The notes: generated from the sequence alone by a model not told the origin. Shown: positions 1-35,464, counted from the first letter of the stretch. The stretch is 35,464 nt of DNA from Omnitrophica bacterium RIFCSPLOWO2_01_FULL_45_10b (GCA_001804205.1 MHFM01000009.1:21730-57193), one strand, 5' to 3'. Numbers and translations: made by a program.

Positions 1-22
1 GATGGAAACAGAAGGTGGTGGG

Positions 23-1174
23 ATGATTTATCTCGATAATGCCGCTACTTCATTTCCCAAACCCAAGCGCGTTTATGAGCGCATGGATCAATTCCTAAGA
101 GAAGAAGCTGCTAACCCCGGCCGTTCGGGCCACAGTTTGTCGGTTGCCGCAGAAGCCCAATTGGTTCAAGCGCGAAGCCTTTTGGCTAAATTCTTTGGAG
201 CGAAAAGCGCGGAGCGAATTATTTTTACGCTCAACTGCACAGATTCTTTGAATATTGCCATCAAAGGAGCGTTGCGCGACGGGGATCATGTGGTTACGAC
301 CATTCTGGAGCATAACTCGGTGTTGCGGCCGATTCATGCGCTTGAAGCGGCTCAAAAAATCACCGTTACCAAAGTGCGCCCTTCAAAGGACGGTTTGATT
401 GATCCTCAAGAAATCAAAAAAGCGTTCCGAAAAAATACGAAGCTGGTGGCCATGACGCACGCGTCCAATGTCATCGGCGTTCTTGAACCCATTCGTGAAA
501 TCGGCCGTATCGTTCGAGAAGCCGGCCTGCTTTTATTGGTAGACGCAGCCCAAACAGCAGGGATCGTTTCAATTGATGTGGAGCGTGATTTCATTGATTT
601 GCTTGCTTTTCCGGGGCATAAGTCACTGTACGGACCGCCTGGAACCGGCGGACTTTATGTGGGAGAGCGCGCAAAATTAATCCCTTGGCGTGAAGGAGGG
701 ACCGGTTTTGATTCGGAATCAAAAACTCAACCCGACACACTTCCTTTTCTTTTGGAAGGCGGAACACCAAACTCAGTTGGAATTGTGGGTTTGAAAGAGG
801 GGGTTAGTTTTATTCTGCAGGAAGGTCTTGAAAAAATTCAAGCACATGAACGTTCTTTAGTGAAAAAGTTGCGTCAGGAATTAAAACAAGTAAGCGGCCT
901 AAAACTTCATGGAATTGATGACGTTACCAATTCGGTAGCACCGGTTTCTTTTGTGATTGATGGAGTTGAGCCGCAAGAGTTCAGCATTGTCTTGGATCAA
1001 TCATTTCAAATTGCCGTGCGTGCCGGCCTTCATTGCGCGCCCTTAATGCATGAATTCCTTGGAACAGCACCCCAGGGGAGTATTCGATTCAGTCCTGGTT
1101 ATTTCAATACGTTGGATGAAATTGAGCAGGCCGCGCGAGCGGTCCATGAAATTAAAAACCAAATGGTGGTATAA
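23..1174 (+). CDS. class V aminotransferase / cysteine desulfurase, group II (SufS/CsdA-like)
   Basis: ORF 2..1174. N-terminus MIYLDNAATSFPKP, PLP-lysine context FPGHKSLYGPPGTGG, active-site loop RAGLHCAPL. Start placed at ATG 23 because it follows the SD-like GAAGGTGGTGGG and homologs begin at MIYLDNAAT. ATG at 2 cannot be excluded because it is at the window edge. Confidence 0.85.
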   Translation: MIYLDNAATSFPKPKRVYERMDQFLREEAANPGRSGHSLSVAAEAQLVQARSLLAKFFGAKSAERIIFTLNCTDSLNIAIKGALRDGDHVVTTILEHNSVLRPIHALEAAQKITVTKVRPSKDGLIDPQEIKKAFRKNTKLVAMTHASNVIGVLEPIREIGRIVREAGLLLLVDAAQTAGIVSIDVERDFIDLLAFPGHKSLYGPPGTGGLYVGERAKLIPWREGGTGFDSESKTQPDTLPFLLEGGTPNSVGIVGLKEGVSFILQEGLEKIQAHERSLVKKLRQELKQVSGLKLHGIDDVTNSVAPVSFVIDGVEPQEFSIVLDQSFQIAVRAGLHCAPLMHEFLGTAPQGSIRFSPGYFNTLDEIEQAARAVHEIKNQMVV

Positions 1175-1296
1175 ACCCCGTTAGAGATAGGAAACGCTAG
1201 AAACGTTTCCGTAGCTGCTTGTAATGGGGATTTGATACTATAGGGTTATATTTCTTAATGATATGAAACTTACAGTAAACTTATCTCTAACGGGGT
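1175..1296. repeat. 122-nt element bounded by perfect 15-bp inverted repeats (ACCCCGTTAGAGATA / TATCTCTAACGGGGT); MITE-like or structured intergenic element
   Basis: IR-L 1175..1189 and IR-R 1282..1296 are exact reverse complements. TAAA lies on both outer sides. An inner hairpin GGAAACG-ctagaa-CGTTTCC lies at 1190..1209. The same arms recur as a tight hairpin at 22549..22579. Confidence 0.7.
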
Positions 1297-1301
1297 AAAC
1301 A

Positions 1302-1775
1302 ATGGATCAGAATATAATTTTAACTCCAGAAGGCTACGAACGTCTCAAGGAAGAGCTCCGGACTTTGAAATCGGTGAAGCGCATCGAAGTTGCCAAACAG
1401 CTTGAGACGGCGCGGGCGCACGGCGATTTGCGCGAGAACGCAGAATATGACACGGCGAAAGAAGCAAAAGCTCAGCTTGAATCTAAGATTCGCACGCTTG
1501 AGGAGAAATTAATGCGCGCGAAAGTGGTGGACACCAAAGACGCGCCATACGATAAAGTTTATTTCGGAACAATCGTTGAGCTAAAAAATAAGAAAACAGG
1601 CGATAAAGTCGTTTTCACTTTTGTCGCTGAGGATGAAGCGGATATTGCCAAGGGCAAGCTTTCGATTCAAACTCCGATCGGGAAAGCTCTTTTGGGGCAT
1701 GCGGTAGGAGAAACCGTGGAAGTTCGAGTTCCGGTCGGCATCATTCCTTACGAAATTTTAAAGATTTCCCGCTAG
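1302..1775 (+). CDS. greA: transcription elongation factor GreA
   Basis: 157 aa. N-terminal coiled coil LTPEGYERLKEEL...ARAHGDLRENAEYDTAKE and a C-terminal FKBP-like domain (ISIQTPIGKALLGH..GETVEV). Confidence 0.93.
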   Translation: MDQNIILTPEGYERLKEELRTLKSVKRIEVAKQLETARAHGDLRENAEYDTAKEAKAQLESKIRTLEEKLMRAKVVDTKDAPYDKVYFGTIVELKNKKTGDKVVFTFVAEDEADIAKGKLSIQTPIGKALLGHAVGETVEVRVPVGIIPYEILKISR

Positions 1776-1784
1776 AAACAAATT

Positions 1785-1793
1785 TGTTATAAT
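1785..1793 (+). promoter_or_regulatory. candidate extended -10 promoter element (TGTTATAAT)
   Basis: TGnTATAAT at 1785..1793 lies between greA and the next gene. No good -35 is seen. Confidence 0.3.
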
Positions 1794-1880
1794 ACGTCCC
1801 GGCATTGTACGGCAGAAGACAGAAATTAGAAAGCAGATAACAGGTTGTCAATCACACAATGCAAAGGAGACATGATAACG

Positions 1881-2255
1881 ATGAACCTATTGAAAAAGCG
1901 GGCCATTCATAACGTTCTTTTAGTTTCCCTCCTCTGCCTTCTGTCCTCCGTTTTCTATCCATCCCAGGCACACGCCGATTTTGGAAAAGGCCCTATTCAA
2001 AAATTTGGAAGAGGCTTCTTTTATATCTTTGCTTCTCCTTTCCAGATCCCCAAGGGAATGATTCAAACCGCCCAAGATGCAGAGCCGGTTTATCTGGCGC
2101 CTGTGAAAGGCACGATTGCCGGCGGCGGGATCGGCGTTTACGAATTTACCCGTCAATTGATTGCCGGTTTCTGGGATGTTTTCACTTTTGCCACCCCAGC
2201 CGGCCGTGATTGGGGCCCGTTGTATGAACCTTCCACTTTATTCCCAGAAACTTAA
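1881..2255 (+). CDS. small secreted protein, TIGR04073-like (exosortase system-associated family), paralog 1
   Basis: Signal peptide MNLLKKRAIHNVLLVSLLCLLSSVFYPSQAHA. KFGRGFFY...IPKG and GVYEFT...FTFATP motifs are shared with the ORFs at 3851..4309 and 12428..12796. Start chosen 10 nt after AAGGAGA; the track ORF starts at 1845. Confidence 0.65.
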   Translation: MNLLKKRAIHNVLLVSLLCLLSSVFYPSQAHADFGKGPIQKFGRGFFYIFASPFQIPKGMIQTAQDAEPVYLAPVKGTIAGGGIGVYEFTRQLIAGFWDVFTFATPAGRDWGPLYEPSTLFPET

Positions 2256-2286
2256 AAACAGCTAAGTGCACCACATAGAAATACGT

Positions 2287-3468
2287 ATGAGAATTCATCC
2301 CGCCGTCGTTTTTCTCGCCGCTCTTCTTATCTTTGGGGTCCCTTCCGTTCAAGCGAAAGAAAACTCGTGGGAACAACATCTGAACCGCTCCGAAACTTTT
2401 TATCAAATGGGAAAATATGCAGAGGGAATTAATGAAGCCAAAGAAGCGCTTGCAGTTGCTGAGAAACAATTTGGACAAGATCGCCCTGAAATTGCGCAGT
2501 CGCTAAGCAATTTAGCCAGATTTCACAAGATCCAAAGTGATTATCGTGAAGCCGAGCTTCTTATAAAGAAATCTTTGGAAATACGCGAAAAAGCTTTTGG
2601 TCCTGATCATCCTGAAGTGGCAAATTCCCTCAATAATTTAGCAGGTCTTTATCACTCCCAAGGGAAATATACCGAAGCAGAACCTCTGTACCAGCGTGCA
2701 CTGCAAATATGGGAAGGGGCTTTAAATTTTGATCACCCCACCGTTGCCGGATGCTTAAATAATTTGGCCGAACTTTATCGCGCACAAGGCAGATATACGG
2801 ATGCCGAACCGCTTTACAGACGGACGTTGAGCATTTGGGAAAAAACAATGGGTTCAGAGCACCCTTATGTGGGCGGTGTTTTGAATAATTTGGGTGAGCT
2901 TTACAAAGCTCAGGGAGCTTATGTTGCGGCTGAGCCTCTTTTGGAACGGTCGTTGAAAATCTGGGAGAAAAATTTAGGGCATTATCATCCCGACGTGGCC
3001 CAGTCTCTCAACAATTTGGGTGAGCTTTATTTTGCCCAGAAAAACTACCAAAAAGCCGAGTCTTTATTTAAAGGTTCCTTGGCCATACGCGAAAAAGTAC
3101 TTGGAAAAGATCATCCCGATGCGGCGCAATCGCTCAATAATTTAGCCGTGCTTTATGAAACGCAAGGCGATCTTGATGAAGCCGAATCTTTATTTAAACG
3201 TGCCTTGGCGATTCGAGAAAAAACATTAGGTCCGGTTCATCCTGATTTAGCGACTTCTTTAAATGATCTTGCTAATCTTTATCATTCCCAAAGCAGATAT
3301 TCAGACGCCGAACCTCTTTACAAACGCGCCATTGAAATTATGGGAAAAGTTTTAGGGCCCGATCATCCGCATGTTGAAACCACCATGGAAAATCTTGCCG
3401 CACTTTATGAAACGCAAGGCAAGTATCCCGAAGCTCAAGCCCTTCGCACGCAGCTTGAGCGGCAGTAA
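2287..3468 (+). CDS. secreted tetratricopeptide repeat protein (kinesin-light-chain-type TPR_10/12 repeats)
   Basis: Signal peptide MRIHPAVVFLAALLIFGVPSVQA, followed by about 8 tandem 42-aa units of the form A.SLNNLA.LY..QG.Y..AEPLY.R.L.I.EK.LG.DHP. The start (2287 versus GTG 2266) is uncertain because no SD is visible. Confidence 0.85.
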   Translation: MRIHPAVVFLAALLIFGVPSVQAKENSWEQHLNRSETFYQMGKYAEGINEAKEALAVAEKQFGQDRPEIAQSLSNLARFHKIQSDYREAELLIKKSLEIREKAFGPDHPEVANSLNNLAGLYHSQGKYTEAEPLYQRALQIWEGALNFDHPTVAGCLNNLAELYRAQGRYTDAEPLYRRTLSIWEKTMGSEHPYVGGVLNNLGELYKAQGAYVAAEPLLERSLKIWEKNLGHYHPDVAQSLNNLGELYFAQKNYQKAESLFKGSLAIREKVLGKDHPDAAQSLNNLAVLYETQGDLDEAESLFKRALAIREKTLGPVHPDLATSLNDLANLYHSQSRYSDAEPLYKRAIEIMGKVLGPDHPHVETTMENLAALYETQGKYPEAQALRTQLERQ

Positions 3469-3489
3469 CCGCTTCCTTAGATTTTTTCT

Positions 3490-3723
3490 TTATGCAGAAG
3501 CCTGGATTTGACGCCAGGCTTTGTAATTGAAGAACAGCTTTTCGCTTTGATTACTTTGACCTGAGTTTACCGGAGTTGATTGAAGACGGGCTTCATTAGA
3601 AGGTAAAAGGGATAATTTTTGTAATGGAAGTTGCCAGGGAATAGAAAAGGAAGTAAAGCCGTAAGAAACTAAACTCGCAAGAATTAAGATTCCGATACCC
3701 GCCACTCTTATTTGCTTCGGCAT
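3490..3723 (-). CDS. hypothetical small membrane-anchored protein
   Basis: 77-aa ORF. AGAGGTG lies 4 nt upstream of ATG 3723. N-terminal hydrophobic segment VAGIGILILASLVSYGF. No family recognised. Confidence 0.35.
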   Translation of the reverse strand: MPKQIRVAGIGILILASLVSYGFTSFSIPWQLPLQKLSLLPSNEARLQSTPVNSGQSNQSEKLFFNYKAWRQIQASA

Positions 3724-3802
3724 CAAGCACCTCTTTTTTTAGGAGGATTCTTAAGCCTTATCCGTATCGGCGATGCATCAGCAGTTCTTAATGGCCAAAA
3801 AT

Positions 3803-3841
3803 AAAAAAGGGCAGGCAAAATGAATTGCCTGCCCTTTTTTA
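3803..3841 (-). terminator. rho-independent terminator, bidirectional in form
   Basis: 10-bp stem GGGCAGGCAA (3809..3818) / TTGCCTGCCC (3825..3834) with a 6-nt loop. An A-run lies upstream and a T-run downstream. It sits directly 3' of the minus-strand gene 3851..4309. Confidence 0.8.
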
Positions 3842-3850
3842 TTGATGTGT

Positions 3851-4309
3851 TTACTTCTTTACGTATTTCATCCGGTCTTCGGAATCCGGCTTTGGTGATG
3901 GTGCTGGTTGATATACGGTTGTAGTTGGAGCGACGTAAGTTGATTCGGTAGTTTCTGCAGCAAGACAGTTTTCATAACTGCGGCTAACGGGAAGGCCATG
4001 GAAGTTGGGGATCCAAGAAGTCGCGACGTCAAGAACGCCTGAGGAAGCTCGGAGAACCGTACATACGCAGCCACTTCCGAATCCGCTGACAGCTCCCATA
4101 AATTCAGGCTTCATTTTTTTAGTGCCGGCTACTGTTTGCACGGGGATGTCTACAAAACAAGTTACGGCGTTAAAAAGACCGCGGCCAAGCATTCCCCCTA
4201 CTTTTTCGCCGTATTGATCGGAATTTGCCATTTCCCAAACATCTTTTGCCTGCGCTGTCATCGAAAAAGCGAAGCAAAAAAGAACGCCTAAAACAATTAC
4301 CTTTTTCAT
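3851..4309 (-). CDS. small secreted protein, TIGR04073-like, paralog 2 with Pro/Thr-rich C-terminal tail
   Basis: Signal peptide MKKVIVLGVLFCFAFSMTAQA. MLGRGLFNAVTCFVDIP and RASSGVLDVATSWIP closely parallel KLGRGIANAAFGWVEL and RTGTGVLEVATSPIP in paralog 3. Confidence 0.7.
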   Translation of the reverse strand: MKKVIVLGVLFCFAFSMTAQAKDVWEMANSDQYGEKVGGMLGRGLFNAVTCFVDIPVQTVAGTKKMKPEFMGAVSGFGSGCVCTVLRASSGVLDVATSWIPNFHGLPVSRSYENCLAAETTESTYVAPTTTVYQPAPSPKPDSEDRMKYVKK

Positions 4310-4366
4310 ACGTTATCTCCTTCGCGTTAGTGTGGTGGTATAAGTTTATAATTACCAACGAAATCT

Positions 4367-4396
4367 ATTATAGGTTCGTTAGAATGCGAAAATCAA
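4367..4396 (-). promoter_or_regulatory. sigma70-type promoter candidate for the 3851..4309 gene
   Basis: On the minus strand: TTGATT (4396..4391), an 18-nt spacer, then TATAAT (4372..4367), about 58 nt upstream of the ATG. Confidence 0.45.
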
Positions 4397-4407
4397 GCGA
4401 TTTTCAT

Positions 4408-5436
4408 TTAGATTTTTAACACGATTTTTCCAAAATTTTTCCGGTCGAGCATACGCTGATGGGCTTCACGCGCTTCCGTAAGGGGGAACGTGGAGTCAAC
4501 GACAGGTTTTACGCTTCCTTTATTAAGAAGTTCAACAGCTTTATTCAGTTCTTCGAGGCCACCCATGTAGCATCCCATTACTGCATGCTGGCGGACGAAC
4601 AGGAATCGAAGGTCTAATTGAACGGCCGAACCGCTTGTGGTGCCGCAGGTAACGAGCCGGCCTCTTTTTGCAAGGGCGGCAAGGCTTTTCAAAAATGTTT
4701 CCGCACCGATATGCTCAAGCACAATATCAACCCCTTGCCCTTGAGTTAAATCGCGGGCCCTTTTTCCGAAATCCGTTTTTTTATAATTAATCACTTCATC
4801 GGCACCCAGTTCCTTTGCGCGCTTTTCCTTTTCATCGCTTCCGACCGTTGTAATCACGCGCGCTCCAAACACTTTTGCGATTTGAATTCCGGCGCTCCCC
4901 ACGCCCGATCCAGCAGCGTGGACGAGAACCGTTTCTCCCTTTTGGAGTTTCGCTCGTGTGATGAGCATGTGCCAGGCGGTTAAAAAAACCAAAGGGCATG
5001 CGGCCCATTCTTCCCAAGAATATCGATCAGAAATGGGAATCAAATTTCTCACCGGCACTTTTACAAATTCAGCGTAACCGCCGTCGATTTGAAAACCGAT
5101 GATTTTATATTGATCGCAAAGCGAATCCCACCCGTCTTTGCACCAGTTACAGGAACCGCAGGAAATTCCGGGAGCGATAATGACATGCATTCCTTTGGAA
5201 ATTCCGGTTACGTTTGCGCCTATTTTTTCTACTTCACCTGAAATATCGCATCCAAGAATATGGGGGAGCGGAATGGGGACGCCCGGCATTCCTTGGCGGG
5301 TCCAGATGTCCAGGTGATTCAGCGCGCACGCGCGCACGCGAATGAGCACTTCATCAGATCCGATTTTTGGTTCCGGAACATCCGTATAAATCAGTCGGTC
5401 GATATCACCGTGTTCCTTGAAAATAATCGCTTTCAT
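4408..5436 (-). CDS. zinc-dependent alcohol dehydrogenase / medium-chain reductase family oxidoreductase
   Basis: 342 aa. Catalytic zinc region LGCDISGEV, structural zinc loop CGSCNWCKDGWDSLC, Rossmann motif VHAAGSGVGSAGIQIAK. Confidence 0.88.
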   Translation of the reverse strand: MKAIIFKEHGDIDRLIYTDVPEPKIGSDEVLIRVRACALNHLDIWTRQGMPGVPIPLPHILGCDISGEVEKIGANVTGISKGMHVIIAPGISCGSCNWCKDGWDSLCDQYKIIGFQIDGGYAEFVKVPVRNLIPISDRYSWEEWAACPLVFLTAWHMLITRAKLQKGETVLVHAAGSGVGSAGIQIAKVFGARVITTVGSDEKEKRAKELGADEVINYKKTDFGKRARDLTQGQGVDIVLEHIGAETFLKSLAALAKRGRLVTCGTTSGSAVQLDLRFLFVRQHAVMGCYMGGLEELNKAVELLNKGSVKPVVDSTFPLTEAREAHQRMLDRKNFGKIVLKI

Positions 5437-5523
5437 CCCCCACCAACTTTCGTTAACAGTTCAATTGGGTGAATCAAAAAATTTTTGAAATCAATGTATC
5501 CTTTTTTAAAAAGTTGGCGGGGG
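5437..5523 (-). repeat. 87-nt intercistronic element, copy A (14-nt terminal inverted arms)
   Basis: It fills the stop-to-start gap between the O-methyltransferase gene and the ADH gene. Read on the minus (sense) strand it is TGAT-CCCCCGCCAACTTT...AAAGTTGGTGGGGG-ATG. By hand count, 73 of 87 positions match copy B (8841..8927) in an ungapped alignment. Confidence 0.8.
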
Positions 5524-5524
5524 A

Positions 5525-6160
5525 TCATTTTATCTTATAAGCAACGCCGACTCCGTCTCGAATCGGCAGAAGCGTGGAAATAAAATTGCAATCGTTGAAT
5601 AACATTTGATTGAATTTTTTGATGCCTTCGGTTGCAGAATCGCCCTTTTTTTCAAGCACCTGCCCGAACCACAAGAGGTTATCTGCGATGAGAAGCCCGC
5701 CGGACTTGATTTTTGGCTTCGCCAATTCCAAAGCTTTCGGATAGGATTCTTTATCCATATCGATAAAAATAATATCGAAACTTTCTTTCGTTTGAGACAG
5801 AGCCTCAATGGCGTCGCCAACATGAAATTGAGCTTTACGAATTAAATTTCCTTTGGTGAAAAATTGTTTCGCAAGCTCTAAATTTTTGGCGGATTGGTCC
5901 GTGAGATAGATAATCCCGTCTTCGGGAAGGGCAAGCGCAAACCAAAAGGCCGAATAGCCAAAGCCCGAACCCATTTCGAAGATTTTTTTAGCCCCCGTCA
6001 TTTTGGCGAGCTGGTAAAGAAGTCTGCCGACAAGCGGGCCGACCAATGGAAAGTTGATTTTGTTGCCCCGCTCGTTCATTTCGGCCAAAAGCGGGTCTTC
6101 TACCGGGTAAAGGTTTTGAATATAGCGTTCGATTTCCGGAGAGGTAACAAGGGTTTCCAT
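5525..6160 (-). CDS. class I SAM-dependent O-methyltransferase (caffeoyl-CoA OMT / YrrM-like)
   Basis: SAM motif I EMGSGFGYSAFWFA, plus FDIIFIDMDKESYP and GGLLIADNLLWFG. Start set at METLVTSPEIERY (ATG 6160). The upstream 31 codons of track ORF 5525..6253 read into a repeat element. Confidence 0.85.
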   Translation of the reverse strand: METLVTSPEIERYIQNLYPVEDPLLAEMNERGNKINFPLVGPLVGRLLYQLAKMTGAKKIFEMGSGFGYSAFWFALALPEDGIIYLTDQSAKNLELAKQFFTKGNLIRKAQFHVGDAIEALSQTKESFDIIFIDMDKESYPKALELAKPKIKSGGLLIADNLLWFGQVLEKKGDSATEGIKKFNQMLFNDCNFISTLLPIRDGVGVAYKIK

Positions 6161-6169
6161 CGGAGCGAA

Positions 6170-6178
6170 ATTATAGCA
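6170..6178 (-). promoter_or_regulatory. extended -10 element (TGCTATAAT) placed 9 nt upstream of the ATG; possible leaderless transcript
   Basis: The minus strand reads TGC-TATAAT-ttcgctccg-ATG. No SD lies between the -10 and the start. Confidence 0.35.
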
Positions 6179-6215
6179 CCAGCTCCTTAAATTTAGTACT
6201 ATATTTAGGTAATTC

Positions 6216-6310
6216 GTCATTGTGAGGCGGCGAACCAGTCGAAGCCGAAGCAATCTAAGGTTCTGAGATTGCTTCGTCCCGCCGCCTTCGGCGGCAGTCC
6301 TCGCAATGAC
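6216..6310. repeat. palindromic repeat, GTCATTGCGAGC/GAAGCAATC family (RPE/REP-like), intergenic copy
   Basis: GTCATTGTGAGG...GAAGCAATC (6216..6255) is followed by its inverted partner GATTGCTTCGTC...CTCGCAATGAC (6267..6310), with an inner GCCGCC-ttcg-GGCGGC hairpin. It lies between the divergent O-MT and polX genes. Confidence 0.8.
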
Positions 6311-6324
6311 GAGGAGATAACTTT

Positions 6325-8043
6325 ATGGACAACAAAGAAATCGCCCAGATTTTAGAAGAGATTGCGGAACTGCTTGAAATTAAGGGCGAAAATCCGTTCA
6401 AAATCCGCGCTTATCATAATGGGGCACGAGTCATTGAAGGATTGGCAAGCGACATCGCCGAATTTGCCCGGTCAGGTAAATTGCGCGAGATTAAAGGCAT
6501 TGGCGAAGGTCTTGCCGAGAAAATTACGGAGCTCGTCAAAACCGGGAAATGTAAATATCATCATGAGCTGACCAAATCCCTTCCCGCCGGTATTTTAGAT
6601 TTGCTTCAAATCCCAGGGCTTGGGCCCAAGCGAGCCAAAGCACTTTTCGAGAAGCTTAAAATTAAAAGTGTGGCTGAACTTGAGCGGGCCTGCCATGAAA
6701 ATCGATTGGTGGATTTAGACGGATTTGGCGAAAAATCTCAGGCTAAAGTTTTAGAAGCCATTAAACACCACAAGAAGACAGAAGGATATTTTTTGATTTC
6801 ACAAGCAAAGGAGGAAAGCGAGAAATTTCTTCAGTATCTTAAGAAATCCAAAGGCATTTCCCGAATTGAAGTCGCCGGAAGCATTAGGCGTCACAAGGAA
6901 ATTGTCCATGATATGGATATTTTAATTAGCACGAAACGCCCCGCCCCAATCCATCAAGCGTTTACAAGTTATCCAGCCGTCGATCAAATTCTTGCGAAGG
7001 GCGAAACCAAGTCAAGCGTCATTTTAAAATCTGGAATTCAAGCAGATCTCAGAACAGTAAGCGATTCAGAATTTCCAAGCGCTCTTTATTATTTTACGGG
7101 AAGCAAAGAGCACAATGTAGCGACGCGTACGATCGCAAAACGAATGGGGCTTAAAATCAGCGAGTACGGAATTTTTAAAGGTACAAAACCCATTCCATGT
7201 AAGGATGAGGAAGCCATTTTTAAAGTTTTGGGCCTTCGTTATATTCCGCCCGAGCTTCGTGAAAATACCGGTGAAATTGAGGCAGCAAAAAAAGGACCGC
7301 TCCCAAAATTAATTGAACTGGAAGATATCAGGGGCGTTTTTCACGTTCATTCTACCTATAGCGATGGCACCGCTTCGCTTGAAGCCATGATTCATCATTC
7401 TGAAGAACTTGGTTATGAATATGTGGGGATTTCAGATCACTCGAAAACCGCCGTTTATGCCAATGGTCTTTCCGAGGCGAGGCTTGAGAAGCAAAATAAG
7501 GAACTCGATCGTCTCGAGCGAAAATTCAAAAAGATCAGGATTTTCCGCGGAATTGAATCTGATATTTTAGCGGATGGTTCCCTTGATTACCCGGATCGTG
7601 TGCTCAAGAAATTTGATTTTGTTGTTGGTTCCATTCATTCTCGTTTCAGCATGTCTGAAAAAGAAATGACCAAGCGTATCGCACGCGCCATGTCGCATCC
7701 GGCGATGACCATTTGGGGCCATCCGACCGGGCGGCTTCTTTTGGGGCGGGCAGGTTATGCGATTAATTACGATGCGCTTTTTGAAACTGCGGAAAAATAT
7801 GGCGTAGCGATCGAACTGAATGCCAACCCACATCGTTTGGATTTGGATTGGCGTTTTTGCAAAAAGCCAAAAGCAATGGGCCTCCGCTTCAGCATCAATC
7901 CCGATGCCCATAGCCTTGACGGTTTAAGCGATGTGGCCTATGGTGTGGGTATTGCGCGAAAAGGTTGGCTTGAGAAAAATGATGCGCTTAATACAATGTC
8001 CGTTTTGGAAGTAGAAAAATACTTGCGAGGCCGTAAAAAATGA
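6325..8043 (+). CDS. polX: family X DNA polymerase with C-terminal PHP phosphoesterase domain (PolX)
   Basis: 572 aa. N-terminus NKEIAQILEEIAELLEIKGENPFKIRAYHNGARVIE, HhH motifs (IKGIGEGLAEKI, IPGLGPKRA), catalytic GSIRR.KE.VHDMDIL, PHP motifs HVHSTYSDG and NPDAH. Confidence 0.93.
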   Translation: MDNKEIAQILEEIAELLEIKGENPFKIRAYHNGARVIEGLASDIAEFARSGKLREIKGIGEGLAEKITELVKTGKCKYHHELTKSLPAGILDLLQIPGLGPKRAKALFEKLKIKSVAELERACHENRLVDLDGFGEKSQAKVLEAIKHHKKTEGYFLISQAKEESEKFLQYLKKSKGISRIEVAGSIRRHKEIVHDMDILISTKRPAPIHQAFTSYPAVDQILAKGETKSSVILKSGIQADLRTVSDSEFPSALYYFTGSKEHNVATRTIAKRMGLKISEYGIFKGTKPIPCKDEEAIFKVLGLRYIPPELRENTGEIEAAKKGPLPKLIELEDIRGVFHVHSTYSDGTASLEAMIHHSEELGYEYVGISDHSKTAVYANGLSEARLEKQNKELDRLERKFKKIRIFRGIESDILADGSLDYPDRVLKKFDFVVGSIHSRFSMSEKEMTKRIARAMSHPAMTIWGHPTGRLLLGRAGYAINYDALFETAEKYGVAIELNANPHRLDLDWRFCKKPKAMGLRFSINPDAHSLDGLSDVAYGVGIARKGWLEKNDALNTMSVLEVEKYLRGRKK

Positions 8044-8060
8044 TTCCATCACCTCCTTGC

Positions 8061-8088
8061 GCGCCGCTTTTAAGCGGCGCCTTTTCTC
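8061..8088 (+). terminator. rho-independent terminator after polX
   Basis: Stem GCGCCGC (8061..8067) / GCGGCGC (8074..8080), loop TTTTAA, then CTTTTCTC. Confidence 0.6.
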
Positions 8089-8096
8089 AAGAAAAG

Positions 8097-8139
8097 CAAG
8101 AGCATTCCTATGACAATATGCTCCTAAGGAATGCTCTTG
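8097..8139 (+). promoter_or_regulatory. 12-bp perfect stem-loop in the nth 5' region
   Basis: CAAGAGCATTCC (8097..8108) pairs with GGAATGCTCTTG (8128..8139) across a 19-nt loop. The loop holds ATGCTC (8117..8122), which could pair alternatively with GAGCAT (8101..8106). The SD AAGGAGGTGGTGGG follows immediately. Confidence 0.4.
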
Positions 8140-8155
8140 CCAAGGAGGTGGTGGG

Positions 8156-8839
8156 ATGATTACCGAAAGTCTCGAATCTAAAAAAAAGCGCTCTTTGGAA
8201 ATTATCAAGCGCCTTAAAAAAACGTTTCCGGATGCCGCTATCGAACTAAATTTTAAAACTCCCATCGAACTTGTTGTCGCCACCATTCTTTCCGCCCAGT
8301 GTACGGATAAAAGAGTCAACATGGTAACGCCCGCTCTTTTTAAGAAATATAAATCGGCAAAAGATTACGCGAAAGCGAATGTTAAAACATTCGAAAAGGA
8401 AATCCGCTCTACGGGTTTTTATCGGGCCAAGACAAAAAATATCACCGGGTGCATGAAAGAAATTGTAAAGCGGTTTGGCGGGAAAGTGCCGAGTCGAATG
8501 GAAGATTTAGTAACGCTGCCAGGGGTTGGCAGAAAAACAGCAAATGTCATCTTGGGAAATATTTTTGGTACGCCCGGCCTTGTTGTTGATACCCATATGA
8601 GGCGGTTAGCCAATCGCCTTGGACTTACACGGCAACAAGACCCCGTAAAAATCGAAATGGAATTAAATGGAATGATTCCCCAAAAAGAATGGACCTTATT
8701 TTCCCATCTTATTATTTGGCACGGGCGCAGAACGTGTTTTGCCCGCAAGCCAAAATGCGCCGAATGTTCCATTAATACATTGTGTCCATCACGCGAAGAT
8801 GTGAAGCATGTTTCGGTTGGATTGATAAAAGCTCGATGA
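8156..8839 (+). CDS. nth: endonuclease III (DNA-(apurinic or apyrimidinic site) lyase)
   Basis: 227 aa. HhH-GPD motif LPGVGRKTANVILG, catalytic VDTH, 4Fe-4S loop CFARKPKCAECSINTLC. Confidence 0.93.
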   Translation: MITESLESKKKRSLEIIKRLKKTFPDAAIELNFKTPIELVVATILSAQCTDKRVNMVTPALFKKYKSAKDYAKANVKTFEKEIRSTGFYRAKTKNITGCMKEIVKRFGGKVPSRMEDLVTLPGVGRKTANVILGNIFGTPGLVVDTHMRRLANRLGLTRQQDPVKIEMELNGMIPQKEWTLFSHLIIWHGRRTCFARKPKCAECSINTLCPSREDVKHVSVGLIKAR

Positions 8840-8840
8840 T

Positions 8841-8927
8841 CCCCCACCAACTTTTTAAAAAAGAATATACCGGTTTCAAGAAATATTTGATTCGTTTAAT
8901 TGAACTGCTAACGAAAGTTGGTGGGGG
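8841..8927 (+). repeat. 87-nt intercistronic element, copy B (perfect 14-bp terminal inverted arms)
   Basis: TGAT-CCCCCACCAACTTT...AAAGTTGGTGGGGG-ATG. It starts 1 nt after the nth stop codon and ends at the base before the queG ATG. The 3' arm contains the only SD-like sequence for queG. Confidence 0.8.
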
Positions 8928-9983
8928 ATGACGATAAAAGAACGCATTAAAGCGCTGGCCCACGAAACTGGCTTTCATGCCTGCGGCATGACGCTTCCTC
9001 AACCGGTTCAGGAAGCGGAGGATATTTTTCGCCAGTGGCAAGAGCAAGGCAAGCACGGTGAGATGGCCTATCTTGAGCAATATGAAGAACGCCGGCAAAG
9101 TTTTTGGAAGCGTTTTAGCGATGCGAAAAGCATCATCGTCCTTGGCATTAATTATTTTTCAAAGTCAGAGACAAAATCCAATGGATATTTAACGGGCCGT
9201 GTGGCGCGTTATGCTTGGGGCCGAGATTATCACAAGGTGATTTCAGAAAAATTGGAGCTATTAAAAGAGAAAATAAAGCGAGAAGTGAACGATGAAGTTT
9301 ATTTTGAGCCGGCCACGGATACAAAACCATTGTTTGAGCGCACTCTTGCGCAACAGGCCGGACTTGGATTTATCGGAAAACAAACTCAGCTTTTATCGCT
9401 TCAATTCGGCCCGTGGCTTTTTCTCTCCGAGCTTATCACCAACTTAAAGCTTGAGCCGGATCAACCTTTTCAGGGAAGCTGTGGAACTTGCCGGTTGTGC
9501 ATTGATGAATGCCCGACCCATGCCATTGAAGAGACAGGGCACGTTGATGCCCGAAAATGCATTGCTTATCTTACGATTGAACACAAAACGGAAATTCCAA
9601 TGGAGCTTCGCGAGAAAATCGGAAATTGGGTATTTGGTTGCGACGAATGTTTAACCGTTTGCCCTTATACGGCAAAACAGAAGGAAACTGATTGGAAGGA
9701 ATTAACATCTGAAGCGGGTTTTGGCACTGAGCTTGATTTATTGCAGTTGTTTGAGACAAAAAGCAATCGCGATCATAAAAAGAAATTCGCTCATAGTCCG
9801 ATTTCACGGGCGAGCCGCAAGCAGCTGCTACGAAATGCCTGCGTCGTGCTTGGGAATTTAGGTTCTGACGCTGCTTTGCCGATTCTTGAGAAAGCGTTGG
9901 ATGACCCTTCGCCTTTGGTTCAAGATCATGCCCGATGGGCCATTAGCCAAATTAAGAAAGTAGCTAAAAATGTATTATTGTAA
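8928..9983 (+). CDS. queG: tRNA epoxyqueuosine(34) reductase QueG
   Basis: 351 aa. Ferredoxin-type clusters CGTCRLCIDECPTHAI and GCDECLTVCPY, CIAYLTIEHK, C-terminal HEAT-like LGNLG...ALPILEKALDDPSPLVQDHARWAI. Confidence 0.92.
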   Translation: MTIKERIKALAHETGFHACGMTLPQPVQEAEDIFRQWQEQGKHGEMAYLEQYEERRQSFWKRFSDAKSIIVLGINYFSKSETKSNGYLTGRVARYAWGRDYHKVISEKLELLKEKIKREVNDEVYFEPATDTKPLFERTLAQQAGLGFIGKQTQLLSLQFGPWLFLSELITNLKLEPDQPFQGSCGTCRLCIDECPTHAIEETGHVDARKCIAYLTIEHKTEIPMELREKIGNWVFGCDECLTVCPYTAKQKETDWKELTSEAGFGTELDLLQLFETKSNRDHKKKFAHSPISRASRKQLLRNACVVLGNLGSDAALPILEKALDDPSPLVQDHARWAISQIKKVAKNVLL

Positions 9984-10016
9984 GTTATTTGTATAAAAAG
10001 AGTTACGACTTAAACT

Positions 10017-10043
10017 AAACCTTTTTACCTCCCATGCGTCTAA
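10017..10043 (+). promoter_or_regulatory. ECF-sigma-type promoter candidate (AAC-N16-CGTCTAA)
   Basis: AAACC at 10017..10021 and CGTCTAA at 10037..10043, with 16 nt between AAC and CGTC. It lies about 45 nt upstream of the first gene of the ECF sigma cluster. It overlaps the palindrome AATAGGGT (10042..10049) / ACCCTATT (10058..10065). Confidence 0.4.
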
Positions 10044-10085
10044 TAGGGTGACACATTACCCTATTGGGAAAAGGAGGATACGAAA

Positions 10086-11144
10086 ATGAAGGTAAAAATG
10101 ACGGTAAACTGGAAGGTTTTAGCAATCGTAATTTGTTCTGTTCTTGGTTTCGCTTCTTATGGATGGGCGGAGGATACAGCTGGTGCAGGGCAAACGGCTC
10201 AAGAGAAGATTGTCCATCTTAAGGAACTTCGAAGCCAGAATCCTGAGGCATTCCGCGAAGAGCTGAAGAAGCATCGGGAGCAGGTTCAGGAAAGGCTTAC
10301 CAAGCTTCGGGAAGAAAATCCGGAAAAGTTTAAGGAAATCGCCGAAAAAAGACGCGGGCAATTTCGCGAAAAGCTTGAAAAACTCCGCACAGAAAATCCG
10401 GAAAAGTTTAATGAGCTTACCGAGAAGCGTCGCGAACGGCTTGAGGAACGAGCCGAGCGTATCAAAACCAATCATCCGGAAAAGTACGATCAATTTCTGA
10501 AAAACCGTGAAAATCGATTTTCAGAATTTCGTGAAAATAATCCGGAGCGCTTTGAGCAATTTATGAAAAATCATCCGCATATGCGCGAGCGTTGGCAAAA
10601 TGCGCATCAGGATAGGAGAGAAGATATTCGCGACCGGCGCGAGGATTATCGCGATCGGCAGGAAAATATCCAAGATCGGCGTGAAGACGTTCAAGATAAA
10701 CGAGAAGATTACCGCGACCGAGCTGAAGATGTTCGCGATCGCCGCGAAGACCGAGCGGATCGCTTAGAGGATATTCGAGATGCTCAGCATGACGGTGGAC
10801 GGCGTGACCGGATGGAAGATGTTTGGGATAAGAAAGAAGACCGTTTGGACCAAAGGGAAGATATCAAAGACCGAAAAGAAGATGTGCGCGACCGAAGGGA
10901 AGATGTTCGGGATCATCGAGAAGATATCCGCGACCGGAGAGAGAATGTTAGGGATCGGCGCGAAAATGTTTTTGATAGAAAAAATGGACAGAAGCAGTTT
11001 AATCCCGGTAACGGGCCCCGGCCAGGGTTGGGTTCTGCGCAAGGCCATCCTGGCGGAAAGCCTGGTTTTGGTACGGGAGGAGCTGCTCAGAGAGTTGCAA
11101 AGAGAACAGGGCAAAGCGGTGGCGCTCGTCGCGGAAGAGGATAA
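10086..11144 (+). CDS. secreted, highly charged repeat protein (NPEKF helical repeats + about 20 RED(V/I)RDR heptads + Gly/Arg tail)
   Basis: GGAGG lies 8 nt upstream. Signal peptide MKVKMTVNWKVLAIVICSVLGFASYGWA. Residues from about 175 to 300 are tandem 7-aa units RRED(I/V)RD. Stop TAA at 11142..11144, followed directly by TTG (11145) and the sigma ATG (11148). No family recognised. Confidence 0.75.
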   Translation: MKVKMTVNWKVLAIVICSVLGFASYGWAEDTAGAGQTAQEKIVHLKELRSQNPEAFREELKKHREQVQERLTKLREENPEKFKEIAEKRRGQFREKLEKLRTENPEKFNELTEKRRERLEERAERIKTNHPEKYDQFLKNRENRFSEFRENNPERFEQFMKNHPHMRERWQNAHQDRREDIRDRREDYRDRQENIQDRREDVQDKREDYRDRAEDVRDRREDRADRLEDIRDAQHDGGRRDRMEDVWDKKEDRLDQREDIKDRKEDVRDRREDVRDHREDIRDRRENVRDRRENVFDRKNGQKQFNPGNGPRPGLGSAQGHPGGKPGFGTGGAAQRVAKRTGQSGGARRGRG

Positions 11145-11147
11145 TTG

Positions 11148-11783
11148 ATGGAACCATCCGCTCTTTCTGATGAAACACTGGTGACGCAAGCACGCGAAGG
11201 CAGCCGAGACGCCTTCGGCGTGCTCGTTTCCCGATATCAGCTTCAAGCGATTATGATGGCCCAAGGCGTTCTTAGAAATTCAGAGTCAGCGAAAGATGCT
11301 TCGCAAAATGCGTTTGCGAAGGCTTATTTTGGTTTGGCTCGTTTTCGAGGAGACGCTAAATTTAAAACATGGCTTTTTAGGATTGTTTTAAATGAAGCTA
11401 AAGATGTTTATCGAAAGGAAATAACCCGCGGTTTGTTTCAATTTTGGTCTGGACGAGAAGGAAGCGAAGGTGAAGAAGAATCCATTTTGGAAATTATACC
11501 TTCAAGCGGCCAATCTCCGCGGGAGGCTTTTGAAGCGCAGGAAACGAAGGCGCAGCTTGAGCGGGCAATTTATGAACTGCCAGAGCGCGAGCGTGAAGTA
11601 TTTGTTTTGCGGTACTTAAACGGCCTGGCGCTTTCTGAAGTGGCGGAAACACTTGGTATGGCACTCGGAACAGTGAAAGCGCATTTGGCGCATGGTACCG
11701 TAAAGTTAAAATCTATTTTATCGGCTTCTGCAAAAACCGGTCTTGCCGGCAGGCAGGTAGGAAGCCAAATGAAAAGTATTTAG
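11148..11783 (+). CDS. RNA polymerase ECF-type sigma-70 factor
   Basis: Region 2: FGVLVSRYQ...AKDASQNAFAKAY..L..F.G...FKTWLFRIVLNEAKD. Region 4: LPEREREVFVLRYLNGLALSEVAETLGMALGTVKAHLAHG. Confidence 0.9.
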   Translation: MEPSALSDETLVTQAREGSRDAFGVLVSRYQLQAIMMAQGVLRNSESAKDASQNAFAKAYFGLARFRGDAKFKTWLFRIVLNEAKDVYRKEITRGLFQFWSGREGSEGEEESILEIIPSSGQSPREAFEAQETKAQLERAIYELPEREREVFVLRYLNGLALSEVAETLGMALGTVKAHLAHGTVKLKSILSASAKTGLAGRQVGSQMKSI

Positions 11784-11795
11784 GAGGTGAGCGAT

Positions 11796-12347
11796 ATGGA
11801 AAATGAGCAATTAACACCGGAACTTGAACGGTTGGTCAACAAGGTAAAGATCAAGGAACCTCCGCGCAATCTTTTGGATGGTTATCTAGCGGGTGTTAAC
11901 GCCAAAATTGATCAGCGGATGAAAGGGCCGCATTTCGGCTTTCCTCAGGCGGTCATTGTTTTGGTAGCCGGTGCCGCTTTGGCGGGAGCGCTTTATTTTG
12001 TTTGGAGGCCTATGCACTCTAAACCGCAAATTCTTCCCGTCATTGCGAGCGAAACGTCCGCCCAGCAGAACGGCGGATCCGCCGTCTGGAGTGGCGGAAA
12101 GCAATCCCAGAATTCAGAGATTGCTTCGGCTTCACTGAAAACTACGCCTCGCAATGACGAACCGAAGCCATTACCTTCAAAAACTCTTTCAATTGAGGAA
12201 GAGATGGCCGTTCTTGAAGCCTTTAGCGAGGAAGTGACGGATGCGGGAGTAGACTTATTAGGAGATGATGAACTCCTTGACGAGCTTTCTACGCTTGATG
12301 AGCTTGAGCTTTCTGCTCCAAGGTCTGCGCAACCGGTTGGTATCTGA
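11796..12347 (+). CDS. putative anti-sigma factor (single-pass membrane protein) carrying an in-frame repeat insertion
   Basis: AGGAGG lies 8 nt upstream of ATG 11796, and the gene starts 13 nt after the sigma stop. One TM segment AVIVLVAGAALAGALYFVW, acidic C-terminus. No zf-HC2 motif, so the role is inferred from position only. Confidence 0.5.
   Translation: MENEQLTPELERLVNKVKIKEPPRNLLDGYLAGVNAKIDQRMKGPHFGFPQAVIVLVAGAALAGALYFVWRPMHSKPQILPVIASETSAQQNGGSAVWSGGKQSQNSEIASASLKTTPRNDEPKPLPSKTLSIEEEMAVLEAFSEEVTDAGVDLLGDDELLDELSTLDELELSAPRSAQPVGI
12039..12158. repeat. palindromic repeat (GTCATTGCGAGC family), 120 nt, in frame inside the CDS
   Basis: GTCATTGCGAGC...GGAAAGCAATC followed by GATTGCTTCGGC...CCTCGCAATGAC. 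It is exactly 40 codons and encodes VIASETSAQQNGGSAVWSGGKQSQNSEIASASLKTTPRND. Confidence 0.8.
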
Positions 12348-12427
12348 ACAAGACAGCCACCTAAAGCTTTTTCAGCCTTTTCCGATATAATAGGGAGAGA
12401 ACTTACACCTTAAAAGGGAGGAAACTA

Positions 12428-12796
12428 ATGAAACGAGTACTAGCGTTAATGATGGTGATGTTAATAGCTTTTGCTCCAATGAGTTTTGCTGCCTGCAAAT
12501 TCTGCGAATTAGCAGATTCAGACAGCTATTTTAAAGCCTTTGGCGGAAAACTTGGCCGCGGCATTGCCAATGCCGCTTTTGGTTGGGTTGAGCTGTTCAG
12601 ACAGCCGGCAATCAATGAGAATCCTTGGGAAGGGGTTGGAAGAGGTTTTGTTCACACCATTACGAGAACAGGCACCGGCGTTCTCGAAGTGGCAACCTCC
12701 CCTATTCCTCAAGTTAAGATTCCCGTTCCTGACCCAAGCTGTCCGCTTGAGTTACTGGGTTCGGAAAGCGATTCAAGCAGCAAAGCAAGTAAGTAA
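12428..12796 (+). CDS. small secreted protein, TIGR04073-like, paralog 3
   Basis: GGGAGG SD, signal peptide MKRVLALMMVMLIAFAPMSFA, KLGRGIANAAFGWVELFRQP, GTGVLEVATSPIP. Confidence 0.72.
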   Translation: MKRVLALMMVMLIAFAPMSFAACKFCELADSDSYFKAFGGKLGRGIANAAFGWVELFRQPAINENPWEGVGRGFVHTITRTGTGVLEVATSPIPQVKIPVPDPSCPLELLGSESDSSSKASK

Positions 12797-12830
12797 TAAG
12801 CTTGAAATAAGTTACGATCGTTATATAAAA

Positions 12831-12863
12831 AGGCGCTATCAGATGATGATAGCGCCTTTATTA
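12831..12863 (+). terminator. rho-independent terminator
   Basis: Perfect 10-bp stem AGGCGCTATC (12831..12840) / GATAGCGCCT (12848..12857) with a 7-nt loop and a T-rich tail. Confidence 0.75.
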
Positions 12864-12921
12864 ATTGCTTGAATATTTTAGAACCCGATATTATCCTAAT
12901 ACTAGATTACACCTTACCCAT

Positions 12922-13860
12922 ATGATCAAAAAGATTACCGCTGTATTAGGTTTTTTCTTCCTCGTTATTCTATTAATCATTCTGACCAGCGGTTTTTGGC
13001 TGCGGCCGGTTCTTGCCGCAGCGCTTTCCAAGGTCACAGGTTTTCCAGCAACCATTCAAAAGATCCATTTCGATTTACCAAGTTCACAGTTCGGAATTTA
13101 CGGGATCGAGTTAAAAAATCCAGCCGGTTTTGGAAAAGAAAGGTTTGCATTTATTCCCGAAGCGTACGTCGATTTTAGTTTGCGAGAGTTTCTCTCTAGC
13201 CGCAAGTTTCATTTTCAGGAAATTCGATTTAATATTGATGAAGTCACCATTGTTAAAAATGCTTCGGGGCAAACCAATATTTCTCAATTGACCGCGCTTA
13301 AAAAACAAAAGAGTGAACTGAAGCAAGAAACGGAAGCCGTCAAACAAGCCCCTTCGCCTCAGGCGCTTAATTTTTTTGTTGATCGCTTAGACCTTACCGT
13401 TCGGCGTGTTCGATACGTGGACTACACGATGCCGAAACCGCTTGAAAAAGAAATCGACATCCATATGGATCATGAAATATTTCTTGGAATTTCGAATCCT
13501 TTAGATATCGTTCGGATTATTGTCTTGAAGGTTATTTACAAAGCCGCCCTTGGAAATTTGAATGTTCCGGTGGCCCAGTTAAAAGAACATCTCGATGTTT
13601 CGCTGGCCTTAGGGCAGGATCTTGCGAAGCAAGGTACAGAAATCGCTCAGGCCATGGGGGCTGACGTATTCAGCGAAGGCACGAAAATGGTGGAGCAGGT
13701 TAGCGGAACCCTGCCGGTTTCTAATCCGATCGTAGACGAGACGGTTCAGAACGTTAAAAAGAAAACCGATGGTATTTTTCGGGGCGCAAGCCAGTTACTG
13801 AAGAGTACCGCCGAATCCATTGAAGAAAAGACAAAGCTCTCCTCTTCTTCCAATCGTTAG
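12922..13860 (+). CDS. hypothetical membrane-anchored protein (weak AsmA/DUF748-like feel, not assignable)
   Basis: Start at MIKKITAVLGFFFLVILLIILTSGFWL (N-terminal TM anchor). The track ORF begins at TTG 12865. The remainder is soluble with a Ser-rich C-terminus. Confidence 0.55.
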   Translation: MIKKITAVLGFFFLVILLIILTSGFWLRPVLAAALSKVTGFPATIQKIHFDLPSSQFGIYGIELKNPAGFGKERFAFIPEAYVDFSLREFLSSRKFHFQEIRFNIDEVTIVKNASGQTNISQLTALKKQKSELKQETEAVKQAPSPQALNFFVDRLDLTVRRVRYVDYTMPKPLEKEIDIHMDHEIFLGISNPLDIVRIIVLKVIYKAALGNLNVPVAQLKEHLDVSLALGQDLAKQGTEIAQAMGADVFSEGTKMVEQVSGTLPVSNPIVDETVQNVKKKTDGIFRGASQLLKSTAESIEEKTKLSSSSNR

Positions 13861-13913
13861 TTTTTCTCTCCAAATCCCCTCTTTTTTGTTATATTTAGAA
13901 GCATTCTTATTTT

Positions 13914-14894
13914 ATGAAGTGCAAACGCCGGGAAGCAAAGAAAAAGCAGGTAACAATTGGCCTGATTCAGATGAAGGCTAGCCCTGCGCCCGAGCCCAAT
14001 CTTACCAAAGCGGTCGAGATGGTTCGTAAAGCTGCTCGAAAGGGCGCTCAAATTATTTCACTTCAGGAACTTTTCAAAACACGTTATTTTCCTCAAACGC
14101 GAGGCTCTTCTTATTTCAAGCTTTCCGAAACGATCCCCAGTCCTACGAGCGAAGTATTCCGCCGATTGGCTTACGAATTGAAGGTGGTTATCATTGTTCC
14201 CATTTTTGAACGCCAAGGAAGGAAGTATTATAATGCAGCGATTATCATTGATGCGGATGGGAACATCGTTGGCAAATACCGAAAAATGCATTTGCCGAAT
14301 GATCCTTATTTTTATGAAAAACATTACTTTAGCCCCGGCGATTCCGCGTTTAATAGCTATGAAACGAAATACGGAAAAATCGGGGTTTTAATTTGCTGGG
14401 ATCAATGGTTTCCGGAAGCAGCGCGCGCCATTGCAATGTCCGGTGCACAAATTATATTTTACCCTACCGCCATCGGCTGGAATTCGAGCGATCCAAAGCG
14501 CATGCGTCAAAATGAATTAAACGCATGGCAAATCATTCAGCGTGCTCACGCCATTGCCAATGGAGTGTATGTGGCAGCGGTAAATCGCGTAGGGCGTGAA
14601 GAAGCGCTTACATTTTGGGGGCATTCGTTTGTGGCAGGCCCTTTTGGCGAGATGGTGGCTCAAGCGAGTGAAAATCAGGAGGAAATTTTGATTGCGGTTT
14701 GCGATTTGTCGAAAATCGAAAAAATTAGAAAAGTTTGGCCGTTTTTAAAATCCTTGAGGTCAGATGTTTATGGTGGGCTTGGACGTCATTGCCCCTACGA
14801 GGCCCCGTATTGGGGCGAGACAGCGTTCCAAAGGAGGTCGAAGCAATCTATGACCGGGATTGCTTCGTCGTCCCAGAGGGACTCCTCGCAATGA
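13914..14894 (+). CDS. aguB: N-carbamoylputrescine amidase (carbon-nitrogen hydrolase family) with repeat-derived C-terminal extension
   Basis: Nitrilase-superfamily triad contexts SLQELF, YRKMHLP and LICWDQWFPE. It is adjacent to aguA. The last ~37 codons read through a palindromic repeat. Confidence 0.85.
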   Translation: MKCKRREAKKKQVTIGLIQMKASPAPEPNLTKAVEMVRKAARKGAQIISLQELFKTRYFPQTRGSSYFKLSETIPSPTSEVFRRLAYELKVVIIVPIFERQGRKYYNAAIIIDADGNIVGKYRKMHLPNDPYFYEKHYFSPGDSAFNSYETKYGKIGVLICWDQWFPEAARAIAMSGAQIIFYPTAIGWNSSDPKRMRQNELNAWQIIQRAHAIANGVYVAAVNRVGREEALTFWGHSFVAGPFGEMVAQASENQEEILIAVCDLSKIEKIRKVWPFLKSLRSDVYGGLGRHCPYEAPYWGETAFQRRSKQSMTGIASSSQRDSSQ

Positions 14895-14895
14895 C
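14785..14895. repeat. palindromic repeat (GTCATTGC family), 111 nt, spanning the aguB-aguA junction
   Basis: GTCATTGCCCC...CGAAGCAATC followed by GATTGCTTCGTCG...CTCGCAATGAC. The terminal GCAATGAC contains the aguA ATG (14891) and the aguB TGA (14892..14894). Confidence 0.8.
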
Positions 14896-16006
14896 GACGC
14901 CAACGAAGCTTGGTTACCGAATGCCGGCCGAATGGGAACCCCATGAGGCCACTTGGCTTTCCTGGCCTCACGATTTGGAAACTTGGCCCAAAGAATTGGC
15001 TCAGGTGGAGGATGCTTATCTTGATATCATCGCGCGCATTCATGAAGGGGAGAAAGTTCATGTTCTCGTTGAAAATCAATCCGCCCAAGATTATGTTTCC
15101 AAAAAGTTAAAGCAGAGGTCTTTTGTCAAAAATGTTTTCCTTCATCAAGTTGAAACGGACAGCCCTTGGATTCGCGATTATGGGCCGATTTTTCTTCTTT
15201 CCGAGATTGCTTCAGTCGCTTCGCTCCCTCGCAATGACGTCATTGCGAGCATCCGCCGTCTGGGGTGGCGGAAAGCGAAGCAATCTCGGAAACTCGCTTG
15301 CTCAACTTGGAGGTTTAATGCCTGGGGGCATAAATATAAATCGTTTGAAAAAGATAATCTTATACCTGAAAAAATCGCAGGTTTTACGAAGGCAAAACAA
15401 TTTCCGGTCGACATGGTTTTAGAAAGCGGTTCTATTGATGTCAACGGCCTTGGTTCTTGCCTTGCGACGGAGCAATGCCTTTTGAATCCAAATCGAAATC
15501 CCAGCTTGGGGCGTAACGAAATCGAACAATATCTTGCGGCTTTTTTGGGCATTCGTCATATGATTTGGCTTCACGGAGGGATTGCCGGCGATGATACAGA
15601 CGGACATGTGGATGAGGTGGCGCGCTTTGTTGGCCCCAAAAGCATTGTTTATGCCTCGCCGGAAGATTCCAGTAATGAGAATTTTGATACGCTTCAAAAA
15701 AATTTGAAATGTCTCTGCGATGCTCGGAATCAAAAAGGCGATTGCTTGGAACTTATCCCTTTGCCCATGCCGCGCAAAATTCAAGCGGGTAAAATGGAGT
15801 TGCCGGCGAGTTACGCAAATTTTTATATCGCTAACCAGTCGGTTTTGGTGCCCATTTTTGACGATTCAAATGATACAAAAGCATTGGGAATTTTAAAAGA
15901 CCTGTTTCCAAATCGGAACGTAGTGGGGATTAAAGCGATTCCTTTAATTTACGGACAAGGCACCGTTCATTGCATTACCCAGCAAGAGCCTCTTCATGAA
16001 GCTTAG
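14891..16006 (+). CDS. aguA: agmatine deiminase with in-frame repeat insertion
   Basis: MPAEWEPHEATWLSWPH, WIRDYGPIF, RFNAWGHKY, GGIAGDDTDGHVDEVARF, catalytic GTVHCITQQEP. Start set at MTTPTKLGYRMPAEW. The upstream part of track ORF 14735.. is repeat-derived. Confidence 0.88.
   Translation: MTTPTKLGYRMPAEWEPHEATWLSWPHDLETWPKELAQVEDAYLDIIARIHEGEKVHVLVENQSAQDYVSKKLKQRSFVKNVFLHQVETDSPWIRDYGPIFLLSEIASVASLPRNDVIASIRRLGWRKAKQSRKLACSTWRFNAWGHKYKSFEKDNLIPEKIAGFTKAKQFPVDMVLESGSIDVNGLGSCLATEQCLLNPNRNPSLGRNEIEQYLAAFLGIRHMIWLHGGIAGDDTDGHVDEVARFVGPKSIVYASPEDSSNENFDTLQKNLKCLCDARNQKGDCLELIPLPMPRKIQAGKMELPASYANFYIANQSVLVPIFDDSNDTKALGILKDLFPNRNVVGIKAIPLIYGQGTVHCITQQEPLHEA
15201..15289. repeat. palindromic repeat (same family, arms in permuted order) inside the aguA CDS
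   Basis: GAGATTGCTTCAGTCGCTTCGCTCCCTCGCAATGAC abuts GTCATTGCGAGCATCCGCCGTCTGGGGTGGCGGAAAGCGAAGCAATCTC. The reading frame is kept, giving SEIASVASLPRNDVIASIRRLGWRKAKQSR. Confidence 0.8.
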
Positions 16007-16925
16007 AAAAGTAAGAATCAGAACGATAGAATTTCTTCAATACCTTACCTTTCGTGTGCTTTGTTTTCTTCTCAATTTGATTCCGTTTGATGCGGCCATG
16101 GCATTGGGCCGATGGGGCGGGAGGCTTCTTTATGCTTTTCTTTCGAAATATCGCCGCGTGGCGCTTGAGAACTTGCATTTTGCCTTTGCCGGCGTAAAAA
16201 CCGAAGACGAAATCAAAAAAGTTGCCCTCCAATCTTTTGAAAATTTAGGCTATTTCGCCATTGAACTCATCCGGATTCCGAAAATCGTGAAGGATCTTAA
16301 AAAATACATCAAGATTCAAAATGAAGAAACCGTTTTTAAAGCCCTTGAGCGCGGGAAAGGGGTTATTTTGATTGTTTCTCATTTCGGTAATTGGGAATGG
16401 ATGGGTGTTGCGGCAGGTAAGCGGGTGCGAGAAAAAGGCGTGACCATTAATGCGATTGCGCGTGTGCTTGGGAACCTTTTTCTGTACCGCTATGCGGTCA
16501 AGAAACTGCGCGGGGCAACGGGGCTTAGAACGGTTGATAAAAAAGGGGCTGCGCGCGAGGCGGTGAAACTTCTTGAGCAGAATGAAATCGTCTGCGTTTT
16601 AATCGATCAGCATGAACGTTACGGAAGCGTTCCGGTTCCTTATTTCGGGCGCGATGCCTGGACCACAAGCCTGCCCGCCGTAATGGCTTTGAAGAAAGGC
16701 GCCGCCGTTATCCCCGTTTTTTCTTTCCGAGAAAAAGGGAAGCCAACCATTGTGAAATTAGGCGAAGCCTTTCGAGCGATTGAGACCGGTGATTATGAGC
16801 GCGATGTGATTGCCAATACGGCTCAATATGTTAAAGCCATTGAAGAAGTGGTCCGCAAACGCCCCGCCGATTGGCTTTGGATGCATGCGCGCTGGCGTTC
16901 CTCACGAACAGAAAAATTAAGATGA
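15996..16925 (+). CDS. lysophospholipid/lipid A biosynthesis acyltransferase (LpxL/HtrB family)
   Basis: 309 aa. N-terminal membrane segment, VSHFGNWEW active-site motif, overall LpxL-like layout. Overlaps the aguA end by 11 nt. Confidence 0.8.
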   Translation: MKLRKVRIRTIEFLQYLTFRVLCFLLNLIPFDAAMALGRWGGRLLYAFLSKYRRVALENLHFAFAGVKTEDEIKKVALQSFENLGYFAIELIRIPKIVKDLKKYIKIQNEETVFKALERGKGVILIVSHFGNWEWMGVAAGKRVREKGVTINAIARVLGNLFLYRYAVKKLRGATGLRTVDKKGAAREAVKLLEQNEIVCVLIDQHERYGSVPVPYFGRDAWTTSLPAVMALKKGAAVIPVFSFREKGKPTIVKLGEAFRAIETGDYERDVIANTAQYVKAIEEVVRKRPADWLWMHARWRSSRTEKLR

Positions 16926-17644
16926 GACTCCAGAGTTTTTTATCACAAGCCGGAATTGCAAGCCGCCGGAGCGTTGTCCAGGAATTGGAAGCGGGCAAAA
17001 TAAAAGTCAATGGGGAAGTCGTTCGAATTCCTTCATATCCTATTTTTCCCGGAAAAGATCGCGTTACTTATTTAGACCGGGAAATAGGAATTTCTACGAA
17101 CAAGCTTTATTTTTTATTTCATAAGCCCAAGGGCGTCATCACGACGGCAAAAGATACACACGGCCGAAAAACAGTTTTGGATTATTTCAAAGAGGTCAAA
17201 GAAAGGCTTTATCCGGTCGGCCGTCTCGATCAAGATACGACCGGGCTTTTGCTTTTAACAAATGATGGGGATCTCGCGCATAAACTTTCACATCCTCGTT
17301 ATGGAGTTGAAAAAGTTTATGAGGCGGTTTTGGACAAAGAGATTTCTAAAACTGAAATAGAACAATTACAAAAAGGAGTTTTAATTGAAGGTGAGCAAAC
17401 GGCCCCGTGCCGAATTAAACTAATCAGTACGCAAGAGAAGCAAAGTAAGGTTGAAATTATACTTCATGAAGGCCGAAAGCGGCAAATTCGAGTCATGTTT
17501 CAATCGATTGGAATTCGCGTCATTGATTTGCATCGGAAGCAGTACGGGCCTTTAATCTTAAAAGGGCTTCCGCCGGGAAAGAAACGGCCGCTTCATGCCG
17601 ATGAATTAAAGACGCTTCAGAAAGCCATTTCAAACAAAAATTAG
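16922..17644 (+). CDS. pseudouridine synthase, RsuA/RluB family
   Basis: S4 domain MRLQSFLSQAGIASRRS...I..G.IKVNG, catalytic GRLDQDTTGLLLLTNDG, and EGRKRQIR. The ATG overlaps the upstream stop (ATGA). Confidence 0.9.
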   Translation: MRLQSFLSQAGIASRRSVVQELEAGKIKVNGEVVRIPSYPIFPGKDRVTYLDREIGISTNKLYFLFHKPKGVITTAKDTHGRKTVLDYFKEVKERLYPVGRLDQDTTGLLLLTNDGDLAHKLSHPRYGVEKVYEAVLDKEISKTEIEQLQKGVLIEGEQTAPCRIKLISTQEKQSKVEIILHEGRKRQIRVMFQSIGIRVIDLHRKQYGPLILKGLPPGKKRPLHADELKTLQKAISNKN

Positions 17645-17653
17645 GAGGATGAA

Positions 17654-18139
17654 GTGCCTGAGAAAAAAGTCTCTGAATCTCGAACGGAAATGAGCCAGTT
17701 GATGATGCCGCAGCATGCCAATATTGCCGGCACGGTTTACGGCGGCGTTATTCTTTCAATTGCAGATGGTGTGGCCTATGTTTGTGCGGCCCGCCATGCT
17801 GGTCCTAATTGTGTTACTGTTTCAGTCGACCAAGTTGATTTCAGAGAGCCTATCCGAATTGGTGAGCTCGTGAACTTTAAGGCATCCATCAATTATGTGG
17901 GCCGCACCTCGATGGAAGTTGGAATTCGAATTGAAGCAGAGAATTTAAAGACAGGCAAAAAACGACATACCAATTCCTGCTATTTCACGATGGTTTCATT
18001 GGATGAATCAGGAAAACCAACTCCCGTACCGCGTTTGATTTGCGAAACTCAGGTTGAAAAGAAAAGATGTAAAGAAGGCCAAATCCGCCGCGAACACGCC
18101 CGCGAACTCGCCGAGAAACGCAAACAAGCCGGGCTTTAA
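17654..18139 (+). CDS. acyl-CoA thioesterase (hotdog fold, YciA-like)
   Basis: GTG start 6 nt after AGGAGGA. MPQHANIAGTVYGGVILSIAD and VSVDQVDFREPIRIGELV are typical of the family. Confidence 0.85.
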   Translation: MPEKKVSESRTEMSQLMMPQHANIAGTVYGGVILSIADGVAYVCAARHAGPNCVTVSVDQVDFREPIRIGELVNFKASINYVGRTSMEVGIRIEAENLKTGKKRHTNSCYFTMVSLDESGKPTPVPRLICETQVEKKRCKEGQIRREHARELAEKRKQAGL

Positions 18140-18145
18140 TATTAA

Positions 18146-18523
18146 TTAATTCGAATACGAAACGTAGGCTTCGGGGCCTTCCCACACAACGACTTCAGAT
18201 AACTCCGAGTTTTGCCTGACGGCAGGTTTGTTTAATTCCCCAAAAAACCATTTGGCGATATTTTCAGAGGTGGGATTGATTTTATCGAAAGGTGAGACTT
18301 CATTGATGTAGCGATGATCGAACCGCGCGGCTAATTCGCGAATTGCTTTTTCAACGTGGACGTAATCAACTCCGATATCTTCGTGGTCCAGTTTCGCGCA
18401 TTTAAACTTCGCCTCCACCTTCCATGAATGGCCGTGCAAAGGTTCCGGCGCCCCTTTATATTCTCTTAAATTATGAGCCGCTTCAAAGCGGGCTTCGACG
18501 CGTATAATAAACTGTTCTGCCAT
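18146..18523 (-). CDS. queD: 6-carboxy-5,6,7,8-tetrahydropterin synthase
   Basis: 125 aa. FEAAHNL and LHGHSWKVE zinc/catalytic motifs, with a PTSENIAKW C-terminal region. Confidence 0.9.
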   Translation of the reverse strand: MAEQFIIRVEARFEAAHNLREYKGAPEPLHGHSWKVEAKFKCAKLDHEDIGVDYVHVEKAIRELAARFDHRYINEVSPFDKINPTSENIAKWFFGELNKPAVRQNSELSEVVVWEGPEAYVSYSN

Positions 18524-18566
18524 AAGATTTTCCTTTTGCAGCCTCCCTAGACAAATAAGAACACGT

Positions 18567-18595
18567 ATTGTATAGTATCACCTTCTTCTCTTCAA
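18567..18595 (-). promoter_or_regulatory. sigma70-type promoter candidate for queD
   Basis: Minus strand: TTGAAG (18595..18590), a 17-nt spacer, TACAAT (18572..18567). Confidence 0.4.
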
Positions 18596-18653
18596 TATGA
18601 GTCCGCCCCCATTGGTTCGGACAATTCAGCGCAATTGTGAAAGGAGTTAAGTG

Positions 18654-18977
18654 ATGTCAGAAGCTGTATTTACAGATGGCAATTTTAAGTCTGAAGTTTT
18701 GGATTCAAAGATACCGGTTCTCGTTGATTTCTGGGCCGAATGGTGCGCTCCCTGCCGAATGGTGGCACCCATCGTTGAAAAGCTCGCCAAAGAGTACGCT
18801 GGAAAATTAAAAGTCGGCAAAATCAATGTAGATGATAACTCCCAAACGCCAACGCAGTACGGGGTTCAAGGGATTCCTACTTTAATTTTCTTTAAAGGCG
18901 GCCAAGTAGCCAAGCAAGTGGTTGGATTTCAGCCGGAACAAAAACTGAAAAGCGTCATTGACGAGCTTTTAGAATAA
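18654..18977 (+). CDS. trxA: thioredoxin
   Basis: AAGGAG SD. 107 aa. Active site WAEWCAPCR (CAPC variant of CGPC), [11 protein letters not shown]. Confidence 0.92.
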
Positions 18978-18992
18978 TTTTCGTTTGGGAAT

Positions 18993-19877
18993 ATGGAAAA
19001 AGTAATGGAATATCAATTGCCGGTGTTGGGAACCAACGGATTTCCGCTCCAAGATGCCGCTGTGTACGGCCCGATTCATTCGCGCCGTTACGGTCACTCG
19101 CTCGGAATTAATCCGCTTCCCGTGTCTTATAAGTTTTGCGATTTTGATTGCGTGTACTGTCAATATGGCTGGACACCTCGGACTTTGACGCGGTCGGCGG
19201 CAAAGACTGAGGAGTCCTCAGCCCCGACCGGGCTGAGGGCGCCGCGTCCCGGCAATTCAGTTCAGAAAACAGATGAAAAATTAAAACGCCTTCCTGATCT
19301 TCTTTCTGAAATCAAAGTGTCGTTTCAAAAAATGATTGCCGAAAAAACTCCGGTTGATGTCATTACAATTGCAGGCAACGGCGAACCAACCATTTATCCT
19401 CAATTTTTGGAATTCGTGAAAGGGCTTTTAAAACTACGCGATGAGTACTATCCGGGCGTGAACATCGGAATTTTATCGGATGCTTCCCAGTGCCACCGGC
19501 CTGAAATTAAAGAGGCACTTGAACTGCTTGATGAACGCTGCATGAAATTGGACGGCGGGGACCCCGAAACAATCCGGGCCATCAATAAGCCCACACACGG
19601 GTTTGATTTTTCGCGAATGCTCAAGGCCTTAAAAGAATTGCGCGAGATTACCATTCAAAGTTTGTTTGTGCAGGGAAGTTGCGATAATACCAATCCCCGC
19701 CAAGTCGAGCACTGGGCGGAAGAAATTAGTTTTATCCGGCCTCAGGCTGTGCAAGTTTATACCATTGACCGGCCGCCGGCAGACAGCGGAATTGAAGCAG
19801 TGCCAATGGTGCGGCTTCGCGAAATTGCCAAGTTTTGCAAAAAAATGACGGGCATTACCGCAGAAGTATTTGATTAA
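18993..19877 (+). CDS. radical SAM protein (COG0731-like) with a GC-rich in-frame palindromic insert
   Basis: GPIHSRRYGHSLGINPLP..KFCDFDCVYCQYG (CxxxCxxC cluster motif) and ITIAGNGEPT. The start could be ATG 18993 or ATG 19005. Confidence 0.75.
   Translation: MEKVMEYQLPVLGTNGFPLQDAAVYGPIHSRRYGHSLGINPLPVSYKFCDFDCVYCQYGWTPRTLTRSAAKTEESSAPTGLRAPRPGNSVQKTDEKLKRLPDLLSEIKVSFQKMIAEKTPVDVITIAGNGEPTIYPQFLEFVKGLLKLRDEYYPGVNIGILSDASQCHRPEIKEALELLDERCMKLDGGDPETIRAINKPTHGFDFSRMLKALKELREITIQSLFVQGSCDNTNPRQVEHWAEEISFIRPQAVQVYTIDRPPADSGIEAVPMVRLREIAKFCKKMTGITAEVFD
19188..19247. repeat. 60-nt GC-rich palindromic block inside the radical SAM CDS
   Basis: ACGCGG (19188..19193) pairs with CCGCGT (19242..19247). 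Inner stem CCTCAGCCC (19216..19224) / GGGCTGAGG (19230..19238), plus CTGAGGA-g-TCCTCAG (19207..19221). It is exactly 20 codons. Confidence 0.5.
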
Positions 19878-19914
19878 TTATGACGACAATGACGGTATTA
19901 AGGAGATTTGAGAA

Positions 19915-20970
19915 ATGAGCATTAAGATGACTGAAGGAAAATTTAAAGGACTTATGGCTTTATCCAATTCAAAAGGAGTAATTGCCGCTGCCGCAATGGA
20001 TCAACGGGGATCGCTTCAAAAATCAATTGCAAAGGCAAGAGGCGTGGATTCAAAAGAAATTACGCGCGCTCAAATGGAAGAATTCAAGGTCGTGGTTTCT
20101 AAAGTTCTTACCCCTCATGCCACCGCCATTTTACTGGATCCGGAATTTGGACTTCCGGCGGTTAAAGTGCGTGCGAAAAACGCGGGCGTTCTGCTGGCTT
20201 ATGAAAAAACAGGTTACGATGCCGATAAACCCGGCCGTTTGCCTGATCTCTTGGATCATGAATCCGTAGCGCGGCTTAAGGAGAAAGGAGCGGACGCCAT
20301 TAAAATTCTTTTGTATTATTCGCCGGATGAGAAAAAAGAAATTAATGAACATAAACACGCTTGGACGGAACGGATCGGCGCTGAATGTCTTGCGCATGAC
20401 ATCCCGTTTTTTTTAGAATTTATTGGTTACGATCCGGCCGGCGGCGATGAAAAGGGAATCGAATACGCGAAGCGCAAACCCCATATTGTGACCGAAAGCA
20501 TGCGGGAATTTTCTAAGCCTCAATATCTAGTGGATGTGCTCAAAGTCGAAATTCCGGTCAATATGGCTTTTGTTGAGGGCTCAAAGGCCAATAAAACAGG
20601 ACAAGTAGCTTACACGCGCGAAGAAGCAAAGAAATTATTTCGAAAAGCCGCTGACGTTGCGACGAAACCCTTCATTTATTTAAGCGCCGGCGTGGATGAT
20701 GATGTATTTCGCGAAAGCCTTGAACTCGCCATTGAAGCCGGGACCAATTGGGCCGGCGTTTTGTGCGGCCGCGCCACATGGAAAGAAGGAATTCCTGTTT
20801 ACGGAAAAGAAGGCATTCAAGCGCTTGAGAAATGGCTTCTCGACCGTGGAGTAAAAAATATTCAAGCCCTAAACCAAGTAATTAATCGCGGCGCTCATGC
20901 ATGGTGGGATAAATTTGGCGGGCGGGATCAAATTCAAGTTGTTAATCGCAAGGAGACCGTCCTTGTCTAA
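19915..20970 (+). CDS. lacD: class I aldolase, LacD family (tagatose-1,6-bisphosphate aldolase-like)
   Basis: AAGGAG SD. AMDQRGSL, ILLDPEFGLPA, LLAYEKTGYD, DIPFFLEF, VLKVEIPVNM, IYLSAGV and VLCGRATW all parallel LacD. Confidence 0.82.
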   Translation: MSIKMTEGKFKGLMALSNSKGVIAAAAMDQRGSLQKSIAKARGVDSKEITRAQMEEFKVVVSKVLTPHATAILLDPEFGLPAVKVRAKNAGVLLAYEKTGYDADKPGRLPDLLDHESVARLKEKGADAIKILLYYSPDEKKEINEHKHAWTERIGAECLAHDIPFFLEFIGYDPAGGDEKGIEYAKRKPHIVTESMREFSKPQYLVDVLKVEIPVNMAFVEGSKANKTGQVAYTREEAKKLFRKAADVATKPFIYLSAGVDDDVFRESLELAIEAGTNWAGVLCGRATWKEGIPVYGKEGIQALEKWLLDRGVKNIQALNQVINRGAHAWWDKFGGRDQIQVVNRKETVLV

Positions 20971-20974
20971 AAAT

Positions 20975-21106
20975 GTCATTGCGAGCGAAGCGAAGCAATC
21001 TGATACGAAATGTCATCCTGAACGAAGTGAAGGATCTCAGAGATTCTTCGCTGCGCTCAGAATGACAGGACGGGATTGCTTCGTCGCTTACGCTCCTCGC
21101 AATGAC
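20975..21106. repeat. nested palindromic repeats: a GTCATCCTGA/GAATGAC-family element inside a GTCATTGCGAGC-family element
   Basis: Outer arms 20975..21000 (GTCATTGCGAGCGAAGCGAAGCAATC) and 21074..21106 (GATTGCTTCGTCGCTTACGCTCCTCGCAATGAC). Inner element 21012..21066 (GTCATCCTGAACGAAGTGAAGGATCTC-aga-GATTCTTCGCTGCGCTCAGAATGAC). Confidence 0.85.
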
Positions 21107-21114
21107 GAAAGGTT

Positions 21115-22077
21115 ATGAACAAACGCAAGCTCGGCAAAACTGGACTTGAAGTTTCCGAGCTTGGGTTTGGCTGTTGGGCGATCGGGGGCACCAGTTACGG
21201 CGCCACCGATGACAAAGAATCTCTAAGAGCTCTGGCTTATGCGTTTGACCAGGGCATTAATTTTTTTGATACGGCCGATACCTACGGCCATGGGCATAGC
21301 GAAGAGTTAATTGCAGAAGTTTTTAAAGGTTCAAGGCGCCAGCAGGTTATAATCGCTTCCAAGGCCGGATGGGATTTTTATCATGGTGGAAGCAAAAAGA
21401 ATTTTGATCCGGAATATATCCGTTTTGCTTGCGGCGAGTCGTTAAGGCGCCTGAAAACAGATTATATTGATCTTTATCAGCTTCATAATCCAAAGCTTGA
21501 GATGATTCAAGACGCGAGCGTATTTAGCGTGCTTGATCAACTCAAAAAAGAGGGAAAAATACGCCATGCCGGGATTTCGATTCATTTGGGCAAGGAAGGC
21601 ATCGCAGCAATTCAAAATAAATCGCCGGAAACAATCCAAGCCATTTATAATTTACTCGATCAAAGAATTCGAACGGAATTAATGCCTCTTTGCGAAGAAC
21701 ACAATATCGGACTTATTGCCCGTGAGCCGCTTTATTGCGGGCTTCTCACGGGTAAATATACGGCCGAAAGTCATTTTTCGAAAGATGACCATCGGAACCG
21801 TTGGATGAAGGATAAATATTTGACGGATCTTGAGAAAATTGAACAAATTAAAACCGCCTTTGATACAAATAAAGTTTCGTTGAAACAGGCCGCCATTGAA
21901 TTTGTGTTGGCGGAACAAGCAGTTTCTGCGGTGATTCCGGGAATCAAAACGGTGGCGCATGTAGACGATCATTTGCGTGCGGTGCGGACGCCAAAATTAA
22001 CTTTTGATGAGCTCCGCAGCATGCAAAAGATTTATGAAGAAACAGAATTATTTCAAACCGGTTTTTTTAGAAACTAA
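21115..22077 (+). CDS. aldo/keto reductase
   Basis: LGFGCWAIGG, FDTADTYGHGHSEE, IDLYQLH. 320 aa. Confidence 0.9.
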   Translation: MNKRKLGKTGLEVSELGFGCWAIGGTSYGATDDKESLRALAYAFDQGINFFDTADTYGHGHSEELIAEVFKGSRRQQVIIASKAGWDFYHGGSKKNFDPEYIRFACGESLRRLKTDYIDLYQLHNPKLEMIQDASVFSVLDQLKKEGKIRHAGISIHLGKEGIAAIQNKSPETIQAIYNLLDQRIRTELMPLCEEHNIGLIAREPLYCGLLTGKYTAESHFSKDDHRNRWMKDKYLTDLEKIEQIKTAFDTNKVSLKQAAIEFVLAEQAVSAVIPGIKTVAHVDDHLRAVRTPKLTFDELRSMQKIYEETELFQTGFFRN

Positions 22078-22098
22078 GGAACGGGAGAGGGGGCGCAT

Positions 22099-22536
22099 GT
22101 GAGTAAATTTTTAATCAAGAAAGTAGGTCGAGTTTCCTTCGCTTTTTTTATGTTTGGTGTTATCAGTTCTTCTTTGGCTTTCGCCGAGTTGGAATCGCAA
22201 GGTACCAAAAGCGGAAAAATTGATCCTAAGGAGATTCAAGAAGCGTTGACGGAAGCGGGATTTTATCATGGCGCTATTGACGGGGTCATTGGTTCTAAGA
22301 CGAAGGCCGCTATTCGAAGTTTTCAAACCAAGCAGGGCCTGGTTGTCGATGGAGTTTGCGGCCCTAAGACCTGGGAAAAACTGAAAGCATATTTGGAAGA
22401 AGCTACCGAGATGGATGCCGCTGCCGAATCTTCAACCCTTGCTTTGGAGGAGACTGTAGAGACGAGTTCTCAGCTCGACACAGAATTGTCGCCAGAGCCT
22501 GAGCCGGAGAATCTTAAGCAGAAATTGGTTTCGTGA
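22099..22536 (+). CDS. secreted peptidoglycan-binding domain protein (PG_binding_1)
   Basis: GTG start, signal peptide, LTEAGFYHGAIDGVIGSKTKAAIRSFQTKQGLVVDGVCGPKTWEKL, acidic tail. Confidence 0.8.
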   Translation: MSKFLIKKVGRVSFAFFMFGVISSSLAFAELESQGTKSGKIDPKEIQEALTEAGFYHGAIDGVIGSKTKAAIRSFQTKQGLVVDGVCGPKTWEKLKAYLEEATEMDAAAESSTLALEETVETSSQLDTELSPEPEPENLKQKLVS

Positions 22537-23027
22537 AACAACGGGTAAACCCCGTTAGAGATGTCATCTCTAACGGGGTAAAATCGCGCCACACTCAACG
22601 CCAGGTTTCAGCGGGCGGGGTTACTTTTAAGAAATTAAGTTCAAGCATTCGGATTTGTCTTATCGGCCGTCGCAATCTAAAAGATCAGATGATCTGGTGC
22701 TTGCCAAAGGGACATATTGAAAAGGGCGAGACATTTAAACGCGCCGCGCTCCGGGAAGTACGGGAAGAAACGGGAATCTCTGGAACCATTCTTTCGGGGC
22801 TTGGGTCTATCCGATATTCATTTTTTGATTTGGAAGATAAGAGAAAGATATTTAAAACGGTTCACTTTTTTCTCATCCAGTATGTCAAAGGAAAGTTGAG
22901 CGATCATGATGATGAAGTTGAGTACGCCCGATGGTTTGCTTTTGAAAAAGCGATTCGTTTGATGAGCTATGAAGGTGAACGCAACGTATTCAAACGGGCC
23001 ATCAAGAAAATCCGCTTATTGAAATGA
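22533..23027 (+). CDS. NUDIX hydrolase
   Basis: Nudix box GHIEKGETFKRAALREVREETGI. The only in-frame start upstream of the fold is GTG 22533 (GTGA overlap with the previous stop), so codons 6-16 run through a 31-nt hairpin repeat. Confidence 0.8.
   Translation: MKQRVNPVRDVISNGVKSRHTQRQVSAGGVTFKKLSSSIRICLIGRRNLKDQMIWCLPKGHIEKGETFKRAALREVREETGISGTILSGLGSIRYSFFDLEDKRKIFKTVHFFLIQYVKGKLSDHDDEVEYARWFAFEKAIRLMSYEGERNVFKRAIKKIRLLK
22549..22579. repeat. tight hairpin made of the same arms as the 1175..1296 element
   Basis: ACCCCGTTAGAGAT-gtc-ATCTCTAACGGGGT (14-bp stem, 3-nt loop), flanked by TAAA on both sides as at the other locus. Confidence 0.75.
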
Positions 23028-23824
23028 ATCCAAACTACTCCTTTTTTAGCTGGGTCCGTTCCACCATCAGTTGGTTTCTTGTTGGGCTTGTGACCATCGT
23101 TTTATTCGTTCCTATTTTTATTACTTTTTGTATTTTGTCTGTTTTTGACCGAGACCAAACAAGGCTTCATCCGCTTATTTCTTTTTGGGCCAAAAGCATT
23201 TTGGCCGTTTGTCCTCTCATGCGTGTCCATTTTGAAGGGCGTGAGCACTTAAAACCAGGGACGACGTATGTGCTTGTGGCCAATCATCAGAGCATTGCGG
23301 ATATCATCGCTGTTTTACACCTCCGCCTCCCGTTTAAATTTATCGCAAAGAGCGATCTATTTTGGATTCCCTTTTTTGGCTGGGCGCTTTCACTTGCGGG
23401 ATATATTCCTCTGACCCGCGGTGATCAAAAAAGCGGCAGGGAAACCATCCAAAAAGCAATGGGATATTTAAAACGGGGTGTTTCGGTGCTGCTTTTTCCG
23501 GAAGGTACGAGAAGCCGTAACGGGGAAATTCATGCTTTTAAGGTAGGCGCTTTTAAACTGGCCACAGAGCTTGGCCTTCCGGTTGTCCCTCTTGTGATTC
23601 AAGGGACAAGGGATTTAATTCCCAAAGGAACATTGCTGATCAATCACCGCATAGAAGTAACGGTCAGAATAGGAACTCCGCATCCGCCGCCTTCAAATGA
23701 CAGCGCTTCGATTGAAGCATTTTGCCAGAAGGTGCGCTCGGAGATGATTTTTTCTCTGAATGAAATGAGGTCACAAGAGGAAGTTGTATTGCAAACAAAG
23801 AGAGCTGAAATAGCTTTAACTTAA
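23024..23824 (+). CDS. plsC: 1-acyl-sn-glycerol-3-phosphate acyltransferase
   Basis: N-terminal TM segment, HX4D motif ANHQSIADI, FPEGTRS, and the VPLVIQG block. ATGA overlap with the NUDIX stop. Confidence 0.88.
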   Translation: MNPNYSFFSWVRSTISWFLVGLVTIVLFVPIFITFCILSVFDRDQTRLHPLISFWAKSILAVCPLMRVHFEGREHLKPGTTYVLVANHQSIADIIAVLHLRLPFKFIAKSDLFWIPFFGWALSLAGYIPLTRGDQKSGRETIQKAMGYLKRGVSVLLFPEGTRSRNGEIHAFKVGAFKLATELGLPVVPLVIQGTRDLIPKGTLLINHRIEVTVRIGTPHPPPSNDSASIEAFCQKVRSEMIFSLNEMRSQEEVVLQTKRAEIALT

Positions 23825-23835
23825 CAACCTTAAAC

Positions 23836-24189
23836 ATGTTGATCCGCATTTTATTTTATCTGACCGCATACGCCGCCATTCTTGGGTTGATTATCTTTTT
23901 CTTGGTCCGGCTTTTTCAAGTCGTGAGCGGAAAAATAAAAGGCCGTAAGATAAAAGTTTGGCGACATCCCAAAAAAGGTTTAGGTGCTTGGATTCAAGTG
24001 TATGATACCGATTCATGGGAGGAAGCTCAGGCACTTCAAGCCCGATTAGAAGAAGAAGAAATCGAATGTTTTGTTTATGAGCAAGGACGCAAAGATGTTC
24101 ACGGGACTCCGTTTAAAGGATTTGGAATTGCGGTGCCCGAAACATCTGTTTCCCGATCCCAAAAAATCATTGCTCGAATGCCTGCCTGA
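23836..24189 (+). CDS. hypothetical membrane-anchored protein (possible DUF2007-like C-terminal domain)
   Basis: TM segment ILFYLTAYAAILGLIIFFLV, then WIQVYDTDSWEEAQALQARLEEEEIECFVYE. Assignment is weak. Confidence 0.5.
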   Translation: MLIRILFYLTAYAAILGLIIFFLVRLFQVVSGKIKGRKIKVWRHPKKGLGAWIQVYDTDSWEEAQALQARLEEEEIECFVYEQGRKDVHGTPFKGFGIAVPETSVSRSQKIIARMPA

Positions 24190-24218
24190 AGGTGATTCGG
24201 TTTCCCCAAGGTAAATCT

Positions 24219-25430
24219 ATGAAACGCATTGTTATTGTTCCCGATGGAGTAGGCGATTGGCCGCTTAAAGAATTAGGGAATAAAACTCCCCTTCAAGCAG
24301 CTTCCAAGCCCAACCTGGATGATTTGTCGCGCCATTCTATTTTAGGTACCCTCAAGACCTGTCCCGACGGAATGTATCCCGGAAGCGATGTATGCGGCCT
24401 TTCGTTGATGGGCTATGACCCTAAGTGCGTGTATACAGGCCGCGCACCGCTTGAAGCTGCCAATATTGGGATCGTTTTAAAACCGGGCGAACTGGCATTC
24501 CGCTGCAATTTAGTTTCTGAGGAAAAAGGCGTTCTCACGGATTATTCGGCAGATCATATTACAACGGAAGAGGCTCAGATTTTAATTGAAGAGCTTCAAA
24601 AAAATCTCGGAAACAATTTGATCTCATTTCATACCGGAAAAATGTACCGTCATATCATGTGCTATAAGCGCGCTGTTGATATCGATTGCACAACCGATCA
24701 ACCTCATGATTTTCAAGGCACACCTTTCGCAAGCCATTGGCCGAGCGGAAAAGGATCCGAAATTTTGATTGATTTGACCAACGAATCAAAAAAGATTTTA
24801 ACGAATCATCCAATCAATCAAAAGCGTCTCAAAGCGGGCAAGAAACCGGCGAACATGATTTGGCTTTGGGGCGGAGGCCCAGCTCCAAAATTGGAGCACT
24901 TTGAAACAAGATATGGAATCAAAGGCGGCGTTATCTCCGCCGTTGATTTATTGAATGGATTAGGCCGCTATCTCGGCTGGGAAATTATTTCAGTGCCGGG
25001 CGCTACCGGTTATTTTGATACTGATTATCAAGCAAAAGGACGTTTCGCAATCGAAGCGCTTAAGCGGCTTGATTTAGTTTTTGTCCATGTGGAAGCGACA
25101 GATGAGGCAGGGCATATGGGAAATGTTAAGGAAAAAATCCGCGCTATTGAAAATATCGATAAATTTATCGTAGGCCCTATTGTAGAACGCCTAAAAGAAG
25201 AGAAAGAGTGGCGGCTTTTTGTGGCGCCGGATCATTATACGCCGATTGTGAAAAAAACCCATGTTGCGGAGCCTGTTCCGTTTATCTTCGCCGGTTCCGA
25301 CCTTCCTTTCTGTTGTTCCGAACGTCCTTACACCGAGCCTGATTCTAAAGCAACGGGCATTGCACTCGACCGCGGTTATGAATTGATGCTTCGGCTCGTC
25401 AAGGGCTGGCAGCATTATGAACATGGTTGA
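24219..25430 (+). CDS. apgM: cofactor-independent phosphoglycerate mutase, ApgM type
   Basis: MKRIVIVPDGVGDWPL..LG.KTPLQAA.KPNLD, FRCNL, HVEATDEAGHMG, APDHYTP. Start moved to MKRIV (ATG 24219). Confidence 0.85.
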   Translation: MKRIVIVPDGVGDWPLKELGNKTPLQAASKPNLDDLSRHSILGTLKTCPDGMYPGSDVCGLSLMGYDPKCVYTGRAPLEAANIGIVLKPGELAFRCNLVSEEKGVLTDYSADHITTEEAQILIEELQKNLGNNLISFHTGKMYRHIMCYKRAVDIDCTTDQPHDFQGTPFASHWPSGKGSEILIDLTNESKKILTNHPINQKRLKAGKKPANMIWLWGGGPAPKLEHFETRYGIKGGVISAVDLLNGLGRYLGWEIISVPGATGYFDTDYQAKGRFAIEALKRLDLVFVHVEATDEAGHMGNVKEKIRAIENIDKFIVGPIVERLKEEKEWRLFVAPDHYTPIVKKTHVAEPVPFIFAGSDLPFCCSERPYTEPDSKATGIALDRGYELMLRLVKGWQHYEHG

Positions 25431-26535
25431 TTGGAAAAGAATCAGGCGCGATTTTCCAATTACAAAGCGCTTCACCTACCTTGATCACGCTTCCGCCGCT
25501 CCCATGCCGCGCCCCGTTTATGAACGGACGCTTCAATACTATAAGGAACTTGCCGGTTTTGCCGATTTTTCCTGGAATCGCTGGATTGCACGGCGCGAAG
25601 AGGTAAGGCGCAAAGTAGCTCAATTCATTCATGCGGAACCGGATGAGATTGCGTTTACTTCAAGCACATCGCATGGAATGAATTTAATTGCCGAGCTGAT
25701 CGCAGACCAGGGGAATGTTCTCACCAATACGTTAGAATTTCCAGCCACAACGGTTCCGTGGATTCATCGGAACACAACGTTAAAATTTTTGGAACCTGCT
25801 CAGGGAATTATTTCCGTCGATCAGATGAAGCGCTGCTTAAAGCCGGATGTGAAGACGATTTTGACCAGCTTTGTTCAGTTTCAAAATGGCTTTAGACAAA
25901 ATCTCGAAGCCATCGGCCAAATAAAGGGAAATCGGTTTTTTGTGGTGAATGCGACGCAGGGTTTTGGTTATTTACCCATTGATGTGAAACGTTCCAAAAT
26001 TGATTTTCTTGCCACCAATAGTTATAAGTGGTTGATGGCAGGTTACGGCGGGGGAATCCTTTATATCAATCGAAAATGGATCAAAAAGTTCAAACCTCAG
26101 TCGGCGGGTTGGCGAAGCGCGCCTCATCCAGAGCAATTTGACAATCGGCACATTTCGTTAAAACAGGATGCTTCACGATACGAATACGGATGTCCGCCCT
26201 TTCCGCATATTTTTGCCATGGGCGCTGCGCTCGATTATCTTTCAGAAATCGGGATTTTGAATGTTGAGCGAAGAATTCTTTCTCTCACCAGTTTTTTGAT
26301 CGATCAGTTGCGAAAACATGGCTTTCAGATTCTTTCTCCTTTAGAACCATCGATGCGATCCGGCATCATTGTTTTTTCTGTAAAGAATGCCCAGAAATTG
26401 ACGAATTTCCTTTTAGCGAGGAAAACGTACGTTTCTCCGCGGGGCGGCGGGATTCGAGTAGCGCCTCATATATACAATACAAAATCGGATATTACTCATT
26501 TGATGAATTTGTTAAAAACAGAAAGGGCAGCATGA
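25417..26535 (+). CDS. class V aminotransferase-fold PLP enzyme (second paralog; cysteine desulfurase/lyase-like)
   Basis: YLDHASAAPMP. The PLP-lysine context NSYKWLMAGYGGG is similar in layout to the first gene in the window. Overlaps the apgM end by 14 nt. Confidence 0.8.
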   Translation: MNMVDWKRIRRDFPITKRFTYLDHASAAPMPRPVYERTLQYYKELAGFADFSWNRWIARREEVRRKVAQFIHAEPDEIAFTSSTSHGMNLIAELIADQGNVLTNTLEFPATTVPWIHRNTTLKFLEPAQGIISVDQMKRCLKPDVKTILTSFVQFQNGFRQNLEAIGQIKGNRFFVVNATQGFGYLPIDVKRSKIDFLATNSYKWLMAGYGGGILYINRKWIKKFKPQSAGWRSAPHPEQFDNRHISLKQDASRYEYGCPPFPHIFAMGAALDYLSEIGILNVERRILSLTSFLIDQLRKHGFQILSPLEPSMRSGIIVFSVKNAQKLTNFLLARKTYVSPRGGGIRVAPHIYNTKSDITHLMNLLKTERAA

Positions 26536-27389
26536 TTTTGCTTGAGATCGGGGCCGGGCTTGTAGGGATTTTATTGTGGGCGTTTTTCGTGGAGCCCAAT
26601 TGGTATCGTTTGCGACGAATCACGATCCACGGCCAAAAAAAAGTTCGCAAGCCCATTACCATTCTTCATCTTTCTGATATTCATTTTGTCGGAAGCGAAG
26701 GCTCCAAGCGCGGATTTTTCCAGAAGCTTTCCATGCTGAACCCGGACTTGATTTTTTTGACCGGTGATATTATTGATAATAATGAGGGCATTGATACGGC
26801 CGTTCGATTAATTTCCGGCCTTCGTGCCCGCTACGGCACTTTTCTTGTCTTGGGCAATCATGATTATTACAATTATCACATGAAAGATACTTTGCGTTAC
26901 CACATGGGATTGGGCAAGACTTCCATGGATCATAATAACGTTCCCCGTTTTGTTTCGGAAATGAAGCGCATCGGCGTCCGCGTTTTGATTAATGAATCGA
27001 CAAAACTTGACGTACATGGAACTCCGGTATTGATCGGCGGAACGGATGATCCGGTGACACAGAGAATTGATTTTGAAAAAGCGCTTCATGGGTTAAGTCC
27101 CCAAACGCTTAATGTTCTCTTGACCCATCATTTGGATGCCCTTTTGAAATTGTCTCATCATGGTGTTGATTTGGTTTTTGCAGGACACACGCACGGCGGA
27201 CAATTGCGGTTCCCAGTTTTAGGCGCTCCAATTTGTGAAACAAAATTGGGCCGGCGTTACGTGGAGGGGCTTCATCGGTACAAGGAAATAACCCTTTTTG
27301 TCTCACGCGGCCTCGGAGCCGGCCGCACACTTTTTCCGCGTTTCGCGTGCCGGCCGGAAGCTATTTTTTTTGAAGTACGGCCTGATTGA
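26532..27389 (+). CDS. metallophosphoesterase (calcineurin-like, YkuE/YaeI type)
   Basis: N-terminal TM segment. Motifs HLSDIHF, GDIID, GNHD, GHTHGGQ. ATGA overlap with the upstream stop. Confidence 0.88.
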   Translation: MILLEIGAGLVGILLWAFFVEPNWYRLRRITIHGQKKVRKPITILHLSDIHFVGSEGSKRGFFQKLSMLNPDLIFLTGDIIDNNEGIDTAVRLISGLRARYGTFLVLGNHDYYNYHMKDTLRYHMGLGKTSMDHNNVPRFVSEMKRIGVRVLINESTKLDVHGTPVLIGGTDDPVTQRIDFEKALHGLSPQTLNVLLTHHLDALLKLSHHGVDLVFAGHTHGGQLRFPVLGAPICETKLGRRYVEGLHRYKEITLFVSRGLGAGRTLFPRFACRPEAIFFEVRPD

Positions 27390-27404
27390 ACGAGGATACA
27401 TTCC

Positions 27405-27433
27405 TTGACTTTGTAAATTCCGTAGTGTATCGT
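27405..27433 (+). promoter_or_regulatory. sigma70-type promoter candidate
   Basis: TTGACT (27405..27410), a 17-nt spacer, TATCGT (27428..27433), upstream of the 27459 ORF. Confidence 0.3.
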
Positions 27434-27458
27434 TTGAAAGATATTAGGAATCACACAG

Positions 27459-27848
27459 ATGAAAAAAAATAAAGGCGGAAAACAATTTAAAACTAATTCC
27501 AAACTGCTCCGCGGTTTTTTAACCGAGAGAGAAGTGGAGCTTCTTCACCGCCAAATCCGAATCAATTCCATTGCAATGGATCGTTATATTCAAACCATTG
27601 ATCTCTTGGCCAATAAAGAAAAATGCCCGAAGGATGCCAACACACTTATGTATCTGCGCAGCCAATTATCGATCGCCATTGCCGAAAACGATACCTTTCG
27701 TAAAGTTCTTTGGCGCCATGCTCAATGCGTAGAAAGCCAGCTTTCGTCCGATTCAGATTTAGATGCCGCTTCATTTTTAGTCGGTCGGATTAATTCCCGC
27801 AGAAAAGCGCTCATGGCTCAAATGGCGATGACCCGCCGGAGTTCATAG
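27459..27848 (+). CDS. hypothetical protein (basic N-terminus, predicted helical)
   Basis: 129-aa ORF. AGGAA lies about 10 nt upstream. No recognisable motif. It ends 2 nt before the next ORF. Confidence 0.5.
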   Translation: MKKNKGGKQFKTNSKLLRGFLTEREVELLHRQIRINSIAMDRYIQTIDLLANKEKCPKDANTLMYLRSQLSIAIAENDTFRKVLWRHAQCVESQLSSDSDLDAASFLVGRINSRRKALMAQMAMTRRSS

Positions 27849-27850
27849 TC

Positions 27851-28168
27851 ATGGCTGATAAACCCGAACAAGAAGAAAAAGAAAAACCGAAGGCTGAGCC
27901 TTCCGAAAAACAGGAATCAAAAGCTCCGGCCTCAGAAAAGCCTGCGGAACCGAAAGCCGCTGCTCCCGCAAAAGAAGAGAAACCAAAGGCGCAGGAAAAA
28001 CCGGAACCTGCCGAGAAAAAGGGCAAGAAAATCAGCCGAATGACACTTGCCGAAGTGGAAGTTGAATTGAAGGGTGTTCAAGAAAAGATGGGTGGGTTTG
28101 AATCCAATTTCGCCCAGCATTTGCTCGCCCGCAAAAAAGAATTAAGCCAGCCCACAGCACGCTCTTAA
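27851..28168 (+). CDS. hypothetical protein (Lys/Glu/Pro-rich disordered N-half plus ~45-aa helical C-terminal module)
   Basis: 105 aa. GGAG lies 9 nt upstream. KEKPKAEPSEKQESKAPASEKPAEPKAAAPAKEEKPKAQEKPEPAEKK, then ISRMTLAEVEVELKGVQEKMGGFESNFAQHLLARKKEL. Confidence 0.5.
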   Translation: MADKPEQEEKEKPKAEPSEKQESKAPASEKPAEPKAAAPAKEEKPKAQEKPEPAEKKGKKISRMTLAEVEVELKGVQEKMGGFESNFAQHLLARKKELSQPTARS

Positions 28169-28201
28169 GCATGTTATGTTCTCACTTCACAGAGAAATTT
28201 T

Positions 28202-31200
28202 TTAGCCTTCCGTTGGGATTTGGTTTTCGCCTTGGGCCATCGGTGTGGTTTGCGAGGGTTTAATAAGGGCAGGTTTTTGAGCTTGGGTTGTTTGGTCCAG
28301 CCGCTTCTTCATTTGTTCTAACACTTCCAGATAAAGACCCTCTGAAATTTCTTCTTTCCGGACTTTTTCTTGCATTTGTTGGAGCTCTCCTTCCGGTATC
28401 GGAATCGTGGAATCTACAAGCGTAATATTCTCAAATTGTATCGAAAAGTTTGGCGGAACTTGATCGGGGAAAGCAATGGTCACCTCGGCTTTATCGGTAA
28501 GCCCATCGATCACATCTTTTTGTTCGATGTTTTTATCTTCTGGAATTAAAATCTCATTGAGATTTTTTACTTTTGGTTCCTTCGCAGTGGTTACAAATTG
28601 TTCGTCCTTTGTTTTCTTCTCCTCTTTCCACCAGAATCGATAAAGATCACTCACGTCTTGATGTTCACCCCATGCGCTTAAATAGCTCTCATTACCACGG
28701 AAGGCCCTTTCTTTCAAACCTTGTACGGTGGGATTATAAATAAGAAAGGCAGTGAACACTTTTTCTAAGAGGCTTATTTGCGCCTGCGGTTTTGCGAAGA
28801 CAATAGGATCGAAGCTGAAAAATTGACTGGCAATACCGCTATTTTCCGGGAGTTCGCTCCAAGCACGCACCCGGACGAAGAACGAACCATCATTAGGAAG
28901 TGTGATTTCTTCATGTGAACCGCTCGGCCAGAATGATTGGTCAATGGTTTTGAAATCCGGGTCTTTTGAAAGTTGTACTTCATAAATCCGCGTGTTTTGT
29001 AATGCAGGCCAGTTGATGCTCAGCCTCCCAGCGCTATCCAAGGCCGGCGTTGGAGCGTCTGTAATTTGGCGTAAAGCAAATATATCAACCGCGAACGATT
29101 GCGGATCGGACCATAGGCTTAACGGTCCGTTCTCGATTTGCTGGTTTTTGGAAGCCCTGACGCGCGCTTCGTAATTTCCGTTTTCCGACAAGTGAATAGG
29201 CTCAAAATTTCCGCTTGGGAAGCCCTCATAAACAACTTGTCCGTTTTTTATGACCTGTACCTGATAAATGACGGCGCCATCCAACGCATTAAAATTGATG
29301 GCAACGTCTCCGTTTGTACTCGTTGGAATGGACTGAACCGCAGGTTTAGATTGCATAAATACAAGTTCGGCGCGATAGGTTTCTTCGGCCTTTAGCGCCT
29401 GAAAGAAAAGCTCTTCCAATGTGTTAAAGATAACTCGCACTCCATTGCCATCAGGAAACGCTACGTTTGCTTGGTAGAGAGCTGAATTCATTCCTTTGTC
29501 CTTATTGGGTTGAATGTCTGTGATTTCGGAAAGCGGGTTGCCATCAGCATCCGTGCGGGTGATGCTCCGAAGGATAAGCGGTCCGAAGCCTATGAGCATT
29601 CCATACTCATCTCGGTAGCCAGTCACAACATAACCATACCTGAGTTCACTCTTTGATATTACCTTTTCATCTTTATCGAGATCAATGACGGTTTGAATGT
29701 GATGTTGTCCATCATCTTCCATTTCTGGGAGATTGAGATCTTTTTGGAGAGTGACATCACGGCTGGCCACGTCGCCTTGTGATCCGTCGTGATAAACAAT
29801 CGTTAGGTCTGGATCGTGCGCCCAATAACTGATTTCTTTCACGAGTTTTCCCGTCGGGCAAGGGGCCATTATACAAACAAGGTAGGGATCCCCATCGTAG
29901 ATCTTTACAGATTTAAGACGACTTTCCTCACTGATTGAGTTTGAGGCATTGTCAAAATACTGAAGCTCGACATAATAATCTTCCCCAATATAAAAACTTC
30001 CTGATGTCACATAGTAGTGAAGTCCTTCACCGGGACAGGGTGCAGTGTCACACTCAACAGTAAAAGTGCCTAAGGTATAATGGATTTCGGATGGAAGTTT
30101 ATTTGGTCCGAGAGGATCGGTTAAATTCACTGCCCATGCCGGAAGGTTCACGCTTGAGTCAATCGTGACGGTGGCTTGCGTGCCCTTTACCGTGATTTGG
30201 ATCAGCCCTTGATCAATGTATTCATTCACTTGATTCAGCCCAAGCCCGAAGTTTTCGGCGAGGTCCTTTACAATAGGCACAATCGGTTGATAGGTTTGTA
30301 TCTCTTCTTCCGCCTTCGATCTAAGGGCGTAGCCTTCCGCTAATTTATCCGAAGCCTTGGGCAGGGGATTTTCAACTTCAGGTGGCAGAGGCTCTTCCGC
30401 TACCATCTCTGGCATTGGAAATTCATCGGCAAGTTGATTCAGTTCGTCTGCGGTTTGAGCCGCTGCAACCATCGCTTGGTAATTTGCAAGGGCTTCATTT
30501 CTATATTGTAGGTAGCGCCCGATGGCGCCATTCCATACAGTAATGTTGTGCTCGCCGTCTTGCCTTAATTGATTACGATATGCCTCGGCTTCGCTCGGAA
30601 AGCCATTTGGATCGCTCGGGTCTAAATAACGTGCAAGGTCAACAAGGAATCCGTCGCGAATTAGGGAAGCAGTGCCGCTTTTTACGCCCGTTGTGCCGAG
30701 AACAGCAGTTAGGGAATTTCCTATATCATTAAGGGCTCCTGTCATGAAATCAACGTCCCCATTAAAAGCGTTAATTCGTTCTTCAACACGTGCTCCTTCG
30801 CCTGCAATTAGTGCTAGAAGTTGCGCCCATTCGATATCGCCGGCTTCGATTGCGGCATTGATACGGTCATAGATAGACATTCGAAGCGTTTCAAGATCGA
30901 GAGGCTGAGTTTGAACCTCAAACTCAGTAGTTCCAGATATTTCGCCCGATTGATTTGAAAGCACGATGACATAAGAAGTATCCGGGCTTAAACCACCGAA
31001 TTCAGCACTGCAAGATTCTGAACACCAGACACTTGTTTCAGCAGTGGGTGAATATATCCCCCAGCCCCGACTATGATACATATAGTAGGTGGGATCCCAT
31101 ACGCTTATCGTTACATTCGAATAATCTCCGGAGGTATTCAAATGAACCGTAACATCCGTTGATCCAGCGCTTATACCTGCAGAATCTATGTGAATAGGAT

Positions 31201-33229
31201 AAATTGGGTCCGGTATAGGTTCAGGTTCTGGTTCAGGCTCAGGAGTCGGCTCAGGTTCGGGCGTAGGCTCAGGCGTAGGTTCAGGCTCGGGCATCGGCTG
31301 AGTTTGAACCTCAAACTCAGTAGTTCCAGATATCTCGCCCGATTGATTTGAAAGCACGATGACATAAGAAGTATCCGGGCTTAAACCGCCCAATTGGGCA
31401 CTGCAAGATTCTAAACACCAGACACTTGTTTCAGCAGTGGGTGAATATATCCCCCAGCCCCGACTATGATACATATAGTAGGTGGGATCCCATACGCTTA
31501 TGGTTACATCCAAAGAATCTCCGGAGGTATTCAAATGAACCGTAACATCCGTTGTTCCCGCGCTTATATCTGCGGAATCTATGTAAATGATACTAGGAGG
31601 AGAAATTGGGTCTGGTTCCGGATCCGGTTGTGGTTCTGGTTCAGGTTCTGGAATAGGCTCAGGAGTCGGCTCAGGTTCAGGCGTAGGCTCAGGTGTGGGT
31701 TCAGGTTCAGACATTGACTGAGTTTGAAAATCAAAAGTGGTTGTTCCGAATATCTCGCCCGATTGATTTGAAAGCACGATGACATAAGAAGTATCCGGGC
31801 TTAAGCCGTCTATTTGAGCGCTGCAAAATCCCGAACATGAGACGGTTGTTTCGGCAGTGGGTGAATATATCCCCCAGCCCCGACTATGATACATATAGGA
31901 GGTGGGATCCCATACGCTCACGGTTACATCCGGAGAATATCCGGAGGTAATAAAATTAACCGTAACATCTGTTGATCCTGCGCTTATATCTGCAGAGTCT
32001 ATGTAAATAATACTAGGAGGCGGAGAAATTGGTTCTGGTTCCGGATCCGGTTGCGGTTCTGGCGTAGGTTCAGGTGTGGGTTCAGGTTCTGGCATAGGCT
32101 CAGGAGTCGGCTCAGGTTCAGGCGTAGGCTCAGGTGTGGGTTCAGGCTCAGGCATCGGCTGAGTTTGAAAATCAAATATAGTAGTTCCAGATATTTCATC
32201 CGATTGATTTGAAAGCACGATGACATAAGAAGTATCCGGGCTTAAACCGCCCAATTGGGCACTGCAAGATTCTAAGCACCAAACACTTGCTTCAGCAGTG
32301 GGTGAATATCCCCAGCCCCATGTGTGATACATATAGGAGTTAGAATCCCATACGCTTATGGTTACATCCCAAGAATTCGAAGGATTCAAAGAATCTCCGG
32401 AGGTATTCAAATGAACCGTAACATCCGTTGATCCAGCGCTTATATCTGCAGAATCTATGTAAATAATGCTAGAAGGTGGAGAAATCGGGTCTGGTTCCGG
32501 ATCCGGTTGCGGTTCTGGCGTAGGTTCAGGTTCGGGCTCAGGCTCAGGAGTCGGTTCAGGTTCTGGCATAGGCTCAGGAGTCGGTTCAGGTTCAGGTGTA
32601 GGCTCAGGCTCAGGCGTAGGTTCTGGTTCTGTTTGAAAATCAAAACTAGTTTGTCCGGACAATACATAATCCGGCGAGCTTGGAGAAAGATCAAACCGAT
32701 AAAAACTTACAGGATTTAATCCGCTTGCATTCACTGCACAGCCCGATGAGCATGATGATACGGTTGTAGCAAATACCGCTGAGTTATTCGAATCATATAC
32801 CGTAGCATTTATAGGTGAAGAGTCGGATGCATACACATAAACGTTAGCAGATGTTGATCCTACATTGATTGCATCTAGAGAGATATATACGGTGGCGGGT
32901 TCTGGTTCTCCCGGCGCGGGTTCTGGATCCGGTTGCGGTTCTGGCATAGACTCAGAAGGAGACAACGGGTTATCCGCTTCTGCTAATTGATCTGTGGAAG
33001 TATCCGGCGGCGGCGTGTCCGTCGTTAAAGTGGTAGGCGCTAAAGGGTCCGTAGTCGGAACGAGTACGTCTGCCGCATTCATTGTTGGTGCAACGTTGGC
33101 AAGTGTAATAGGTGTTGGATAAATGATGAGACTGATTGCGAGTATAGCGGATAGACATTTCGCCACACCGCGTTTGAGGGGTGAAGATAAGTTTCGTTTC
33201 AGATAATAGGAATCGCTAGTTATCCTCAT
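28202..33229 (-). CDS. giant secreted modular protein (1,675 aa): signal anchor, five tandem Cys-pair modules on PEP linkers, unassigned core, two FN3-like domains, charged C-terminal region
   Basis: A single uninterrupted ORF. N-terminal hydrophobic segment [20 protein letters not shown]. Modules lie at aa 112-200, 254-356, 406-506, 546-645 and 677-776. FN3-like units lie at aa ~1296-1382 and ~1390-1476. There is no SD near the ATG at 33229, but no alternative in-frame start exists before the signal segment. Confidence 0.85.
30902..32896 (-). repeat. tandem coding repeats (four near-identical units of roughly 404-471 bp plus one divergent unit) with GGYTCR-periodic linker tracts
   Basis: The unit-start marker (G/A)GCTGAGTTTGAA... 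recurs at 30903, 31307, 31715 and 32157. A diverged form is at about 32628. Long identical runs are shared between units (for example GATTGATTTGAAAGCACGATGACATAAGAAGTATCCGGGCTTAA in all four). Confidence 0.9.
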
Positions 33230-33434
33230 ATTAAGGTTTTTAAAAAGTGTTTAGCTCCTATGAAAAGAGTGCCTGTAGGGTAGGGGTTATGCAAATTTTA
33301 TTTTTTATCTAACTTAAGATAATTTGACTTTTTAAACTGATATACGACAATGTAAGACAATAAAGGTCAATAACTTAGGGGTTTAAGGTTCTGATTTTTA
33401 TAGTTTAAGCACCTCTTAAAACCAATAGGAAATT

Positions 33435-34473
33435 ATGCTCAAAATCCACCAAAAGCGCTTCATCGGACACTTAGACCTGGACTGCTTTTTCGTCTCCTGT
33501 GAACGGATTAAAAATCCTGCGCTTGTAGGCAAACCCGTTATTGTCGGCGGCAACCAAACCACCCGTGGCGTCGTTTCCTCAGTTTTTAAATGAAGTGGTA
33601 CCGGTGGTGGAACAAGCTTCGATTGATGAATTTTATTTGGATTTAACGGGCTGCGAACGGATTTATCCTGAGATACTTTCCTTCGGCAGTTTTGTGAAAG
33701 AATATTTAGCTAAGGAGTTAAAACTTCCTTGCACCATTGGAATTGCTTCCAATAAGTTAGTTTCAAAGATTGCGGTCAATCAAGTGAAACCAAATGGTTT
33801 GATTCAAATTGAGCACGGCAGAGAAGCTGAATTTCTGGCGCCGCTTCCGGTCGGTGAGATGCCGGGAATTGGGAAAGCAACTCAGCGCGAAATGGACAAA
33901 CTGGGCATCCGTACATTGGGTCAAATTGCCGCCGCATCGGAATCATTTTTAGGCGGTTATTTTGGCGCCTGGGGAATTGAGTTTAAGCAGTTGGCAATGG
34001 GCGTGGATGATGCGCCCGTTACGCCATGGTCGGATCCCAAAAGCATCGGCCGAGAAACTACTTTTGAACATGACGTTGGAGATTCTGATCACTTGCTCTC
34101 GATTCTTTCTTCTTTTATTGAAGAGTGTTCAGCAGAACTTCGGAAATACCATTTTAAGGCCCGGACGGTTACGGTGAAGTTTCGCCTTCCGGATTTCACC
34201 ACCTTTGAGCGTTCCAAAACAGTCCCCGCCACCGATGATGAAGTGGAAATCTATAAGACGGCTGAAACATTGTTTCTCAAACATTGGAAGAGGGATGTAA
34301 AATTAAGGCTGATTGGCGTAAGTGTTTCTCATTTTACAACTCCTCAAAAAAATCAGGATTTATTTCCGGACACAAGCCGCGAGAAACGAGAGCAAATTGC
34401 AAAACAAGTGGATCAAATCCGCGCCAAATATGGTTTTGAAGCCATCCATTTAGGAAGTTCTCTCCGTATTTAG
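33435..34473 (+). pseudogene. dinB: DNA polymerase IV (dinB) disrupted by an internal out-of-frame deletion
   Basis: Frame A 33435..33593 encodes MLKIHQKRFIGHLDLDCFFVSCERIKNPALVGKPVIVGGNQTTRGVVSS, then VFK and a stop. Frame B (track ORF 33541..34473) resumes at FLNEVVPVVEQASIDEFYLDLTG and continues through the HhH, thumb and little-finger regions. About 40-45 residues that sit between these blocks in E. coli DinB are absent. Confidence 0.75.
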
Positions 34474-34492
34474 AGCGTCTAACAAAAGCCGT

Positions 34493-34607
34493 GTCATCCT
34501 GAGCCCTTCGCCTGTCACCCTGAGCGAAGCGAAGGGTCTCAGGCTCAGGGTAAACTCCGCGAAGGATCTCTGATCGTAGATTCTTCGGGCTGTGCCCTCA
34601 GAATGAC
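34493..34607. repeat. compound palindromic repeat, GTCATCCTGAGC/CTCAGAATGAC family
   Basis: GTCATCCTGAGC... at 34493 and ...GCCCTCAGAATGAC ending at 34607. Inner GTCACCCTGAGCGAAGCGAAGGGTCTCAGGCTCAGGGTAAAC has a 9-bp stem ACCCTGAGC/GCTCAGGGT. It is the same subfamily as the inner element at 21012..21066. Confidence 0.75.
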
Positions 34608-34640
34608 ATTTCTGTTAGGTGCTCTTAGCTGGAATGTTTC

Positions 34641-34669
34641 TGGTCAAGCGACGCCGTTTTCCGTATAAT
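34641..34669 (+). promoter_or_regulatory. sigma70-type promoter candidate placed 8 nt upstream of the SDR start codon
   Basis: TGGTCA (34641..34646), a 17-nt spacer, TATAAT (34664..34669). ATG at 34678. No SD lies in between. Confidence 0.4.
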
Positions 34670-34677
34670 CTATTTGT

Positions 34678-35464
34678 ATGAGTTTTCCTGCCAATCAGGG
34701 CAAACCCTGGGTTCTTATCACAGGTGCTTCTTCCGGAATCGGCGAAGTTTTTGCGAAGCGTTTTGCCCATGAAGGATGGAATATTGTTTTGAATGGGCGT
34801 TCCGCCGATAAATTAGAATCCCTTGCTAAAACTCTGGCTGCTGAGAATGAGACAGAAACAGTTGTGATCAAGGCCGATTTAGCGTTGCGTGAGTCCCCTC
34901 GGAATATTTATGAAGAGTTGAAGCGCAGGAAAATTGAACTTTATGGCTTGGTTAATAATGCGGGTTTTGGATTTGGGGGGGCATTTGCGGAGGTTCCGTT
35001 GGATCAGTATTTGGGAATGATTGATGTCATGATTCGCGCTCTTGTCGAATTGAGCGGGCTATTTCTTCCTGAAATGATACGCCGTAAGCGAGGCCTTATC
35101 ATCAATGTTTCTTCAACGGCTTCTTTTACGCCGCTTCCGTACTCCTCAGTTTATTCCGCTTCCAAAGCGTTTGCCACGTCATTTACAGAAGCGCTTTGGC
35201 TTGAGACTCAAGGAACCGGTGTCCGAATTCTCAACTTATGTCCGGGCCTTACCAAAACGGATTTTGGGATTCGTGCGGGACTGCGGGATTTTCGCGATGA
35301 TCCTTTTGCGCAGAGCCCCGAAGAAGTTGTCGAAACGGCATTTCGCGCCCTTAAAGGAAACTCACCGATCGCTATTTCGGGTCTGCGGAATAAAATTCTT
35401 ACGTTCTTAATCCGTTATTTTCCTCATTGGTTTGTGTTGCGAGTTGTTTTATGGGTTCAAAAAA
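34678..35464 (+). CDS. short-chain dehydrogenase/reductase (SDR), 3' end beyond the window
   Basis: Not in the supplied track because there is no stop in the window. My translation from ATG 34678 is open to the window end. It shows TGASSGIG, NNAG and the catalytic YSASK. Track ORF 35105..35410 is an out-of-frame shadow. Confidence 0.85.
   Translation, partial: MSFPANQGKPWVLITGASSGIGEVFAKRFAHEGWNIVLNGRSADKLESLAKTLAAENETETVVIKADLALRESPRNIYEELKRRKIELYGLVNNAGFGFGGAFAEVPLDQYLGMIDVMIRALVELSGLFLPEMIRRKRGLIINVSSTASFTPLPYSSVYSASKAFATSFTEALWLETQGTGVRILNLCPGLTKTDFGIRAGLRDFRDDPFAQSPEEVVETAFRALKGNSPIAISGLRNKILTFLIRYFPHWFVLRVVLWVQK

Follow-up and report, generated by a model that had tools for sequence, protein, structure and literature searches.

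We found that the window, the whole analysed stretch of 35,464 nucleotides, carries a real gene for a 1,675-aa protein, and that this protein contains a helical plus beta-meander cassette which defines a family of the Omnitrophota with at least 63 representatives, mostly large secreted proteins. The best reading of the sequence is that the protein is large and Sec-exported. By analogy with architecture and lifestyle, we propose, with a probability of about 0.55, that this protein of groundwater Omnitrophota is a fast-evolving, stalked surface fibre for contact with, or adhesion to, cells or particles. The Omnitrophota are candidate ultra-small bacteria with a host-dependent or predatory life, and an adhesin role has been suggested for their large, poorly annotated ORFs (PMC10066038; bioRxiv 10.1101/2023.11.21.568195; Nielsen & Lui 2026 preprint); the window protein shares with those ORFs the phylum, the export, the repetitive build and the almost wholly Pfam-dark sequence. 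It is thus best read as a variant of a surface-protein kind already suspected in the phylum, and not as a new multi-gene system. The features are listed below in the order of the protein, followed by the neighbouring ORFs.

28202..33229, minus strand: complete ORF with an ATG start, 1,675 aa plus stop, 14.2% of the window
33095..33229, minus strand: predicted Sec-type signal peptide (aa 1-45), with a basic n-region and a hydrophobic core at aa ~22-40
32894..33094, minus strand: acidic Pro/Thr/Asp-rich spacer (aa 46-112), net charge -13, 0 Lys/Arg
32636..32893, minus strand: module 1, a CSSGC-bearing, putative divergent FN3-like beta-sandwich (aa 113-198)
30905..32635, minus strand: modules 2-5 (aa 251-354, 404-501, 544-642 and 677-775) alternating with four (PEPT)n linkers (aa 199-250, 355-403, 502-543 and 643-676), together aa 199-775
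30329..30901, minus strand: family-specific, putatively helical domain of ~190 aa (aa 777-967)
29345..30292, minus strand: core beta-meander domain of ~310 aa (aa 980-1295), the family hallmark, predicted fold
28790..29344, minus strand: two ~90-aa units of beta-sandwich type (aa 1296-1480), FN3/PPC-like, putative fold
28202..28789, minus strand: orphan mixed-charge tail of ~195 aa (aa 1481-1675), without anchor or known sorting signal
27459..28168, plus strand: two Pfam-less ORFs of 129 aa and 105 aa converging on the 3' end of the gene, context only

The gene and its N-terminus

The initial annotation had noted a minus-strand ORF taking up about 14% of the window, in agreement with the extent given above. 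GTG at codon 22 is an alternative in-frame start, and NCBI annotates the identical sequence with a start at codon 166, by which the signal peptide is lost. The GC content of the ORF resembles that of the remainder of the window. The ORF region recurs with 100% identity in a second assembly, the MAG GCA_001804055.1 (NCBI; Omnitrophota, class Omnitrophia), which may share reads with the window assembly; the comparison, with the NCBI contig MHFF01000056.1, covered 5,701 nt (5.7 kb) and showed no difference. The gene belongs to an Omnitrophia-class bacterium of the population RIFCSPHIGHO2_02_FULL_46_11.

A chimera of repeat-containing reads had been considered from the start. At least 6 contigs of other assemblies terminate within the gene, some of them in the repeat region, and one scaffold carries an N-gap there, as misjoined repeat reads or a non-functional ORF might leave it. 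However, the longest exact DNA repeat among the modules is 88 bp, which is shorter than the k=141 given in the contig name, the sequence recurs unchanged in MHFF01000056.1, and dN/dS between paralogous modules is 0.24-0.56, indicating purifying selection on the repeats. Moreover, the non-repeat part is kept across the family of 63 representatives. A chimera is therefore extremely improbable, and the count of five modules holds provisionally, as assembled.

At the N-terminus, the signal/anchor segment followed by a Pro/Thr-rich stalk that had been described at first was recovered, the single hydrophobic segment of the protein lying at aa ~18-47 and the spacer at aa 46-112. By eye, we read a basic n-region (K11, R12, K19, R20 and K24), the hydrophobic stretch and T-L-A followed by N, which would serve Sec export, with signal peptidase I likely cleaving after Y-P-T-P-I-T-L-A and before N. 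The homologues begin with comparable signal peptides, about half of them with the motif Q-x-x-P-x-G-[LFW]-A (a strict regex found it within the first 75 residues of 32 of 63 sequences, with ~25 matches at the signal-peptide end), to which the window signal end is a loose match. The first ~108 aa also resemble the N-terminus of the family member P0005. All 14 post-signal Cys lie in 7 tight pairs, either CxxxC (160/164, 318/322, 465/469, 605/609 and 736/740) or CxxxxC (1060/1065 and 1119/1124). Export is suggested by these Cys pairs together with the N-terminal position of the sole hydrophobic segment and the similar signal peptides of the relatives. A lipoprotein (signal peptidase II) identity was rejected, since V-A-K precedes Cys25 and Lys at -1 excludes the lipobox [LVI][ASTVI][GAS]C.

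The proposed acidic repeat stalk

The ~730 residues after the signal peptide would form an extended, Lys-free and strongly acidic stalk, in which stiff (PEPT)n rods of polyproline-II type may keep five FN3-like beads apart, the CxxxC in each bead being a putative disulfide; at full stretch, such a stalk might measure roughly 90 nm. P-E-P repeat linkers probably adopt an extended polyproline-II conformation. The initial annotation had described five tandem ~100-aa modules with a Cys pair ([27 protein letters not shown]) and a strand-like motif ([23 protein letters not shown]), separated by linkers of roughly 30 to 55 residues. Direct reading located both strings, and the layout stood, with five modules of ~90-105 aa, a CxxxC in each, and four (P-E-P-T)n linkers of 34-52 residues. 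Mutual identity among modules 2-5 is 75-88%, and module 1 shares 32-37% identity with them. Each of modules 2-5 carries the CxxxC pair and G-L-S-P-D-T-S-Y, and as DNA the region of aa 199-775 is a ~420-bp tandem repeat with 3.2 copies and 81% matches.

The modules, part of an architecture that the initial annotation could not map to a known family, are probably divergent FN3-type beta-sandwiches, for which the evidence is weak but consistent. Their G-L-S-P-D-T-S-Y aligns with the FN3 pattern L-x-P-x-T-x-Y (L-x-P-G-T-E-Y in fibronectin/tenascin), and hhalign against fibronectin/tenascin FN3 placed them in register (E 4e-4, probability 35%), at a length of ~90-100 aa. The best 8 matches in a PDB profile search were all FN3-containing proteins (E 0.04-0.9). 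The Pfam matches to fn3 (PF00041; 2.3e-4, 21.8 bits) and Pur_ac_phosph_N (5.1e-5, 24.2 bits) stayed below their gathering cut-offs of 25 and 30, and Ig_TMEM132_4th, at 28.4 bits, was marginally above its cut-off of 27. Together with low-complexity matches in the linkers, this was the only Pfam/NCBIfam match of the protein above curated cut-offs. The linkers matched the TonB and Trypan_PARP models purely through their P-E-P repeats. The (EP)n segment of TonB and the EP repeats of trypanosome procyclin are likewise Pro-Glu-rich spacers, but this likeness is one of composition only and implies no homology, and the window protein has no TonB C-terminal domain.

The absence of the usual adhesin and toxin signatures, as stated in the initial annotation, was borne out: regex searches of the protein found no LPxTG, GGxGxD or YDxxG, and Pfam/NCBIfam searches at E<=1 found no RTX, cadherin, BIg, autotransporter, PEP-CTERM, T9SS-CTD or SLH family. 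Pfam/NCBIfam likewise gave no confident match to a characterised adhesin or S-layer family. No adhesive, lectin, anchoring or outer-membrane-secretion signal was recognised in Pfam/NCBIfam, motif and hydrophobicity searches, the hydrophobicity scan found no C-terminal hydrophobic segment or anchor, and no ligand-binding feature was identified in the protein. We infer its adhesion, ligand, outer-membrane passage, surface retention and orientation. A close architectural parallel is with fibrillar adhesins (SasG/Aap, Rib/alpha-like), which also have a signal peptide, beta-sandwich repeats in near-identical tandem copies, spacers of low complexity and a separate region outside the repeats, and whose repeats also break short-read assemblies. 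In contrast to that class, the window protein carries none of the known anchors, LPxTG, SLH and autotransporter included, its stalk is N-terminal and adjoins the signal peptide, long acidic (PEPT)n rods serve as its linkers, and its non-repeat domains are unrelated to catalogued adhesive domains.

The net charge of the protein is about -175, and aa 25-849 contain no Lys, compared with 7.9% Lys in the other window ORFs. Such extreme negative charge and 825 Lys-free residues, together with the bead-and-rod repeats, might instead belong to a structural coat or matrix, that is, an S-layer-like or envelope "velamen" protein whose acidic stalks act as a polyanionic brush around the cell. We consider this rather unlikely, because the protein lacks SLH or any other S-layer or self-assembly domain, it is encoded by one gene in a housekeeping context, and divergence and swapping at syntenic loci (see below) exceed what a conserved lattice would lead one to expect, though surface-layer proteins may evolve fast too.

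The helical and beta-meander cassette

In the proposed fibre, the C-terminal half would be the working end, made of the phylum-specific cassette (a ~190-aa helical and a ~310-aa beta-meander domain), two beta-sandwich units and the orphan tail. The helical segment and the Cys-containing region reported at first are present, the latter at ~310 aa instead of ~330, and both are recurring domains missing from Pfam and PDB sequences. An exhaustive HMMER search with a core profile seeded by the window sequence (aa ~986-1290) matched 63 cluster representatives at E<=1e-3, 36 of them at E<=1e-30; P0002 is 38% identical to the region of this profile (BLASTP E 2e-42). The named family members and genome loci are all from Omnitrophota. 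Most core-domain proteins are large, the longest having 6,396 aa; a signal peptide is present in many of them, and the core is often in tandem (2-6 copies). The helical domain was found in 33 instances in 15 family proteins, with up to 6 copies (P0008), and its comparison with PDB and Pfam gave nothing beyond generic coiled-coil or helical-bundle matches. The window protein has both elements, a core match and, upstream of it, the helical domain. The architecture, initially judged impossible to map, has indeed no counterpart among the curated families (Pfam, NCBIfam, PDB sequences), but the protein is not an orphan, given the 63 representatives.

An AlphaFold2 model of the core, built from a 34-sequence alignment (pLDDT 91.5, pTM 0.89), shows two helices at the N-terminal end, a meander of 15 antiparallel strands in sequential order and, at the C-terminal end, a helix of ~24 residues. 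In this model, both CxxxxC pairs fall in hairpin loops, and an I-T-R-T-D-A-x-G-N-x-L-S hairpin is conserved in the domain. No match to PDB sequences was found at E<=10, and a Pfam scan of 34 core-domain instances gave no recurrent match. In Foldseek searches the model had no global match in PDB (TM <= 0.26) or BFVD (TM <= 0.22); local 3Di matches were to YD-shell, OspA and MORN-type sheets, with E down to 4e-5 (PDB) and 2e-6 (BFVD). YD-repeat shells (teneurin, TcB/TcC), the OspA single-layer sheet and MORN repeats share with the core long runs of antiparallel beta-hairpins, but they do not superpose globally, have no sequence similarity to it and lack its flanking helices and disulfide-type loops. 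The claim that YD/RHS signatures are missing thus stands at the sequence level, while YD-shell proteins are among the structural neighbours, locally only, of the predicted core. An RHS/YD-repeat identity was rejected, as there was no RHS_repeat or YD HMM match and no YDxxG, and the structural likeness was local.

In giant proteins of Omnitrophota, West-Roberts et al. (2023, bioRxiv 10.1101/2023.11.21.568195) predict tubules made of an antiparallel beta-helix that is RHS-like and bears exterior helices at regular spacing. Might the core be of RHS/YD type or form tubules akin to these, and so serve to encapsulate toxins or puncture cells? Teneurin YD shells and TcdB2-TccC3 are among the Foldseek matches at E <= ~0.004, the T-D-A-x-G-N-x-L hairpin is like the YD hairpin, and the core is in tandem in many relatives. 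However, TM-scores were 0.14-0.26 with rmsd >16 A, RHS_repeat matched 0 of 34 core-domain instances, the single core copy of the window protein is too small for enclosing anything, and there is neither a toxin domain nor an RHS-type C-terminal protease or cleavage motif, which makes such an element very unlikely. There is a somewhat better, still small, chance that the cassette is the unit repeated in the hollow antiparallel beta-helix tubules of the giants and that the window protein is a minimal, single-cassette form on a ~90-nm, Lys-free and polyanionic stalk. If so, the cassette would be an uncatalogued, phylum-specific module for host contact or penetration, next to a LytS/LytTR sensor pair in several lineages.

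A LytS-type histidine kinase and a LytTR response regulator are adjacent to the family gene at the loci L001, L004, L005 and L019. This pair occurs neither in the window nor within 10 kb of the gene in either direction, so that it is not universal in the family; its absence counts against the preferred reading. Some relatives resemble the published giants in carrying dockerin or EF-hand modules. The window protein itself has 1,675 aa, compared with at least 10-30 kaa in the published giant classes, and lacks their dockerin, TSP3, discoidin, TM-anchor and SecA-like domains. West-Roberts et al. (2023, bioRxiv 10.1101/2023.11.21.568195) define the Dockerin-type and Archaeovorin classes by dockerin plus TSP3 repeats, or by many TM helices plus HEAT, enzyme or SecA-like domains, at lengths of tens of thousands of residues; membership was rejected for the window protein, with its one hydrophobic segment, its length and none of the defining domains.

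C-terminal units, tail and locus

The two FN3-like units and the charged tail of ~200 aa claimed earlier are present as two ~90-aa beta-type units and a ~195-aa tail. The units follow the pattern W-x-x-[LIV]-x-G-A-x-x-Y-E-[VI]-Q ... [VL]-R-[VL]-R-A, and P0004 holds one copy (aa 1198-1288). They matched PPC at 8.7e-5 (23.8 bits, below the cut-off of 25.9) and ChitinaseA_N at 0.029, and their PDB profile matches were Fn3-like proteins and a glucanase binding module (E 0.014-0.3). The tail had no Pfam match and no homologues except fragments of the same protein.

These weak likenesses could point to a carbohydrate-binding or cellulosome-like scaffold, which would bind prey cell wall or detritus polysaccharide alongside secreted enzymes. 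Pro/Thr-rich linkers are typical of cellulosomal proteins. Among 23 scanned family members, dockerin type I was found in 3 and EF-hand Ca-binding domains in 2, the rest being Pfam-dark; single members gave sub-threshold CBM60 or esterase-type matches, and a syntenic orthologue ends in DUF4114. Nevertheless, no dockerin, cohesin, CBM or catalytic domain scores above threshold in the window protein, and no glycoside hydrolases are encoded near the gene, leaving a scaffold role improbable.

The neighbourhood described initially, two small ORFs at the 3' end and a decayed dinB at the 5' side, was confirmed: dinB (IMS family) is split into ORFs of 52 aa and 310 aa, and the 129- and 105-aa ORFs are part of a plus-strand string of housekeeping genes that is syntenic in a related species. 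A search of related genomes for orthologs and conserved neighbours, as had been suggested, found the family itself and, around the gene, this conserved housekeeping synteny. To speak of an undescribed system was an overclaim, the locus holding a single gene within it. For the preferred surface fibre, a role at an organism-to-organism interface would lead us to expect fast divergence and swapping of the cassette and C-terminal modules. At the syntenic locus L016 of a related species, the neighbours are 64-83% identical and the cassette ~35%, and the orthologue has DUF4114 in place of the window C-terminus. The cassette and C-terminal modules diverge or are swapped much faster than the adjoining genes.

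Layout and integrity of the reading frame

A single unbroken reading frame with an ATG start occupies 28202-33229 on the minus strand, encodes 1,675 aa and takes up 14.2% of the window, and its GC is similar to that of the remaining window. The initial annotation had described a signal segment, a stalk, five tandem modules and a composite C-terminal half; this layout matches the translation, and the motif strings quoted for it were found. The parts are, in residues of the protein:

N-terminus: basic and then hydrophobic, the sole segment with mean hydropathy above 1.5
aa 46-112: Pro/Thr/Asp-rich spacer
five modules of ~90-105 aa apiece, with four (P-E-P-T)n linkers between them (52, 49, 42 and 34 residues)
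aa 777-967: helical stretch (helical domain)
~310-aa region with two CxxxxC pairs, containing the core domain (aa 980-1295)
aa 1296-1480: two ~90-aa beta-type units
C-terminus: ~195-aa tail

All cysteines beyond the signal lie in tight pairs, five CxxxC and two CxxxxC. Residues 25-849 (window 30683-33157) form a stretch of 825 residues without lysine and with only four arginines, whereas Lys makes up 7.9% and Arg 6.8% of the other window ORFs on average. The mature protein carries a net charge of about -175. Protease resistance and the keeping of a polyanionic stalk in an extended state are candidate explanations for the lysine-free stretch. Taken together, these results show that the protein is of an exported type, cysteine-paired, extremely acidic and modular.

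A DNA repeat with a period of ~420 bp (3.2 copies, 81% matches) lies in the ORF, and the initial annotation had named a chimeric assembly of repeat-containing reads as a possible source of the whole feature. At least six contigs of other assemblies end within the gene, some of them in the repeat region, and one scaffold has N-gaps inside it, as an artefact of this kind would predict. Against this, a second assembly (GCA_001804055.1, contig MHFF01000056.1) agrees at 100% identity across the full 5,701 nt that were compared, the longest exact DNA repeat among the modules is 88 bp, and the paralogous modules differ mainly at synonymous positions, with dN/dS of 0.24-0.56; an assembly artefact is thus unlikely. 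GCA_001804055.1 is the MAG RIFCSPHIGHO2_02_FULL_46_11 from Rifle groundwater, placed in Omnitrophota, Omnitrophia, Omnitrophales (Seymour et al., PMC10066038, supplementary table). The stretch is also carried by ENA contig k141_2357777 (97.6 kb). Since contigs break inside the gene and the full-length assemblies possibly derive from the same reads, a module count of five is supported, not proven. An apparent 14-nt insertion in the gapped scaffold turned out to be an N-gap and not a frameshift.

On the identical sequence of GCA_001804055.1 (locus L007, 8352-12884), NCBI calls a protein of 1,510 aa that starts at codon 166 of our ORF, so that the signal peptide is lost together with half to most of module 1. 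The longer ORF of 1,675 aa is preferable because the relatives start with similar signal peptides. A promoter and terminator scan returned counts at chance expectation.

We ran Pfam and NCBIfam on the entire protein and on six segments. Nothing passed the curated cut-offs except compositional matches of the linkers (Trypan_PARP, TonB, SslE) and a marginal Ig-like match of the modules to Ig_TMEM132_4th (28.4 bits, cut-off 27). The claim that the usual adhesin and toxin signatures are missing held in these scans and in motif searches, which found no RTX, RHS/YD, cadherin, BIg, autotransporter, LPXTG, PEP-CTERM, T9SS or SLH signature. Lipoprotein, LPxTG, RTX and PEP-CTERM readings were ruled out on sequence.

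For the modules, sub-threshold Pfam matches were obtained to fn3 (2.3e-4) and Pur_ac_phosph_N (5.1e-5), and the eight best matches of the five-module profile against PDB are FN3-containing proteins (E 0.04-0.9). Moreover, hhalign against five fibronectin/tenascin FN3 sequences paired G-L-S-P-D-T-S-Y with L-x-P-G-T-E-Y (E 4e-4). The simplest reading, with which these matches are weakly consistent, is that the modules may be divergent FN3-type beta-sandwiches. No homologue of this module type appeared among the family proteins described below, in a word-indexed profile search or in a metagenome scan with the module alignment, and hhalign found no relation between the modules and the FN3-like units of the C-terminus. 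The N-terminal 730 residues would form an extended bead-and-rod stalk of ~90 nm (244 linker and spacer residues at 3.1 Å each, plus ~3.5 nm per bead), which may present the C-terminal cassette of helical and core domains or be presented by it.

Large secreted proteins of one phylum-restricted family

Residues 777-1675, used as query in a word-indexed search, returned two matches: a piece of the window protein itself, and P0002, an Omnitrophica protein of 1,190 aa that contains dockerin and EF-hand modules and is 38% identical over aa 986-1288; phmmer of the same residues against PDB sequences gave no match. We then used the window protein and P0002 as a two-sequence profile for an exhaustive HMMER search of 1.84 billion representatives, and the core domain was found in 63 proteins at E<=1e-3, 36 of them at <=1e-30. 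A word-indexed search with a 34-sequence profile gave three matches. Word-indexed searches are thus nearly blind to the family, which the exhaustive search exposed.

Family proteins reach 6,396 aa, many of them carry 2-6 tandem copies of the core domain, and the ~190-aa helical domain occurs 33 times in 15 of them. All members and loci that bear an organism name (P0002, P0011, P0067, L004 and L005) are from Omnitrophota/Omnitrophica. In a Pfam scan of 23 members (~49,000 residues), Dockerin_1 was present in three and EF-hand in two, and the other matches were isolated and weak. No Pfam family recurred in 34 core-domain instances, and none beyond weak generic coiled-coil matches in 22 helical-domain instances. 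A link to RHS proteins was rejected, as the family yielded only one RHS_repeat match, which scored below threshold and fell outside the core domain.

In about half of the family, the signal peptide ends with Q-x-x-P-x-G-[LFW]-A (P0002, P0006, P0011, P0012, P0014, P0017, P0018, P0036, P0039, P0045, P0052, P0060 and others); the window protein has Y-P-T-P-I-T-L-A there, which matches this motif only loosely. Overall, these results show that the window protein is one of a family of large secreted proteins confined to a single phylum.

At one family locus (L005), a 392-aa protein without Pfam match (5169-6347) is encoded just upstream of a 1,901-aa family gene, and the two proteins carry a near-identical signal peptide, MKTLLFRNTAWLL[IV]LSFCFTQVAP, which suggests that the region of the export signal was duplicated locally.

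Predicted fold of the core domain and the C-terminal units

With an alignment of two sequences, AlphaFold2 gave an unusable model of the core domain (pLDDT 50), while 34 aligned instances raised pLDDT to 91.5 with pTM 0.89, all five models being at 89 or above. In the model, two short helices at the N-terminus lead into 15 antiparallel strands in direct succession, and a helix of 24 residues closes the C-terminal end. The two CxxxxC pairs are both placed in hairpin loops, which would be compatible with stapling by disulfides in an oxidising compartment.

The initial annotation had proposed structure prediction and Foldseek for this region; the model obtained is confident, and Foldseek found no global match to it, the best TM-scores being 0.26 in PDB and 0.22 in BFVD. 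The core profile likewise had zero matches to PDB sequences even at E<=10, and the helical-domain profile matched only generic coiled-coil and helical-bundle proteins there. Local Foldseek matches were hairpin-meander sheets, namely a Bacteroides "porin-like" protein, the YD shells of teneurin and TcB/TcC, OspA, LolA-like proteins and MORN repeats. The YD shells among them raise the alternative that the core is an RHS-like shell or tubule unit; however, this similarity is local only, and none of the 34 core-domain instances matches RHS_repeat.

The two units at aa 1296-1480 have the pattern W-x-x-[LIV]-x-G-A-x-x-Y ... R-[VL]-R-A in common with one unit of the family protein P0004, and gave sub-threshold matches to PPC, ChitinaseA_N and Fn3-like. 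They showed no relation to canonical FN3 in hhalign, and the ~195-aa tail had no relatives in the homologue search or among the family proteins.

Omnitrophota are widespread, ultra-small and apparently host-dependent bacteria, whose large surface proteins are thought to serve attachment or predation and are nearly all unannotated. The window protein represents one such surface-protein family in compact and fully assembled form. Its helical and beta-meander domains offer a starting point for the annotation of dozens of proteins several thousand residues long, and a construct that is tractable in binding and structural work. Large, repetitive, Pfam-dark and putatively adhesive surface proteins of this phylum have already been described (Seymour et al., PMC10066038; West-Roberts et al., 10.1101/2023.11.21.568195; Nielsen & Lui 2026 preprint). 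Unlike the Dockerin-type and Archaeovorin classes of West-Roberts et al., the window protein lacks dockerin, TSP3, multi-TM and SecA-like features, and its length is 10-50 times smaller. The same authors predicted "antiparallel beta-helix" or "ladder" repeat units, and the core domain may be one of these. New here are two recurrent domains, now explicitly defined, and a confident core model without a global PDB match.

Genomic context and putative role

The gene is surrounded by housekeeping genes, with phosphoglycerate mutase, aminotransferase and metallophosphoesterase, then dinB, SDR and Era. Its immediate neighbours are as the initial annotation had them, two small ORFs converging on the 3' end and a damaged dinB:

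27459-27848, plus strand: ORF of 129 aa (orf129), without Pfam match
27851-28168, plus strand: ORF of 105 aa (orf105), without Pfam match
33435-34473, plus strand: dinB (IMS family), split into ORFs of 52 aa and 310 aa that overlap at 33541-33593

The exact sequences of orf129 and orf105 recur on 14 and 9 contigs, respectively, from several public sources, and the N-terminal half of orf105 is low-complexity and Lys/Glu/Pro-rich. By eye, dinB lacks ~50 codons between the conserved RGVVS and SIDEFYLD, so that a frameshift is combined with an apparent internal deletion. Because the junction is identical in MHFF01000056.1 and the gapped scaffold (compared to 33700), dinB is probably a genuine pseudogene rather than the product of a sequencing error.

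A search of related genomes for orthologs and conserved neighbours, which the initial annotation had also proposed, uncovered a syntenic locus from a related species (L016, JGI metagenome), with matching neighbours 64-83% identical. There, too, the 3' end of the family gene faces two convergent small ORFs, which are 67% (orf129) and ~53-67% (orf105) identical to those of the window. The helical and core cassette is ~35% identical between the two loci, and in the related gene (33-2558) a DUF4114 C-terminus (27.3 bits, cut-off 27) replaces the FN3-like pair and the tail. This comparison indicates that the gene has kept its position, whereas its product exchanges modules and diverges roughly three times as fast as the neighbours, a contrast that suggests selection at an interface between cells.

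The likely role of the window protein would be to make contact with other cells or particles or to adhere to them, in agreement with published proposals on large Omnitrophota ORFs; a coat protein and a polysaccharide-binding scaffold are further competing readings. The initial annotation had seen here an undescribed cell-surface or extracellular system. The feature is real and was accurately described, but this interpretation is only partly right, as no new multi-component system or mechanism is revealed and the gene sits in a housekeeping string.

At four other loci, a LytS-type histidine kinase (5TM-5TMR_LYT, His_kinase) and a LytTR response regulator adjoin family genes; no such pair lies in the window or within 10 kb on either side of the gene:

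L001, 930-3271: LytS/LytTR pair
L004, 23-1316: LytS/LytTR pair
L005, 1889-4266: LytS/LytTR pair
L019, 7069-9391: LytS/LytTR pair, between two divergently placed family genes

A secreted protein of ~517 aa, which has no homologue in the window, lies beside the pair or a family gene at four loci (L005 339-1892, L001 542-865, L019 9513-9845 and L020 265-726); it has no Pfam match, and its C-terminal ~110 residues are conserved. At the syntenic locus of the related species, a gene for a family-4-type uracil-DNA glycosylase (2598-3266) is located between the family gene and the orf105 homologue.
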